Source of the DNA: an uncultured delta proteobacterium
Lineage (GTDB): Bacteria; Desulfobacterota; Desulfobacteria; Desulfobacterales; B30-G6
Assembly (NCBI GenBank): GCA_963823335.1
Contig: CAWGLD010000001.1
Span: forward strand, 352,001-416,000
Direction of reading: 5' to 3'
DNA: 64,000 bases
The stretch's first letter is position 1. Each line of letters starts with the position of its first letter. The notes under the pieces are model-generated. The model worked only from the letters and a program-made list of their open reading frames with translations. It ran no database searches and had not been told where the DNA came from. A program made the position numbers and the translations under genes. Of this stretch, positions 1 to 64,000 are shown one piece after another.

Positions 1-109
1 TCAGTGAAAGCGAAATGACGATGGGCCCACACATACCGATACAGTGCCCGAAACCGATGCTAACACCGGTTGTGAAGAAGAGAATATATATGGAACTAGT
101 AGACAACAT
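1..109 (-). CDS. DsbD_2 / sulfite exporter TauE/SafE-like membrane protein, N-terminal part (runs off window)
   Basis: Not in ORF track. Manual translation from ATG at 109 gives MLSTSSIYILFFTTGVSIGFGHCIGMCGPIVISLSL, with the HCxxMCGP motif typical of this family. Overlaps the stop of the upstream gene. Confidence 0.75.
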   Translation of the reverse strand, partial: MLSTSSIYILFFTTGVSIGFGHCIGMCGPIVISLSL

Positions 110-542
110 TGAAAGTGAATACAACGCTGCCGATATCCGGCAGGGTGATCGTGGCCTGCCAGATGGTTTTGCCACTTTTGCAGCGGACGATTACCCCCTG
201 GCCTTCATATATGGCCGCGTCGTTTTTTGTGAGTATGACCTGGTTCGGTCCCATTTTCATACCGGGCATACCCAAATCGATAAAGGGTGGTTTCGAAAGC
301 GGATCCCCGCTTATCTTGACCTGAAATATCAAGTCCTTCATGGCTTTCACGGGTTTGGGAAAAATGTTCAGATCGACGGTCCTGTTGTCGATCTGCTTCC
401 GGCAGCCGCCTGACTGGATATCGCAATCCACAACGTCTTCCGCTGCCAGACTAACGCTGCTATGGCAAACTGAAAGGATCAGAAGGGCGAGAAACAGGAC
501 ACGCATACCTGCCAGGTGGGAATTGAATCTACATGTTCTCAT
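96..542 (-). CDS. Secreted FixH/YtkA-like protein
   Basis: Signal peptide, DLGMPGMKMG motif, GGAGG RBS, coupled to the DsbD_2-like gene. Confidence 0.55.
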   Translation of the reverse strand: MRTCRFNSHLAGMRVLFLALLILSVCHSSVSLAAEDVVDCDIQSGGCRKQIDNRTVDLNIFPKPVKAMKDLIFQVKISGDPLSKPPFIDLGMPGMKMGPNQVILTKNDAAIYEGQGVIVRCKSGKTIWQATITLPDIGSVVFTFNVVY

Positions 543-556
543 GGAAACCTCCTATA

Positions 557-711
557 GTGCAGTTCGTACAACATTAGGCCTTCGGCTGATATTTGGCCAT
601 TGCCCTTCATGCCTCACTTGTCCTGCCGGACGACATTTTCGCCATGCACGGAATTTATTGTGCCCCATGGCCTAGGGCTTACCTAAGACGTAAAACCTAA
701 AACTTAACACG
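557..711 (-). repeat. Degenerate GNA mini-hairpin array (copy G)
   Basis: Minus strand reads ...CAATAAATTCC...AAATGTC GTCC(G)GCAGGAC...AAATATC AGCCGAAGGC TAATGTT; same leader and linkers as the other copies. Confidence 0.55.
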
Positions 712-715
712 TTCT

Positions 716-1666
716 TTATTCCATCAATCCTATCAGCCCCAGCACGATACAAAGCAGCGTGAGCGGAAAATAGCTTGCCCGGTTGAATAGCGCCATGGCC
801 TGGTCCCTGTCCCGGGTCAGGAGCAGCTTAACCACCGGAATCAGCAGCATATAGATACCGGCGGCAAGAGCTGAAAGGCAGGCAACCCATTTCCAGGTTG
901 GAAAACTCAATATAAAAAGATAGGCGATCAAAACAACTGACATAAGCAGGGCCGCCAGTGCCAGTAAAGCCGCCTTCTCCGCTCCCAGTTGCACCGGTAT
1001 GGTTTTGGCTCTGAATTGACGATCCAGTTCAATGTCGGACCAATCGGCCGGGATGTTTTGCCCGCCGATTTCCCAGAAAAAAAGACCCAGAAACATGATA
1101 CCTGCAAAAAACGGGGATGGATAGGGATCAACGGCCAGAAGCGCTGCTATGGGTCCAGAATTTTTGACAAATCCACTCACCACAGATCGCCAGGGGCTTA
1201 CATGCCATAAGAGACAATAGACGGTTTCCAGGCTAGCCCCCAGCAAAAAGATGACCACACACATGGGATTCAGAAGATAAGCACCCACCAGGGCAACCAT
1301 GGACCAACCGATCGCCCACAGGATGCCCTGCCGGTAGGTCAGAAGCCCTTGCGCCATGGGGTGCCTTACCATCAGGGAATCGAGATAGCTTTCGGCAGTC
1401 AGGGCACTTTCGCCACCCTTGGCCATATCTGTTCTAAAATCGATGATGTCGTTCAGGGCATACACGGCGGTATAACCTGCAAACGCTGTCAACAGACCAA
1501 TCACCACCACATGCCCGGGGGGGAAACCACCGAGATAGAGCAACACGGCAAATGCCGGAGTTGCCATGTCCAGCAGACCATGGGGAGTACGAGAAAGAGC
1601 CAGAAAGCGTTTGAGCTGTTCCAGTCGGCCCGAAGATTTTGATGTTGGCCCCGCATTCATAGGCAT
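716..1666 (-). CDS. UbiA family prenyltransferase
   Basis: Multi-TM protein with NDIIDFRTD and DWSDIELD Asp-rich motifs. Confidence 0.85.
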   Translation of the reverse strand: MPMNAGPTSKSSGRLEQLKRFLALSRTPHGLLDMATPAFAVLLYLGGFPPGHVVVIGLLTAFAGYTAVYALNDIIDFRTDMAKGGESALTAESYLDSLMVRHPMAQGLLTYRQGILWAIGWSMVALVGAYLLNPMCVVIFLLGASLETVYCLLWHVSPWRSVVSGFVKNSGPIAALLAVDPYPSPFFAGIMFLGLFFWEIGGQNIPADWSDIELDRQFRAKTIPVQLGAEKAALLALAALLMSVVLIAYLFILSFPTWKWVACLSALAAGIYMLLIPVVKLLLTRDRDQAMALFNRASYFPLTLLCIVLGLIGLME

Positions 1667-1737
1667 AGATTTTATATTTACCCTAAGATGAACTTAAATT
1701 AGGCTTACCTTAGTTTTGTCAAAGGAGCAAGTATTTG

Positions 1738-1787
1738 TAAGCCTTAAGCAACAAACGGCAAGCTGCTTAAAGCTTATTGCTTATTGC
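1738..1787. repeat. Heptamer-based palindromic repeat (TAAGCnn / nnGCTTA)
   Basis: taagccttaagc...gcttaaagcttattgcttattgc. Confidence 0.55.
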
Positions 1788-1953
1788 ATAGGGTCGATAG
1801 ACTTTCTTTGACCAAAACATAGCTTTGGGTTTGACACATATGGGATATTAGGCCATATTAATTAAGTTCCAGCCTTCCCCCTAAGCACCATACCGGGTCG
1901 AAACATGGACCCGCAACAGATGGATAATAACACCCATTTACAAGGAGGTCATC

Positions 1954-2208
1954 GTGAAAAACGGTACTTGTCCCAAGTGTGGATCCGAATCAATCTATTG
2001 TGGTGATAAGATCCCCTTAAAAAATGGTCCTTTCGGAAGCAATTCAATTCCAGTCAGCATCCTTTCCATGGCTGCTCTGGACAACTACGTTTGCACCGAC
2101 TGCGGTTATCTTGAAAGCTATATTGCCGAAAAGGACAAGCTCAAAGAAATCACCGAGGGCTGGCGGAATCTACAGGCAGCAGAAACTGCCGAAGAGGAAA
2201 AAAACTAG
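1954..2208 (+). CDS. Small zinc-ribbon protein
   Basis: CPKCG and CTDCGY motifs, AGGAGG RBS before GTG. Confidence 0.75.
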   Translation: MKNGTCPKCGSESIYCGDKIPLKNGPFGSNSIPVSILSMAALDNYVCTDCGYLESYIAEKDKLKEITEGWRNLQAAETAEEEKN

Positions 2209-2223
2209 AGACCAAGATCCAAT

Positions 2224-2392
2224 GCTGCGCGTCATTTGTGGTCATTTACTTCGTGTCATTATAGATGGTTTTAGGTTTTAAGTGTGAAGTAAACCCCAAG
2301 CTACGAGCCATTAGCGGCAATAAATTACGCCCGCAGGGCAAATGACCATAAATGACAGCCGAAGGCGAAATGACGCACGAAGTGCGAATGAC
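2224..2392 (+). repeat. GNA mini-hairpin array element (copy A, two arms)
   Basis: Left arm of GTCATT units, core GTAAACCCCAAGCTACGAGC, right arm AAATTAC GCCC-GCA-GGGC AAATGAC ... GCC-GAA-GGC ... GCAC-GAA-GTGC. Confidence 0.8.
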
Positions 2393-2414
2393 AAGGGATT
2401 GAAAGGCTGACTAT

Positions 2415-4127
2415 ATGAAGTTTGTTGATGGAATGCGACGCATGCGCGGCATTCGAAGGCTGGGACATATCTCCCGTATCATGCTGAAGCATGGACTCGG
2501 TGATTTCACGGACCGGCTGTTCAAACAAGACTCGAATGGCATTACAACACCGGATAAGACCGAATACCCTCTGAAATCAGGATTCCCATCTCCTGTCAGA
2601 ATCCGAAAGCTACTCGAAGAACTGGGCCCCAGTTTCGTCAAGCTGGGGCAATTGATGAGTACCCGGGCGGATATTTTTCCACCCGAATACATCCAGGAAT
2701 TCATCAAGTTGCAGGACAGTGTCCCACCGGTATCCTTCCAAGAAATACGGAAAGTGATCGAAGGGGATTTCGGGCAGAATCTCGATGATATTTTTAAGTC
2801 TTTTAACACCGAATCCATGGCGGCAGCCTCTGTTGCGCAGGTCCATATGGCAGAACTGCATACCGGTGAAAAAGTAGCCGTAAAAATTATCCGGCCCGGG
2901 ATCGAAAAAAAAATCAGGCAAGACATTGGACTGATGCTCACACTGGCCGAGAAACTGGAGCGTAAATTCGATATTGGAAGAAAAATTGGCTTTATCAACC
3001 TGGCACGCGAATTTGAGCGAACCATTTTCAAAGAACTGGACATGCTGACCGAGGCGGGCCACATGGAACGCTTCTCCGGCTATTTCAAGGAAAGCCATGA
3101 AATGGTCATCCCCAAGGTTCATTGGGCCTACACCTCCAGGTCGGTTCTGGTCATGGAGCATATCGACGGAATCAAAATGGATCAGGTCGAAACCATGCGG
3201 GCACATGGTATCGATCCCAGGGAAATTGCCATGATCGGGCTGCGAAGCTTCTCCCGCCAACTGATGGAATTTGGTCTATTTCATGCCGATCCCCACCCGG
3301 GAAACACCATTGTGATGTATGACGGTCGCGTGGGCCTGGTGGATTTCGGGATCACGGGTTATCTGGACGAAGAGTCCATGATGCAGATTGCCAATATTTT
3401 TCTCGGATATGCCGAGCACGATTACGTTATGATCGTTGAGGCATTTGCGAGCGCCGGTCTCATCGACCCGGAACACATCGATATGGATGCCTTTCGTATC
3501 GATCTCAAAGACATCAGCGAACCCTTTTATGGAAGATCGTTGAAAACCATCTCCGCCAAAGATGTGTACGACCAGGTAATGCAGGTGGTGTTGAAACACC
3601 AGATCCGCCTGCCGAGAAATTATCTGTTACTGCTCAAAACCTTTATCCAGACCGAAGCCCTGGGAAAAATCCTGGACAGCGATGCCAACCTGCTGGAGGT
3701 AACCAGGCCATATGCCAAGACACTTCTGGAGCGGGGTTACGATGCACAGAAAATACTCAACAGCATGGGACGGGATGCACGATACTTCAGCGGCTACATG
3801 CGTCTGGTACCGAAGTTCCTGCACGATATTTTAAAAATGACGGCCCGGGGCAAACACCGGATTGAAATACAGCATACCGGCATCCAGGGTATGGATGACA
3901 AACTCGAAAAAGGCCTTAACCGACTCGTTCTGGGTATGGTGATTTCCGCTTCTCTGATCGCCGCGGCACTGGTACTCAACGCAGCCCAGGGTTTGATGGA
4001 ATTCAATATCACTCTGTTAAGCCACACCCTCTCCATGACAACTCTGCTGGGTCTCACGGGTTACTGCCTGGCGACATTTCTCGGTCTTTGGCTGGTGATA
4101 TCGATATTTCGTTCGGGAAAGCTTTAG
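2415..4127 (+). CDS. ABC1/UbiB (AarF) family atypical kinase
   Basis: ELGPSFVKLGQ, AAASVAQVH, HADPHPGN and DFG motifs; C-terminal TM helices. Confidence 0.92.
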   Translation: MKFVDGMRRMRGIRRLGHISRIMLKHGLGDFTDRLFKQDSNGITTPDKTEYPLKSGFPSPVRIRKLLEELGPSFVKLGQLMSTRADIFPPEYIQEFIKLQDSVPPVSFQEIRKVIEGDFGQNLDDIFKSFNTESMAAASVAQVHMAELHTGEKVAVKIIRPGIEKKIRQDIGLMLTLAEKLERKFDIGRKIGFINLAREFERTIFKELDMLTEAGHMERFSGYFKESHEMVIPKVHWAYTSRSVLVMEHIDGIKMDQVETMRAHGIDPREIAMIGLRSFSRQLMEFGLFHADPHPGNTIVMYDGRVGLVDFGITGYLDEESMMQIANIFLGYAEHDYVMIVEAFASAGLIDPEHIDMDAFRIDLKDISEPFYGRSLKTISAKDVYDQVMQVVLKHQIRLPRNYLLLLKTFIQTEALGKILDSDANLLEVTRPYAKTLLERGYDAQKILNSMGRDARYFSGYMRLVPKFLHDILKMTARGKHRIEIQHTGIQGMDDKLEKGLNRLVLGMVISASLIAAALVLNAAQGLMEFNITLLSHTLSMTTLLGLTGYCLATFLGLWLVISIFRSGKL

Positions 4128-4387
4128 CCCACATTTCTCATGAAAACTATATTTTTAAAAGAAATGCTATTAATTTCGAACAATATCAAATGGTTTTGAT
4201 AGTAAAGTATTTTCCAGTTATGTACAGTCTGTTAATGGATGATTATCTATCTGAAAATATATTTTTCACCCTCTGGGTCGGCCTGATACGCCCATTTGGG
4301 GTGTTATCCGAGGATCGCAGTATGCCTATACGGCTTCACCTCGGATGCCTTCCAAATGAGCGCATCAAACCGATGAGAAATACGGAC

Positions 4388-4453
4388 TAAGCTATTAGCC
4401 GTAAACTGTAAGCGGCGTTTAGCTTATAGCTTACCGCTTATGGCTTATAGCTG
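4388..4453. repeat. Heptamer-based palindromic repeat
   Basis: taagctattagccgtaaactgtaagc...agcttatagcttaccgcttatggcttatagc. Confidence 0.6.
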
Positions 4454-4536
4454 TTATTTACAAACGGCCATTATGCCCTATATTAAGACTGTCATCATAC
4501 AAAAATTGCCAAAAAAATTAAACGGAAACGACTCTC

Positions 4537-5151
4537 ATGAAAAAACTCAACACTGCCTGGGTGGCCATCATCGTCCTGATATTTTCCGGAACAGGCTTTG
4601 CGGAAACCCCACACCAGTTAGGGCCATTTATCCTGGGCCATGATATCGCGGAATTTGCCGATTTTATCCAAATGGATACATCTCTTCCCATTCGATACAT
4701 GGAGAGTGTCCGGGAAGTTGAAATAAAGCCCATAAAAGGGTTTAAGAGCGGTCTTATCGCATATGGCACCTGTGCCGCTCAAAACCGTGTTGTCCGGATA
4801 AAGCTCAAATACGACGACGACACCAAGGCCTTCTATCAAAACCTGAAAAAACGTATTGAATACCGTTTTGGCAAAAGTGACGAATACCGTGGAGACGCCT
4901 TTCACATCGTCATCGGGTGGAAGTGGTCTTTCATTGACACCGACAAAAATACCATCACCCTGCTCCTGCAGCACAATACCAGGGATGAGGAAGAAAAGAT
5001 GGGTAATTCCATCAAGCTCACCATGACCAATCTGCTCGAATCGGACTGGGAATGTTTCAAAAACAAAGCATCGACAAAACAGGCCGACGCCAATGTGTCC
5101 GCACCGCAGGAACTGGAACAGACCGGGTGGGATCTCTTTGTGCCCAGGTAA
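4537..5151 (+). CDS. Secreted hypothetical protein
   Basis: 204-aa ORF with signal peptide (GFA-ET cleavage-like site). Confidence 0.75.
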   Translation: MKKLNTAWVAIIVLIFSGTGFAETPHQLGPFILGHDIAEFADFIQMDTSLPIRYMESVREVEIKPIKGFKSGLIAYGTCAAQNRVVRIKLKYDDDTKAFYQNLKKRIEYRFGKSDEYRGDAFHIVIGWKWSFIDTDKNTITLLLQHNTRDEEEKMGNSIKLTMTNLLESDWECFKNKASTKQADANVSAPQELEQTGWDLFVPR

Positions 5152-5163
5152 TCCGGCAAATTA

Positions 5164-6045
5164 GTGAATAGAATGCTGAAAGACATCGCCTGGAACGGCA
5201 TGCAGGTATCGGTGCCCTCCACATGGGAGCTTGGCCGGATTGACATGCGGCATCTGTTTTTCGAGAAGCAGGCCAGTCCCGCCATGGAAATCAAGTGGGG
5301 ACCCGTGAAGGGTCGGTTTTCCCACCACGCACATTTAAAAAAACTCATCGCCCGGCAAAAACACCACCCGGGCAAGACCCTTGAAGAATGGCATCTGCCC
5401 GCCAGCTGGAAAAATGCCCTTGCAAATTTTATCGCCAAGGGATTTTCCTGGCAGTCGGGGACTGAAAATGGGCGGGGCGCCATTCTGTTCTGTCCTTCCT
5501 GCAAGAACGCCATTATGTTCCAGATATTCAATATTGCCGGCCACATGAGCGATGGGGCTATCCTCGAACTGTTGAAAAGCCTGCAAGACCACCGGAACGA
5601 TGACAAAACAGCATGGACGGTGTTCGACGTCCACGCCCTGTTGCCCAAGACCTTCAAACTGGACGATTTTCAATTCAAGCCCGGCAAGTACCAGCTTGCA
5701 TTTTCCGATAGCTATCAAACGGTCAAGCTCTTTCGCTGGGCGCCGGCGTCTGCATTTCTGTCACAAACCAACCTGACACAGTTTGTGGCAAACGCCCTGG
5801 AACTCACTCCTGAAAATCTGGTCACGACATCGATTTCTGGGCATTCTGCTGTAGAATGGCGATCAAGACCAAATCCCGGGCGGTTCAATTGGCTATACCG
5901 GTTCAAACGAAAACTGTCCTTCCACTGGCTGTGCGTTTGGCATGTGGTGGATAAAAATCGAATCCTGGGAATCCGCTTTGACAGTAAAAGATCTTTTGAC
6001 GTGGATATGATGACTGATATATGCGTAAATTATGTCGCAAAGTAA
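5164..6045 (+). CDS. Hypothetical protein (Trp-rich, one CxxC) upstream of PqqD-family gene
   Basis: 293-aa ORF co-oriented with and 12 nt after the previous gene. Confidence 0.7.
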   Translation: MNRMLKDIAWNGMQVSVPSTWELGRIDMRHLFFEKQASPAMEIKWGPVKGRFSHHAHLKKLIARQKHHPGKTLEEWHLPASWKNALANFIAKGFSWQSGTENGRGAILFCPSCKNAIMFQIFNIAGHMSDGAILELLKSLQDHRNDDKTAWTVFDVHALLPKTFKLDDFQFKPGKYQLAFSDSYQTVKLFRWAPASAFLSQTNLTQFVANALELTPENLVTTSISGHSAVEWRSRPNPGRFNWLYRFKRKLSFHWLCVWHVVDKNRILGIRFDSKRSFDVDMMTDICVNYVAK

Positions 6046-6072
6046 ATGAAAGCGTTGATTCTGACAGAAGGT

Positions 6073-6118
6073 CAAGCCATAAGCTTTAAGCAATTAGCAG
6101 CTTACTGCTTATAGCTTA
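6073..6118. repeat. Heptamer-based palindromic repeat
   Basis: caagccataagctttaagc...gcttactgcttatagctt. Confidence 0.55.
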
Positions 6119-6136
6119 AAAAAATACATCGAGAAC

Positions 6137-6523
6137 ATGAAACTTCTGAAAAGACATTTACCCGCCTCACAATTGACAAAGAGCAAGGCGCTGACCCTGA
6201 CGCCTGTCAAAAATATGGACAGCTCCGAAGTAACCCTGGATTCCGGAGTTGTCGTTATCCGCTATCCCGTCACCATGCGACCCTGGATGGCGAAATGGAT
6301 CCAGCGGTTCAAGGGATCCTCTTCTCAGACTGGATCAAGGAAGCTGCAGTTAGACACCCTGGGAACACAGGTCTGGAAAATGATCGATGGGAAGCGAACG
6401 GTTCGGGATATCGTGGACGCTTTTGCCGTAGCCCATCAACTGGAAAGACGGGAAGCGGAAATGGCCGTCTCACAGTTTCTAAGGGATCTGGGCAAACGAG
6501 GGTTGATTGGAATGCAGGAATAA
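6137..6523 (+). CDS. PqqD family protein (RRE-like winged helix)
   Basis: LDTLGTQVWKMIDGKRTVRDIV...FLRDLGKRGLI is the PqqD signature. Confidence 0.85.
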   Translation: MKLLKRHLPASQLTKSKALTLTPVKNMDSSEVTLDSGVVVIRYPVTMRPWMAKWIQRFKGSSSQTGSRKLQLDTLGTQVWKMIDGKRTVRDIVDAFAVAHQLERREAEMAVSQFLRDLGKRGLIGMQE

Positions 6524-6549
6524 ATTCGGGAAACAACTTTATAGGTGAA

Positions 6550-6604
6550 TAGGCTGAAGACTGTTAGGCTTTTAGCTGCTATCAGTCTTACAGTCTTCAG
6601 CCTA
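6550..6604. terminator. 15-bp inverted repeat between convergent genes, probable bidirectional terminator
   Basis: TAGGCTGAAGACTGT (6550-6564) / ACAGTCTTCAGCCTA (6590-6604). Confidence 0.55.
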
Positions 6605-6626
6605 ATAGCCTAAACTGCAGTTGCAG

Positions 6627-6965
6627 TTAGAAGGATTTCAGCGCCTCATCCATGCTCCCCACGATCGGCAGAAATGTATCGAAACCGGCGATTTCAAAGA
6701 CTTCCTTCACATAATCCTGCATGGAGCAAAGCATGATCTGGCCTTTCTCCCGGTGAAGCGCCTTGGTCGCCTTCAAGATGACGCGGAGTCCCGCGCTGGA
6801 AATATAATCGATATCTTTGAAATCGATCACCATGTTTTTCGATCCGTCTAAAATAGCACCAAAAACCCTTTCTTCGAAGCCCTGAGACGTGCTTGAATCG
6901 AGCCGACCGTTAAGCCTGAAAACACTGATGGTATCCTGTTTTTCTTCAATTATTTCCATGGACAT
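6627..6965 (-). CDS. STAS domain anti-sigma factor antagonist (RsbV/SpoIIAA-like)
   Basis: GRLD and IDYISSAGLR phospho-Ser motif. Confidence 0.92.
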   Translation of the reverse strand: MSMEIIEEKQDTISVFRLNGRLDSSTSQGFEERVFGAILDGSKNMVIDFKDIDYISSAGLRVILKATKALHREKGQIMLCSMQDYVKEVFEIAGFDTFLPIVGSMDEALKSF

Positions 6966-7057
6966 ACCTCCAAAACCGCATTAATACTTCTATCTTTGGC
7001 AGACGACTCACCCTGAACCCTGATCTGTCATTTATGGATGAACCCGGGCTGCCTGTC

Positions 7058-7486
7058 TCAATCCTCTCTTCTCAATTTTCGTCTGAGGATCAGAATGTTT
7101 TTATCCGCAACCCTTTGATACTGTACCTCGTCCATCATTTTGTTAATCAGGTGAATTCCCAGTCCGCCGATCTTGCATTTCTCGATATCACACTGGAAAT
7201 CAGGTGTCTTGGACTCCGACGGATTAAAAGGAACACCATCGTCTTCTATCCTCATCTGCAATTGATCCCCCTCGATTGTGATACTGATTTTGATGATATG
7301 TTCCTGGCTATCGTTGAAGCCATAAGAAATAATATTGGTGAACAGTTCATCAAGGGCAAGGTTCATCTCAAAGATGGACTTATCCGAAACGCCGATGGAT
7401 CGGCCTATCTCTTCACAATTCAGGCATAAGCGCTCCAACTCGGACAGATCGTTTTTCAACTCAAAGGAATAAAATTTCTTGACCAT
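7058..7486 (-). CDS. Anti-sigma factor / Ser kinase (RsbW-like HATPase_c_2)
   Basis: LALDELFTNIISYG, DDGVPFNP, GGLGIHLI. Confidence 0.92.
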   Translation of the reverse strand: MVKKFYSFELKNDLSELERLCLNCEEIGRSIGVSDKSIFEMNLALDELFTNIISYGFNDSQEHIIKISITIEGDQLQMRIEDDGVPFNPSESKTPDFQCDIEKCKIGGLGIHLINKMMDEVQYQRVADKNILILRRKLRRED

Positions 7487-7575
7487 CTCCCTTCACCTTC
7501 CCAACGTATCATCTTTGAAACAAAAATAACATATCAACCGGCAGACATCAACAGCCATGAAAGTCCAGATTATTA

Positions 7576-8100
7576 TTACAGCAAACTGACGCCTAAATGC
7601 TGTAAACATTCATCCCGATGATCCAAGCGACTCGACAAAAATCCTTTTTCCCACCCATCGACACCACCCACCAGTGCTTTGAAGAAACTGGGCATGAGAT
7701 CATGAAACTGGGACAAGGTCCGTGAAAACTTTTCCCTGGAAAGAATAAGACAGCTCGTTTCCGAAACCGCCTTCAGTGAAAACAGACGCTGCATGGAACC
7801 CATCAGAGACAGCCCGCCCAGAAATTCGCCTTCACCAACCTGACGAATCTCCCTGATGATGCCCCCCTCTTCCCTTTCCAGCACGGCATGGCCACGGATG
7901 ATATAAAAGGCCTGACCATCATCTTCTCCCTGGCGAAGCAGGTACTCTCCATTCTTGAAATTATCCCTGCTGCAAAGATAGGCAAACACTTTCAAAGTCT
8001 CCAGGGGGATACCCGAGAAGAGATAGGTCTGTCTCAATAGTTCGAGGTTCTGGTTCAGTTCGCAAACTGCGGTAGGTTTATTTGTTTCCAACGAGCTCAT
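7576..8100 (-). CDS. Cyclic nucleotide-binding domain protein
   Basis: LFSGIP, LLRQGE, GEFLGGLSL...R pattern; start set at ATG 8100 after AAGGAG. Confidence 0.85.
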   Translation of the reverse strand: MSSLETNKPTAVCELNQNLELLRQTYLFSGIPLETLKVFAYLCSRDNFKNGEYLLRQGEDDGQAFYIIRGHAVLEREEGGIIREIRQVGEGEFLGGLSLMGSMQRLFSLKAVSETSCLILSREKFSRTLSQFHDLMPSFFKALVGGVDGWEKGFLSSRLDHRDECLQHLGVSLL

Positions 8101-10591
8101 ATAGTGCTCCTTTCCGGTCCATGAGGTTGTTGTATGTGTCCATTTCAAGAATTTTTCCCGCCTTCAACACCGCCACTTTATCAAAGTTTTGAATCGTATC
8201 CAGACGATGCACCACGGAAATCAAGGTGCTCTTTTTCTTCCAGCGCCTCTCCAGAAGGTTGAGGATTCGTGTCTGAGACCGGTTGTCAAGGGCCGACGTT
8301 GCCTCGTCCATGATCAGGATCCTGGGACTTTTGAGAAATGCCCTTGCAATGGCCAGTTTCTGTCTCTGACCACCCGAAAGGTTGTCACCCTTGCTACCCA
8401 CATCATAATGCATTCCGATTTCGATTATGCGCTCCAGAAGATCCTCTTCGACTAAAAGCTGGATGATGCTCTGGTCGATGCGTTCCTGGGCAGCTGTATG
8501 GGTCGTGGTGGTTTTACCGAAAAAAATATTGCTCAGAATCGTTTGAGAAAAAATATATTCGGACATCTGGTAAAAGGAATAAACACCGGGATTATCCTCC
8601 GTAATCTTTTTGCGAAACAGTGATCGTCCTTCCAGAATGAGACTTTCCAGCATTTGGGGCATGGACACCATTTTGTGGGCACCCGGTGTAAACCGCAGCA
8701 CCACATCCAGGAGTTTTTGACGATCCATATGGGAAATATCGTGCAGGCGCTTCTTTTTCAAGACGCCCACCAGAGTAATGAGATCATCCAGCTCTGACGG
8801 TTCGATGGGACTTTGATTGAAGAAAATGGCATCCTTGGGCAGATTTCTCAAGATATCCACCGACTGTTTCACCAGTTCGATCCCCAGACTCAGTAACGGC
8901 CGGGTTAAATCCGCCTCATCCAGAAATTGAAGAAAATAGGGATTGCGACAGAGATTCGAGTCGGAAAACGAGGCTTGATTGGGTGTGCCGAAAGTCAGAT
9001 TTTCGGCGATGCTGGAATAATTGAGATATCGCTCCTGGTTGAAAAATTCCACATAATCGGCTAGCTCTTCACCAAATACCTCCTGGAAGTTCTTTCTCAC
9101 ACGAATGAGGGTGCCCACGAGATCCTTATTGCGGTCCTGTACCAGAATCGTATTTAAACCAAACCGCAAGACATCGACAAAAATGCCGGTCTGGTGAAGC
9201 ATTGCAATAATATCGTCCAGCGTCGGCAAGCTGCCGCCGATACCTTGCTCACTTTTTCCCAGCCTGGCCTCACATGAATAGAGAATGTTCTCCTCGATGG
9301 TCCCGCTGAAAATAAAAGGATCTTGCGCAACCAGACCGACGTTATTCACGATATCCCGCTTGGAGAGATCATCGATGTCCTGATCCCCGATCTGGATCTT
9401 CCCGCCGGTATGCTTGTAAAGCTGACCGATACATGCCGCAAGGGTACTTTTCCCGCTGCCCGAAAACCCCACCAGGGCCATGTGTTCACCGGGAGCCAGG
9501 GAAAGATCGATGTTGTCAATCAGCCGGATACCGCTTTCTGTTTCAAAAGACAGATTCCGGGCTTCGATGCTTCCATCCAGATCCAGCGGTTCCCGGTCTT
9601 CGGGTTCGAGAGTAAAATCAGGTTCCCCATCAAAATAGTCCATGGTCCGTCGATACGTCACAGCCCCATCCTGATATACCTGAAAAAACTCTATCAGCTC
9701 TTTCCACGGGTCAAAAAGCTTCTCCTGCGCGGAAACAAACACCACCAGCGAGCCCAGCTCCAATTGTCCCCTGATGGCCAGCCAGCCACCCAGAATAAAG
9801 ACCAGAAAGGGTCCCAGGCTGGTGAAAAAACCGTTCAGAGATTTGATGCCGAAGCGGTACAGACTCCAGACAATCCTGAGTTTCATCAGCTTATCCACCA
9901 GTTTTTCATATTTTCTGTTTTCAATGATATGGGCGCCATTGCCCTGAATTTCATGGATGCCGGACACCGACTCGGTGATGCGGGACGAAAAAATTCTGGA
10001 GGCGTCCACACGCTTCTTGTTGGCCTGATTCACGCGTCGTTGCATGATAGGTAGCAATAGAACGACAACGGGATAGATGCTGAGCGATACCAGCGCCAAA
10101 ACCCAGTTCAGCCAGAAAAGATAGCCGGCAAAGGCCAGCAGGGTCAGCAGATTGGTCACGGGCGCCGCGATGGCCAGACCTACGAAGTTTCCTGGTAGTG
10201 TCAACTCGGCAGAAAGGGAATTTACCACCAGGCCGGCCTGTGTCTTTCGGAAAAATCCCAATGGCAGGGTCAGGATATGAGCATAGAGTGCCTTTCGCAT
10301 GCGAGCAGTGGTACGCTCGGAAATCAAGGTCTGAATCAGACTGGTCAAAAACTTGAGACCGCTGGAACAGACAACAGCAAGTAAATAGATACCACAATAG
10401 CTCAGCAGCAGATCTATTTTCCTGAGGTTGATGGCTTCGTTGACGATGCGTTTCTGCATCTCGAGGGGCAACACGCGGGCAAATACCATCACGACAATAA
10501 TCAGCAGCAGCAGCAACTGCAACCTTAAATTGCCGGGAAATATCCATGAAAGCAGTGATCTCTTGACGACAGGAATGTCAGCCTTGGGCAT
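8078..10591 (-). CDS. ABC exporter, TMD fused to an NBD with a large insertion
   Basis: N-terminal TMD; Walker A GFSGSGKST and Q-loop VAQDP; then roughly 300 aa before LSGGQRQK, ILIMDE and the H-loop. Confidence 0.9.
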   Translation of the reverse strand: MPKADIPVVKRSLLSWIFPGNLRLQLLLLLIIVVMVFARVLPLEMQKRIVNEAINLRKIDLLLSYCGIYLLAVVCSSGLKFLTSLIQTLISERTTARMRKALYAHILTLPLGFFRKTQAGLVVNSLSAELTLPGNFVGLAIAAPVTNLLTLLAFAGYLFWLNWVLALVSLSIYPVVVLLLPIMQRRVNQANKKRVDASRIFSSRITESVSGIHEIQGNGAHIIENRKYEKLVDKLMKLRIVWSLYRFGIKSLNGFFTSLGPFLVFILGGWLAIRGQLELGSLVVFVSAQEKLFDPWKELIEFFQVYQDGAVTYRRTMDYFDGEPDFTLEPEDREPLDLDGSIEARNLSFETESGIRLIDNIDLSLAPGEHMALVGFSGSGKSTLAACIGQLYKHTGGKIQIGDQDIDDLSKRDIVNNVGLVAQDPFIFSGTIEENILYSCEARLGKSEQGIGGSLPTLDDIIAMLHQTGIFVDVLRFGLNTILVQDRNKDLVGTLIRVRKNFQEVFGEELADYVEFFNQERYLNYSSIAENLTFGTPNQASFSDSNLCRNPYFLQFLDEADLTRPLLSLGIELVKQSVDILRNLPKDAIFFNQSPIEPSELDDLITLVGVLKKKRLHDISHMDRQKLLDVVLRFTPGAHKMVSMPQMLESLILEGRSLFRKKITEDNPGVYSFYQMSEYIFSQTILSNIFFGKTTTTHTAAQERIDQSIIQLLVEEDLLERIIEIGMHYDVGSKGDNLSGGQRQKLAIARAFLKSPRILIMDEATSALDNRSQTRILNLLERRWKKKSTLISVVHRLDTIQNFDKVAVLKAGKILEMDTYNNLMDRKGALYELVGNK

Positions 10592-10609
10592 AACACGCTC
10601 CTTGGTGTG

Positions 10610-10755
10610 TAGAAGCTATCTCAAAAATGTCTTTTAGTCCAAATCCTGCGTTGGGACCTCGTTTCAAGTCTTCAACATACTTGCGTATGCCTGCGGGTTG
10701 AAACTTGGATCCGCCTTGACTTTGAACCAAAATCCTATTTTGGATATGGCTTCTA
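10610..10755. mobile_element. MITE family 1, short copy
   Basis: Ends TAGAAGCTATCTCAAAA ... TTTTGGATATGGCTTCTA; internal sequence alignable with copies at 22338 and 26897. Confidence 0.75.
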
Positions 10756-10833
10756 ATCTTATGTCTATTTTGTGCGTGATGTGAAATGGGTCAATAAATA
10801 AGGATTCGAGGGATCGATAGACACAACGATGCT

Positions 10834-10879
10834 CTAAGCTGTAAGCGCTAAGCTGCTTATAGCTTAAGGCTTACAGCTC
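10834..10879. repeat. Heptamer-based palindromic repeat
   Basis: ctaagctgtaaagcgctaagc tgcttatagcttaaggcttacagc. Confidence 0.55.
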
Positions 10880-10928
10880 AGTTTCCTGAAATCCTCAAAG
10901 ACCACGGTCTTTCCTTGATTGACGATAG

Positions 10929-11005
10929 TGAACCGCAACAGCGAGCGCATTCCTCGTAGGTTCTGCCGTTCGGCAGTGCTTCGCAAGCTGCAAGGTTCTT
11001 CAATT
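10929..11005 (-). mobile_element. MITE family 2, internally deleted copy
   Basis: Reverse complement of both ends of 22781-22903 (TGAACCGCAACAGCGAGCGCATTCC... / ...AGGTTCTTCAAT). Confidence 0.7.
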
Positions 11006-11012
11006 AACGTAC

Positions 11013-12545
11013 TCATAGCAGCTTGATCACCACCAGCGTAACATCATCTTCCTGGGGAGCGTCTCCCTTGAATGTTTGCAGCTCATGGATGATAGCGTTC
11101 TGGATGGTCTCTGCGGAGGCAGTGCTGTGTTTTCGGACGATCTCATGGGATCCCGCCTGCCCGAACATGGTGTCTTCCCGATTCCGGCTTTCATGAATGC
11201 CGTCTGTTCCAACAATCAGAACACTGCCGGGGACCCAACCTTGCCGTTCGTACATCTGGAACTGGTAGTCCTCCACAATACCCAGCGCCATGCCTTTCCC
11301 GGACAGTTCTTCGAACTTGCCATTGCTGGGGTCAAACAGGATGGCAGGCTCATGTCCGGCGCGAACCCAGCGTAAGGTCTGTGATTGCGCATCGATTTCC
11401 AGAAAAAACATGCTTATAAAGCGGCTTGTAACACCACTGTCACGTGTTACGTATTTATTGACTCCTTGCATCAGGTGTGCGGGGTCCTGATATTCTCTCA
11501 CGCTGAGATGCAGAAAGGAACGGGCGCCGGTCATGTGCATGGCAGCGCCAATACCGTGCCCTGAGGCATCCGCCACCACGATGCCGAGTTTCTGATCAGG
11601 CAAATCCAGAAAATCGTAATAATCACCTCCGATTTCATCACAGTAAAGACTGGTCCCTGAAATATCCAGGCGTGGATGATTGGGCGGTCTTTTCGGCAAT
11701 AAATTCTGTTGAATCTCCTCTGCCATCTTGAGATCATTGATGAGCCGCATCCGGTGCCGCAACCCTTCGATCATGTTGTTCGTGTGACCTGCAATAATAC
11801 CAAATTCATCATTGGTGGCAATAGGAACCTTGCGCGTAAGATCGCCCTGACTGACCCGCTCCAGGACCCTGGTTTCATTTGAAAACAAAAGCTTCAGATT
11901 TTTCGAATAGGAAACAATCAGGTTAATGACCAGGGCAAGCATGACCACCATGATAAAAAAGACTTCATAAGCAACAGACATTTGTGCTGTCACAAGGGCG
12001 TTGGTTGACGAGTCCAGACCGGCCAGCCATACGATGTCACGGGTAAATACCAAAACGAGAATAATCGAAAAAAACAGCACCGACGTCAGGGCTGCCAGAA
12101 AAAATTTGCGTGTCATGGAATAAAGATGTTTTGGCGGCTCCTGGTTCCTGTTCAATTCGAGGGTGTTGAAAATAATTTCCCGTTCTCTTTCCAGCGCGGT
12201 GTCCAGAGCCAGAAAAAAGCCGGCCATCAGGCACCCGATCAACAGGGAAAGTGTGCTTGTAATGGGAAAGCCCAACATCAGTACGTTGTAAATACTGGCC
12301 AGAATCCCTGCCATCAGACTTAACAAAATATCCAGGGTAAACTGGCGCTTGGGTTGCAACGTATCTGCTCTGGACAGAACAAACCGCCTCACCAGCGGTC
12401 CTCTTGAAATCAAAGCTGCTGCATATGCAACAAAAAGTATTACCCCCAGCTCCACGGGGGGCATAGCTGCCATGAACGGTCAGACCTGACCACCATATAT
12501 GGTCAGGGTAATGATGGCAAAAATATAATGGGCAATAATGCGCAT
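11013..12545 (-). CDS. Membrane-bound HAMP + SpoIIE (PP2C) phosphatase, RsbU-like; candidate selenoprotein (in-frame TGA at 12482-12480)
   Basis: GGDYYD, ADASGHG, TDG and DDVT PP2C motifs and a HAMP domain. The frame continues upstream through TGA to ATG 12545 with a GGGGA RBS, giving MRIIAHYIFAIITLTIYGGQV*PFM. The ORF-track portion is 11013-12473. Confidence 0.85.
12441..12463 (-). promoter_or_regulatory. Putative bacterial SECIS hairpin
   Basis: mRNA UGCCCCC-CGUGGAGCU-GGGGGUA: 7-bp stem with a G-containing loop starting about 23 nt after the UGA. Confidence 0.5.
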
Positions 12546-12673
12546 GAGACAGTCCCCCAATAAGTTCGTTGGAAGAATTTATGAAACGCGGCAATGCCGC
12601 TCTGAAGAGAAAAGGGTTACCCGGATCACGGAGGTACCCAGCTGTTCTTTAGCGAAATAAGAGATCTACTTCT

Positions 12674-12719
12674 AATTTAAATCTGATCCGCTGTGAAAAC
12701 AGCGCATCAGATTTAAATT
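12674..12719. terminator. Long hairpin downstream of the permease gene
   Basis: AATTTAAATCTGAT-C-CGCTGT GAAA ACAGCG-C-ATCAGATTTAAATT. Confidence 0.55.
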
Positions 12720-12750
12720 TAAGGTAACGATGCGCTGCTATCGTGTCAAG

Positions 12751-15357
12751 TTATGGCAATTTGGACGGCTTGTTCTTTGTATTCTCTGGAGGGCTCAGCT
12801 CCTGTAACAGTTCATCCGGCAGCTTTGCTCCGTTGTCTGCAGCCGCCTGTGCCGCCTGCCGGACCTTGGCCTCCGCTTTGGCTGCCTTTCTGGCGGCCAA
12901 GGCGGCTGCATCCTCGGCCTCGAATACGGCACCACGCACCGTTTGAATCTTGGAAGATGTTTCTTTAAGTTTTTCCACCTCTGAAAGCCGGGCCAGTTCC
13001 TCATCCAGAGCCAGTGAGGCCATCTCAGCCTCCTTCTCCGCTTTTTGCGCTCTTTTTTCTGCCTCCGCCAACTGATCCAAGACCGAGGCTATTTCAGCGG
13101 CTTTGCCTTCTTCCGGTTCAGCCTCGAGATCGATGTCCTCAGCTGCAAGAACCATGGCCACGGAAGGAAGCTGGTTGATAATATTCTCCACAGGTTCACC
13201 AAACGGGCCCAGGGAACGATCTCCCTTGATTTGAAACGGCATCAGGACCAGCGATGCATCGCTGGACTGTTGCACGACCACCGCCGCGTCGATGGTTTCA
13301 AGTTCCACCGGTTCCGCACAAATACGGACATCGTCAAGAAACGTCTTCAGGCTCCCCACCGCTTGTTCCTTGTCCGCCTTGATTGCCGAACTCAACACCC
13401 GGATCCTGGCATCGTCCCAGTTTTTGGAGCGGGTGATCAGATGGGCCAGCAGTAACATCAGGCGACCGGTTGCATCATCCCACCACCATACATCGATCCG
13501 ACGTTCCGTTTCCGGGACCGACAACATCTCCTGCCATCGCTCCCCTTTGGCATCCAGCACAATGATATTGCGCCCCTGTTTAAAAATCCGCTTTAATCGT
13601 CTGTCGTAAAGGGTTTTCCTGATATGCGGCTTGCGGCTGGTTTCATTTGTCAGCCACCCGAACAGGATGGTATTGGTGTGCAGGGGCCCGATGCCTGCGG
13701 CCTGGACCAGCATGTCAACCCCGCGCTCGAAGTTCGATGCCGACACCACCAGCGGAAACGCACCCAGTTCATAAGCAGCGATTTCTTTTTTCAGATCTTT
13801 TTCAGTCTCTTTCTGCAGCTTGATTGCTCTTGCTCCACGTGCCTCAATGAGCTGGACAACCGTAATCAGGCCTGTGTTTCCCGTAATCCAGGAAGCCAGT
13901 GTCAGGAGAGGTGCTCTTCTTTCGGGGCTGTCGGAAAACAGAAGCAGCTGGGGTCTCCAATCTCTGGGGTGCTCAGGCTCTGCGGCCGCCGCCAGCAGGT
14001 GATCCCTCACCAGTTGAAGATGATAAGACCGTTTTCCATCCGCCCATCGCGCCGGGCCGGACGTGCGCTGCAGGTACTGGTAAATGGAAAAAAGAACCGT
14101 CGCAGAAATCAATCCCGCCGTGATATCGATGGCCAACATCACGCCCAGGCACGACAAGCCACCCAAAAGACTCAGGCGGCCGTCGTACCATTTGAACCGA
14201 GGTCGAAAAGAAGGGCTGGCCGCACGGCTTTCAAAATAGGTTGCGTAGTTAAGAAGCCCATAAGAGATCAGAAAAAACATGGAAACAATCGGTGCAATGA
14301 CATTCAGGTTGCCAAGTCCAATGGTCATGATGGCAATACCACCGGCCAGCAGCACGCCTCTTCTGGGATTGTTGCTAACACCTTCTCCTTTAGCAAAGGG
14401 CAGCAGGAAGGGAAAGATTCGATCCGAAGCCAGTGACTGTAATATTCTGGGCGCTCCCAAAAAGGATGCCATGGCAGAAGAAAGGGTTGCCGCAATCACA
14501 CCGGCCGTAATCAGGAAACCGAATGTCGCCACACGGTTCATGGCCGTGTAGTCACCCGTCAGCAACGACTGTGGCAGGGCAGCTGAAAAGATGACCGCCG
14601 ACACAAAATAGATTATGATGGAAACAAATACCGCCAGGAAGGTTCCCAATGGAAGACTCTTTCCAGCATCTTTCAGATCGCCTGACATGCTGATCCCCTG
14701 GGTAAACCCGGTCACAGCTGGGAAAAAAATGGCAAAAAGCAGCCAGAAATCCGGTCCGTCCAAAGGTTGGTGCCAATTGCGCACCAAATTCGCGGTTTCC
14801 CATTTTACAATACCTCCCCAAAAAAAGGATACGAGCGCCACCATCAGAATTCCCATGACCGCATACTGAAAGCGTGTTGCCCAGTCGGCACCCAGCCAGG
14901 CAAAGACAAACAGGAACAGCACCGCACAGGCCGCCACCACCTGCGGCCAATGGGCTCCAAAGATCGACAAAGGAATTACATGGGCCAAGACCTCCCCGAA
15001 GCCGATACAGTAAAAACCGATGGAAACAGACTGAGCCAGAAAAAGAACGATACCCAGGGCACCACCAAATTCCGGTCCAAGGGTCCTCGAAATCAGGTAA
15101 TAGTCTCCGCCGCCCTTGACCTTGATGTTGGTGGCAATAGCCGAAAGAGATATACTGGTCAAAACAGATATCCCGTTGGCCAGAACCAGGATCAACAGCG
15201 CCCGCCCCAATCCGGCGTTACCCACCACATAACCGAGTCGCAGGAAAAGAATGATGCCCAGAATCGTGAGAATGCTGGGCGTGAAAACACCGGAAAAAGT
15301 GCCCAGGGTTCCCGGCCGCTTCAACGAGGTGCCTGTTTGAGAATCATTTTTCATCAT
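12751..15357 (-). CDS. Amino acid permease / SLC12-like cation-chloride cotransporter with an Ala/Glu/Lys-rich tail
   Basis: GVFTPSILTILGIILFLR, GGGDYYLISRTLG, FFPAVTG, FRPRFK and WRPQLL motifs. Start moved to the ATG at 15357 (or 15354) to avoid overlapping the divergent gene. Confidence 0.88.
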   Translation of the reverse strand: MMKNDSQTGTSLKRPGTLGTFSGVFTPSILTILGIILFLRLGYVVGNAGLGRALLILVLANGISVLTSISLSAIATNIKVKGGGDYYLISRTLGPEFGGALGIVLFLAQSVSIGFYCIGFGEVLAHVIPLSIFGAHWPQVVAACAVLFLFVFAWLGADWATRFQYAVMGILMVALVSFFWGGIVKWETANLVRNWHQPLDGPDFWLLFAIFFPAVTGFTQGISMSGDLKDAGKSLPLGTFLAVFVSIIIYFVSAVIFSAALPQSLLTGDYTAMNRVATFGFLITAGVIAATLSSAMASFLGAPRILQSLASDRIFPFLLPFAKGEGVSNNPRRGVLLAGGIAIMTIGLGNLNVIAPIVSMFFLISYGLLNYATYFESRAASPSFRPRFKWYDGRLSLLGGLSCLGVMLAIDITAGLISATVLFSIYQYLQRTSGPARWADGKRSYHLQLVRDHLLAAAAEPEHPRDWRPQLLLFSDSPERRAPLLTLASWITGNTGLITVVQLIEARGARAIKLQKETEKDLKKEIAAYELGAFPLVVSASNFERGVDMLVQAAGIGPLHTNTILFGWLTNETSRKPHIRKTLYDRRLKRIFKQGRNIIVLDAKGERWQEMLSVPETERRIDVWWWDDATGRLMLLLAHLITRSKNWDDARIRVLSSAIKADKEQAVGSLKTFLDDVRICAEPVELETIDAAVVVQQSSDASLVLMPFQIKGDRSLGPFGEPVENIINQLPSVAMVLAAEDIDLEAEPEEGKAAEIASVLDQLAEAEKRAQKAEKEAEMASLALDEELARLSEVEKLKETSSKIQTVRGAVFEAEDAAALAARKAAKAEAKVRQAAQAAADNGAKLPDELLQELSPPENTKNKPSKLP

Positions 15358-15397
15358 CTGTTTGAAATAGTTCATTTCTCGTGCTAAATCAAGAAAT

Positions 15398-16183
15398 ATG
15401 CCCCAACCAGACGAATACAACACCAAGGAAAACATTCTTCGCAGGTCCTATGCCATTCGATCCTACGAGGTCAATGCCGGTGGTCGATTGTCTATACCCT
15501 CCATTTTCAATCTTCTGCAGGATGCCGCCAGCAGCCATGCACTGAAGCTTGGTGTTTCCGTGCCGCAATTGCTTGCCAACAATTACACCTGGGTGCTTTC
15601 GAGAATTTATCTCAAAATGAATCACTATCCTGGATGGGGGAATACGATCCAGGTTCACACATGGCCCTCTGGAATCGAACGGGTATTTGCCTTAAGAGAT
15701 TTTGACATTCACCAGGATGGCAGTAGCATAGGGTCTTGTGTCAGTGCCTGGATCATTATCGATTCAGGCAACCGGCGTCCGCTACGGCCCACGTCCTTTG
15801 CCCGACAGTTAAATCCCGTGGACAGGCAACATGTACTGGATCACCCGCTTGGCAAACTGCCCGTATTGAAGACCCCCCAGATTGAAAAATGTTTCAGCGT
15901 CAGATATCAAGATCTCGACATTAATCAGCATGTCAACAATGTCAGTTATATTGAATGGCTGCTGGAATGCCTTCCCGGTATGGTTGAAAACGGTCTCTGC
16001 CTGTCGGAACTGGAAGTCAATTTCCTGGGAGAAGCGCTCCAAGGAGATATGGTCCGGGCCAGGTGTTGCCCTCAGGATGAGAAAGGTCTGCGGATTGCCC
16101 ACGACGTGCTGCGTGAGGCAGATGGCCGGGAACTGATCCGGGCCAGGACAAGCTGGAAAAATACCAGGATGACAGACAATTAG
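15398..16183 (+). CDS. Acyl-ACP thioesterase
   Basis: IRSYE, LQDAA..HA, RYQDLDINQHVNNVSY motifs. Confidence 0.9.
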   Translation: MPQPDEYNTKENILRRSYAIRSYEVNAGGRLSIPSIFNLLQDAASSHALKLGVSVPQLLANNYTWVLSRIYLKMNHYPGWGNTIQVHTWPSGIERVFALRDFDIHQDGSSIGSCVSAWIIIDSGNRRPLRPTSFARQLNPVDRQHVLDHPLGKLPVLKTPQIEKCFSVRYQDLDINQHVNNVSYIEWLLECLPGMVENGLCLSELEVNFLGEALQGDMVRARCCPQDEKGLRIAHDVLREADGRELIRARTSWKNTRMTDN

Positions 16184-16191
16184 ACTGTAGG

Positions 16192-16289
16192 CTGTAATGC
16201 CGAACAGGGCCAAGAGTCAAAGACAGATTATATTGTAAGCATCTGAATTTAAATTGGTGTGATAAGTTTTATGCTGTTCGGCATAACAG
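16192..16289. repeat. About 100-bp element bounded by 16-bp inverted repeats (MITE-like)
   Basis: CTGTAATGCCGAACAG ... CTGTTCGGCATAACAG (15/16 complementary). Confidence 0.5.
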
Positions 16290-16398
16290 TCACTAAAGAA
16301 CTCAGACAGTTTCACACCCGCTCAGGGATCACCCATCAGTCTTAGCGTCTTACCTTTGTTTGGTTTATACGTCTGACTAATAAAATAAGGCCTTCAAT

Positions 16399-17124
16399 AT
16401 GAAAAAACCGATTCTTATTCTTAAAATGGGCCAGACCCTGCCGCATCTGTACCGGCGGCGAGGCGATTTCGAAGACTGGATAATGACGCCTCTTAAACAT
16501 GCCCGCATGGGCTTCAACGTTGTTGCACCGTATAAAGAGAACCTTCCATCTGATCCCATCGATTTTGCCGGTGTGATCATCACGGGTTCACATACCATGG
16601 TCACGGACAGGGAAGCCTGGAGTGAGCGGACCGCCGCCTGGATACCCCGGGTCATCCACGCGAATGTCCCCCTGCTCGGCATCTGTTATGGGCACCAGCT
16701 TCTGGCACATGCCATGGGGGGTGTGGTGGGAAATTGTCCGGGCGGGATGGAGCTTGGTACGGTTCCTGTCACCTTCACCGACAACGTCGGCAAAGATCCG
16801 CTGTTCAAGGGATTGCCAAACAGCATCCTGGCACATGCCAGTCATACACAAACGGTTCTTCAACTGCCGCCGGATGCCGTCCTCCTGGCTTCCAACAAAG
16901 ATGAACCCAATCACGCTTTTTCCATAGGTCCACATGCCTGGGGTCTCCAGTTCCACCCTGAATTCGATGCCGACATTATGAAAACCTATATCCATGAATT
17001 CGCCGGTCTGATGGAAAGCCATGGGCAAAATCCGCAAAAAGCTGCTGACACGGTCGTCGAAACACCCCACAGCAGGTCGCTGCTGCAACGATTCGCAACG
17101 ATCGCCATAGCCAAAGATAATTAA
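16399..17124 (+). CDS. Class I glutamine amidotransferase (GMP synthase-like, stand-alone)
   Basis: GICYGHQ and QFHPE catalytic motifs. Confidence 0.9.
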   Translation: MKKPILILKMGQTLPHLYRRRGDFEDWIMTPLKHARMGFNVVAPYKENLPSDPIDFAGVIITGSHTMVTDREAWSERTAAWIPRVIHANVPLLGICYGHQLLAHAMGGVVGNCPGGMELGTVPVTFTDNVGKDPLFKGLPNSILAHASHTQTVLQLPPDAVLLASNKDEPNHAFSIGPHAWGLQFHPEFDADIMKTYIHEFAGLMESHGQNPQKAADTVVETPHSRSLLQRFATIAIAKDN

Positions 17125-17241
17125 CGATATTACACTGTTTTCATTTCCTGAAAATTTGATTTTAAGCTGGATTTTTTAATTTGTTTAGGACACGATTGTC
17201 TGCATGTATGTGTATTGCTGACTGGAAATGGAGGGCTGTCC

Positions 17242-17706
17242 ATGAAGATTATGGCCGCCTTGGACCTATCTGATTACGCGGATTTCGTCCTGATCAAGGC
17301 AATTAAAACCGCCAAACAACAGAACGCCAAGATGGACATCGTGGTAGTGGCCGAAGACCACAGCAACGAGAGCGATTCCGCTGAGTGGGAACGGGCCAAT
17401 GAAAAGCTGCTTCAGGATACAACCCGAGCGGCTCGGTCCTACCAGCAAAAGGCCATTGCCCAAGGGGTGAAGGCCAAGGTGCGGGTTCTTTCCGGAGAGT
17501 CTGCGGCAGAGGAGATCATCAAATACCAACAGTCGGAAAAACTGGACCTCATCGTCTTGGGCCGTCGATCCCAAACAGGTCGTGCGACCTTACCCATCGG
17601 CGCTGTAGCCCAAAGAGTGGCTGCCTATGCCACTTGCACGGTCATGGTGGTGCGCTGTTTGGAGAAACGGGACCTTATAGATTGGAATGCGAATAGTCCC
17701 CTATGA
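17242..17706 (+). CDS. Universal stress protein (UspA family)
   Basis: KIMAALDLS, DLIVLGRR, IGAVAQRV...CTVMVV; GGAGG RBS before ATG 17242. Confidence 0.88.
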   Translation: MKIMAALDLSDYADFVLIKAIKTAKQQNAKMDIVVVAEDHSNESDSAEWERANEKLLQDTTRAARSYQQKAIAQGVKAKVRVLSGESAAEEIIKYQQSEKLDLIVLGRRSQTGRATLPIGAVAQRVAAYATCTVMVVRCLEKRDLIDWNANSPL

Positions 17707-17894
17707 TAGGGGCTCGCAAACCCTAAGGTGGTTATTGCAATTATGCAATTTTTCTATATAAGGATTAGAGCGTTTGTCATAATAACGTTCCGATAGCGTC
17801 GGTTTTTTGAGTCCGCAAGGGATTATATATGACATCTAATATGGCCTGATCGCAAATTAGACCAAACGGAACATATACCTGAAAAGAGAAGATA

Positions 17895-19190
17895 ATGGAT
17901 ATCGAACAGAAAGCAAAACAGGCTAAGGCTGCAAGCATCCATCTGGCTGCCGTCAGCGCCACCCAGAAGAACGAGGCGCTGGGCAACATTGCCCGGACAT
18001 TGCTGGCTCGAAAAGATAAGATCATTAACACCAATCAACTCGATCTGACAAAAGCGATAGCGGACAAGCTGGCACCACCTTTATTGAAACGCTTGAAATT
18101 TGACGCGTCGAAAATTCAGGAGTCCTGCGAAGGCATAGAAAGCCTCAGACGCCTGCCCGACCCCGTAGGGCAAACATTACGAGCCATCGAACTTGACAAG
18201 GGTCTCGAACTCTACAAGGTCAGCTGCCCCATAGGCGTCATCGGTGTCATATTCGAATCCCGGCCGGATGCCCTGGTGCAGATTTCTTCACTTTGCCTGA
18301 AAAGCGGCAATGCCGTTCTCCTGAAAGGCGGCAGGGAAGCTGCCCACACCAACAGGATCCTGGCGGATATCATTTCAACGGCGGCCAAGCAGGCGGGAAT
18401 TCCCGACGGCTGGATAGGGCTCATGGAAAGCCGGGGCGATGTTCAGGAACTGCTGGGTCTGGATCACACCGTCGATCTGATCATACCCAGGGGAAGCAAC
18501 GCCTTTGTCAAGCTCATCATGGACAGCACCCGCATTCCGGTGCTGGGCCATGCCGATGGCATCTGTCACGTTTATGTGGACAAACATGCCGATCTGGACA
18601 TGGCTGTCCGCATCACCGTGGACAGCAAGTGCCAGTATGTGTCGGTCTGTAATGCAGCTGAAACTCTTCTGGTTCATAGGGATGTGGCCCAGGATTTTCT
18701 GCCGGGCGTTCATGCGGCTCTGGCGGCACACAATGTCGAAATCCGAGGGTGCTCACAAACCGCCAGGTATATCGATGTCGTCCCGGCCACAGAAAAAGAC
18801 TGGCAAACCGAATACCTGGACCATATCCTGTCCATCAAAATCGTCGACACCCTGGAACAGGCCATTGACCATATCAACCGTTATGGCTCCGGGCACACCG
18901 ATGTCATCGTCAGCCAGGATAAACAACGGGCTGATATCTTCATGCGCCTGGTGGACAGCGCGGATGTCATGCTAAATTGCAGCAGTCGCTTCAGCGATGG
19001 TTTCCGTTTCGGGCTTGGCGCAGAGGTGGGCATCAGCACCAACAAAATCCACGCCCGGGGGCCCGTGGGCATGGAAGGGCTCATGATCTATCAGTGGCGG
19101 CTCATAGGAAACGGCCATATCGTCTCTGATTACACAGGCCAGGGATCAAGATCCTTTTCGCACAGACCCATCCAACAGGAGTTCAAATGA
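17895..19190 (+). CDS. proA: Glutamate-5-semialdehyde dehydrogenase
   Basis: IFESRP, SVCNAAETLL, FSDGFRFGLGAEVGIST, HARGP. Confidence 0.96.
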   Translation: MDIEQKAKQAKAASIHLAAVSATQKNEALGNIARTLLARKDKIINTNQLDLTKAIADKLAPPLLKRLKFDASKIQESCEGIESLRRLPDPVGQTLRAIELDKGLELYKVSCPIGVIGVIFESRPDALVQISSLCLKSGNAVLLKGGREAAHTNRILADIISTAAKQAGIPDGWIGLMESRGDVQELLGLDHTVDLIIPRGSNAFVKLIMDSTRIPVLGHADGICHVYVDKHADLDMAVRITVDSKCQYVSVCNAAETLLVHRDVAQDFLPGVHAALAAHNVEIRGCSQTARYIDVVPATEKDWQTEYLDHILSIKIVDTLEQAIDHINRYGSGHTDVIVSQDKQRADIFMRLVDSADVMLNCSSRFSDGFRFGLGAEVGISTNKIHARGPVGMEGLMIYQWRLIGNGHIVSDYTGQGSRSFSHRPIQQEFK

Positions 19191-20323
19191 AATTGGACCG
19201 AAAAACCTACCTGAAAAAAGTGAAACGGGCCGTCATCAAGATCGGCAGCGGCGTGCTGACCCGCAAAAACGGGTTGAACCTGAATTTAATAGATGATCTG
19301 GCAACTGAAGTCTGCAAACTCCGCAACAAGGGCATCGAGATTATTCTTGTTTCCTCGGGAGCCATTGCAGCAGGGTTGAAAAAGGCAGGTCTGTCCAAAC
19401 GCCCGACGTCGCTTTCACAAATGCAGGCTCTGGCCGCCATGGGACAAAGCAACCTGATCATGGCCTATGAAGAAGCTTTTTCCAGACAGGGAGCCAAGGC
19501 CGCACAGATATTGCTCACCAGGGATGACCTCACCCACCGGCGACGATATCTGAATGCCAGAAACACCCTGATGACATTGTTGTCCTGGAAGATCATTCCC
19601 ATCATCAACGAAAATGACACCGTCGGCATCGAGGAGATTAAATTCGGTGACAACGACAACCTCAGCGCGCTGGTGGTCAATCTGACGGAGTCTCATCTCC
19701 TGGTGAACCTGACCAACATCGACGGTCTTTACGATAAAGACCCGCGACATAACCCGGATGCACAACTGATCCCCCTGGTTGAAAAAGTGGATCGGCGAAT
19801 AACCAAAGCGGCCAGCACCATACCCGGTTTCCTGGGAACCGGCGGCATGGCCAGCAAATTGATGGCGGCCAGAAATATTTCCCTGGGAGGGATTGCCAGC
19901 ATTATTGCCAACGGCTCGAAACCGGACATTCTGAAAGATATCTTTTCGGGAAAATCTTGCGGCACATTTTTTCTCCCTGAGGTGAGCGCATTGAACAGCC
20001 GCAAGCAGTGGATCGCCTTTACCAAGAAAGCAAAAGGATCCATCGTAATCGATGACGGTGCCGAAAACGCATTGACCAAAAACGGCAAGAGCCTGCTCCC
20101 CTCCGGCATCACCTCCGTTCAAGGTCGATTCAGTATGGGAGATTCGGTGGTCATACAAGACAAAAACAAGCAAAAAATCGCTATCGGTATGGTCAACTAC
20201 AGTTCAGGGGATCTACAGAAAATTATCGGCGCTCGGACCAGCGAAATTGAATCGATCCTCGGGTATCGCCATGACGATGAAATCGTACACCGTGACAACC
20301 TGATTCTCGAGCTCCAGCTTTGA
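19187..20323 (+). CDS. proB: Glutamate 5-kinase with PUA domain
   Basis: IKIGS, VSSGAIAAG, NEND, FGDND, GTGGM, EIVHRDNL. Confidence 0.96.
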   Translation: MKLDRKTYLKKVKRAVIKIGSGVLTRKNGLNLNLIDDLATEVCKLRNKGIEIILVSSGAIAAGLKKAGLSKRPTSLSQMQALAAMGQSNLIMAYEEAFSRQGAKAAQILLTRDDLTHRRRYLNARNTLMTLLSWKIIPIINENDTVGIEEIKFGDNDNLSALVVNLTESHLLVNLTNIDGLYDKDPRHNPDAQLIPLVEKVDRRITKAASTIPGFLGTGGMASKLMAARNISLGGIASIIANGSKPDILKDIFSGKSCGTFFLPEVSALNSRKQWIAFTKKAKGSIVIDDGAENALTKNGKSLLPSGITSVQGRFSMGDSVVIQDKNKQKIAIGMVNYSSGDLQKIIGARTSEIESILGYRHDDEIVHRDNLILELQL

Positions 20324-20579
20324 AAAAGGGCGGGATTTGGCAACTTAAAGTAGTCTGTCGGAATAGCGATTCGGTTCAAGCGAATTGTTTTCTATAATTA
20401 TCTTGCATCATCTTCAATGACTTGTCCGTAAAAAACTGAACTGCTTACCCATCCTGCGCCAGAAGTACCTATAATACCCTCAATTATCGGTTCTACAACT
20501 CTATTGGTAGATTTCCAGACGATAATAAAACAAGATGCTTAATATTAATGAAATCAACATGATATTTATTCAAATCTCC

Positions 20580-22016
20580 CTATTCAAGCAGACCTTCTAC
20601 AAAACAACCATAGCTATCACCACCACCGACATCCGACATAGAATCAAATTCAGGGGGTATATTAGCCTTAACACCTGGGCCGCCTATATCAACAATAATT
20701 CCATTTTCAGCTAAATCGTCATCTCCCCTTTTTCCATCAACAAAATACAGCGTGATGTTATTTTTATTTATTTTAGCTCCGGTCTGGCCGTCAAAAATAA
20801 ATTCATACCAGTGATCAAATGGATCATCCGGGGTTGGGCCATACTTAGAATACGTGTTAAATGTAATCTCAGAGGGGAAATAAAAAGTTACGGATGTAGA
20901 GCCCCCGATGCGAATCCCTGCCACGGTAAATGAAAAAAATCCATATGAGAAATCTACGCCGGGCGGATAATTGTTGTCTGGTGGTTCAATAACCGCTTTA
21001 CAATTTTTAATTGACGTGCCGGGAGGCGTTTCGAGCACCACATAATCAGTTGCATTGTCAATCGCTAAAGAACTCACATTGCTTTGAAGACTGTCAAATA
21101 TACCATCATTATTTCCATCACCATCGATTGGACCAGCATTTTCCTCTTTATTGCTAACACCATCATTATCATAATCTGCTAAGAATACAGCTGTAATGGT
21201 CACGTCAGAATTGATAGATATTTTCTCAGGATTATCAGAAGAATCAAGCCCACCGCTCCATTCACTAAACAGCCACCCTGAATTGGCCGTTGCTGTCATC
21301 GTAATTAATGAACCCTTAGAGTAATAATCTTTTTCAGGATCAATCTCGACATTACCTGAACCAACAATATTTATGGTTAAGCTCAACAACTTATTCACTG
21401 TATTTATTGTATAGTTCTGGTTTGATTGATTGTTAATTACGTTGCTGTAGCTTCTGGATACCGGGGCAACACTGTAGCCTTTTCTGGTAGGGGTAACCGT
21501 ACCACTCCAGCCATAAGTTACATTACGGCTGTAGTACCCTGAACTGTTTGTAGTGTCTGTACCTCCGCCATTATCAAACGTCACAGTGACGCCACTGAAT
21601 CCGCTGCCTGACGACGTGCGGACATAACCGGAAATATTTCTTGTTTGAACTATCCCGGTATAGTCCTGGTCTTTTTGATCCCTTTTTACTTCACTGTAGT
21701 TCAAGTATGCCGGATCAAAATTGTAACCAACCCTGGATGGTGTGGCTGTACCACTCCAACCTTCTTTGACCTTCTGACTATAATAGCCAGAGCTATCCGT
21801 TGTTGTGGATTCTTCGCCATTACTGAACGTTATCGTGACGCCACTAATCTCATTACCTGATGACGTGCGGACATAACCGGATATCTTTTTATCTTTAGCA
21901 AAGCCATGAGATACTCCGATTGATAGCGAAACTATAAGAAGAATTAGCAACAGCCCGAAAAAGCGGGCTATAGGAGATTTCTTGCTGTGAACAGATTTTA
22001 ATAGCTCTGTTTTCAT
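20580..22016 (-). CDS. Secreted/surface protein: two carboxypeptidase-regulatory-like repeats, InlB B-like repeat, choice-of-anchor U-like domain, short GG..CF tail
   Basis: Signal peptide, duplicated ISGYVRTSSG modules, FSEWSGG, DGNNDGIFDSLQ...DGKRGDDD, ends GGGDSYGCFVEGLLE; AT-rich relative to neighbours. Confidence 0.7.
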   Translation of the reverse strand: MKTELLKSVHSKKSPIARFFGLLLILLIVSLSIGVSHGFAKDKKISGYVRTSSGNEISGVTITFSNGEESTTTDSSGYYSQKVKEGWSGTATPSRVGYNFDPAYLNYSEVKRDQKDQDYTGIVQTRNISGYVRTSSGSGFSGVTVTFDNGGGTDTTNSSGYYSRNVTYGWSGTVTPTRKGYSVAPVSRSYSNVINNQSNQNYTINTVNKLLSLTINIVGSGNVEIDPEKDYYSKGSLITMTATANSGWLFSEWSGGLDSSDNPEKISINSDVTITAVFLADYDNDGVSNKEENAGPIDGDGNNDGIFDSLQSNVSSLAIDNATDYVVLETPPGTSIKNCKAVIEPPDNNYPPGVDFSYGFFSFTVAGIRIGGSTSVTFYFPSEITFNTYSKYGPTPDDPFDHWYEFIFDGQTGAKINKNNITLYFVDGKRGDDDLAENGIIVDIGGPGVKANIPPEFDSMSDVGGGDSYGCFVEGLLE

Positions 22017-22337
22017 TATTTTTTCATTTCTTGAGGCTACAACCTGCTTAACATGCAGGTAACGTCATTATAACTCAACTAAAGTATCAATGCAAGAATC
22101 ATGCGGAAATGCCGGTTGCAAGAAAGAGTAACTATTAGAAAGACTTAGGCCTTAAGGTTTAAATGGAAAAGGGTAAATTGAGAAATCAATGCTATAATTA
22201 TTGGGTAGATAAGGTTAGAACGTCTGTAATTATGGATAGCACGTGTGGCCGTAGATGGCGGTCGCCTTATTCCTTCAGCGCGCTGCTCTGTCTTACCCGA
22301 ACGGTGCCAACACTTACGCCCCTTGTGCTTAAATCAC

Positions 22338-22509
22338 TAGAAGCTATCTCAAATAAGTTTTTTAGCCCAATTTCTGTGTTGGTCCCTTGCTTCAACTCCT
22401 CGGAATACTTGAGTATGCACCCCAAGGGCATTTCCTGCGGGCACCTGCGGGTTGAAGTTCGGGCCCGCCTTGAACTTGAGCCAAAACCCTTTTTTTGAGA
22501 TGGCTTCTA
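22338..22509. mobile_element. MITE family 1
   Basis: TAGAAGCTATCTCAAA ... TTTGAGATGGCTTCTA terminal inverted repeats with TA ends. Confidence 0.8.
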
Positions 22510-22630
22510 AAAAGTTTCTACTTTACGCCACAGCCCTGCGTAAACCTGAGCACAAGGCTTTTCAACATCGGAAAGATGATTTCAATTGATTTATCCATAC
22601 GCATCGATCTATTAAATGGAGGGCACCAAA

Positions 22631-22786
22631 ATGAAATGCCCAAAGTGCCAGTTTGACAATCGTGAAGGAGCTAAATTCTGTGAAGAATACATTTGCGAAA
22701 AACGAGCCAGCTTTATCAGACGGGCTAATGAAGCACTTCCACAAATGGTAGGTAAAGCCAGCAGTGGCGGCTCACTGCTTGATTGA
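22631..22786 (+). pseudogene. Remnant 5' end of a double zinc-ribbon protein
   Basis: GGAGG RBS, then MKCPKCQFDNREGAKFCEE; the motif breaks off and the frame stops inside the next MITE. Confidence 0.55.
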
Positions 22787-22903
22787 AGAACCTCGCAGCA
22801 AGCTACGAGGAATCTTCGACCGTAAGGAATTCTGTCTAATTTAGATTCGCTCGCTAACCCCGCAGCAACCTACGGGGAATGCGCTCGCTGTTGCGGTTCA
22901 ATC
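22781..22903 (+). mobile_element. MITE family 2 (REP-doublet-like)
   Basis: GATTGAA...TTCAATC ends; two internal hairpins CCTCGCAGCAAGCTACGAGG and CCCCGCAGCAACCTACGGGG; partial copy at 10929. Confidence 0.7.
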
Positions 22904-22952
22904 GGTGGGGTCTCAGGCGCTATCGGTCTGGCAAGCAATGTATTTAATAAAA

Positions 22953-24197
22953 ATGGCATATACGAACGATAAAAGTCGTTTCAACATTTTCTACGGTTGG
23001 TATATAGTTGCCGCCGGTACATTAGTGCTGGCCACCTGTTTCGGCATCAGTTACTCTTTCAGTGTTTATTTTCCCGCGTTACAGTCAGATTTTTCATGGA
23101 ATAGGGCTGCCACATCCGGAGTCTTTTCGCTTTATCTGCTGTTGGTGGGCTTTTTTTCCATTCTCTGCGGGCGGGCAATAGATCGCTATGGGCCTAAACC
23201 TGTTGTTTTAATCATGGGAGTGGTTACCGGCATTAGTCTTATTTTAACAGCACAGGTTCATGCTCTGTGGCAGTTCTATTTATCATACAGCGTTTTGTTG
23301 GCTGCCGGTACTGGTGGGATGTACATAATCGTCATGTCCACTGCCTCGCGCTGGTTTTATAGAAAAAGAGCCACAGCCATTGGTATTTTGGGAACCGGGG
23401 CGTCTTTAGGCCCGGTGGTTATGGCACCAGTCAGCGCGTGGCTGATAGAGGCTTATCAGTGGCGTACTGCCTATATGTTGACCGGAATTCTGGCCTGGAT
23501 TTTAATTATTCCAGGAGCCCTGGTTCTTAAAAAAGACCCGGCTGAAATTGGTGCGGGGCTTGATGGCGACCTCTACTTCCCGGCCGGATCCAGTGGCGAG
23601 GCAAAAAAAATAACGGCCTTTTCTATCACTGGGGCAATAAAAAGCCCCAGTTTCTCATATTTAAATATTGTTTGGTTTTGGTTTTCATTTTGCCTGTACA
23701 TGGTTATCACTCATATCGTCCCAGGTGCGCAGGATATTGGTCTTGATCCGATGCGGGCTGCTGGCGTTATGAGTATCCTGATGGCGGTTAGTGCTGTATC
23801 ACGTGTGGCTGGGGGAATGGCGGCTGACCTAGTGGACAAACGCAAACTGCTGGCAGCATTAATCACAGCAATGGCATTGAGTATGGTCTGGCTGACATCA
23901 GCCGACCAAACTTGGAAAATTTATCTATTCGCCATTCTTTTCGGCATGGTTTTCGGTGGTGGGGATCCGTCGTTGATTTCTGTGGTAACTGATGTTTTCG
24001 GAACTGCCAAAATAGGTACGATGATGGGTATTCTTATGATCAGTTGGGGACTGGGCTCTGCCGCTGGACCCTACCTGGCCGGCTGCATGTTCGATTACAC
24101 AGGGTCTTACGGATGGGCTTTCATCATCGCAGGCGGAGGATTGCTGATGTCAACTTTTGCACTTTTGAGGCTTAAAATTACAGATGGAAGGTTTTAG
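22953..24197 (+). CDS. MFS transporter (MCT/OFA-like)
   Basis: FYGWYIV, GRAIDRYGPK, about 12 TM segments; start uncertain (22905/22938/22953). Confidence 0.9.
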   Translation: MAYTNDKSRFNIFYGWYIVAAGTLVLATCFGISYSFSVYFPALQSDFSWNRAATSGVFSLYLLLVGFFSILCGRAIDRYGPKPVVLIMGVVTGISLILTAQVHALWQFYLSYSVLLAAGTGGMYIIVMSTASRWFYRKRATAIGILGTGASLGPVVMAPVSAWLIEAYQWRTAYMLTGILAWILIIPGALVLKKDPAEIGAGLDGDLYFPAGSSGEAKKITAFSITGAIKSPSFSYLNIVWFWFSFCLYMVITHIVPGAQDIGLDPMRAAGVMSILMAVSAVSRVAGGMAADLVDKRKLLAALITAMALSMVWLTSADQTWKIYLFAILFGMVFGGGDPSLISVVTDVFGTAKIGTMMGILMISWGLGSAAGPYLAGCMFDYTGSYGWAFIIAGGGLLMSTFALLRLKITDGRF

Positions 24198-24226
24198 CTT
24201 AACAATTTCTAACAAAAGGAGAGAAC

Positions 24227-24748
24227 ATGAATAAGACGACGGAAAATCTGAAGGCTGCCTTTGCGGGAGAGTCTGAAGCACGCAACAAATACACTTTTTT
24301 TGCCGAAGTCGCTCGCAAAGAAGGGTACCGTTACATCGCTAAAATTTTCGAGGAAACCGCCGAAAATGAACAGCAACACGCCAAAGATCACTTGCTGCTG
24401 CTGGATGGTATCGGGGACACCCTGGCCAACCTCAAGGAGGCCTGGGGCGGAGAAGATCACGAAGTGGAAAGCATGTACCCGGAATTCGCCAAAACTGCCG
24501 AGGAGGAAGGCCACAAGGAAGCCGCCATGGCGTTCAAGCAGGTCACCAAAATCGAAGCCCACCACAGGGCCCGGTACAAAAAATTGATCGCCATGGTCGA
24601 GGCCGGTACGGTTTTCAAGCGCGAGGCACCCATCAAATGGAAGTGCAGTGTCTGTGGTTACATACACGAGGCCACCGCTCCCCCCATGAAATGCCCCTCA
24701 TGCAAACATCCGCAAAGGTACTATGAGCCGGCTTATCTGGATGTTTAA
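24227..24748 (+). CDS. rbr: Rubrerythrin
   Basis: NLKAAFAGESEA, ENEQQH, IEAHH diiron ligands; CSVCGY...CPSC rubredoxin domain. Confidence 0.93.
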   Translation: MNKTTENLKAAFAGESEARNKYTFFAEVARKEGYRYIAKIFEETAENEQQHAKDHLLLLDGIGDTLANLKEAWGGEDHEVESMYPEFAKTAEEEGHKEAAMAFKQVTKIEAHHRARYKKLIAMVEAGTVFKREAPIKWKCSVCGYIHEATAPPMKCPSCKHPQRYYEPAYLDV

Positions 24749-24770
24749 AGAGGAAGCTATCGGCTAGCTG

Positions 24771-24800
24771 TGTCCCGCAAGCTTCAAAACCTGCGGGACA
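24771..24800 (+). terminator. Hairpin after rbr
   Basis: TGTCCCGCA ... TGCGGGACA. Confidence 0.45.
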
Positions 24801-25157
24801 TTATCTCAAAATGACATTCTGGCTACCATCAGGCCACCACCAAGCTAGCGACATCTGTGATAGGAAATTACTTTATGACGTCATGTAATGTGAATAAACT
24901 GGATTAAAATGCCGCCATTGATATCGTCTGTTCTCTGTATATTTTACTTTATTACATATATGTTGTTTTGTACTCTATTTATTTCAATTTTGTAATTTAT
25001 GGGCACAGGAATATTTTCCTGTAAATTATATGAACATTACATGAAATGTACGAGTCAATTTGGTTGAGGCTTTGTCAGGCCTGTGCTACGCTTGCGTAGT
25101 TTTTTTCGCTATGGAAACACCCACACCTTAGAAACCATCATAATATGACCACCGTAT

Positions 25158-25622
25158 ATGGCAGATGCGATAGAGGAAATGTATAAAATGAGTTTAACCG
25201 GTTTGATTCTCCTGGCAGCCATCGGCGGGGTTGCAGTGACGATTCAGGGACAGTTCATGGGCTTGCTGGACAAAAACATGGGCACCCTGGAAAGTGTGTT
25301 CATAACCTATTCGAGCGGGGGACTCCTGGCGGCCGTGGCGATGATTGTTTACCGCGGAGGCAATCTGAAAGCTGTCCAGACGGTTCCGTGGTATTCGTTG
25401 AGCGCCGGCCTTGTGGGCCTGGTTATCGTCGGAACCATCAGCTACACAGTGCCCAGGCTGGGTCTGTCCAAAGCCTTTACAATTATTGTCGCCGCCCAGT
25501 TTATAGTGGCCTCCCTACTGGATCATTACGGTCTGTTGGGCGCAGCTGTACGCCCCATGGATTTGTCCCGCCTGGCGGGAATGGCCCTCCTTGTTACAGG
25601 CGTCTGGCTCATTGTCAAATAG
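25158..25622 (+). CDS. DMT family transporter (YdcZ-like)
   Basis: Q..F, PWY...G, PRLG, AQ...DHYG motifs; start may be 25179 or 25188. Confidence 0.85.
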   Translation: MADAIEEMYKMSLTGLILLAAIGGVAVTIQGQFMGLLDKNMGTLESVFITYSSGGLLAAVAMIVYRGGNLKAVQTVPWYSLSAGLVGLVIVGTISYTVPRLGLSKAFTIIVAAQFIVASLLDHYGLLGAAVRPMDLSRLAGMALLVTGVWLIVK

Positions 25623-25631
25623 CCATAAGTT

Positions 25632-26846
25632 TTAGCGCATGGCCATGTCAATGTGATAGGATTTCCCGAGAACATTTTTAAAATATTCGAGCATTAGAAC
25701 CGAACTTAATTCATACCTGTCCATCTTCTCTACCTGCCCCTCCTTGAGTAGGTCGGTCACCCATTTAGAAGACAGGGATGGGTCATCGGTGTATTTTGTG
25801 CGTATCGATTTCAGATAGGACCGGTTCAGCTTTTGCAGTTCACCCATTTCCATGGCCTCAATCCTGGAAAAGACCCCTTCCATGGTCACAACATCCTCAA
25901 GGGATGGATGTTCTACAATGGCTTTATAGGCCTGGCCGAACCGCTCCAGCCCTTTGTGGATATGATGTTTCTTGACCATATTGATCTTCTGCCAACCGGC
26001 GTCGAGCCACTTGAAAGCCCCGCATTTGACCCGTGTCACTTCCCCTCGGGTCTCATAATAAACAATAATGGAGAAGGAGTCATACATGTAAGAGCTCACC
26101 CATCCCAGCCCGGGTTTGTTCAGGCCTTTTTTATCCGAATATAGATAGGTCCACTCTGTATCGGCCCCCAGCACAACCCCTTTTTTACCGACATCGGATA
26201 CATCCGTCTGCTTGCTGAGTGATATCAGAATATTATTTCCTTTGTGCTTCATCAGAACCAGGGTTCGGCTCAACCCATATCGGTAGTAAGCCCCTGTATT
26301 TATATCCGGTGTATTTTCAACGGTCTCCTGACCCGAGACAATAACAGGCTCGCCCAAATCTTCTAGATAATCCCATAATTTCGGCAGATTTTGTCTACCA
26401 CCACCAAATTCCGACCAGAAAGAAAGACGCACGGACGATGGATTGGTTATAAAGGAAGGAAGTGCTGGATTGTAGGACAGCTTCAGGACATGCGCCAACC
26501 CCGTATCCAAGGCAAATTCGTAATACGCCGAGGTTGCCTTGGATGTCCCATCAACATAGTAAAGCTTATCCTCCTCCTTTGGAGCAGTCACAAAGTCCAG
26601 AAGTCCCCCGATAACAACCGGTTTAAACCCCGTGGTCCCGCCGGAAACGGTCAATGCCATTAGATGTTCAAAGGCCGGATTCAATGCCTCGGGAACCTTT
26701 ATTTCCATCAAGTCGTTATCCGATCTGGCCGTAGACGGAACCCAGAAAACAACAAACAATAAGAGCAAGATCATCCACAACCACTTGGGTCTGTTGTCAA
26801 TTATATTTTCCGATATGCTTTTTGTATACATAAGAACCATCATCAT
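25632..26846 (-). CDS. Exported hypothetical protein
   Basis: 404-aa ORF with N-terminal hydrophobic segment; start uncertain. Confidence 0.7.
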   Translation of the reverse strand: MMMVLMYTKSISENIIDNRPKWLWMILLLLFVVFWVPSTARSDNDLMEIKVPEALNPAFEHLMALTVSGGTTGFKPVVIGGLLDFVTAPKEEDKLYYVDGTSKATSAYYEFALDTGLAHVLKLSYNPALPSFITNPSSVRLSFWSEFGGGRQNLPKLWDYLEDLGEPVIVSGQETVENTPDINTGAYYRYGLSRTLVLMKHKGNNILISLSKQTDVSDVGKKGVVLGADTEWTYLYSDKKGLNKPGLGWVSSYMYDSFSIIVYYETRGEVTRVKCGAFKWLDAGWQKINMVKKHHIHKGLERFGQAYKAIVEHPSLEDVVTMEGVFSRIEAMEMGELQKLNRSYLKSIRTKYTDDPSLSSKWVTDLLKEGQVEKMDRYELSSVLMLEYFKNVLGKSYHIDMAMR

Positions 26847-26896
26847 AAGGTTGAAAAAAAAGAGCCTCTCTCCGAGGAGAAGCTCGGTTATGTATC

Positions 26897-27068
26897 ATGA
26901 AGCTATCTCAAAAAAGTTTTTTGGCCCAATTCCTGTGTTGGTCCCTTGCTTCAATTCCTCGGAATACTACCGTATGCACCCCAAGGGCACTTCCTGTGGG
27001 CGCCTGCGGGTTGAAGTTCGGGCCCCCCTTGAACTTCAACCAAGACCCTTTTTTTGAGATGGCTTCAT
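26897..27068. mobile_element. MITE family 1
   Basis: GAAGCTATCTCAAAAAA ... TTTTTTGAGATGGCTTC; closely similar to 22338-22509. Confidence 0.8.
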
Positions 27069-27111
27069 GAAATTATAATTCGATAAAGACCATTGTCAAT
27101 GGGTGACGCTT

Positions 27112-27149
27112 CAAGCGATAAGCTGCTTAAAGCTAAATGCTTATCGCTT
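27112..27149. repeat. Heptamer-based palindromic repeat
   Basis: aagcgataagc...gcttatcgctt. Confidence 0.5.
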
Positions 27150-27223
27150 TCATGGATGGGTTCTTATGACATATCGCTGCAGGAGATTCCATTCGTGTTC
27201 AATGGTGGCGATGGCCTCTTTCA

Positions 27224-28387
27224 TTAAAATATATAATTCGATATGATCTCCTTCATTATCTCGGTGGTGCCGCCGCCGATGGACAGAATCCGGTTGTCCC
27301 GAAACAATCTTTCCACCAGATAACCACGCATGTATCCGTAGCCGCCGAATATCTGGACCGCATCATAGGTAACCTTGTCGCTAACACTGCAGGCAAAGTT
27401 TTTTGCCATGCTGATCTCTTTGATCTGGCTCTTTCCGGCATCGATCTTGGCTGCGATCCGGTAGGTAAACTCACGGCTGGCTTCCACAAGCGTTGCCATA
27501 TCCACCAGTTTGTGCCTTGTCACCTGGAATCCTTTCAGTTTCCTGCCGAAAGCATCCCTTTCCCCGGCATAGGCGATCGCCGATTCCAGGGCCAGCTGGG
27601 CCGTCATGTTGGCCATGATCGCCAGGGCCAGTCTCTCACCTTGAAAATTTTCCATGATGGTGTAAAAACCGGCGTTTTCTTCCCCCAGCAAATTTTGTAT
27701 CGGCACGCGACAGTCATCAAAAAAGATCTGGGCTGTGTCCGATGCCCACCAGCCCGTTTTTTTGTACTTTTCAGAAACAGAATACCCCGGGGTTTTCGAT
27801 TCGATGACCAGAAGACTGATGCCGTGGGCACCGGTTTCTCCGGTTCGCACAGCACAGGTGATCTGATCTGCCCGGTATCCGCTGGTAATGAACACCTTGC
27901 TTCCATTGACCCGGTAGTAATCTCCTTCCTTGACGGCTGTTGTCTGCAAATTAGCCACATCCGAACCCCCGCCCGGTTCTGTTATAGCAAGTGCCGATAT
28001 TTTTTCTCCCGCCAGAACCGGTTTTACAAACCGTTCTTTCTGGGATTCGGTTCCGGACGACAGGATCGGAGGGATAGCGATATTCAGGCTGCCCAGACCC
28101 GCCACCAGACCACCGGACCCCGAGCGCATCAGTTCCTCGGACACGGCGATGTGAAAAAAAATGTCTCCGGGTATGCCACCGTATGCTTCGGGATATCCCG
28201 TACCGAGAATACCTACCGTCGCTGCTTTTTTATAGAGCTCACGTGGGAATTCACCGGCTTCCTCCCAATCGTCTATAAAGGGAAGAATCTCCTTGTCGAC
28301 AAAGGCCTTGACCGATTTCCGCACCATGTCGTGGGCTTTGCCGAAGTATTCCTGACAACCTGCCTTGGCATTGAATTTGTAGGGCAT
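27224..28387 (-). CDS. Acyl-CoA dehydrogenase (AtuD/citronellyl-CoA DH-like)
   Basis: AITEPGGGSD, NGSKVFIT, FQGERL, SIGGGTTEIMK; adjacent to atuA. Confidence 0.9.
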   Translation of the reverse strand: MPYKFNAKAGCQEYFGKAHDMVRKSVKAFVDKEILPFIDDWEEAGEFPRELYKKAATVGILGTGYPEAYGGIPGDIFFHIAVSEELMRSGSGGLVAGLGSLNIAIPPILSSGTESQKERFVKPVLAGEKISALAITEPGGGSDVANLQTTAVKEGDYYRVNGSKVFITSGYRADQITCAVRTGETGAHGISLLVIESKTPGYSVSEKYKKTGWWASDTAQIFFDDCRVPIQNLLGEENAGFYTIMENFQGERLALAIMANMTAQLALESAIAYAGERDAFGRKLKGFQVTRHKLVDMATLVEASREFTYRIAAKIDAGKSQIKEISMAKNFACSVSDKVTYDAVQIFGGYGYMRGYLVERLFRDNRILSIGGGTTEIMKEIISNYIF

Positions 28388-28433
28388 TATATAATTTTCT
28401 CCCAAATAGTTGAGGATACGGGGTCAAAAATTT

Positions 28434-28605
28434 GTCATTTGCTTCGCGTCATTAATAGTCATTTACTTCGTGTCATTTATTGCAGCTGTGAGCAATCAGC
28501 TAAGAGCTACAATAAATAACGCGCGAAGCGCTAATGACGTCCGCAGGACTAATGTCACGCGAAGCGTAAATGACGCCCGTAGGGCTCGTCCGAAGGACAA
28601 ATGAC
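28434..28605 (+). repeat. GNA mini-hairpin array element (copy B, two arms)
   Basis: GCGC-GAA-GCGC, GTCC-GCA-GGAC, ACGC-GAA-GCGT, GCCC-GTA-GGGC, GTCC-GAA-GGAC with WAATGAC-type linkers; inverted short left arm. Confidence 0.85.
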
Positions 28606-30366
28606 CCTGGGTACGTCAACAACCTTGGCTCGCAAATATTCTCCCAATGTTTTGGCCTGGGGGTCACTCCTCAGGGATGCGGCCACCCCGTCGCCCAGTA
28701 AGCCTTTGATGTAGAAATTCAAGGCCAGGAGATTGGGCAGTTCATAGCGCTCGATTTCAAAATCGGCCAGATCCGCGAGAAGTATTTTCAAGCGTTCCAC
28801 CGACAAAAATTCCCGTAAAAAGGCAAATGCGTCCGGTGTCTTTGCCCAGACACCCAGGTTGGCATTTCCGCCCTTGTCTCCGGAGCGGGTGGCAAACAAT
28901 TTTCCAAAAGGCACTGAAATGGTTTCTCCATCCGGAACCGATGGGATGGGTCTTGTCTGAGGCGGTCCGGCATCCAGGGTTTCTCCCGGGACAAGAGCTT
29001 TCACAACAACCTCCTGGCCATCGACAAAAACGTGCTGTTGGATATGTTCGTTGGACACCAGTGCCGGCCAGTGCATGATCGCCGGGACACCTTTGGTGGG
29101 GGGGGCTGTGGCCGTAAAACCGGGGATACTTGCCAGCGCCAGTTCCACCAGCTTCGAGGAAAACAAGGCCACTTTTTTGGGGTCCGGATCCATGACCGAA
29201 ATACGCAGATGTGCAAAAGCCTCTTCATTGGTTCGGGGATTTTTCTTTTCCGAGCGAACTAACTGCACATCCACCACTGAAAACAGTTTTTCCCCACCCA
29301 GACTGTCAAAGAGGGCTTCTGTCACGATCCGGGCCTTTTTCTCGATATCGAGTCCGGTCAGGACGATGGTCATGCTGTTACGATACCCCCCCAGGTTGTT
29401 GATACAGACCTTGGTGGTGCGGGTGGGGGGTTCCCCCTTGACGCCTTGAATACGAACCCGGTCAGCATCTTCCTGAAAAATATCGATGGTATCGAAACGG
29501 GCGATCACATCCGGTGTCAGATATCTGGGTTCCCGGACCTCATACAGCAGCTGAGCGGTTACCGTTCCAACCGAGACAAGCCCGCCGGTGGCAGGATGCT
29601 TGGTAATAACCGAGGACCCATCTTTTTCAAGCTCTGCAATAGGAAATCCCACATTTTTGAAAGAGGGTACTTCCTCAATAAAAGCGTAATTTCCTCCGGT
29701 TGCCTGAGCGCTGCACTCGATCACGTGACCGGCCACCGCCGCGCCCGCCAGCGCATCCCAGTCTGTCTTCTCCCATTTGAATTGCCAGGCTGCGGGTCCC
29801 ATGACCAGCGCTGCGTCGGCAATGCGCCCCCCCACAACGATGTCCGCGCCGTGATTCAGCGCCTCCACGATGCCCCAGCAACCCAGATACGCATTGGCTG
29901 AAATTGTCTGCGCCCTGGCATCTCTCAAGGCGATGCCCTTGTCCATGTGGGTAAAAGATTCTCCTTTGCCCTGAAGGTCCTGCAGTCTCTGCATCAGGTT
30001 GTCACCTTCGATATAGGCAATTTTGGGATGAAGACCCAGTGTGCTCGCGACCTTCTCGAGTTCCCTGGCAAGTGACCCCGGATTGAGACCCCCTGCATTG
30101 ACGACAACCCTGATACGCCTGTCGAGACACTCCCCCATGACAATTTCCATCTGCTTCAAAAATGTCGTGACAAAACCCGCCTGCGGGTCCTTGAATTGTT
30201 TGCGAAGCAGGATGGCCATGGTCAGCTCGGCTAAGTAATCACCGGTCAGAAAATGGATGGGACCACCCTGGACCATCTCCTGTGCTGCAGAAAACCTGTC
30301 ACCGAAAAACCCGCTGCAGTTGGCAATGATTAATTTTTCATTGTATAGCTTATATGTCTCATTCAT
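28555..30366 (-). CDS. atuA: Acyclic terpene utilization AtuA family protein
   Basis: IANCSGFFGDR, DYLAELTM, GHVIECS, RSGDKGG, DPQAKTLGE. Confidence 0.9.
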   Translation of the reverse strand: MNETYKLYNEKLIIANCSGFFGDRFSAAQEMVQGGPIHFLTGDYLAELTMAILLRKQFKDPQAGFVTTFLKQMEIVMGECLDRRIRVVVNAGGLNPGSLARELEKVASTLGLHPKIAYIEGDNLMQRLQDLQGKGESFTHMDKGIALRDARAQTISANAYLGCWGIVEALNHGADIVVGGRIADAALVMGPAAWQFKWEKTDWDALAGAAVAGHVIECSAQATGGNYAFIEEVPSFKNVGFPIAELEKDGSSVITKHPATGGLVSVGTVTAQLLYEVREPRYLTPDVIARFDTIDIFQEDADRVRIQGVKGEPPTRTTKVCINNLGGYRNSMTIVLTGLDIEKKARIVTEALFDSLGGEKLFSVVDVQLVRSEKKNPRTNEEAFAHLRISVMDPDPKKVALFSSKLVELALASIPGFTATAPPTKGVPAIMHWPALVSNEHIQQHVFVDGQEVVVKALVPGETLDAGPPQTRPIPSVPDGETISVPFGKLFATRSGDKGGNANLGVWAKTPDAFAFLREFLSVERLKILLADLADFEIERYELPNLLALNFYIKGLLGDGVAASLRSDPQAKTLGEYLRAKVVDVPRVICPSDEPYGRHLRFA

Positions 30367-30383
30367 GAATAGACTCCTTCACA

Positions 30384-30505
30384 GCCATTTAGCCTTCGGA
30401 CGGCATTTGCGCTACGCGCGATATTTACGCTGCGCGTGTCATTCGCCCTATGGGCGTCATTTGCACTGCGTGCGACATTAGCGCTTTGCGCGTAATTTAT
30501 TGTAG
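30384..30505 (-). repeat. GNA mini-hairpin array (copy C)
   Basis: Minus strand: CAATAAATTAC GCGC-AAA-GCGC, GCAC-GCA-GTGC, GCCC-ATA-GGGC, ACGC-GCA-GCGT, GCGC-GTA-GCGC, GTCC-GAA-GG; ends at the atuA RBS. Confidence 0.85.
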
Positions 30506-30528
30506 CCCATGGCTTATAGGTAGTTTTG

Positions 30529-30557
30529 AAGATCAAATCGTTACACGATTTGATCTT
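30529..30557 (-). terminator. 13-bp hairpin at the tetR stop
   Basis: AAGATCAAATCGT TAC ACGATTTGATCTT. Confidence 0.5.
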
Positions 30558-31206
30558 ATTTAATCAAATTCCGTATGCCCCCCACGATAAAATCGACGGC
30601 ATCATGCCCGAGTGTCGTCAAGTCCTTTGAGCGGTTCTGCCATATGAGATACTGATAGGCAATCCGTTCATACATGCCCATGATACTGACCGCCATGACC
30701 TCAGCTGAAAATTCACTTTGATAACGGACCCCGAGATTGTCGCTCACCTTGAGCAATGCCATTTGAACGTCTCCGATGAGTTTGTCGAAGATCTTTTTTC
30801 TGTGCATCTCCATCTGCTGGCTTTGACCCGCCGATTCCCGAAAAAAAATAGCCACTTTCTCGGGATACCTGGGGCAGAACTCCTCGAAAAAAATAATCCC
30901 GGCCTGTTTAAAGCCCTCGATGCTCCCATCCGCATTTTTGAACTCCCGACCCAGAAGGTCGCGAAGTTGATACCCTATTTTTTCGAGCATCTGTAGCATG
31001 AGGTCTTCCTTGTTTTTAAAATAAAAATACACCGTTCCCACAGAAACCTCGGCAAGATCGGCAATCTCTTCCATACCTGTTGTATGATATCCTTTGCGGG
31101 CAAAAAGATTCTCCGCCGCCGCCAGGATGGTCAGATAGCGCTGTTCCCTTTCACGTCGTCGCCTCAGTTCGCTGCGCGTTGGTGCCTTTTGTCCTGATTT
31201 TTCCAT
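30556..31206 (-). CDS. TetR/AcrR family regulator
   Basis: ILAAAENLFARKGY...EIADLAEVSVGTVYFYFKNKEDL HTH. Confidence 0.93.
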   Translation of the reverse strand: MEKSGQKAPTRSELRRRREREQRYLTILAAAENLFARKGYHTTGMEEIADLAEVSVGTVYFYFKNKEDLMLQMLEKIGYQLRDLLGREFKNADGSIEGFKQAGIIFFEEFCPRYPEKVAIFFRESAGQSQQMEMHRKKIFDKLIGDVQMALLKVSDNLGVRYQSEFSAEVMAVSIMGMYERIAYQYLIWQNRSKDLTTLGHDAVDFIVGGIRNLIK

Positions 31207-31241
31207 TAAAATCAAATTCTCCCTGCCAGGTAACTTTCAGG

Positions 31242-31451
31242 TGTCATTTGCGCTTCGCGCGTTATTACGCCTGCGGCTGTCATTTGTCCTGCGGACGACA
31301 TTAGCGCTTCGCGCGACATTTCGCCTTCGGCTGTCATTTATGGTCATTAGCCCTTCGGGCGTAATTTATTGCCGAGAATAGCTCGTAGCTTGGGGTTTAC
31401 CTAACACTTAAAACATAAAACCTAACACCTTGTTTTTCCCCTCCAACCCTC
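31242..31451 (-). repeat. GNA mini-hairpin array element (copy D)
   Basis: Core GTAAACCCCAAGCTACGAGC shared with copies A and E; six C-GNA-G hairpins. Confidence 0.85.
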
Positions 31452-32585
31452 CTAGTACCCCAAGGCCTCATCCCCGAGCTTGACCCTGGCGATTTCAGTG
31501 GAGGTTCCCGCTATCTGGGCATACTTGGCACACCTGTAGGCACATTCGGCCTTGTTTCCGGTCCGGTATCCGGTGCCGGAAAGCACCTGCAGGGCCATAC
31601 TGGCAACCTTTTCAGCGGACTCGGTGCAAAAAACCTTGGCACACAGCGTCAGACTGCCGCCTTGTGTCCGGCTTATATCGGAAGACCAGGCCGCCCGAAA
31701 AGCCAGAAGTCGGGAGGTCTGGTACAAGGTCAGCATTTCAGCCAGTTTGAAGGCCACCTCCTGGTAGGCAATAATTGGTTTTCCGCCTGTACGGTGTGTA
31801 TTGGCGAATGTTTTGGCCGATTCAAAAGCAGATTTCATCATCCCAAGACTTGCCCCTATGAGAATCTGGTTCTCCCACAGTCGGAGCGTTTCTAACACCT
31901 GGGCCTCCCCTGGTGGTAGAATAATTTTCCCGGGCAGCACGCTGCAGCGCTCCAGTCGAAGACCGGAAATGGCAACATTTTCATAACCAAGGGTGGCGAT
32001 AGGTTCGTGGACCTGAAGACCCTGGGAGCCCCTTTCCACCAGAAAAACGGCTAGCTGCTCCTGCATTTTACCGACCACGGCGATCCAGTTTGCAGCCGGA
32101 CCGTTTACCACGAAGTTTTTAACGCCCGAAACCTGGATGTTGTGGCCCTTTTCGACTCCCTCGGTTTCCAGAGGATCGTTGTGAACATTCATGGCGGCCT
32201 CGGACAGTGCCACGGCCCCCAGAATTTCGCCGGCTTCCAGCAATGGAAGTAGTTGTGTTTTCTGTTCCCGGGTGCCCCACACGCGAATGATTCTGCCGAA
32301 CATACGTGTGCTCATCTCCACCGCCAGATACAGGGACTGTGACGCAGCAGCCAGAACCTCCATACAGGCCATGAGGTTGAGGGATCCGCCCTGAGCGGCA
32401 GCTGAATTTTCCAACCCCAGGTTCAGATATCCATTACCGGCCAGAAGCCGCAGGCACTTGCGCACAACTTCCCCGTTAATACCGGAATCCCCCTCGCCCA
32501 GACTCTCCTGCGCAATAAACCCTGCCAAGGTGCTTTCAAGCTCGAGATGGAAATTCCGTTCTTCTTCACTAAAATCAAAATTCAT
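31452..32585 (-). CDS. Divergent acyl-CoA dehydrogenase family protein
   Basis: MNFDFSEEE, ALSE, GVKNFV, YQEVAFKLAEM; degenerate C-terminal motif IAGTSTEI. Confidence 0.85.
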   Translation of the reverse strand: MNFDFSEEERNFHLELESTLAGFIAQESLGEGDSGINGEVVRKCLRLLAGNGYLNLGLENSAAAQGGSLNLMACMEVLAAASQSLYLAVEMSTRMFGRIIRVWGTREQKTQLLPLLEAGEILGAVALSEAAMNVHNDPLETEGVEKGHNIQVSGVKNFVVNGPAANWIAVVGKMQEQLAVFLVERGSQGLQVHEPIATLGYENVAISGLRLERCSVLPGKIILPPGEAQVLETLRLWENQILIGASLGMMKSAFESAKTFANTHRTGGKPIIAYQEVAFKLAEMLTLYQTSRLLAFRAAWSSDISRTQGGSLTLCAKVFCTESAEKVASMALQVLSGTGYRTGNKAECAYRCAKYAQIAGTSTEIARVKLGDEALGY

Positions 32586-32694
32586 GCTGGTTCTCTTTTC
32601 CCCACCCTGAGGTTCGCCTTTACTGATTCCTGAAACAGCCTCATGATTATAGCGGCAACGCCGCGTCATAAAAGAAATCGTGTAGCGATTTCTT

Positions 32695-33837
32695 TTACAT
32701 CAACTTCGAAATAATTTTCTTCTGTATCTCTGATGTCCCGCCTCCGATAGGCGCCAATCGACTGTCCCTGAAAACGCGCTCCACGTCAAACTCGTGGGTA
32801 AACCCATATCCGCCATGCAGCACCACGGCATCATTGGTAGGGCCCAGGCTGTAGTCACCAATGTAGAGTTTCGCAACCGCCGCTTCAAGATGATTCAAGG
32901 GACGCCCCTGATCTTTGTACCAGGCCACCCTGTAAACAAGCGCCCTGGCGGCCTCTCCGAAAATTCTGATATCGGCCAGCTTGTGCTTGATTGCTTGAAA
33001 GTGACCGATAGGTCTGTTGAACTGCACGCGACCTCTGGCATATTGGGCGCATTTTTTCAGTAGATACGTTGCCGTTCCCACAAAGGGTGCCAGAAGTGCG
33101 CTACGATCCCACTCCACGGTCTGCATGGCCATGAGAAATCCATCACCCTCCTTTCCAAGAAGGTTCTCTGCTGGAATTTCACAGTCGACAAAAACCAGTT
33201 CGGAAGTTTGAGAAGAACGAACCCCCATCTTGACAAAAGGCCTGCCAGCCGTAAAACCGCAGGTCCCCTTATCGACGATAAAGGCCGAAATACCGGCGTG
33301 CTGGAGTTCCGGATCGGTTTTGGCGTAAACAACCGCTACATCAGCGATAGGGCCGTTGGTTATCCACATCTTGGTGCCATTGAGGATATACCGATCCCCT
33401 TTCTTGATGGCGGTGGTTGTCATGGACGCCACATCAGATCCTGCATCCGGTTCTGAAAGCGCCATACATCCGATGATTTCACCCCTGGCCAGTTTTGGAA
33501 GATAGTGGCGTTTCTGCTCTTCAGATGCGTGGCGCAGGATGTTGTCTGCACAGAGAAACGAATGCGCCCCGTACGAGAGCGTAAGACCGCCATCTACACC
33601 CGCTTCCCCCAGGGCTTCACCGGCAATCACCGTGGTTATTACATCTGCGCCTTCCCCACCATATTTCTCTGGAAAATGAAGCCCCAGGATACCGAATTCT
33701 CCCAGCTTACGAAAAGCGTCGAAATTGAAAGCCTCTTTCAGATCGTATTCCCGGACTTGGGGCACGATTTCTTTTTTGGCAAATTGAACGACCTCTTTCT
33801 TAAACATGAGCTGCTCTCTGCTCAATGCAAAATCCAT
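32695..33837 (-). CDS. Acyl-CoA dehydrogenase (isovaleryl-CoA DH-like)
   Basis: ALSEPDAGSD, NGTKMWITNGP, FQAIKHKLAD, IGGGTSEIQK. Confidence 0.92.
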   Translation of the reverse strand: MDFALSREQLMFKKEVVQFAKKEIVPQVREYDLKEAFNFDAFRKLGEFGILGLHFPEKYGGEGADVITTVIAGEALGEAGVDGGLTLSYGAHSFLCADNILRHASEEQKRHYLPKLARGEIIGCMALSEPDAGSDVASMTTTAIKKGDRYILNGTKMWITNGPIADVAVVYAKTDPELQHAGISAFIVDKGTCGFTAGRPFVKMGVRSSQTSELVFVDCEIPAENLLGKEGDGFLMAMQTVEWDRSALLAPFVGTATYLLKKCAQYARGRVQFNRPIGHFQAIKHKLADIRIFGEAARALVYRVAWYKDQGRPLNHLEAAVAKLYIGDYSLGPTNDAVVLHGGYGFTHEFDVERVFRDSRLAPIGGGTSEIQKKIISKLM

Positions 33838-33875
33838 GCTTCCCCCGAACGCATATCAATATACGATTATATTTT

Positions 33876-33903
33876 TGAATTTGATTCAAAATTCGAATCA
33901 AAT
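33876..33903. promoter_or_regulatory. Palindromic operator, probably for the TetR regulator
   Basis: TGAAT-TTG-ATTCA overlapping ATTTGATTC-N7-GAATCAAAT in the divergent ACAD/thiolase intergenic region. Confidence 0.5.
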
Positions 33904-34113
33904 ATAAATTATCCGCGATTGAAAAGTCAAGCACCAATAAATTCGTGCAACGAATTTATTGGACGCGGCGTTGTCGCTACTAGGATGACGGCACAACAAT
34001 CGAATTTGAAGCCTTTGTATTTGCTATCCAATTGAGAGTATGCTTAATATTTTCTTTATCCATGTCGTTACTTCTATAACATCTCAAAATAGCAATCCAG
34101 AAAGGACGTAATC

Positions 34114-35364
34114 ATGAAAGACGTTGTTATTGCATCGGCCTGCAGGACCGCCATCGGCGCCTTCGGCGGAACTTTGCGGGACACTATCGCCGCGGAAATT
34201 GCCAGGGTTACCATGCAGGAGGCCATAGACCGGGCCGGCATCGATCCTGCGACCATCGATGATGTTCGTTACGGCTGCTGTCTTGAGCCCGTGGACACAT
34301 TGAATGTCGCCAGAACAGCTGCCCTGCTGGCAGGCATACCCGACACCGTTCCGGCCGTAACCATCAACCGTGTGTGTATTTCGAGTATGGAAGCAACCAT
34401 CTCCGGAATGGCCATGATACAGGCTGGTATGGCTGATATCATTCTTTCCGGCGGAGTGGAGCACATGTCCGGAGTCCCCTATGTAGTGCCGGCCGCCCGT
34501 TGGGGATGCCGTCTTCAGGATCAGGTCTTCGTAGATGCCTTGATTCGGAGTCTTCATTGTGGCTCGCACGTGATACCCCATCCTGAAAACGGACCGGTGA
34601 ATGCAGAAGAACCCCCCTTAAGTTATTTCAAAGGTAAACCTTATATCATGGGTCATACAGCAGAGTTTGTGGCCCAGCAGTATGGCATCACCCGGGAAGA
34701 GATGGATGAAGTGGCACTCAGGAGCCATAACAACGTAGAGCGTGCAACCCGGGAGGGTTTGTTCAAGGAAGAAATCGTGCCCATGTCAATTCCCCAACGA
34801 AAAAAAGAACCCATCGTGTTTGATAAGGATGAACACTTCAGACCCGGAATGACCATGCAACAACTTCAAAAACTGCCACCTGCATTTATCCCCAAAACCG
34901 GCAAGGTTACAGCGGGAAACGCGAGCGGTATCAATGACGGGTCGGCCGGGATGGTGATCATGTCCGCTGAAAAAGCTGCCGTCCTCAATATAAAACCCCT
35001 GGCAAAAATCAAGGCTGTGGGAAAAGGAGGATGCCACCCCTCGGTAATGGGCATGTCGCCTGTTCCGGCTGTTCGGGACCTGATGACACGCAGTGGGTTG
35101 AAAATTGAGGATTTCGAACTCGTTGAGGTAAACGAAGCCTTTGCCGCCCAGTATATCGGTTGTGAAAGAGAGCTGGGACTGGACCGGGACAGAACCAATG
35201 TCAACGGATCGGGAATCGGTCTTGGACACCCGGTCGGTGCCACCGGCGCCCGTATCATCGTCTCCCTGATCTACGCCATGAAACAACACAGAAAAACACT
35301 GGGACTGGCCACCCTCTGCGGTGGCGGGGGTGTGTCCATGGCGTGTGCCATTGAGATGGTTTAA
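34114..35364 (+). CDS. Thiolase (acetyl-CoA C-acyltransferase)
   Basis: NRVC, NEAFA, GHPVGATG, LCGGGG. Confidence 0.95.
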   Translation: MKDVVIASACRTAIGAFGGTLRDTIAAEIARVTMQEAIDRAGIDPATIDDVRYGCCLEPVDTLNVARTAALLAGIPDTVPAVTINRVCISSMEATISGMAMIQAGMADIILSGGVEHMSGVPYVVPAARWGCRLQDQVFVDALIRSLHCGSHVIPHPENGPVNAEEPPLSYFKGKPYIMGHTAEFVAQQYGITREEMDEVALRSHNNVERATREGLFKEEIVPMSIPQRKKEPIVFDKDEHFRPGMTMQQLQKLPPAFIPKTGKVTAGNASGINDGSAGMVIMSAEKAAVLNIKPLAKIKAVGKGGCHPSVMGMSPVPAVRDLMTRSGLKIEDFELVEVNEAFAAQYIGCERELGLDRDRTNVNGSGIGLGHPVGATGARIIVSLIYAMKQHRKTLGLATLCGGGGVSMACAIEMV

Positions 35365-35368
35365 ACGG

Positions 35369-35408
35369 AGGGTCTGAGGGTTGGAGGGGGATACAAGGGT
35401 TGGAGGGT
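35369..35408 (+). repeat. G-rich 40-bp repeat (copy 1)
   Basis: 37/40 identical to 43401-43440. Confidence 0.7.
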
Positions 35409-35700
35409 TGCTGATAGCGATGAGCCGGTGCAGCATCTAAACTTTCCAGCATCATAGCATCTCAGGTATTAAAAGGATTGAAAAGTGAATATCGAATAAT
35501 GAACAAGGAACCGCAGAATAATAAAGGATACACTTCAACATTCGATATTTCTTGTTCGATATTCTCCGGTTCAAAAACATGTCTACTGGCATAAAAAAGT
35601 TTCAGGCTATCTACCGAATTCTGTGAGTAACTCAATAAACACAACGAACTCAAAAAACACTATAAACATGTTTGCAGGGTCCCGGGGTAATACAGGGGGT

Positions 35701-35851
35701 GGGGGGAAAAACAAAGTGTTACGTGTTAGGTAAACCCCAAGCTATTAGCTAATAGCGGCAATGAATTACGCCCGAAGGGCTAATGACCATCAATGACACG
35801 CAAAGCGCTAACGTCATATGCAGTGCAAATGTCGTGCGTAGCCTAAATGAA
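35701..35851 (+). repeat. GNA mini-hairpin array element (copy E, partly decayed)
   Basis: GTAAACCCCAAGCTA core, then GCCC-GAA-GGGC TAATGAC CAT CAATGAC... Confidence 0.75.
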
Positions 35852-36074
35852 TGAAAGGAACCAGCGGCCGTCAACCGTCAGGTTGTCCAACTTGACTTAT
35901 CATTATATCAAATGCGTATATTTTAATTGATTCATGGTTTTTTCCATCTTTTATTGACATTTTCATCAATCTGGGTCAATAGTTCACCCGTCGGGAATTG
36001 AAGACATCTCGCAACTCTGACAAACACCATAAGCGAAAACGTCGCGTTCTATAAAATCGTCAACCGATTTTATC

Positions 36075-36518
36075 ATGAAAATAGATACCACCACCATCGA
36101 TATTATCAAACATCTCCAGGACGGTCGTAAATCTCTGAAGAAAATCGCGGACAATCTATCTATTTCCGAGAATACCGTCAGATCGAGGGTCAACCAGCTG
36201 AAAAAAGAGGGTGTCCTGTCCATATCCGGTCTGGTGCGTCCGGAAGCGATCCCCGGCCATTATTCGGTGATGGTGGGTGTCAAGCTGTCAACCATGCATC
36301 TTGTTAAAAAAGGTAAAGAATTCAGTAAGCTGAAAGGCGTCGTTTCCGTAAGCGTCGTAACCGGACGTTTTGACTTGATCCTGATTGTATTGCTCAAAGA
36401 AGGCTATGGCCTGCTTGAATTTTATACCGAACAGGTTGCCCGGATCAACGACGTCCAGTCGGTTGAAACATTCGTGGTCTATAAAAGCTATGGTTTGAAG
36501 CTGCCCTATATTCTTTAG
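36075..36518 (+). CDS. Lrp/AsnC family regulator
   Basis: LQDGRKS...IA...SENTVRSRV HTH; VTGRFD. Confidence 0.92.
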   Translation: MKIDTTTIDIIKHLQDGRKSLKKIADNLSISENTVRSRVNQLKKEGVLSISGLVRPEAIPGHYSVMVGVKLSTMHLVKKGKEFSKLKGVVSVSVVTGRFDLILIVLLKEGYGLLEFYTEQVARINDVQSVETFVVYKSYGLKLPYIL

Positions 36519-36546
36519 GCAGCGATAAAGACAAAGGAGCCGACCC

Positions 36547-39195
36547 ATGAAAAATCTCTCTAAAACAGTTTTGCATGATCAGCATGTCGGCCTGGGTGCC
36601 CAGATGGTTGAATTCGGGGGCTGGGTCATGCCCATTCAGTATCCACAGGGTATCGTCCGTGAACACCTTGTCACAAGACAACATGCCGGCCTTTTTGACG
36701 TGTCGCACATGGGCCGATTCACCCTTCGGGGACAGGATGCACTGCCATTTTTACAACATGTCCTTTCCAACAATGCCGCCGGGCTCGATGAAGGAGAGAG
36801 TCAGTACACATTGATTCCCAATGACAGCGGCGGTGCTATCGACGATGCCTATCTCTACCGCTTTCATGCCCATGAATATCTGCTGGTGGTCAATGCCAGC
36901 AACCGCCTAAAAGACTGGGATCACTTTCAGTCATGTCTGCCCGATTTCAAAAATGTCACCCTGGAAGACAAGACCGAGGACATCTCCATGCTGAGTCTGC
37001 AGGGGCCGGCATCCAAAGACATTCTCCAGAAAACAATCGACACCGGGGTGCTTCCGGAACCCATGCGCAACCATCTCAGCATCGCCACCATACAAGGCAA
37101 AAAGGCGCTTATTGCGCGCACGGGATACACCGGAGAACCCCTCTGTTTTGAGCTGTTCATCGCCAGCGCCGACACGCCCGCTATCTGGGATCTACTGATC
37201 AAACAGGGTGCCCACCCTGTCGGACTGGGCGCACGGGACACCCTCAGGCTCGAGGCAGGTCTTCCCCTGTACGGACATGAACTGGGAATGGACCCGGACA
37301 ACAGGGAAATTCCGATCTACGCGTCACCCTTGTCACGGTTTGCGGTGAGTCTGTCACCTTTAAAAAAAGAGTTCATCGGTCGAAATGCCCTTGAAAAACA
37401 ATTTCGAGCGTTTAAAAAAATTGCCGATCAAGACTATACCCTCATTCATGACCTCCCCCGCTGCATCATGCCGGTTGCCTTGAAAAAGAAAAGTGTGGCT
37501 CGCGCCGGATACAAAGTGTTTCAGCAAGATCGTCATGTCGGGTATGTCACCAGCGGTACCATGATTCCGCGCTGGGAGATCGAGGGGCAGGGAATCTTCT
37601 CCAAATTGACCGAAAACCACGATCTGAGAGGAATCTGTCTGGCACTGGTGGACAGCACACTGGTGGCGGGCGACGACATCGAGATCGAAATCCGGACAAA
37701 ACAGGTTCCCGCGATTATCGTTCCCTTTCATATGCGAAGCGAGGCACCGCCTTTTGCCAGGTCTATTCCCTGGGACAGGATCGGGCAGGAAAAAAAATCG
37801 TCATCAAAAGAGGACCTTTCCAAAAACGTCCAATCCCTGCTCATAAAATCGATTCAAAACACAGAGTGGCGCCAAAAGGAGTGTATCAATCTTATCCCCT
37901 CCGAACAGACCCAGTCCGAGCTCGTACGCTTGCTTTCCATCATGGACCCCTGCGGACGGTATGCCGAGCACAAACAGGTGGGTGCCTTCAGTGAAGCCGA
38001 GGTTTTTTATTACCAGGGAACCGATTTCATTGCTGAGGTCGAGGCACAACTCGAAACAGAGTTAAAAAAGTTCTTTGGCTGTCAGCAGGTCGAGACCCGG
38101 CTGGTTTCGGGCCAGATGGCCAATATGGCGCTCTTCAGTGCCCTGGTTGACTATATCAATCGAACCGACCGCAAAAATGAGCAAAGACGACTCAGGAAGG
38201 TGATGAACAACCACATCATCAAGGGCGGCCATCTGAGTGCCCAGCCCATGGGCGCGTTGAGAGACTTTGTGGCCCGGGATCCCCTGTCTGAAAAACCGGC
38301 GGTGGTAAATTTTCCGGTCCTACCGGAAAACCCCTATAAAATTGACCTGAATGCCTGTGAGACTCTCATCCAGAAACATGCGCCGGAACTGATTATTTTT
38401 GGTAAAAGCATGGTCCTCCACAGGGAGCCTGTGGCAGAAGTTCGTCGGATCGTCGACAACCTGGGTCTGGATTCGATCATCATGTACGATATGGCTCATG
38501 TTCTGGGCCTGGTGGGCCCCCACTTTCAAGAGCCCTTTAAAGAGGGTGCGGATTTCATTACAGGATCCACCCATAAAACTTTTTTCGGAACCCAGCGGGG
38601 TATCATCGGCACGGATATCAAAGATGAAGACCCCCGATTCGAGCTGTGGGAAGCCGTCAAACGCCGGGCATTCCCCGGAAGTGTCAGCAACCATCACCTG
38701 GGAACACTTTTGGGGCTCCTGATGGCGGCATACGAAATGAACCACTTCAAGAATGCATACCCCAGAAAAGTGCTCGATAACGCTCGCGCTTTCGCCAGGG
38801 CACTGGACGACTGCGGATTGAGCGTGGCTGGCGATCCTGAAATATCCTTTACAGAAACCCACCAGGTCATACTCAACGTCGGCTATGCAAAGGGACCTGA
38901 TATTGCCAGGAAACTGGAAGAAAACAACCTCATCGTCAATTATCAGGCAGCACCGGTGGAAGAAGGCTTTACAGCGTCCGGATCTCTTCGCATGGGTGTA
39001 CAGGAAATGACGCGTTTTGGTATGCAGGCCGCGGATTTCCAAGAACTGGCACAATTTTTCAAGGATGTTCTGGTGGATAACCGCACCGTCAAGGAAGCCG
39101 TCATAGCGTTTAGAAAACGTTTCCTGGAGATGAAGTTCTGTTTTACAGCAGATCAGATCGGGGACTATATCCAGAAGTTGCACGAATCGCTATAA
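36547..39195 (+). CDS. gcvT: Glycine cleavage T protein fused to serine hydroxymethyltransferase
   Basis: N-half: LFDVSHMG, RTGYTGE, GLGARDTLRLEAG. C-half: INLIPSE, GGHLS, YDMAHVLGL, GSTHKTFFG (PLP lysine), FPGSVSNHH. Confidence 0.93.
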   Translation: MKNLSKTVLHDQHVGLGAQMVEFGGWVMPIQYPQGIVREHLVTRQHAGLFDVSHMGRFTLRGQDALPFLQHVLSNNAAGLDEGESQYTLIPNDSGGAIDDAYLYRFHAHEYLLVVNASNRLKDWDHFQSCLPDFKNVTLEDKTEDISMLSLQGPASKDILQKTIDTGVLPEPMRNHLSIATIQGKKALIARTGYTGEPLCFELFIASADTPAIWDLLIKQGAHPVGLGARDTLRLEAGLPLYGHELGMDPDNREIPIYASPLSRFAVSLSPLKKEFIGRNALEKQFRAFKKIADQDYTLIHDLPRCIMPVALKKKSVARAGYKVFQQDRHVGYVTSGTMIPRWEIEGQGIFSKLTENHDLRGICLALVDSTLVAGDDIEIEIRTKQVPAIIVPFHMRSEAPPFARSIPWDRIGQEKKSSSKEDLSKNVQSLLIKSIQNTEWRQKECINLIPSEQTQSELVRLLSIMDPCGRYAEHKQVGAFSEAEVFYYQGTDFIAEVEAQLETELKKFFGCQQVETRLVSGQMANMALFSALVDYINRTDRKNEQRRLRKVMNNHIIKGGHLSAQPMGALRDFVARDPLSEKPAVVNFPVLPENPYKIDLNACETLIQKHAPELIIFGKSMVLHREPVAEVRRIVDNLGLDSIIMYDMAHVLGLVGPHFQEPFKEGADFITGSTHKTFFGTQRGIIGTDIKDEDPRFELWEAVKRRAFPGSVSNHHLGTLLGLLMAAYEMNHFKNAYPRKVLDNARAFARALDDCGLSVAGDPEISFTETHQVILNVGYAKGPDIARKLEENNLIVNYQAAPVEEGFTASGSLRMGVQEMTRFGMQAADFQELAQFFKDVLVDNRTVKEAVIAFRKRFLEMKFCFTADQIGDYIQKLHESL

Positions 39196-39484
39196 GCGAT
39201 AAGCATTAAGCTGTAAGCTGTTCTTGATAAGCCCTGTTAAATAGACGACAGACATGTAAGTTCCTTAACGTTAAGATTTGTGTTTTTGTGATAAAAAAAT
39301 AAAAGTACCCACGAAAACACGAAAATTCTTATGCTCTTTTTCGTGGTTTCGTATTTTCGTGGTTTCGTGATAAATAGTCTTTTTCCCTTCCGGTTTGTCC
39401 GGACAGGGCATTTAGCAACTAACAGCTTATTGCTACCTAAAACCTAATTCCTAAAACCTAACACCATTTTTACAGGAGACTGTC

Positions 39485-39883
39485 ATGAAAGAATTGAGCG
39501 AGCTGAATTTTCCCGACGATATCATGTATACCGATGATCACGAATGGACAAAAATGGAAAAAGACGAAGCCGTCATCGGCATCAGTGACTATGCCCAGGA
39601 TCAGCTGGGAGACATCGTTTTTGTCGAATTACCCCAGGTTGGTGAGACCTTTGAAAAGGGTGCCGAGTTCGGCACGGTGGAATCCGTCAAAGCCGTATCT
39701 GAACTGTTCATGCCCGTGAGTGGTGAGATTGTTGCCGTCAATGACACACTGGAAGACACGCCGGAACTTGTCAATAACCAACCCTATACCGGGGGATGGA
39801 TGCTCCGGATCAAGCTCAGTGAAAAATCTGAATTGGACCAGCTGATGAATAAAAGCACTTACCTCGAATCATTGAAAGGGTAA
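39485..39883 (+). CDS. gcvH: Glycine cleavage system H protein
   Basis: HEW, GISDYAQDQLGD, VESVKAVS lipoyl motif. Confidence 0.96.
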   Translation: MKELSELNFPDDIMYTDDHEWTKMEKDEAVIGISDYAQDQLGDIVFVELPQVGETFEKGAEFGTVESVKAVSELFMPVSGEIVAVNDTLEDTPELVNNQPYTGGWMLRIKLSEKSELDQLMNKSTYLESLKG

Positions 39884-39887
39884 CAGC

Positions 39888-41222
39888 ATGAGATATTTAC
39901 CGCACACGCAGGAAGATATCGCCGATATGCTCAAAAAGATCGGTGCCGGCAGCCTGGATGATCTGTTCACGACCATTCCGGATGACTGCCGCAGAAAAAC
40001 GGACCTCGATTTGCCGGAAGCCATGACCGAGTGGGAACTGAACCGTCACATGAGCGGACTGGCTGCCCAGATGGCAGTCTGCCCGGATTACAAAGTATTC
40101 ATCGGTGCCGGTAGTTATGATCATTACATTCCGGAAGTGGTTCGACAACTTCTGAGCAGGTCAGAGTTTTACACGGCCTATACCCCTTATCAGCCGGAAA
40201 TGAGCCAGGGCACTCTTCAAGCCATTTATGAATACCAGACACTTACCACGCGTCTTTTAGGATTGGACGTGGCCAATGCCTCCATGTATGACGGCGCATC
40301 CTCCCTGGCGGAAGCGCTACTGATGTCCATCCGCATCAGCGGGCGTAAAAAAGTGGCCGTCTCCCGTCTCATCCATCCCCTGTATCGGCAAGTGGTTCGC
40401 ACATACTTCGCACCCACGGGGTTCGAAGTTATCGAGCTTCCTGTGCTGGACTCCGGTCAAACAGACATGACCGGTGTCACGGATATCGAGACATTTGCAG
40501 GCGTGGCCGTTCAATCACCCAACTATTTTGGGTGTATCGAAAACCTGGCCGCCCTCGGGGAACACGTTCACTCGGACAGCAAAACACTTTTTATCGTCTC
40601 TTTCACCGAACCCCTTGCCTATGGCATATTGAAGAGCCCGGGAAGCCTCGGTGCAGACATTGCATGTGGCGAGGGACAGGGTCTGGGCATCCCCAGATCT
40701 TTCGGTGGCCCCGGTCTTGGCATGTTTGCAGCAAAAAAGGCCTACACAAGAAATATGCCCGGCAGGCTCGTTGGCCAGACGCAGGATCTTGAAGGCAAGA
40801 GGGGTTTTGTCTTGACACTCTCCACCAGGGAGCAACATATTCGCCGTGAAAAAGCCACCTCGAACATCTGCTCCAATCAGGGTTTGTGTGCCACTGCCGC
40901 AGCCATGTATATGGCAACCCTGGGAGGCTCCGGTATTCGAAAACTGGCCGTATTGAATCACGATAAAGCCGCCTATCTACAAACTCAATTAGAAAAGGCA
41001 GGGTTTGAAATTCCTTTTGACACACCCGTATTCAACGAATTTGTCGTCAAGTTTCCGCCGGGATTCAAAAAGACCTATGCAAACCTGCTGGCCAAAAAAA
41101 TAGTAGCGGGTCTTTCGCTGGCATCGGATTATCCCGAGTTTCCCCATCACTATCTTTTATGTGCCACAGAAACCATGGACAAGGCAGATATGGACCTGCT
41201 GGTCAAGGAGGTGACATCATGA
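39888..41222 (+). CDS. gcvPA: Glycine dehydrogenase subunit 1
   Basis: YTAYTPYQPEMSQG, NASMYDG, REQHIRREKATSNICSNQ. Confidence 0.96.
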   Translation: MRYLPHTQEDIADMLKKIGAGSLDDLFTTIPDDCRRKTDLDLPEAMTEWELNRHMSGLAAQMAVCPDYKVFIGAGSYDHYIPEVVRQLLSRSEFYTAYTPYQPEMSQGTLQAIYEYQTLTTRLLGLDVANASMYDGASSLAEALLMSIRISGRKKVAVSRLIHPLYRQVVRTYFAPTGFEVIELPVLDSGQTDMTGVTDIETFAGVAVQSPNYFGCIENLAALGEHVHSDSKTLFIVSFTEPLAYGILKSPGSLGADIACGEGQGLGIPRSFGGPGLGMFAAKKAYTRNMPGRLVGQTQDLEGKRGFVLTLSTREQHIRREKATSNICSNQGLCATAAAMYMATLGGSGIRKLAVLNHDKAAYLQTQLEKAGFEIPFDTPVFNEFVVKFPPGFKKTYANLLAKKIVAGLSLASDYPEFPHHYLLCATETMDKADMDLLVKEVTS

Positions 41223-42673
41223 AGGAACCCGTCGGAACCACAGGTCTGATACTCAATGAGCCCCTTTTGTGGGAAAAGGGCAAAAAAGGGCGCACGGGCT
41301 TCTCTTTGCCCAATAGCGATGTCCCGTCATCCCCGCTGGTCGAGGGGCTGATCGGGGAAGGACCCGATTTCCCCGATCTGAGCGAAGTCGATGTCGTGAG
41401 ACATTACACCCGTCTTTCCACCTGGAATTTCGGGGTCGACAGCGGCATGTACCCCCTGGGATCCTGCACCATGAAATACAATCCCAAGACCAATGAACGC
41501 CAGGCCTCGCTGCCGGGCCTTTCCCAGGCGCATCCCCTGTTACCGGCTGAACTGGCCCAGGGTTCACTCAAAATCATGTTTGACCTTCAGAAATATCTGG
41601 CCGAAATCACCGGGCTGCCGGCCGTTACACTGCAACCAGCCGCCGGTGCCCAGGGAGAACTCACCGGTATGCTCCTGTTTTACGCTTTTCACATGATGAA
41701 CAAGGAAAGAAGAACCAAAATCCTCATACCGGACACAGCCCACGGCACCAACCCTGCAAGCGCGGCCTTGTGTGGCTTCCGATCGATTCCCGTTGCATCC
41801 AATACACAGGGAGTTCTTTCAGCGGACGATGTGCAGGCCCTCATGGATGAGAACACGGCCGGCATCATGGTCACGAATCCCAACACTCTGGGTCTTTTCG
41901 AAGAGCATATCAAGCAGATATCTGAGGTCGTACATGCCAAAGGGGGCCTCGTATATGCCGATGGCGCCAACATGAACGCCGTGATGGGTATGGTGAACAT
42001 GGCCGACCTGGGTGTGGATGTCCTGCATCTCAATCTCCACAAAACCTTTTCAACTCCCCATGGTGGCGGTGGGCCCGGCAGTGGCCCGGTTTGCGTCACC
42101 AAAAGACTCGAGCCCTTTCTGCCGGTACCAAGGGTGGTCCAGGGCCAGAACAGATATGAACTCTCTTATGACTTCCCGGAATCGATTGGCAAGGTTCACG
42201 CATTTTACGGAAATTTCGGGATCCTAATTCGAGCCTATTCCTATATTCTTTCCCTGGGCGCACAACTGAAAACAGCGAGTCAGCTGGCGGTGCTGAACGC
42301 CAACTATCTGAAAGAGAGCCTGCGGGATATTTTTCACCTGCCCTATGACAAACCCTGTATGCATGAATGTGTCTTCACGGACAAACATCAACAGGCATAC
42401 AAGGTCAGCACCCTCGACATTGCCAAGCGACTGATAGATTATGGTTTTCATCCACCCACCATCTATTTCCCTCTCGTGGTCCCGGGCGCATTGATGATGG
42501 AGCCCACAGAAACAGAATCCAAAGAGGATCTCGATCGCTTCATCGAAGCCTTGAGGCAGATTGTCCAGGAAGCCAAAGACAATCCGGAACTGCTCTTGCA
42601 GGCTCCCACCAAGACCAAGGTCCGGCGACTGGACGAAACCATGGCCGCACGAAAACCGTGCCTGGCCGGTTAG
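41219..42673 (+). CDS. gcvPB: Glycine dehydrogenase subunit 2
   Basis: PLGSCTMKYNP, HLNLHKTFSTPHGGGGPG, EPTETES; ATGA overlap with gcvPA. Confidence 0.96.
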   Translation: MKEPVGTTGLILNEPLLWEKGKKGRTGFSLPNSDVPSSPLVEGLIGEGPDFPDLSEVDVVRHYTRLSTWNFGVDSGMYPLGSCTMKYNPKTNERQASLPGLSQAHPLLPAELAQGSLKIMFDLQKYLAEITGLPAVTLQPAAGAQGELTGMLLFYAFHMMNKERRTKILIPDTAHGTNPASAALCGFRSIPVASNTQGVLSADDVQALMDENTAGIMVTNPNTLGLFEEHIKQISEVVHAKGGLVYADGANMNAVMGMVNMADLGVDVLHLNLHKTFSTPHGGGGPGSGPVCVTKRLEPFLPVPRVVQGQNRYELSYDFPESIGKVHAFYGNFGILIRAYSYILSLGAQLKTASQLAVLNANYLKESLRDIFHLPYDKPCMHECVFTDKHQQAYKVSTLDIAKRLIDYGFHPPTIYFPLVVPGALMMEPTETESKEDLDRFIEALRQIVQEAKDNPELLLQAPTKTKVRRLDETMAARKPCLAG

Positions 42674-42677
42674 TCTG

Positions 42678-43442
42678 ATGCCGGGACAACACCCTCAGCC
42701 TCGGATCCAGCCTTTCATGTGTTTGGATCTTGAGACAATGGCCTATGCGGAAGCCTGGGACTTCCAACAGACCGTGGTCAGGGCCAAAATTGAAAAGAGC
42801 TTTTCCCGGGATCTCATCCTGCTGGTAGAGCATCCCCCGGTTTTTACACTGGGCCGCAGGGGGGGAATTGAGAACCTTACAGTCTCCGAAGCTTTTCTGA
42901 AAACATCAGGTGTCCAGGTCATTCAGGTGGAAAGGGGGGGGGACATCACCTATCACGGCCCCGGCCAGATGGTGGTCTATCCCATCCTGAATCTGAATCG
43001 TCAACGACTCGGCGTCACGGAACTGGTCTTCATGCTCGAAGAAATCATGCTCCGCGTTTCCGAATCTCTCGGCGTCCAGGCTGCGCGAAATCCCAGGAAT
43101 CGAGGTGTCTGGGTCGCTGACAAAAAGCTTGGCAGTATTGGCCTGGCTGTCCGGAAGGGAATCAGTTTCCATGGAATGGCTCTGAACGTCAATCTTTCCA
43201 TGACCCACTTCGAATGGATTCATCCCTGCGGCCTTACAAACACCTCCATGACATCCCTCGAAAAGGAACTGCCCGAAAAACCTTCCATGCAAGCGGTACG
43301 GAAATTGACCAAACAGCATTTAGCTGATGTGTTCGGGCGGTCTTTAGAGGAGATAACGAAAGCGCAGTTAGGAAAATGGATACGGAGCGAGGAAAAAATT
43401 AGGGTCCGAGGGTTCGAGGGGGATACAAGGGTTGAAGGGTAG
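42678..43442 (+). CDS. lipB: Lipoyl(octanoyl) transferase
   Basis: EHPPVFTLG, RGGDITYHGPGQ, KLGSIG, HGMALN, PCG. Confidence 0.94.
   Translation: MPGQHPQPRIQPFMCLDLETMAYAEAWDFQQTVVRAKIEKSFSRDLILLVEHPPVFTLGRRGGIENLTVSEAFLKTSGVQVIQVERGGDITYHGPGQMVVYPILNLNRQRLGVTELVFMLEEIMLRVSESLGVQAARNPRNRGVWVADKKLGSIGLAVRKGISFHGMALNVNLSMTHFEWIHPCGLTNTSMTSLEKELPEKPSMQAVRKLTKQHLADVFGRSLEEITKAQLGKWIRSEEKIRVRGFEGDTRVEG
43401..43440 (+). repeat. G-rich 40-bp repeat (copy 2), encodes the LipB C-terminus
   Basis: AGGGTCCGAGGGTTCGAGGGGGATACAAGGGTTGAAGGGT. Confidence 0.7.
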
Positions 43443-43466
43443 CTATTCGCTTTCAGCTATAAGCGA

Positions 43467-43589
43467 CAATAAATTACGCGCGTAGCGCTAATGTCGCACG
43501 TAGTGCAAATGACGCCCGCAGGGCTATAATGACAGCCGAAGGCGTAATATCGCGCGCAGCGCAAATGTTGTCCGGAGGACAAATGTCAC
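43467..43589 (+). repeat. GNA mini-hairpin array (copy F), overlaps the lipA RBS and start
   Basis: GCGC-GTA-GCGC, GCAC-GTA-GTGC, GCCC-GCA-GGGC, GCC-GAA-GGC, GCGC-GCA-GCGC, GTCC-GGA-GGAC-AAATGTC. Confidence 0.85.
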
Positions 43590-44449
43590 ACAATCTGCCG
43601 AAAAAACCGGCATGGCTGAAGCGGCGCCTGCCCTCGGGATCGGATTATGAAAAAGTTCGCGCCCTCATCGAAAACTGTCATCTGCACACGGTTTGCCAGG
43701 AAGCTCATTGCCCCAATATCTGGGAGTGCTTTTCCAGGCAGACGGCCACATTTCTCATCCTGGGAGACCGCTGTACACGCAACTGCCGATTCTGCGCCGT
43801 TGGCCAAGGTCCCCAAGGGCCGCCAGATCCGGAAGAGCCCGGTCATGTGGCCTTGGCGGTTCAAGAATTAAAGCTCGCCTACGTGGTAATCACCTCCGTG
43901 ACCCGGGATGATCTGCCGGATGGGGGCGCAGAACATTTTGCAGATACGATTCAAGCGCTGAGGGACAAGTGCCCCGGTGTGGGTATCGAGGTGCTGATTC
44001 CTGACTTCCAGGGTAATCGTCATGCCTGGCAGACCGTTCTGGACGCACGACCCGATGTTCTGAATCACAACCTGGAAACCATCCAGCGTCTCTACCCGCA
44101 GGTCAGACCCCAGGCGGACTACACGCAATCTTTAGAACTGATACGGTATGCCGCAGACAACGCTCCTGATATTTCCACCAAATCAGGACTGATGCTGGGA
44201 CTGGGAGAAAGCAATCATGAAATCGTGGCGGAATTTGCAGACCTCGTCCAGGCCGGATGCCATATCCTGACCCTGGGCCAATACCTGCAACCCAGCAAGA
44301 ATCATCTTCCGGTGACCCGCTATGTGCCACCGCAAGAATTTGAGGAATTGAAAAAAATTGCCCTGGATATGGGTTTCAGGGACGTTGCTGCAGATCCGTT
44401 TGTGCGCAGCTCCTATCGGGCCAAGGAGCTTTTTAGCGGTACGTCTTAA
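43583..44449 (+). CDS. lipA: Lipoyl synthase
   Basis: CQEAHCPNIWEC, CTRNCRFC, NHNLET, GQYLQP, RSSY. Confidence 0.96.
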   Translation: MSHNLPKKPAWLKRRLPSGSDYEKVRALIENCHLHTVCQEAHCPNIWECFSRQTATFLILGDRCTRNCRFCAVGQGPQGPPDPEEPGHVALAVQELKLAYVVITSVTRDDLPDGGAEHFADTIQALRDKCPGVGIEVLIPDFQGNRHAWQTVLDARPDVLNHNLETIQRLYPQVRPQADYTQSLELIRYAADNAPDISTKSGLMLGLGESNHEIVAEFADLVQAGCHILTLGQYLQPSKNHLPVTRYVPPQEFEELKKIALDMGFRDVAADPFVRSSYRAKELFSGTS

Positions 44450-44828
44450 GCGATAATGGATGCTCTTCACTCTTAAGTTTATCCTTGTGCCAATTTAAGT
44501 TATCCCGCTACTGGTAGCCATCGAATTTGTAGGGCGTGCTTCACACCTGCGTTATCAATAGGGATTTACCCTTTATGTCAAAGCGGATGACAGATGTATA
44601 CCGCTTGTCATAATACTGTTCTGAAAATAGGATGGCGGCATAAGGGGTTGTAGCAGAAAAAAGGTCCTCGATCGGAACGTTTTTCTGACAACCCCTATAG
44701 CCCCCAGAAAGAGGGTACTATTTTGATTTGCAGATCCAACAATGAAATTCTCAACATTTGGTGCCCTAACCCTGTTGACTTTTATATCATTGAACGGTAG
44801 TGTCTTGTTAAGAATTGAATAAATTCAG

Positions 44829-46160
44829 TTGTATACGGTTAACAATGCCCCAGTGACAACTTTGACAGATAAAGAACGAAAAAAACGACCCCGCAGGTTT
44901 TTCCTTTTACACCTCCGGCCGCCAACTGTTCCGGAAAAAACACTGCAATTTTCACTCACCTGGGGGCTTGGCGGGATGGCTGTGGTGCTGGTGGGCATGC
45001 AGTTTGCCACCGGAATACTGCTCAGTTTTGTTTTTGAGCCGACACCCTCGGGTGCCTATGCATCAATTATTGCCCTCCAGAACGACACGCCCTTCGGACA
45101 GCTTGTTCGCAACCTTCATCACTGGAGCGCCAATCTGCTGGTGTTCATCGTCTTCCTGCATGTCATGCGGGTATTTTTTACCAGTGCCTTTCACGCATCC
45201 CGTCGATTCAACTGGATCATCGGCTGGCTGATGTTCGGGATCATCCTGCTTGCCAACTTCACCGGGTATCTCCTGCCCTATGATCAGCTTGCCTACTGGG
45301 CCGTTACCGTCGCCACCGGTATGCTGGAGTATATACCGGTCGTGGGCGCCAAGCTGCAAACCTTTGTACGCGGCGGGTCGGAGATCGGTCCCGCCACCCT
45401 ACGTATTTTTTTCGCCCTCCATACGACACTTCTGCCGGCCACACTTGCGGGGCTTGCGGCCTTTCATTTCTGGCGGATCCGTAAGGCCGGTGGAGTGGTC
45501 ATTCCCCGGAAGCCAGGGGAAGTGCCTACGACACCGGTGCGTGTGCCCACGATACCCCATCTGCTTCTGCGGGAGGTTGTCACGGCATCGGTGCTGATTG
45601 CCGTGGTGCTGTTCGTGGCGGTTTTTATCAATGCCCCGTTAGAAGCGCCGGCGAACCCGGGTCTCAGCCCGAATCCAACCAAGGCACCCTGGTACTTTGC
45701 CGGGCTTCAGGAACTGCTGCTGCATATTCACCCGACGATTGCCGTCTTTGTTGTCCCGCTTCTGGTACTTGCAATGCTGTTTTCTGTGCCCTTCCTGCGT
45801 TATGAGGAAGATACAGCAGGAATCTGGTTTGTCTCCCATAGGGGGCGGTGGATGTTGATCTTTTCAGCCGGTATCTCCTTTGCGATAACAGCGTTGTCAA
45901 TTTTTTTGCATGACTTGTATTTCGGAAGAAACCCTGCCGCATCTTCAATGCCTGCCCTCGTTGCCACGGGTGTTGTGCCGGTTGCGGTATTGATCGCTGC
46001 ACTTTCCGGCGCCTATTTGCTTTTGAGAAAGAAATTCTCGGTCTTAAAAAATGAAGCGGTACAGAGTGTTTTTCTGTTTTTGGTTGTCGCCTTTATCGCG
46101 TTAACCTTGACCGGGGCCTTGTTCAGGGGAAAAAATATGGCCCTTGTCTTCTGGGGATAA
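44829..46160 (+). CDS. Cytochrome b of a Rieske/cytb complex (fused b6 + subunit IV type)
   Basis: Heme His pairs in LHHWSAN...FLH and ALH...FH; FTGYLLPYDQ; KAPWYF; start uncertain. Confidence 0.88.
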   Translation: MYTVNNAPVTTLTDKERKKRPRRFFLLHLRPPTVPEKTLQFSLTWGLGGMAVVLVGMQFATGILLSFVFEPTPSGAYASIIALQNDTPFGQLVRNLHHWSANLLVFIVFLHVMRVFFTSAFHASRRFNWIIGWLMFGIILLANFTGYLLPYDQLAYWAVTVATGMLEYIPVVGAKLQTFVRGGSEIGPATLRIFFALHTTLLPATLAGLAAFHFWRIRKAGGVVIPRKPGEVPTTPVRVPTIPHLLLREVVTASVLIAVVLFVAVFINAPLEAPANPGLSPNPTKAPWYFAGLQELLLHIHPTIAVFVVPLLVLAMLFSVPFLRYEEDTAGIWFVSHRGRWMLIFSAGISFAITALSIFLHDLYFGRNPAASSMPALVATGVVPVAVLIAALSGAYLLLRKKFSVLKNEAVQSVFLFLVVAFIALTLTGALFRGKNMALVFWG

Positions 46161-46169
46161 TATCAATAC

Positions 46170-46703
46170 ATGTCAAAATCAACTGAAAGAGAGCGTCCTG
46201 AAACCGAGCCGAAAAGACGTAGTTTTCTGTACACGCTCTGGGCAGGTCTTGGTCTGGTTGCATTTGGCGAGATCATATGGCTGGTTGTATCCTTTCTGAA
46301 ACCCGGGAAATCCCCCCAAAAGAGAGGCGATTTTGGGGGTGTCATAGAGGCGGGGCCGGTGAGCGGTTTTAAACCCGGTTCGGTAACCGCCTTTCCCAGG
46401 GGCCATTTCTATCTGGCCCGTCTCGAAGACGGTGGCTTTTTGGCGCTTTATCGAAAATGCACGCATCTTGGCTGCACACTGCCCTGGGTCGATGCCGAAA
46501 AACGTTTTATCTGCCCGTGTCATGCATCCACATTTGATATCCGAGGAAGTGTCCTCAAGTCGCCGGCATCAAGGGCTCTGGATCTTTTCATTGTTCGCAT
46601 CGAAAACAACATTGTGCGTGTGGAAACAGGTAGGTTGATCAAACGGTCCGGTTTCCAAAAAGAACAGCTTGTCTACCCCCAAAATATCGAAAGTAACTCT
46701 TAG
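46170..46703 (+). CDS. Rieske 2Fe-2S subunit
   Basis: RRSFL Tat motif, CTHLGC, CPCHAS. Confidence 0.92.
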   Translation: MSKSTERERPETEPKRRSFLYTLWAGLGLVAFGEIIWLVVSFLKPGKSPQKRGDFGGVIEAGPVSGFKPGSVTAFPRGHFYLARLEDGGFLALYRKCTHLGCTLPWVDAEKRFICPCHASTFDIRGSVLKSPASRALDLFIVRIENNIVRVETGRLIKRSGFQKEQLVYPQNIESNS

Positions 46704-46707
46704 TGTT

Positions 46708-49002
46708 ATGAAGCGTTGGAAAATCACGGGAATAATTGCAGGCTTTGTCATTGTCGCCCTGATTCCGCTCTATGCCATGAGGTCGAAAGATTTCAAGGAA
46801 CGGGCGGCTGTGGCATCAGCGGGTGCCGCTTTCGTCGGTAGCGAGGAATGTAAGGATTGTCACCGCCCGGAATATGATAAATGGCGGACTTCTCACCACC
46901 GCATGGCCATGGCAGTGGCCTCCCAGGAGACGGTTCTGGGTGATTTCGATAACGCGGTGTTTGAGTATTTTGGCACAAAATCAGTTTTTTACCGGAAAGG
47001 CAGTCGTTTTTTTGTAAGAACCCAGGGCCCGGGCGGTGACATGGGAGACTTTGAAATCACCCATACTTTTGGCTGGTTTCCCCTGCAGCAGTACCTGGTG
47101 CCATTTCCGGGGGGCAGGATGCAGTGTCTGCCGATAGCCTGGGATGATATAAAAAAACAGTGGTATCACCTTTCCCCGGATCAACAGATCGAGCCGACCG
47201 ACTGGTTGTACTGGACCCGTAACGCACAGAACTGGAACGGTATGTGTGCTGAATGCCATTCAACCAATCTCGTAAAAGGCTACGATATGGTATCGGATAC
47301 CTATCAAACGAGCTGGTCGGAGATCAGTATCGGGTGCGAAGCATGTCACGGACCCGGGTCCCAGCATGTGGCCTGGGCAACGATGCCGGATATGGGCCGG
47401 CCCCGGGAAGAAAACTTTGCACTGACGGTCAAGACAAACGGGCTCAGCGCAAGACAGCAGATCGAGCTCTGTGCCCCGTGTCATTCCCGTAGAAGCTCGA
47501 TGAGTGATAATCCGCACCGCCTGGCCGATTTTATGGATTACGGGATTCCCAGGCTGCTCGCGGAAGGGCTTTATTTTGCCGACGGACAGATACTCGACGA
47601 AGTATATGTTTACGGCTCCTTTATGCAGAGTAAGATGTACGCCAGGGATGTCCGCTGCAGTGACTGCCATGATGTCCACAGCATACGCCGCATCAAGGAT
47701 GGCAATGCTTTATGTCTGCAATGTCACAAAGCAGCAGTATACGACAGTAAAGATCACCATTTTCACAAGAAACGGGGGGAAAAGGGTGATGCAATCAGGG
47801 ATGCAGACGGAGAAATTCTGTTTGATGTCGGGTCCGGTGCTCAGTGCGAACAGTGCCACATGCCCGGACGCCACTATATGGGGATCGATTATCGGCCAGA
47901 CCATAGTTTTCGCATCCCGCGTCCGGACCTGAGTACGCATCTTGGGACACCCAATGCCTGTAACCGCTGCCACCACGACAAGAGCAATGAGTGGTCTCAG
48001 GAGTATATGGTACGTTGGTACGGCACCAAACAGCGACCCCATTATGGAAGCATCCTTGCCGCCGGACGGGAGCATCAACCCGATGCTCTTGACAGACTTG
48101 TCAATTTGGCAGGGGATCGGTTGTACCCGGCAATTGCAAGGGCTACTGCCCTGGAGCAGCTTGCCGCCTACGAAGATCAGAAAAGCCGTCTTGCCTTCAT
48201 CCGGGCACTGACCGATGAAGAAGCCATCATGCGCCAGACAGCCGTAAGGAGGCTGAGCGAGCCGGACCCGTTGAAAATGCTCAGTCTCCTGTCGCCACTT
48301 CTTTATGATCCCGTGAAAGCCGTGCGTATTGAAGCCGCCCAGGGATTGACGATTTTACCCTCTGAGATGATTACCGGCGACCTCAGGGAAAGATTCAAGG
48401 GGGTTCTCGCTGAATATCGGAAAGCTGCGGAACATACCGGGGATTTTGCCGCCTCTCGCCATAACCTTGGGAACATGTATGCCAATCTCGGCCAAACTGA
48501 ACTGGCGGTGACACATTACAGCAAGGCCATCGAGATTGACGATCTGTTCTATCCGGCCAAGGTCAACCTGGCCGGGGTGTACAACCGTATCGGCCGGAAC
48601 AGCGATGCGGAAGTGTTGCTGCGGGCGGTTGTCAAACAGCATCCGGATTTATCTCAGATCAAATACTCACTGGCCCTCCTGCTGGCCGAGGAAAAAAAAT
48701 ATGAGGATGCTGAAGTGTACTTGAAAGCGGCGGTCTCGGAAATGCCGCAGCACGCAAGGGCCCGCTATAACCTGGGGCTGTTGCAACAACAGCTGGGCCG
48801 GGACAGCTTGGCCGAAATATCTCTGATGAGTGCCGTCAAGATAGAGCCGGACAACATCGATTACCTCTATGCCCTGGCTGATTTCTACCTGAAACGGGGA
48901 CGCTGGGAGCCTGCCCGCAAGGTTGCCCAGGAGATGATTGCCCGGCACCCGGATCAAAAAGTCGGCCACGATATCGTGGAGTTTGTCAGGAGACAGAAAT
49001 GA
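46708..49002 (+). CDS. Multiheme cytochrome c (8 CxxCH) with HEAT and TPR repeats
   Basis: CKDCH, CAECH, CEACH, CAPCH, CSDCH, CLQCH, CEQCH, CNRCH; C-terminal TPR pattern. Confidence 0.9.
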   Translation: MKRWKITGIIAGFVIVALIPLYAMRSKDFKERAAVASAGAAFVGSEECKDCHRPEYDKWRTSHHRMAMAVASQETVLGDFDNAVFEYFGTKSVFYRKGSRFFVRTQGPGGDMGDFEITHTFGWFPLQQYLVPFPGGRMQCLPIAWDDIKKQWYHLSPDQQIEPTDWLYWTRNAQNWNGMCAECHSTNLVKGYDMVSDTYQTSWSEISIGCEACHGPGSQHVAWATMPDMGRPREENFALTVKTNGLSARQQIELCAPCHSRRSSMSDNPHRLADFMDYGIPRLLAEGLYFADGQILDEVYVYGSFMQSKMYARDVRCSDCHDVHSIRRIKDGNALCLQCHKAAVYDSKDHHFHKKRGEKGDAIRDADGEILFDVGSGAQCEQCHMPGRHYMGIDYRPDHSFRIPRPDLSTHLGTPNACNRCHHDKSNEWSQEYMVRWYGTKQRPHYGSILAAGREHQPDALDRLVNLAGDRLYPAIARATALEQLAAYEDQKSRLAFIRALTDEEAIMRQTAVRRLSEPDPLKMLSLLSPLLYDPVKAVRIEAAQGLTILPSEMITGDLRERFKGVLAEYRKAAEHTGDFAASRHNLGNMYANLGQTELAVTHYSKAIEIDDLFYPAKVNLAGVYNRIGRNSDAEVLLRAVVKQHPDLSQIKYSLALLLAEEKKYEDAEVYLKAAVSEMPQHARARYNLGLLQQQLGRDSLAEISLMSAVKIEPDNIDYLYALADFYLKRGRWEPARKVAQEMIARHPDQKVGHDIVEFVRRQK

Positions 49003-49247
49003 ACGGAAAAAACAAAAAAGCAGCACAGAACCGGGCAGCAGCCACATGTCGTACCGGCGGGTGGATCGCCGGCATGATCCTTTTGACCTTGGTTGTAACG
49101 ATGGATTGCCGGATCTGGGAAAATAACGCAGCGGCGGCAGAGCCAGACCCATCCAAACTGATTGGCCGGTGGTTGCGGCCCGATGGCGGATATTTACTGG
49201 AGCTGAGCGATCCCACCTCAGACGGCCACTTAAAAGCCGTCTATTTT
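48999..49247 (+). pseudogene. Truncated exported protein (GRWLRPDGGY motif)
   Basis: ATGA-coupled to the cytochrome gene; plausible protein up to ..LKAVYF, then AT-rich unrelated sequence. Confidence 0.5.
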
Positions 49248-49409
49248 TATCTTGGTCAATTTTATATCGGACGGATGCATTATGATATCCTCTCTTTATT
49301 ATTTCATTGTCACAAATTACCTGTTGTTAATTCATATTGGAAAATGCACGCGGCCGCCGAAGCCCGGCACCACATAAGTAGGCCGGGCTTCAGGGATTCG
49401 ATAAAATCG

Positions 49410-49561
49410 GGTTCGGCAGTTTGGGGCTGGCTGTGCTCGGGATACTTCCCGGCGAGTGCGGATTCGTCCTTAACATCTACGGGTGTGGCGGCGAAGTCGT
49501 GCACCCAGATGGTGTTGGGCCGCGGGAGTTTTCCGACCGCGGCTTCGTCACGGCTGGTAAC
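49410..49561 (-). pseudogene. Internal fragment resembling DUF4410 lipoproteins
   Basis: Minus-strand frame VTSRDEAAVGKLPRPNTIWVHDFAATPVDV...EHSQPQTAE with no start; family call from memory. Confidence 0.4.
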
Positions 49562-49562
49562 T

Positions 49563-49695
49563 ACAGAGTGGCGTCAAATCCTACCGGAAAACCCCTATAA
49601 AATTGCCCTGGATATGGGTTTCAGCGAGGTTGCCACCGAACCGTTTGTGCGCAGCTCCTATCGGGCCAAGGAACTATTTAAGGGAACGTTTTAAG
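49563..49695 (+). pseudogene. Mosaic relic of gcvT-SHMT pieces and the lipA 3' end
   Basis: 15/16 match to 37861-37876, 27/27 match to 38318-38344, 85/97 match to 44354-44450. Confidence 0.85.
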
Positions 49696-49742
49696 ACCTC
49701 TCAACCGGAAAATCCTGCCTGCCCTAATATCTTGCGGTCTGC

Positions 49743-51885
49743 CTATTCTTCGGCGGGAGTTTTTAGTCCCAAATGACCGATGCTCTGGAAGTCACAAGGA
49801 TGATCTGTATTCGAGCCCAGATGGACAAACGGAGCCAGCAGCCCGAAGGGGCCGACCACAAGGGTGCTGAGCAAGGTTGCGCCTTTGGTTAGCAAAGCAG
49901 TTTTGTCGGGGCTCACCTTGGGATCCATTATTGCGCCATTAACACGCAGATTGGTGGAAAAGCTCAAGGTGGGATGGGCGGGTTTTGGCACAAGTAAAAA
50001 ATTTATCTGTTCGGTGTCCAGGTTGATATCGCCTTCACCCGTCAGAATGCCGGCCCGGGTATTGAAAACAAAAGCCTGGCTGGTGGCAACCCCGTTCTTG
50101 ATGTCGAACTGAACAACGGCACATTTAATCTGATTTGCTTCCTTATGGCTTCCCCAGAAATTTAAGACCTTTTGGGAGAGATCCATAGAGAGCCAGTCAA
50201 GATATTTAGTCAGGAACCCCTGCCCCATCACGATACCGATGCCGCCATCAAGATTTGCCATGAGGCTGTGAACAGAATCACCAGCGCTATCCAGATGCGC
50301 TGCGATGTCAACAGTCGCCTGAACGTGATCGTTCCGGCCGGTGTCCTTGAGAAAACTGCCCAGATCGAAATTTTGAACCAGGAATTTGGTGGTGACCCGG
50401 GTCGGTGACCCATGGTTGGCATGAAGGTCTCCTGAAAGCTTTGTTTGCTTATATGTCGCTTCAAACGTCTCAATGTTGAAATCACCGTCCTCGAGTGTAA
50501 CCGTCATGTTGCCGGACTTGAAGTGTGCGTCTTTGGCATGGATGTTCTTGGCTGTTACCACGATATCGGCATCCACCTTTTTGAGCGCCTCTAAAGGCAG
50601 GGGATCATCCGAAAACAGGCGACGTTTTTTCTGATCCGTATTGGCTGTCGTTTCTTTGCCCTGCTCTAAACTTTTCATTAGCGTTGTAAAATCGATCACC
50701 GACGATTCCAGGCGGATGGTGATTTTGGGACGTTCGAGAAACTCAAGTTTGGCCAGACCGGCAAAATCGCTATTGTCTACCGTTGCTGAAACCGCGTTCA
50801 GCAAAATGGTTTTTGTCGAACCCGCAAACTTGCCGCTTATGTCAAAGGGACCCAACCCGGGCAGTTTTGTCCCGAACAGCGGCCCGATTTCGGCCAGTTC
50901 CTCGCCCTTTAGCTGTGACTGCAGGTCCATGCCCTTTAAGGTGAGCAGGTCCTCGACCACACCGTTTACAGCAAAGCGCAGTTCACCGCGTCGTGCGCTG
51001 CCCCTGGCATTCTTCATGCTGAGCACTGCGCTGGAACCACTCAGGTGCCCTTGAATCTCGAATTGATCGGTTGCAGGAAGCTGAATATCCCAAAAAGACC
51101 CGAGGGTCGCAATATTTTTACCATTCAGCTGGGCTGTCACATCGATACCCTGAAGGGTCAGAATATCGTCAATCGCGCCATCAATGTTGATTGCGGTCTT
51201 GGCCAAGGTTCCCGACAACGCTTAGCGGAAAGCGCTGGTGCGCAAATATATTCCGAATGAAGCCGGTTTTACCGGATAACGTGATGGCTTGTCCGTTAAA
51301 GTCAGCCTTGAGTTTAAGCACCAGCCCATCTTCATTCTCATGCCGGTTCATCTCCAGGTTCGCCAGTGTGAACTGGGTTGGAGCCCCTGTCCTATTTTCA
51401 CGATATGTCAGATGCAGGTTCTCGATATTGACCTGGCTTACTCCTATGGCTGCTGGTTTAAATACCCCCATGCGGCCGGTGGAGCCGCTCCCCGCCAGAA
51501 TATCCCAATTTCCCTGGTCTTTGGGACCGGTCTCAAGCAACACCTTGACACCGATAAGACGGAAATACAGTATATCCAAATTCTTAACCAACAACGGCAG
51601 CAGCCGCACCCGCGCCTGCACCTTATCGATTTCGATCATTTGCGGTTGCGAGCCCCAGGAGACGTTGGCAAGCGCCACATCCGTCACCACCAGGGCCGGC
51701 GCAAGTCCGATTTCCAGGGTTACGTCGCCGCCCAGAATTAGTTTGCGGCCTGTTGCATCTTCAACCATTCTAGCAACCAACGGTTTTAGTTTGTTGTAGT
51801 CATAGGTGTTCAGGTAGGCATAGGCGGCCGTTATCAAAATAGCGACCACCAGAACACCGATTGCCAAAATCCATTTCCAACGCAT
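49743..51885 (-). CDS. AsmA family protein (frameshift near 51220)
   Basis: YDYNKLKP...EDATGRKL...G N-terminus and C-terminal AsmA_2-like region, split into ORFs 51181-51915 and 49743-51218. Confidence 0.8.
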
Positions 51886-51920
51886 GAAATTCCTTTCACT
51901 CATCCAAAAGGACAACGTAA

Positions 51921-52976
51921 CTATTTATCCCTATCGTGAGATTCAGGTCCAAACTGGCGTGCTGAAAGAATTGGAAAGACACGCACGACCGGCTGGTCGC
52001 CGCGTGCCTTGTGTATGGCGCTTATGAGGTTCTCTTCGAACCCGGGAGGCAGACTCTTCTCGCTCATCAGAATTATGGTAATGCCGGCTTCGGGCTCCAC
52101 GCTGTTTCGTCCCTGGGTAATCAGCTCTACCCCCGGCCATTTGTCGATATATTGCTGCACGGCCTTCCGTACTTGTGGCGCCACCTGATATTCCAATGGC
52201 CGATTCTGGCCGGTACGTCTCCCTTCGATCATGTGAATCACCAGCGGAGCAGTTAAAAAGGCTACCGCGACAAACAGCAATATCGTGACCCTACGCACCC
52301 AAACCGGCATGCCAAAACCATGCAGGGACGTATGCACTTTTAACATTCGGAACACGATGGCAGCACCGAGTATGATAGCGACAAGGTTGGTGATCAGCAA
52401 GATTGAGGCATTAAGGGAGATCAAGGGTTGTCCATGCGTTAGCGCAAGGCCCACAACAGCAAGCGGAGGAACAAGTGCCGCTGCGATGGCAACACCTGCG
52501 AGGGTTGTCATTACATTGAATCTTCCCACAGCATAAGCCGCCGTCATACCGGAAAAGAGTGCTATACCTAGGTCCAGCAAATCAGGCTTGCCACGGGCTT
52601 CGATTTCAAGGGTTGGTTCGAACCCAGGGTATAGCGCTCCAAAAAACAATGAAGCTGTAAAACCTATCCCGAGACCGATAACGGTCGTTACCAGGCTCCT
52701 TCTGAACATGCTCAAATTCCCTTGAACAAGCGCATGACCTGCAGCAACAAGGGGTCCCATTAGCGGTGCTACGAGCATCGCACCGATAACTACGGCAGTT
52801 GAGTCCGCCAGCAATCCCAATGATGCCAGTGAAGTGGATAACACCATCATCATGATGAAGTCTATGTTTGCCTGTGAGTTTTCCTCGAGCTTTTGGACAA
52901 GAGCGAGTCTTTCATCGCGCTCCAAAAATGGAAAAACGTTACGGAGTTTGTTTAACTCTATCTTGCCGAAAGACAT
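51921..52976 (-). CDS. DUF389 membrane protein
   Basis: DSTAVVIGAMLVAPLMGP, GVAIAAALVPPL. Confidence 0.9.
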   Translation of the reverse strand: MSFGKIELNKLRNVFPFLERDERLALVQKLEENSQANIDFIMMMVLSTSLASLGLLADSTAVVIGAMLVAPLMGPLVAAGHALVQGNLSMFRRSLVTTVIGLGIGFTASLFFGALYPGFEPTLEIEARGKPDLLDLGIALFSGMTAAYAVGRFNVMTTLAGVAIAAALVPPLAVVGLALTHGQPLISLNASILLITNLVAIILGAAIVFRMLKVHTSLHGFGMPVWVRRVTILLFVAVAFLTAPLVIHMIEGRRTGQNRPLEYQVAPQVRKAVQQYIDKWPGVELITQGRNSVEPEAGITIILMSEKSLPPGFEENLISAIHKARGDQPVVRVFPILSARQFGPESHDRDK

Positions 52977-53008
52977 TTTTTCCACCTCCAAAAACAGTTT
53001 ATCCTATG

Positions 53009-53038
53009 CTTAAAATTTGAAACGCTCATCTTAGGTTA
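53009..53038. repeat. 30-bp inverted repeat, left copy
   Basis: CTTAAAATTTGAAACGCTCATCTTAGGTTA is the exact reverse complement of 54135-54164. Confidence 0.85.
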
Positions 53039-53084
53039 CTATCGAAAATGAACCTGAGCACAGAAAACCAAAACCCAACCCTGA

Positions 53085-53495
53085 TCACTTTTTATTAATG
53101 AAAGCGAACACATCTGTAAAGCCTAAGATATCCGTAACCACCAGAACAATAATGATAACCACTGCGGCACCTACGACGATCCCTACGACACCGCCACCTG
53201 CAGGAGCCGTTTCTATCTGATCGGCCAGACTTACTATTTCCGAATCGGTTAAATTGTCGAGGCGCGCCTTTGCCTCTGTGATATCGATTCCCTGGGATAT
53301 TAGAGAAGCCATTACATCCTCACGTGCCAAAACACTATGGACGTACACACGGGCTTCAAGTGCTCTGCCAGCCTCTATGACTGTCTCTGTTGCAACCATT
53401 TTTGCCAGGACGGTCTGACAAGGTGTAAAAACCGTTATCATGAGAATTGCCAGAAAAAGACTGCCCGGTTTTACTATTCTTCTTATTCTTTTCAT
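53085..53495 (-). CDS. PA2779-family small exported protein
   Basis: AxMVATE...REDV...G....AKARLDNLTDSE....PAGG...TDILGFTDVF. Confidence 0.75.
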   Translation of the reverse strand: MKRIRRIVKPGSLFLAILMITVFTPCQTVLAKMVATETVIEAGRALEARVYVHSVLAREDVMASLISQGIDITEAKARLDNLTDSEIVSLADQIETAPAGGGVVGIVVGAAVVIIIVLVVTDILGFTDVFAFINKK

Positions 53496-53609
53496 TATTC
53501 GTCTCCTTTTTATAAATAGTTTGATGGAATCGAAAATAGTCAAACCTCTCTAACGCCAACTTGATATTGATGAAAAAGAGGTTGAGAGTTCATCTGGGTC
53601 TGCATTACC

Positions 53610-54098
53610 TCAATCCTTAATGGGGATACCCTGAAAAACAAAAGAGTAGCTAATTCCACTACCCCCATATCCGATGACTATTTCTGCAAGAGGTACATTC
53701 ACCTCTTGAATCGCCTTCCATTTTAAAATATAACAACCGGCCATGCTTGAGGAATCCAAATCTTTACCTTCTACTCTAAAGGTGTGGGATGACAAGGCAT
53801 TTAGTACCACAGGCTCTTTTAGCAAATGCCATTGGGCAGAACCCGTATTGTCATGGTAGACAATCGATTCCACGGTGATTGGATGTAGTAAATCAAGGTT
53901 GCGCACTGTAAGAATATTGGTCAGATAAAATTTTATTTTTTTTTCATCTGCGGACATTATTTTTGGATATACTGATATGTATAAAGTTTCTCCGACAGAC
54001 CGCCGGGGCTCTGCCAATGTCTGCGTTACGAATGAAAAGCACAGAATAAATGACATGAGTATCGTCATACTAATTATTTTAAATTTACTGATTTCCAT
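53610..54098 (-). CDS. DUF3124-like exported protein
   Basis: GETLYISVY, LTVRN, YHDNTG, W...VNVP pattern. Confidence 0.7.
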   Translation of the reverse strand: MEISKFKIISMTILMSFILCFSFVTQTLAEPRRSVGETLYISVYPKIMSADEKKIKFYLTNILTVRNLDLLHPITVESIVYHDNTGSAQWHLLKEPVVLNALSSHTFRVEGKDLDSSSMAGCYILKWKAIQEVNVPLAEIVIGYGGSGISYSFVFQGIPIKD

Positions 54099-54134
54099 TT
54101 TTCCTCCGCACCATCATTTAAAGTTAAGACTCCA

Positions 54135-54164
54135 TAACCTAAGATGAGCGTTTCAAATTTTAAG
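54135..54164. repeat. 30-bp inverted repeat, right copy
   Basis: TAACCTAAGATGAGCGTTTCAAATTTTAAG. Confidence 0.85.
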
Positions 54165-54274
54165 AATATGGGATTCAAAAATAATTTCAAAGGATTTGAT
54201 TCGTTTGAATTTTTAAAATTTGAAACCCGTTGGTATTGCCTGTCTTACTGCATCTACAGCGTCAGATTCCTATC

Positions 54275-56681
54275 TTAGTCATCGTCCGGAGACCTTTTAA
54301 AGGCCGGCTCTTTGGCGTCCATATAACTGATATGAATCTTCTCGATCGTGCCGTTAAATTCGAACGGTGCGCGATCAAAATAGTCCAGCGCTACCGGTGA
54401 GCCCAGGTCCTTGCCCACATCAAAAGTCTCAGAAGCTGTGTGGAGCGCGGGTACTGATCTCTCAACTCTTCCCTGAGCTACCTGTTCACCGTTGACGGAT
54501 AAAGTAACGGTCGCCGGAGCCATACGCTCAGTGGTGTCGTACCTGGTTTCCACTTCGATCCGGACCTTTCCAGTGGCAATAGGTGAACTGGATGCGATCT
54601 TGAAGCGGTTGAGCGTCATGGCATTGTATTCAGCTTTGAGATATCCCCCGTCCATGTAAACGGTGAAACCTGAAGAAATTCCCCCAACAGCAAATAGTAC
54701 TCCGTTGGCCTTTTTACCGATTTCAGCATCGATCACGGCGAGCGTGGAACGACCGCTCACGAATTTCGGGGCCAGAGATTCCGGGATCCGGTCCTGCCCT
54801 TCGTAAAACGACCACTGAGTCAGCGATGAAGAAGGCATCTCACTGGGATGGTAAAAAGCCGTGTAGTAGGACCCCCCAATCGGGTATACAAGGTTTGCCG
54901 TCGCCTCCTGGTCGAATAAGTCCTTCAATTCAGCCAGCTTGGCCGGGTTCTCCTGAGCCAGATCTTTAGCCTGGGAATAGTCGTCGCCGAGGTTGTACAG
55001 CTCCCAAACATCCTTTTCCGGCTCCCAATTCAGCAAGCCGGAAACATCCGTGCTCCAGGGCACCCTGGGGCCAACGGTTCCGGCGAACCAGCCATCGTAA
55101 TAAATGCCACGGCTGCCCATCAGCTCAAAATACTGCAATTTTTTGGTGGTGCTGGCTTCGGGCTGACTGAAGCTGTAGACCATGGAAGCTCCGTCCAGCG
55201 GCTGCTGCGCTACACCGTTCACCACCTCAGGCGGGGTGATCTCCAGGATGTCGTAGATCGTCGCGGCGATATCGTTGACATGATGAAACTGAGCGCGGAC
55301 CTTGCCGTCGGGGTTTATTTTTGCGGGCCATGAGATGACCAGTGGTGTACGGGTACCGCCCATGTAGGCGGCCAGCAGTTTTACACCCTGGAAAGGTGCT
55401 GCTCCTGCAAAGCCCCAACCACCGTGATAGATGACGTCGAGAGTCGGTCCACCCAGCGCGTCCATACCGCCGTATTCGTTGTTAAGGACGTCAATCTGCT
55501 GTTCGATGGTCGAGGGCATCGCATTCTGGGAAAGTAGTTCAGAAATGCTGCCGTTCGTGCCTTCAGCGGTGGGACCATTGTCTGAGAACACATAGAGAAT
55601 CAGGGTGTTGTCCAGCAGACCCTGTTGCTCGAGCTCATCGACGACTTTGCCGTACTGCACGTCAGTGTGCTCAAGGAAACCGGCATATATTTCCATCAGT
55701 CGGGTTTGAAATTCCCGCTGTGAGGCCGGAACGTCATCCCATTTCTGCACACCGTCCGGCAGCGGATTGAGTATGGCATCCTGTGGAATCCATCCCATGG
55801 CCTTCTGCTGTTCAAAAGTCAGTTCACGCAGGGCCTCCCAGCCTTCGTCGAACCGGCCGGCATATTTGTCCGCCCACTCCTTGAAGATATGGTGTGGCCC
55901 ATGCACTGCACCCGGTGTGAAATAGATCAGAAACGGGGTGTCAGGGTCCAGAGTTCTGCTGGTTCGAATCCACTCAATGGCTTTCTCTGCCATATCCTCG
56001 GTCAGGTGATAGGTGGGGTCGTCGTGAGGGGCGGAGATGGGATTGGTGTTCTCAAACAGTACTGGTTCGTACTGAGAGGTTTCGCCGGCAATAAACCCGT
56101 AAAAGTAATCAAATCCCAGGCCCGTGGGATAGCGGTCGAACGGGCCGAGTGTGGTGAGGTTGGTGACTGGCGTATTGTGCCATTTGCCGAATGCGGCGGT
56201 GTTATAGCCGTAGTCCGACAGCACCTGAGGAAAAGTGGCAGTCGATTTAGGAATTTTACCGACATATCCGTCCCAGTCGGAAGCCAGTTCAGCAATCTGC
56301 CCTGCGCCTACCCGGTGGTGATTGCGACCGGTCAGCAAACTGGCGCGCGTGGCCGAGCACTGCGCGGTTGTATGAAAGGCGTTGTAACTGATCCCGGACG
56401 CCGCCAGACGATCCAGCGTTGGCGTCTGAACAGGGCCACCGAACGTGCTGGCATTGGCGAAGCCGGCATCGTCACTCATGAAAATGACAATGTTTGGCGC
56501 ATCCTCAGGCAAGTGACGCTCAGCCTTACGCCACTGGTGCTTGGAACTCGCCAGGGTTTTGCCGGCCACGCTGGCTGAGGGAGGTTCTGGGAAAGGGCAG
56601 AACTTCCTGGGCACTGACCATGCCTGCATAAAAAAACAGCGATACGGCCGCAATTAGGCAAATTAAATAGTGTCTTTTCAT
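54275..56681 (-). CDS. Arylsulfatase (Cys-type); frameshift near 56590 after the signal peptide
   Basis: PNIVIFMSDD, CSATRASLLTGR, GKWH, SDNG; true start MKRHYL at 56681 lies in another frame. Confidence 0.9.
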
Positions 56682-56761
56682 TGGTTTTCTCCTTGATTGA
56701 TTGGGCCGGTTATTTTTTGTTCTGTTTTGAAAACTGCATGGTTCCTGAATCGTATTTAAGG

Positions 56762-57473
56762 TCAATGGTGAGATCGCCGTCTTTGAAAAAGTAAATTGCC
56801 GGCAGTGAGTCCACGGACAAACGCATCCTCCAATGTATCTTCAGGGCAGGCAACCATGGTTGAGTGGGTGATCTCTATGGAAAGACGTTTCTCCTTTGTG
56901 AAAGCGGCATAGGTGCCGCCTTTCTGATTGCAATCGGCCTTCACATTAAGCGTGCCGTCTTCCCCAAACTGCACGGTGTAGTTTTCTGGATCGGCGGGCA
57001 CGATCTTTTGATCGTCATTGTAAAGCGTCTGTTTCCACTGCCAGACCGAACCCGCAAGCCCCTGAATTTCCTCTTTCTGTAAACCGGGCCAGAACGTCGC
57101 TGCCATCAAGTAATAGCAACGCTCCGTCCTGGATTTTCCATGTGCGGGTTTTGTCCAAGGATTGGAAGATTTCTGTTTCCAGACGCGTTTGAAGATCCGG
57201 GCAGGCCATCCGGGTTGAACCGAACGGGCCGAACGTCAGTGAAACCCCATCGATTTCATAGCTGCCGAAAAAATTGTTGCACCCGCTAAACCCTGTCACC
57301 TGTTTCTTGACTGCGTCAAATTTGAGAAAAGGCCCTTGTTCACCGGCCAGCGCTGAAACCGGGTTTCCGCTCACCTCCGCCAGCTGCCATTGAATGCCTT
57401 CAATACCCGCAGCATCCGGTGTTGCGACACCTGCCGCCGTCTGGTTAAATGAAACCAAACAGGCTGACAACAT
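56762..57473 (-). CDS. Tandem META domain protein (frameshifted; 3' end uncertain)
   Basis: WQL...GFSGCNNFFGSY...STRMAC and second WQW...ADCN...STMVAC domain in a different frame. Confidence 0.7.
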
Positions 57474-57515
57474 TATCGCCCATGCGAAAACAGCGGCTTT
57501 TTGTTTGATCTCTCC

Positions 57516-58501
57516 CTACCTGTTCCTTTTTCCGCCCTGATTGATTCTGGGCAGGCACCCACAGGGGAATGGATACCGTCAGCCAGCCGGCGTCCCCTTG
57601 GAGACGCGTTTTCTACGTCGAACTCGTGAAAATAACGAAGGCTGACTGAAAGCGGGATCGGGCCACCTGAAATGTCCCGACAAACCCGCACCCAGGGCGG
57701 TGACACGGCCCTTGAAGCTTCCCAGGGCGGCGCCTTGACCGCTATCGTCGGAGATTTGCCGGTAGTGGTAGCCATTTACTCCGGCGGAAAATGCCTTTGT
57801 GAATTGATAAAAAACGGACGCCTCCAGGTGAAACTCGGTGCCTGTCTCGTAATCCGTATCATCGTTTTTCCCGTTGAAGGTAACGCCGGTGGCGCCGGAC
57901 AGCTCGATGTTTTCCTGTGGAAACATCCATGTCCCTGCAACAGTGATATCCCCGGCCCACCGGTTCAAGGCGACATTGGCAAGCCGCCCCTCATCGTAAT
58001 CGCTACCGGCATCGGGTATGTTGACGCTTGCGGCGACAAGGTAATGCTGATTTTCTCCATGCCAGCCCACAAACGCGCTGAAGACCGGATCGCCGGCGGT
58101 CCAGCGGTCATCGTTGAGCTCGACCGAAGCCCTCAATGACAGGAGTGGAATCGCAATCCCGGCTTCGGCGCTCAAGTCCGCTTTACCGTAGACATAGGTT
58201 CCCGAGAAGGCAAGATCACCTCCGAACACGTTGACAGGGGTCACCCAGATGGCTGTCGGCATCACGATGAAAATATCGGCATCGATTCCCAGGTCGGCAG
58301 TACCGTTGAAGGGTAGCTCCTCTGATTTAGAAGCGTCACCGCTGTAGTAATAGCTTGGCGACAAAAACACCCTTCCGGTGGCAGCACCCCGGCACCCTGG
58401 CCGCGCTGGCCCAGCAGGTAGAAACCGCTGCCACCCTCGGCGGCGAACGCCGAGCCGGCAGACAACGCGAGCAACACCGCGCAGACGATGATTTTTTTCA
58501 T
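57516..58501 (-). CDS. SphA / MetA-pathway-like outer membrane channel (several frameshifts)
   Basis: AAEGGSGFYLLG, NDDTDYETG, GYHYRQISDDSG, FKGRV..G, distributed over three frames. Confidence 0.75.
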
Positions 58502-58602
58502 GGCCTGCTTCTTGCCATTCAAACCCTTCCAGCGTATGGGCATTTTTTTTTGCAGCATCCAAATTCATCGCTTTATTCGTCATGTCTATCTCCTTATGGC
58601 CG

Positions 58603-59447
58603 TTATTTTGGAAAAAGAAACTGCACCTGAAACCGCAGGGTCCAGTCCGGCCCCAGGTCGTCCGGTTTTTCGACATTGTAGTAAGCCTGGACCTGGGTAT
58701 TCACGGGCAATTTGCCGATTCTGAACAGTCTGCCGAATCCCCCGCCAAAAGGCACTGTCCAGGTATTGTCGCTGTCCGCCTCCCAGTTGGCGGTGATGAT
58801 GGGTGACGATGTCAGGTACCAGCCGTTGGGCAGGTTGTAGTTGACAAAATACTGCACGAGCATTTGATTGACATCGTCCCGGTCGCCGTCACCGGCAAAA
58901 GACCAGATATTCTGGCCCAGGATACCGAATACCCAGGGGGCACGCATGGTCAATACCACGGCTGCCGGGCCGGCGCCCATTTTTCGGTTCCAAGTCTTTC
59001 GTCCGAAGCGGTGGGAAACAGGAAAATCGGACCGACGCCCCAGATGAATTTGTCCGGACGGCTCGGCCCCAGGAAAAGCGACTGATTGATATCACCGAGT
59101 CCGAATTTGCTGTCCTGGCCCTTGAAAAACTCCGGCTGGTTGATCAGCGGTACGATGGTGCGTGAAATCAGCAGCCAGTCGTCGTTCAGCTTGAATGGGA
59201 TGACCGGCTGAATGTTGGTCACATTCTGGGTTTTTTCGAGAGGTCCGAAATTGAAGTTGGTGTTGTTCTGAATGGGGAAGCTGATCAGCTCGGCCATGGG
59301 GTTCTGGGCCGCCATTCTCAACTCGTCGGCGTCGGTTTCTCCCTGTTCTACAATGCCGTCCCCCTTGTAGGCCGTCGCAAGGGATGCCGCAAGCAAAACC
59401 AGAAGAAAAATCAGAGCCACAAAAATAGTGTTTTTTCGTGAATGCAT
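58603..59447 (-). CDS. Outer-membrane beta-barrel hypothetical protein (frameshift near 58975)
   Basis: AQNPMAELIS.P.Q, IQPVIPF, GLGD, LGTEKW/GAGP, ends QFLFPK. Confidence 0.75.
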
Positions 59448-59483
59448 GTTTCCTCCTTTTAAATTTGATGATGTCACCGGTTT

Positions 59484-60308
59484 TTAAAAGCCGACAGTGA
59501 TATAAAATACCGGCCCTGGAAGGTCGACATCGTACGTTTCTTTCTTATGCCCGGGATCATAGTCAATATCTGCGGAAAGATACCTGTATCCTGCCCCGAG
59601 GCCAGCGTATCGAAACGGCCAGTATTCAACAAAGGCGCTACCAAAGTACAATGTTCCTTCCCAATCACCGTAATTCAAGCTCATCCCCCCGCCCCCGGCT
59701 CTTACTAATAACCTGTCCGTTAAACAATAGGCACCCATGACATAAAAATTTGGAAGTGGTGCCAGCAGCTCTTCATTGCCACTGCCCAGATCTGTCTTTA
59801 AATTACCCGCGTAAGCCTTGCCGGATACTTCTAACTTGATGTCGGCAGCATGCACGCCAAACCCCACACCAAACCTGGCCCGCTCGGTACGAATAAAGTT
59901 GTAGGACAGATTGACCACATACAGATCTATGTCAAGACTGGTGTCAAGACGAGCACCGACGGGATAGGTATTACCAGCGAAGTCGAATTCATAATCGGCT
60001 GATCTCTTTCCCTTGTCGTGGTACCCATAGTAATCAAGACGCAGGGTTAATCTTCTTCCAAAATTAATAACTGCCCCTGCGATGGGAATAGACTCAGTTT
60101 CATCCAGACCAAGGTCTTTCATGTCGAGCTTGACATTGCGGCTCCCTTCCTTGGCATAGCCGAATTGTCCATCGGCCTGGTAGAATTGGATGCCACCGTA
60201 AAAAGTAATGCTTTTGTTCAGCACGTTTTTTGAAGCTTTCTCCTGCGCCCATGCGTTCGTAAAACCCAGCCAGCATACAATTAGCATGCAAATGCCTATT
60301 GCTTTCAA
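59484..60308 (-). CDS. Outer-membrane beta-barrel protein
   Basis: Signal peptide, amphipathic strands, terminal Phe. Confidence 0.7.
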   Translation of the reverse strand: MKAIGICMLIVCWLGFTNAWAQEKASKNVLNKSITFYGGIQFYQADGQFGYAKEGSRNVKLDMKDLGLDETESIPIAGAVINFGRRLTLRLDYYGYHDKGKRSADYEFDFAGNTYPVGARLDTSLDIDLYVVNLSYNFIRTERARFGVGFGVHAADIKLEVSGKAYAGNLKTDLGSGNEELLAPLPNFYVMGAYCLTDRLLVRAGGGGMSLNYGDWEGTLYFGSAFVEYWPFRYAGLGAGYRYLSADIDYDPGHKKETYDVDLPGPVFYITVGF

Positions 60309-60401
60309 TCCGCTTTCCTCCAGTCGGCAATAAAAAGCCTATTTATTATTTTTGGTTCTTCTCCCAATTGTTTGGGAGAAAGGGTTCCAGGAGTCAAGGA
60401 T

Positions 60402-60773
60402 TCAAGGATCCAAGTGTTTGCTTTCCAGAGACTTGATCAACGCTTTCAACATTCTCTCGACATCCCCGATCTCCCCTTTTAATCCCCCAAGCCTCTCTTT
60501 TTCCATATAACCCAAGTCACCTGATATCATCACTTGGGTTTCCAATTCACAGACTGAACCATATGCAATATAGAGAAATCTTACATACTCTAAGGTCGTC
60601 TTTCTCCCATATCCTTCGGCGATATTCGATGGTATGGAAACAGCAGATCTTCTGATTTGGGAGGTCAAACCATATATTTCGTCTTTTGGAAAACTTTTTG
60701 TGACTTTATAAACATGCAAACAAAGTGTCTATGATTTTTGCCAAACGTTTAACTCTTTATAATTTTTAAGCAT
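60402..60773 (-). pseudogene. Four helix bundle protein (23S rRNA IVP family) with in-frame TAG at codon 15
   Basis: MLKNYKELNVWQKS*TLCLHVYKVTKSFPKDEIYGLTSQIRRSAVSIPSNIAEG. Confidence 0.8.
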
Positions 60774-60940
60774 ATCACTCGAATCCTATAACCCTGGAAC
60801 CCTTGAATCCTTAAATTAGCATTTAGCTGATGCTTCACTTCGTGTCACTTGAACCCTGGACTCCTTGAACCCTTGAATCCTGGTTCTTCTCCAACTGATT
60901 GGGAGAAGAACCTTATTTTTTGGCTTTACGATCAACGTCC

Positions 60941-62103
60941 TTAATCGTTCTTGGCCTTGGCAGGGTGCGGCATTTTCCACTTCCCACTCATGATCTCCGG
61001 CTCCGGGAGATAATAGCGTGCGGCCACGTCGAACGGCCCGGCGGGAACCTCAAGGCAGTTCAGGTCGCCGTCTTCGCACTTGCACCTTGAAGCGGAAGGT
61101 GTAGGTGCCGTCCTCATTCTTGACGGCGGTCGTGTTGTTGATGTGGTAGCGGTTGTCGTCGTTGGGGTGGAGGCGACCGGTGGTGGAGTCATAGACAGTG
61201 ATCGACCAGAAGGAGTTGACCGGAGGCGCCTCCGTCACCAGCACGTATTCGCCCTTCGAGCCTTCGAGGGTCTCACCGGACGCGTCGGTAAACATCGACT
61301 CGTAGGCACTGTGAGAGGTTGATGGTCCACCCCAACCCACCTTGGTGCCGGCGGAGTGGTAGAGATAGGGGACATCCTTGCCGGGTTCCTGGCCTGGCCC
61401 GACGATCATCTTGGAAAACGGCACGGACCTCGCCGTCTCATCCATGCGCTTGTTGGCTTCCTGCGCCACCTGCTCGTCGAAACCACTCAGGAGATCGACT
61501 GCGGGCATCTCGCGGATGGTCGGCCCTTCAATGGTGATGCCGTCGAAAACGGCTTGTGCACCCGCCATGTCGGCAGCGTCATTCGGATCCTTTACTTCAA
61601 TCCGCGTGACGACCGCGGACAGGAGCGACGGCACTTCAACAGCCTCACCCGTGATGGTCTCGGGTTTCTCGCCATGGTAGAGCGTATAGCTGCCGTCCGG
61701 ACCGATGATGTTGCGGTAATTCGCGTTCCGGTCATCCTGTAGCTGAAACGAGCTGAATCGCTCCTTCGAAGGCGAATCCGAGCGAAGCACCACCGGCCCG
61801 TCCCCGAGGTAGACGAACGCCGTCTTGTAGAGGGTGTCGTTGTTGCTCCGGACGATCTTGTCCTCACCGGCCTTGAGCAGGTCCCGTGACGCCTGGCCCC
61901 ATTGATTCAGCTTTCCGGGATCTCCTCCCGTGAGCTGCATGACGTAGTCAAAAGTCTCCTGGTAGGGAAACTTTTGAATGTAGTCTTCCACCTGTTTCTC
62001 AAAGTCATCCTTTGGAGAGTCTGCGGCCATCACCGGGAAACCGGGAACGATCGTCATTGCGACGATTAGTGCCGTGAATAACTAAAATTGTTTGGATTCG
62101 CAT
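60941..62103 (-). CDS. DUF1254/DUF1214 domain protein (frameshifts near both ends)
   Basis: NNDTLY, PPVNSFWSITVYD, NEDGTYTF, RYYLP. Confidence 0.8.
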
Positions 62104-62176
62104 GTTGTTTCTCCTATTTTTTGGGTTCGGGGGTCATCGGGGTGCATCTGCACCACGAGGAAAAACCCTTGTCGTC

Positions 62177-63660
62177 TCAATCCACGCGCACCACGCCCGG
62201 CATGTCGTAGCTGGCGTCGATCAGCGGCGTGGCGGCGCCGTAGAAACGAGCGGTGAAGCGGAAGCCTTCCTTTGGCGCGGGCAGCCAGTTCTGGCGCTGT
62301 TTCGGGTCGGTCGGCTCATCGTGCTGGACATAGATCACCAGCTTGCCGTCCTCGGTGTGGAGCTTGCCGCGCTCGAGCATGAAGCTGTTGAGCGAGTAGC
62401 GGTCGATCGGGTTATCGTAGAAATAGCCCTCGGAATCGTAGAGCGGCATTTCCCAGAACTCGGTGACCGGAGGCATGTCGTTCAGGTCGAAGGTGATCGT
62501 GTAGCGGTGCTCGCCCGAGAGCGGCCGGCCATCGGCATCGTCCCAGCAGTTTGCGGACGTATGCGAGCGGGAGGGAACGGGGGCGAGAACAGCCTGCAAC
62601 CCGGCCCATGCCCGCCACTGCCAGTTGGTGTCCTTGTAGCCAAGATCGTTGTCGAACTTCCAGCCATTTGGGCCTTCGGTGAAGTTCATGGCCATCCCTT
62701 CCAGCACTTCCTGCTTTCCCTCCTCGATTCCTGCCTCTACCGCAGCCGTGATCTCGGGTGTCATTCCGGTGGGTCGAAGGGTGTGCCGGCCTTGAGGCCG
62801 AGGCGTTCGAAGCGCGCGAGCGCAGTGATCTCTTTATGCCCGTCGGTCTGTTTGGTGAAGCTGGAATCGTTCAGCACCAGGCTGACCCAGCGCAGGAAGT
62901 CCACGCCGGTGAGCTTGCCCGGTTCACGGACCTTCTCCATGCCAGGATAGGTGGGATAGTCGGCCTTGGTCAGCGGCACATCCTCGGCCCTCACCTCCTT
63001 GCGTCCGGCAGCAATCCACTGGCTGAGGGACATGGCCGTGATGCGGTCCTGGATGGCGTTGACGATCTGGACCTCTTCCTCCGTATCGTCGGTGAGAGCG
63101 ACGCGTGCCAGCACCCCGGCAAAGTCGGACTGGGACTTCACGATGTCGGCCCCGACGAAGCCGTCGGGCAGCTTGCCGCTCCAGTTCGGGCCGATCAGCA
63201 ACCGCCGAACGGGGCCGGGCGCATTGAACTGGCTGCCGATCATGTGCCACCAGCGCGCGTAGTTATCGTGAAGGTGGACGCTCCAGTAATGATCCTCGAT
63301 TTCGGGGACGATAATGACCGCGGGTTCCTCGGACAGATCAAACATGCCAACGCCATAGAGCGTGGAGGCGTTGGGTGTGGTAGCGACGCGCGGCAGGGCC
63401 TTCATGGGTTCGCGAAACCAACTCAGGCGATTGATGCCCGCAGCGCGCGGGTTCAGTTCGTTCTGCGCGAAGTTGAAGCGCAGGTGGTAGATGGCCACCG
63501 GGTGCATGCCCCACAGGAATGCTTCCTTGGCGATTTCCTTCGCCTCGGCGGGAGTGAGTTTCTCATCGGCGCCAGTTGCCGCCAGCACCGAGAAACAGGG
63601 GACGATGATAATGACAGTGACCAGTAGGCTAAGGAGTCGTGTTTTCATCATCTTTCTCAT
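62177..63660 (-). CDS. DUF1254/DUF1214 domain protein (frameshift near 62765)
   Basis: TPNASTLY, DLSEEP, PPVTEFW..LYD, NWLPAP; split over two ORFs. Confidence 0.82.
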
Positions 63661-63735
63661 TGGTCGTTCTCCTTGTTGTTCTCTCAATTTGTCATAGGGA
63701 TAAGGAGGGATGATACATCCTATATCAACGGATGC

Positions 63736-64000
63736 TTATTTCAGCATTTCCGCCTTGGGCGCCTTCCAGGTCTTCATCTTCTCCAGGTCGGGCACGTAGA
63801 TGCGCAGGACCATATCCATGACTTCATCCTTGCGGTTGATCGGCAGCCAGTTCTCCTCGGGCACGCCCTCGGGTTTCTCGGCGGCGACGTGGATCTCGAT
63901 GCCGCCGTTCTCGTCGAGCTTCATCCCGGCGTTCTCGCCGACGCTGTATTTCTTCCGGTCATTGGGAATGAAGAAGCCGTTGTTGAGGTCGTAGAGAGTG
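63736..64000 (-). CDS. DUF1214 domain protein, C-terminal part
   Basis: TLYD..NGFFIPN, NWLP, LRIYVP. Confidence 0.8.
   Translation of the reverse strand, partial: TLYDLNNGFFIPNDRKKYSVGENAGMKLDENGGIEIHVAAEKPEGVPEENWLPINRKDEVMDMVLRIYVPDLEKMKTWKAPKAEMLK

Follow-up and report, generated by a model that had tools for sequence, protein, structure and literature searches.

The gene at positions 12545 to 11013 on the minus strand of the window, by which we mean the whole analysed stretch of 64,000 nucleotides, in all probability (roughly 87%) encodes an inner-membrane protein of 510 residues in which the UGA at codon 22 is decoded as selenocysteine (Sec) by SelB and tRNA-Sec, as directed by a hairpin lying downstream of this codon. 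Its 510 codons specify a MASE10-HAMP-PP2C phosphatase with one internal TGA (12482-12480), and the frame is closed by a TGA stop at 11015-11013. A 50-aa ORF (10864-11016) that overlaps this stop codon was rejected as a gene, since it has no Pfam match and several stops close its frame. The original prediction had extended the frame in the 5' direction, through the single TGA, to an ATG at 12545 preceded by GGGGA, and had proposed the peptide that this extension would add; both are borne out by the sequence. On the minus strand, GGGGGA (12558-12553) is followed by a 7-nt spacer, ATG (12545-12543), 20 sense codons, the TGA, CCG TTC and a second ATG at 12473, at which the conventionally listed ORF of 486 aa (11013-12473) begins. 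The Shine-Dalgarno-like GGGGA (12553-12557) was read from the sequence and stands 7 nt 5' of the start codon (12543-12545), the latter being placed by the sequence together with the ATG positions of orthologues. Translation through the TGA yields MRIIAHYIFAIITLTIYGGQV-U-PFMAAMPP..., identical over MRIIAHYIFAIITLTIYGGQV-U-PF to the peptide proposed earlier.

It is the domain architecture that first ties the upstream codons to the rest of the protein. Codons 2-21 (12483-12542) form the predicted transmembrane helix 1, which ends in the invariant Y17-G-G-x-V21 and is followed directly by the TGA at 12480-12482, read here as Sec22 on the grounds of the TGA/Cys column in homologues, the selenium machinery of the genome and contigs that bridge the codon. 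The MASE10 six-helix membrane sensor domain (residues 6-197, 11955-12530) scores 119.6 bits against a cut-off of 27 for PF20970 and is thus above the gathering score over the entire profile (positions 1-186 of 186), a full-length match that is obtained only when the TGA is read through, as the profile needs 21 codons upstream of it. The AlphaFold model predicts six long helices (2-21, 30-56, 61-91, 95-131, 144-175 and 181-232), with the HAMP region after them, which is the layout of MASE10 proteins. The HAMP linker (PF00672, residues 226-263, 11757-11870) reaches 23.3 bits in the window protein, just below the cut-off of 25, while aligned homologues pass it (for example 27.9 in L067 and 31.9 in L105). 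The C-terminal domain (PF07228, residues 316-509, 11019-11600) scores 149.6 bits against a cut-off of 25, and the protein carries GGD308, D326ASGHG, TD448G and ED500D501, which we take to be the metal-binding aspartate motifs of PP2C; in the tabulated columns of alignment A1, the 18 Sec-PP2C orthologues all share G306, T447, E499 and D500. By profile and motifs the protein is therefore assigned to the PP2C / SpoIIE-type phosphatases, its activity being predicted.

The residue at codon 22 was followed across homologues by several routes, related genomes in the resulting counts not being independent samples. Among 114 distinct MASE10 loci, the column holds TGA in 60 and a cysteine codon in 54 (TGC in 32, TGT in 22), and neither TAA nor TAG occurs in it. 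Two family scans that did not depend on the residue gave one TGA in 81 of 93 MASE10 matches from 401 genomes of the window's order and in 8 of 12 from 401 genomes of the phylum, and it is to these scanned genomes that the spread of the Sec form described here applies; when 54 of the 81 loci of the order scan were cut out, the TGA fell in the same column in every one. The relatives search likewise returned exactly one in-frame TGA in 15/15 full-length orthologues, at 100-48% identity. The column is covered by 101 of the 150 best-ranking library representatives (285 in all), with Cys in 99, Asp in one and Ser in one, and 20 further representatives start exactly at residue 25, that is, they are truncated annotations. 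The locus search with alignment A2 used a pattern built round Cys codons and so returned only Cys forms (49 loci). Two loci, L058 (a GC-rich read in the wrong frame) and L161 (no motif), stand outside the counts, and L158 was too short for the tree; the motif search overlooked five MASE10 loci of the phylum scan and the paralogue locus L063, five of these six being recovered by phmmer or a looser motif. The Cys form is found with the same MASE10-PP2C architecture at L081, L091, L096, L097 and L106, the HD-GYP forms in the sample all carry Cys, so that Sec is there restricted to the PP2C and cyclase forms, and a sister group of MASE10 cyclases has a TGA of its own together with a distinct hairpin.

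Conservation of the codons that precede the TGA is equally informative. An in-frame ATG lies 15-25 codons 5' of the TGA, with no intervening stop, in 56 of the 60 TGA loci, and in 25 of 26 listed loci, including all 22 TGA loci among them, it lies 21-22 codons upstream, the exception being the Cys locus L052 (37-38 codons). At the glycine codons 18 and 19 (positions -4 and -3) the third bases vary freely (T6/A1/G4/C7 and T6/C3/A5/G4) while the residues are kept, indicating that the upstream frame is translated, and from this codon comparison the upstream peptide appears to be under selection at the protein level. Coding conservation and purifying selection are seen on both sides of the TGA.

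These data bear directly on the reading that the TGA is a true stop, which would leave a hydrophobic leader peptide of 21 residues and a five-helix phosphatase starting separately at ATG 12473 by termination-reinitiation or coupling, with the hairpin serving that coupling or the stability of the mRNA. It is the reading that gene callers choose: 58 of 58 database homologues are truncated, none extending over more than 88% of the first 200 residues, and most are 486 aa long. The window does have an ATG three codons past the TGA, and the short N-terminal tail so produced could in principle cross the membrane. However, that third codon is ATG in only 24 of the 60 TGA loci, the others having CTG (14), CTC (5), CTT (4), TTA (3), TTG (3), CAT (3), CTA (2), ATC (1) or ATA (1), which means that no restart is conserved. 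Moreover, the column holds TGA in 60/60 of these loci and never another stop, the two parts always share one frame, the Cys forms are a single continuous ORF with the same motif, the MASE10 profile spans the junction, and the genome uses Sec elsewhere, all of which makes a true stop very improbable. The truncation of the database entries is then better seen as a consequence of how such genes are called: the first 24 residues are absent from all 58 close homologues, whose annotations start past residue 24, and helix 1 with its key residue is consequently missing from public protein sets. A systematic annotation error is thus exposed, and within the window's order the 81 of 93 MASE10 genes mentioned above are of this kind.

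The genome is equipped to decode UGA as selenocysteine. A tRNA-Sec was found by ARAGORN and by Rfam (75.4 bits), and a profile search of the genome returned selA (610 bits), selB (373 bits) and selD (372 bits), each above its cut-off. Further TGA-bearing selenoprotein genes of the genome comprise selD itself, an FdhA-like gene, four of five FlpD/MvhD genes and a HesB-like gene, and their hairpins sit 13-20 nt past the UGA.

A comparable element follows the UGA in the gene studied here, as the original prediction had proposed in the form of a 7-bp stem-loop at 12463-12441 with a G-containing loop about 23 nt past the TGA, a structure that is present in the sequence. This SECIS-like hairpin (12441-12463, minus strand) is composed of a 5' arm UGCCCCC (12463-12457), the loop CGUGGAGCU (12456-12448) and a 3' arm GGGGGUA (12447-12441), with a minimum free energy (MFE) of -12.3 kcal/mol. 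The loop has 9 nt with G at position 2, then U, and would be reduced to GGA if an inner ministem of 2 bp forms, so that the spacing from the UGA is 23 nt to the larger loop or 26 nt to the inner one. The published bacterial SECIS (bSECIS) model calls for an apical loop of 3-9 nt, a stem of 4-16 bp, a G in the first two loop positions, a distance of 16-37 nt from the UGA and an MFE of at most -7.5 kcal/mol (PMC13188914), and the window hairpin lies within all of these limits. Its folding energy is no better than that of dinucleotide shuffles (z = -0.08 for 51 nt and -1.64 for 23 nt; also -1.08), a measure that is uninformative here, given that runs of C and G pair in the shuffles too, and for this reason the significance of the hairpin rests on comparison across genomes.

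That comparison covers both types of hairpin. In 38 distinct sequences 95.1% of the cells of the stem are paired, against 48-71% for slid partners, and pair 31-49 shows a compensatory exchange, being C-G in 30 sequences and U-A in seven, accompanied by Pro to Ser and Ala/Val to Thr replacements; the seven U-A sequences group in one clade and probably reflect a single event. The codons that form the hairpin are nearly invariant (CCC 17/18, CCC 17/18, GTG 17/18 and GGG 18/18), their synonymous sites being frozen. The hairpin of the cyclase clade is found at the same position; 96.1% of its cells pair, its closing pair is CG in ten sequences, GC in four, AU in one and GU in one, and its loop, as paired here, has 11 nt, beyond the 3-9 nt of the published model. 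One or other hairpin type was found in 58 of 60 TGA loci versus 5 of 54 Cys loci (mean MFE -14.0 and -8.4 kcal/mol, respectively), the TGA loci L131 and L146 matching neither type as drawn. The recurrence of the TGA column, the upstream ATG and the hairpin in dozens of genomes is beyond chance, and the occurrence of two clades with different hairpins indicates at least two occasions on which Sec was gained or kept here, and so speaks for selenium conferring a real selective advantage on this sensor.

If UGA22 were instead read through independently of selenium, whether Cys or Trp were inserted by a near-cognate tRNA or the hairpin stimulated readthrough, the full-length product would not be a selenoprotein; this reading draws on the fact that the comparative evidence demonstrates continued translation, not the identity of the inserted residue, and that Cys is the homologous residue. 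It is nevertheless very improbable, considering that the Sec system of the genome is complete and several of its genes encode classical selenoproteins, that the hairpin agrees with bSECIS elements in position, loop and G content, and that a Cys codon (TGC or TGT) is only one substitution away from TGA, yet TGA has been retained across two clades. Another reading takes the hairpin as a transcription attenuator or intrinsic terminator and the TGA with its upstream ORF as a leader-peptide control device, on the strength of a terminator scan that lists a stem at 12460-12443 followed by TAATACTTTT. But the T-run is not conserved, the stem being followed in orthologues by CCCAGATCGCC (L022) or CGACGCTGACA (L018), for instance, the scan gave four such sites where 1.9 are expected by chance, contigs from RNA libraries cross the hairpin (X10, 12418-12568; X11, 12313-12700; DNA carry-over is possible in these), and the upstream peptide belongs to the MASE10 profile, so that a role of this kind is highly improbable. 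An assembly or sequencing error or a pseudogene, of which a single in-frame stop is the usual sign but for which no evidence emerged, is refuted by the presence of the codon in 60 distinct loci from many genomes, by the purifying selection on either side of it and by contigs of two DNA runs (X1, X3) and two RNA-library runs (X10, X11) from four studies, which span the TGA unchanged with no alternative letter listed at 12480-12482.

Selenocysteine at codon 22 is thus strongly supported. The original prediction had been tied beforehand to three points, namely the residue carried by homologues (Cys or TGA as opposed to Trp, Arg or Gly), the recurrence of the TGA outside this assembly and the presence of selA, selB, selC and selD in the genome, and the outcome on all three favours Sec.

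The family also appears to be new to the selenoprotein literature, as far as this could be followed. No MASE10, PP2C/SpoIIE, cyclase or HAMP entry is found among the 119 selenoprotein families of the 2026 catalogue (PMC13188914, Table 1), and neither the PP2C form nor the cyclase forms have a dedicated NCBIfam model. None of the terms phosphatase, adenylate or cyclase, sensor, signal transduction, and transmembrane or membrane protein occurs in the main texts of seven papers on selenoproteomes (PMC13188914, PMC12013277, PMC13326102, PMC1976440, PMC1794560, PMC9312934 and PMC5029168), although a listing in supplementary material is possible, especially for the deep-Sep and BSepDB papers. A literature search for a MASE10, PP2C or HAMP sensor containing Sec turned up only a peroxiredoxin-PP2C fusion (PMC2398784).

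The position of Sec22 offers some indication of what it may do. It falls within the most conserved motif of MASE10, Y-G-G-x-V-[U/C]-P, and in the AlphaFold model, in which Cys was modelled for Sec, it lies at the periplasmic end of transmembrane helix 1, in agreement with the placement proposed from the sequence. The orientation follows from the positive-inside rule, by which the membrane topology of such proteins is assigned, and together with the model it suggests that Sec22 is periplasmic, at the point where helix 1 emerges. In the alignments no second conserved Cys and no CxxU-type motif was found near Sec22, a feature that sets it apart from a classical thiol-oxidoreductase site. A role as a redox-sensing or metal-sensing residue is plausible. 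In such a scheme the selenol of Sec22 would be the reactive centre of the sensor, undergoing oxidation, forming an adduct or binding a soft metal or sulfur species, and the change in its state would shift helix 1 against the bundle, the signal then reaching the cytoplasmic PP2C domain by way of helix 6 and the HAMP linker.

The genes downstream suggest where that signal might lead. On the same strand lie an ABC exporter-like gene of 837 aa (8078-10591; Pfam ABC_membrane and ABC_tran), a gene for a protein with a cyclic-nucleotide-binding (cNMP) domain (7576-8148; PF00027), an RsbW-like serine kinase or anti-sigma type gene of the HATPase_c_2 class (7058-7486; PF13581, 95.5 bits), whose product is matched by RsbW models below their cut-offs, and a gene for a STAS-domain anti-sigma-factor antagonist (6627-6965; Pfam STAS 78.9 bits, TIGR00377 82.5 bits against a cut-off of 53.45). 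The cluster of these four genes with the phosphatase is retained at seven of ten orthologous loci, with identities as low as 48%, and in the fetched flanks of the other three the kinase and STAS genes were not found. At the level of genes, a partner-switching set is therefore encoded near the phosphatase, with a STAS antagonist and an RsbW-type kinase; among the part of the window's ORFs that was scanned, within 1-22 kb, no sigma factor was found. From this arrangement the STAS protein, encoded 4 kb downstream, is likely the substrate of the predicted phosphatase: the RsbW-like kinase would phosphorylate it and the PP2C domain would dephosphorylate it, which would constitute a partner-switching output.

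To our knowledge, the known selenoproteins are with few exceptions redox enzymes, proteins that handle metals, or transporters. It is tempting to regard the Sec-containing MASE10 proteins as the first Sec-dependent transmembrane signal receptors, in which helix 1 carries at its periplasmic tip a selenol that both senses the signal and drives a partner-switching phosphatase or a cAMP/cGMP cyclase, a proposal that we consider possible but put forward only tentatively. Were it correct, the selenol would sense oxidants, electrophiles, sulfur species or soft metals, the early UGA would in addition make production of the receptor depend on selenium supply, and in every MASE10 sensor, the Cys forms of Vibrio and other Gammaproteobacteria among them, the reactive residue would be the one that the Sec/Cys pair singles out. 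The 119-family catalogue holds no signal-transduction receptor (PMC13188914). With a Sec/Cys pair in the motif that MASE10 conserves best, one residue is indicated as the chemically active centre of the sensor, its placement at the helix tip gives a hint of the way in which this little-understood family of sensors perceives its signal, and what MASE10 senses thereby becomes addressable by experiment.

Several known systems resemble the protein in one part or another. In its output it is closest to RsbU, SpoIIE and SiaA, with which it shares a SpoIIE-type PP2C domain and the proximity of an RsbW-like kinase and a STAS antagonist; SiaA is its best NCBIfam match, far below cut-off, and solved relatives (6k4e, 3es2, Rv1364c 3ke6 and SpoIIE 3t91) match the PP2C part only. 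RsbU in the strict sense binds RsbT through an N-terminal RsbU_N domain, for which no Pfam match was found in the protein, the only domains listed being MASE10, HAMP and SpoIIE, and judged by its domains the protein is RsbU-like in output only: here the input is a MASE10 membrane domain with Sec, and the cluster adds the ABC exporter-like and cNMP-binding genes. A functional analogy may be drawn with ArcB and RegB, in which the redox or quinone state is relayed to a signalling domain in the cytoplasm by a reactive Cys close to the membrane, although these are histidine kinases with other folds and outputs.

On the side of the sensor, the closest relatives are the Cys forms of MASE10, such as VC1295 of Vibrio cholerae, a MASE10-HAMP-HD-GYP protein. 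The parts consulted of the work on these proteins describe MASE10 as six helices followed by HAMP, with HD-GYP, cyclase or PP2C outputs, a conserved Cys in a periplasmic loop and no ligand known for any member, and in its main text, so far as consulted, the words 'selenocysteine' and 'TGA' are absent (10.1101/2021.11.05.467447). The six-helix domain with HAMP, the Y-G-G-x-V-C-P motif and the three output classes are thus common to both, whereas the window gene has a UGA and a SECIS-like hairpin in place of the Cys codon. The catalogued membrane selenoproteins (YeeE/YedE, the SaoP permease, a Cu/Zn efflux transporter, an E1-E2 ATPase and an FCYXU-type TonB receptor) are likewise integral proteins of bacterial membranes and have a Sec/Cys site followed by a bSECIS, but they are transporters or uptake receptors, none of them transducing a signal through HAMP and an enzymatic output (PMC13188914). 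Finally, the peroxiredoxin-PP2C fusion from the GOS metagenome is, according to the portion of the report consulted, a selenoprotein polypeptide that also bears a PP2C-type phosphatase domain; its Sec lies in the thiol-peroxidase motif of a soluble peroxiredoxin and its PP2C domain belongs to a distant subgroup (PMC2398784), whereas in the window protein Sec is carried by a transmembrane sensor domain without a redox-enzyme fold.

On the minus strand of the window, the sequence GGGGGA (12558-12553) is followed after 7 bases by an ATG (12545-12543), 20 sense codons, a TGA (12482-12480), CCG TTC and the ATG at 12473, and it is from this last codon that a conventional ORF caller starts the gene, reporting 11013..12473 only (486 aa). 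When the TGA, codon 22 of the longer frame (12545-11013), is read through, a protein of 510 residues results, MRIIAHYIFAIITLTIYGGQV-U-PFMAAMPPVELG... The original prediction had proposed a selenocysteine (Sec) at this codon, in the membrane sensor of an RsbU-like phosphatase; the upstream frame on which it relied, from ATG 12545 through the TGA to ATG 12473, was confirmed by direct reading of the sequence, and the finding has turned out to be real, with good support from comparison between genomes. Judged from sequence, the probability that codon 22 is read as Sec is about 0.87, because the UGA is conserved, a SECIS-like hairpin is conserved, the Sec system is complete and homologues carry Cys at the site. 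The TGA is bridged by contigs of two DNA sequencing runs, X1 (12233-12700, zero differences) and X3 (12237-12498 and 12476-12700), and also in the RNA-library runs X10 (12418-12568) and X11 (12313-12700), which is no proof of transcription; these runs come from four separate studies and no alternative letter is listed at the TGA.

The read-through protein matches the Pfam family MASE10 (PF20970) with 119.6 bits (cut-off 27), residues 6-197 corresponding to profile positions 1-186 of 186, and since the profile is covered in full, the 21 upstream codons represent helix 1 of a known six-helix sensor domain and no chance extension. HAMP follows with 23.3 bits, slightly below its cut-off of 25, as does a SpoIIE-type PP2C domain (149.6 bits, residues 316-509), in which the PP2C motifs GGD308, D326ASGHG, TD448G and ED500D501 are all found. 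An AlphaFold model built with 25 aligned sequences and with Cys in place of Sec (mean pLDDT 86.3) predicts helices at 2-21, 30-56, 61-91, 95-131, 144-175 and 181-232, the last continuing into the HAMP region, and makes residue 22 the first of the loop 22-29. Since Arg and Lys abound in the loops 47-60 and 132-143, and HAMP is necessarily cytoplasmic, the positive-inside rule predicts that loop 22-29 and hence residue 22 lie on the periplasmic side. Solved structures resemble the PP2C part only (6k4e, 3es2/3eq2, Rv1364c 3ke6, and SpoIIE 3t91 and 5ucg), with no match among them for residues 1-270.

The TGA is not peculiar to this assembly, being present at 60 distinct loci. When the read-through protein was compared with 61 related genomes, exactly one in-frame TGA was found in 15/15 full-length matches, which come from several families of the order and range from 100% to 48% identity, always at the same column within the motif Y-G-G-Q/K-V/I-[TGA]-P-F/L. 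Unbiased TGA frequencies are provided only by two Pfam MASE10 family scans, for neither of which the residue at the site is relevant: that of the phylum gave 12 matches in 11 of 401 genomes, 8 of the 12 with one TGA, and that of the order gave 93 matches in 90 of 401 genomes, with one TGA in 81 and none in 12, three of the latter being partial matches that fall short of the site. All 54 loci cut out from among the 81 TGA-bearing matches have the TGA at this column. The 114 distinct cut-out loci carry TGA (60), TGC (32) or TGT (22) and never TAA or TAG, the 60:54 ratio of TGA to Cys not being a frequency, as 49 Cys loci stem from a scan that required a Cys codon. An in-frame ATG lies 15-25 codons 5' of the TGA, with no intervening stop, in 56/60 TGA loci; only 24/60 have ATG as the third codon past the TGA, and there is therefore no conserved restart codon.

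The stem-loop named in the original prediction is real, pairing UGCCCCC (12463-12457) with GGGGGUA (12447-12441) on the minus strand in 7 bp around the loop CGUGGAGCU (MFE -12.3 kcal/mol). In the published bSECIS model (PMC13188914) the apical loop has 3-9 nt, with a G in its first two positions, the stem has 4-16 bp, the distance to the UGA is 16-37 nt and the MFE does not exceed -7.5 kcal/mol; the window hairpin satisfies all of these constraints. Its fold is not better than that of dinucleotide shuffles (z = -0.08 and z = -1.64). The stem, with TAATACTTTT behind it, is also picked up by a simple terminator scan, but this T-run is not conserved in the orthologues. Among 18 PP2C-type orthologues, the third bases of the two invariant Gly codons preceding the TGA vary freely (T6/A1/G4/C7 and T6/C3/A5/G4), a signature of selection at the protein level, whereas codons within the hairpin are fixed (Pro CCC 17/18 twice, Val GTG 17/18, Gly GGG 18/18), a signature of selection at the RNA level. 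Across 38 distinct sequences, 95.1% of cells in the seven drawn pairs are paired, a share that drops to 48-71% if the 3' partner is shifted by 1-3 columns. For one pair, 30 sequences have C-G and 7 have U-A; this double change replaces Pro by Ser and Ala/Val by Thr, and since the seven U-A sequences form a single clade in the tree they count as one event; a second pair varies as G-C (28), G-U (8) and A-U (1).

The genome itself encodes selA, selB and selD, each above its curated cut-off, together with a tRNA-Sec (ARAGORN; Rfam 75.4 bits), so that the selenium machinery is present, and it is rich in selenoprotein genes with an in-frame TGA. These are, on its contigs C1 and C5, selD (C5:144246-145172), an FdhA-like gene (C1:1677449-1678192), four of five FlpD/MvhD-like genes (C1:1610688, 952159 and 1683402; C5:443626) and a HesB-like gene that is a weak match (C1:189853); their hairpins, with loops that are short and G-rich, start 13-20 nt past the UGA.

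A search of 1.84 billion representative proteins with residues 1-200, without a profile, gave 285 matches, and among the best 150 of these, 101 span column 22 and carry Cys in 99, and Asp and Ser in one each. The Asp representative (P0065, YGSQVDKMM) has also lost the motif after the site, and the Ser representative (P0179) reads IGVKVSPF; both may be frameshifted calls or genuine non-thiol variants. Another 20 of the same 150 start precisely at residue 25, with M-x-x-L/M-P-P-x-x-L-G, and are truncated annotations of Sec forms. Cys forms are known with each of three output domains (HD-GYP, cyclase and PP2C), their hosts being named in the records as Thermodesulfobacteriota, Nitrospinota, Neomarinimicrobiota, SAR324, Gammaproteobacteria, Arcobacter and Leptospiraceae. 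Invariant MASE10 columns in two protein alignments are Y17, C/U22, P23, G109, D170 and F197. The preprint that defined MASE10 remarks that one of the periplasmic loops holds a conserved Cys and that no ligand is known, and its main text does not contain the word selenocysteine (10.1101/2021.11.05.467447).

Related genomes also encode MASE10-HAMP-cyclase proteins with a TGA at the same column (Y-G-A-Q-V-[TGA]-P-F), a second, independent case; the window's own genome has one MASE10 match, of the PP2C form only. The cyclase hairpin differs, CGGCCU-loop-AGGCCG beginning about 13 nt past the UGA, with 96.1% of cells paired in 17 distinct sequences (19-58% when slid), a closing pair that is C-G in 10, G-C in 4, A-U in 1 and G-U in 1, and a loop of 11 nt as drawn, beyond the 3-9 nt of the model unless an inner pair forms. 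The adenylate/guanylate cyclase loci with TGA are L059-L061, L063, L143-L153 and L155-L157, making 18 tree rows; by sequence, these MASE10-HAMP cyclases are a candidate second unlisted selenoprotein group. Either hairpin, with at most one pair missing, occurs in 58/60 TGA loci versus 5/54 Cys loci, related genomes not being independent samples, and the mean MFE over positions +10 to +52 is -14.0 versus -8.4 kcal/mol. A quick maximum-likelihood tree, calculated from 113 MASE10-HAMP regions after masking the site and omitting L158 as too short, requires two Sec/Cys changes, with long-branch warnings, and because it is unrooted, gain and loss of Sec are indistinguishable. The Sec-PP2C clade (41 rows, own branch support 82) has a Cys-PP2C clade (7 rows) as its sister, their joint clade having support 95, and the Sec-cyclase clade (18 rows, support 99) is sister to one Cys cyclase.

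Downstream of the phosphatase gene, on the same strand, lie genes for an ABC exporter-like protein of 837 aa (8078-10591), a cyclic-nucleotide-binding (cNMP) protein (7576-8148), an RsbW-like HATPase_c_2 protein (7058-7486) and a STAS anti-sigma-antagonist (6627-6965; TIGR00377, 82.5 bits, above cut-off). This order (6627-12545) is kept in 7/10 orthologous loci, down to 48% identity, the downstream genes being missing from the flank retrieved for the other three. Given the kept RsbW-like and STAS neighbours and the PP2C motifs, the phosphatase would most likely act in a partner-switching module by dephosphorylating the STAS protein, and as the neighbouring ORFs scanned include no sigma factor, the module may have the ABC or cNMP pair as its target. 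The ABC_tran match of the ABC protein falls into two pieces (about 359-446 and about 677-834), implying an insertion of ~230 residues within the nucleotide-binding domain, and its gene shares its final 71 bases with the beginning of the cNMP-binding ORF (8078-8148). A 10-bp inverted repeat, AGCTGTAAGC ... GCTTACAGCT, with a 22-nt loop (10837-10878, minus strand), lies ~135 nt past the phosphatase stop, has no T-run after it and is absent from the terminator scan list. Immediately upstream, an SLC12-type cation-chloride cotransporter-like gene (12751-15435, minus strand; 894 aa, the C-terminal tail being rich in Ala, Glu and Lys) is kept in all four same-genus loci with a flank long enough. A PqqD-like ORF of 128 aa (6137-6523, plus strand) adjoins the STAS gene in 6/7 cluster-keeping loci and in the seventh (G043) lies upstream of the phosphatase gene.

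As for mechanism, Sec22 would be inserted at the UGA and would sit at the periplasmic membrane surface, where its selenol, in general lower in pKa and more nucleophilic than a thiol (PMC13188914), would form the sensor's reactive centre, with its state relayed via HAMP to the phosphatase. That Sec22 senses directly is a tentative proposal, at about even odds at best. C105 is Cys in 13/18 Sec-PP2C orthologues and in 4/7 other aligned sequences, and since none of these sequences reveals a second conserved Cys near Sec22, a CxxU-type redox couple within a single chain is unlikely; candidate chemistries include formation of an adduct, binding of a metal or sulfur species, and an inter-chain bond in a dimer.

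In a collection of 5.8 billion proteins, 58/58 close homologues have annotations that omit the first 24 residues and bear the name RsbU or PP2C phosphatase, and NCBIfam has no specific model for the protein. The 119 prokaryotic selenoprotein families and subfamilies in Table 1 of a May 2026 review (PMC13188914) include no MASE10, PP2C, cyclase or HAMP protein, and a word search of the main texts of a set of selenoproteome papers found nothing relevant to such a sensor; as far as that table and those main texts show, the protein lies outside every catalogued selenoprotein family. The only PP2C-linked selenoprotein found is a peroxiredoxin-PP2C fusion, whose Sec is in the peroxiredoxin (PMC2398784). 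The present protein joins a MASE10 sensor to a bacterial Sec/Cys pair with a bSECIS element, each of a kind already known.
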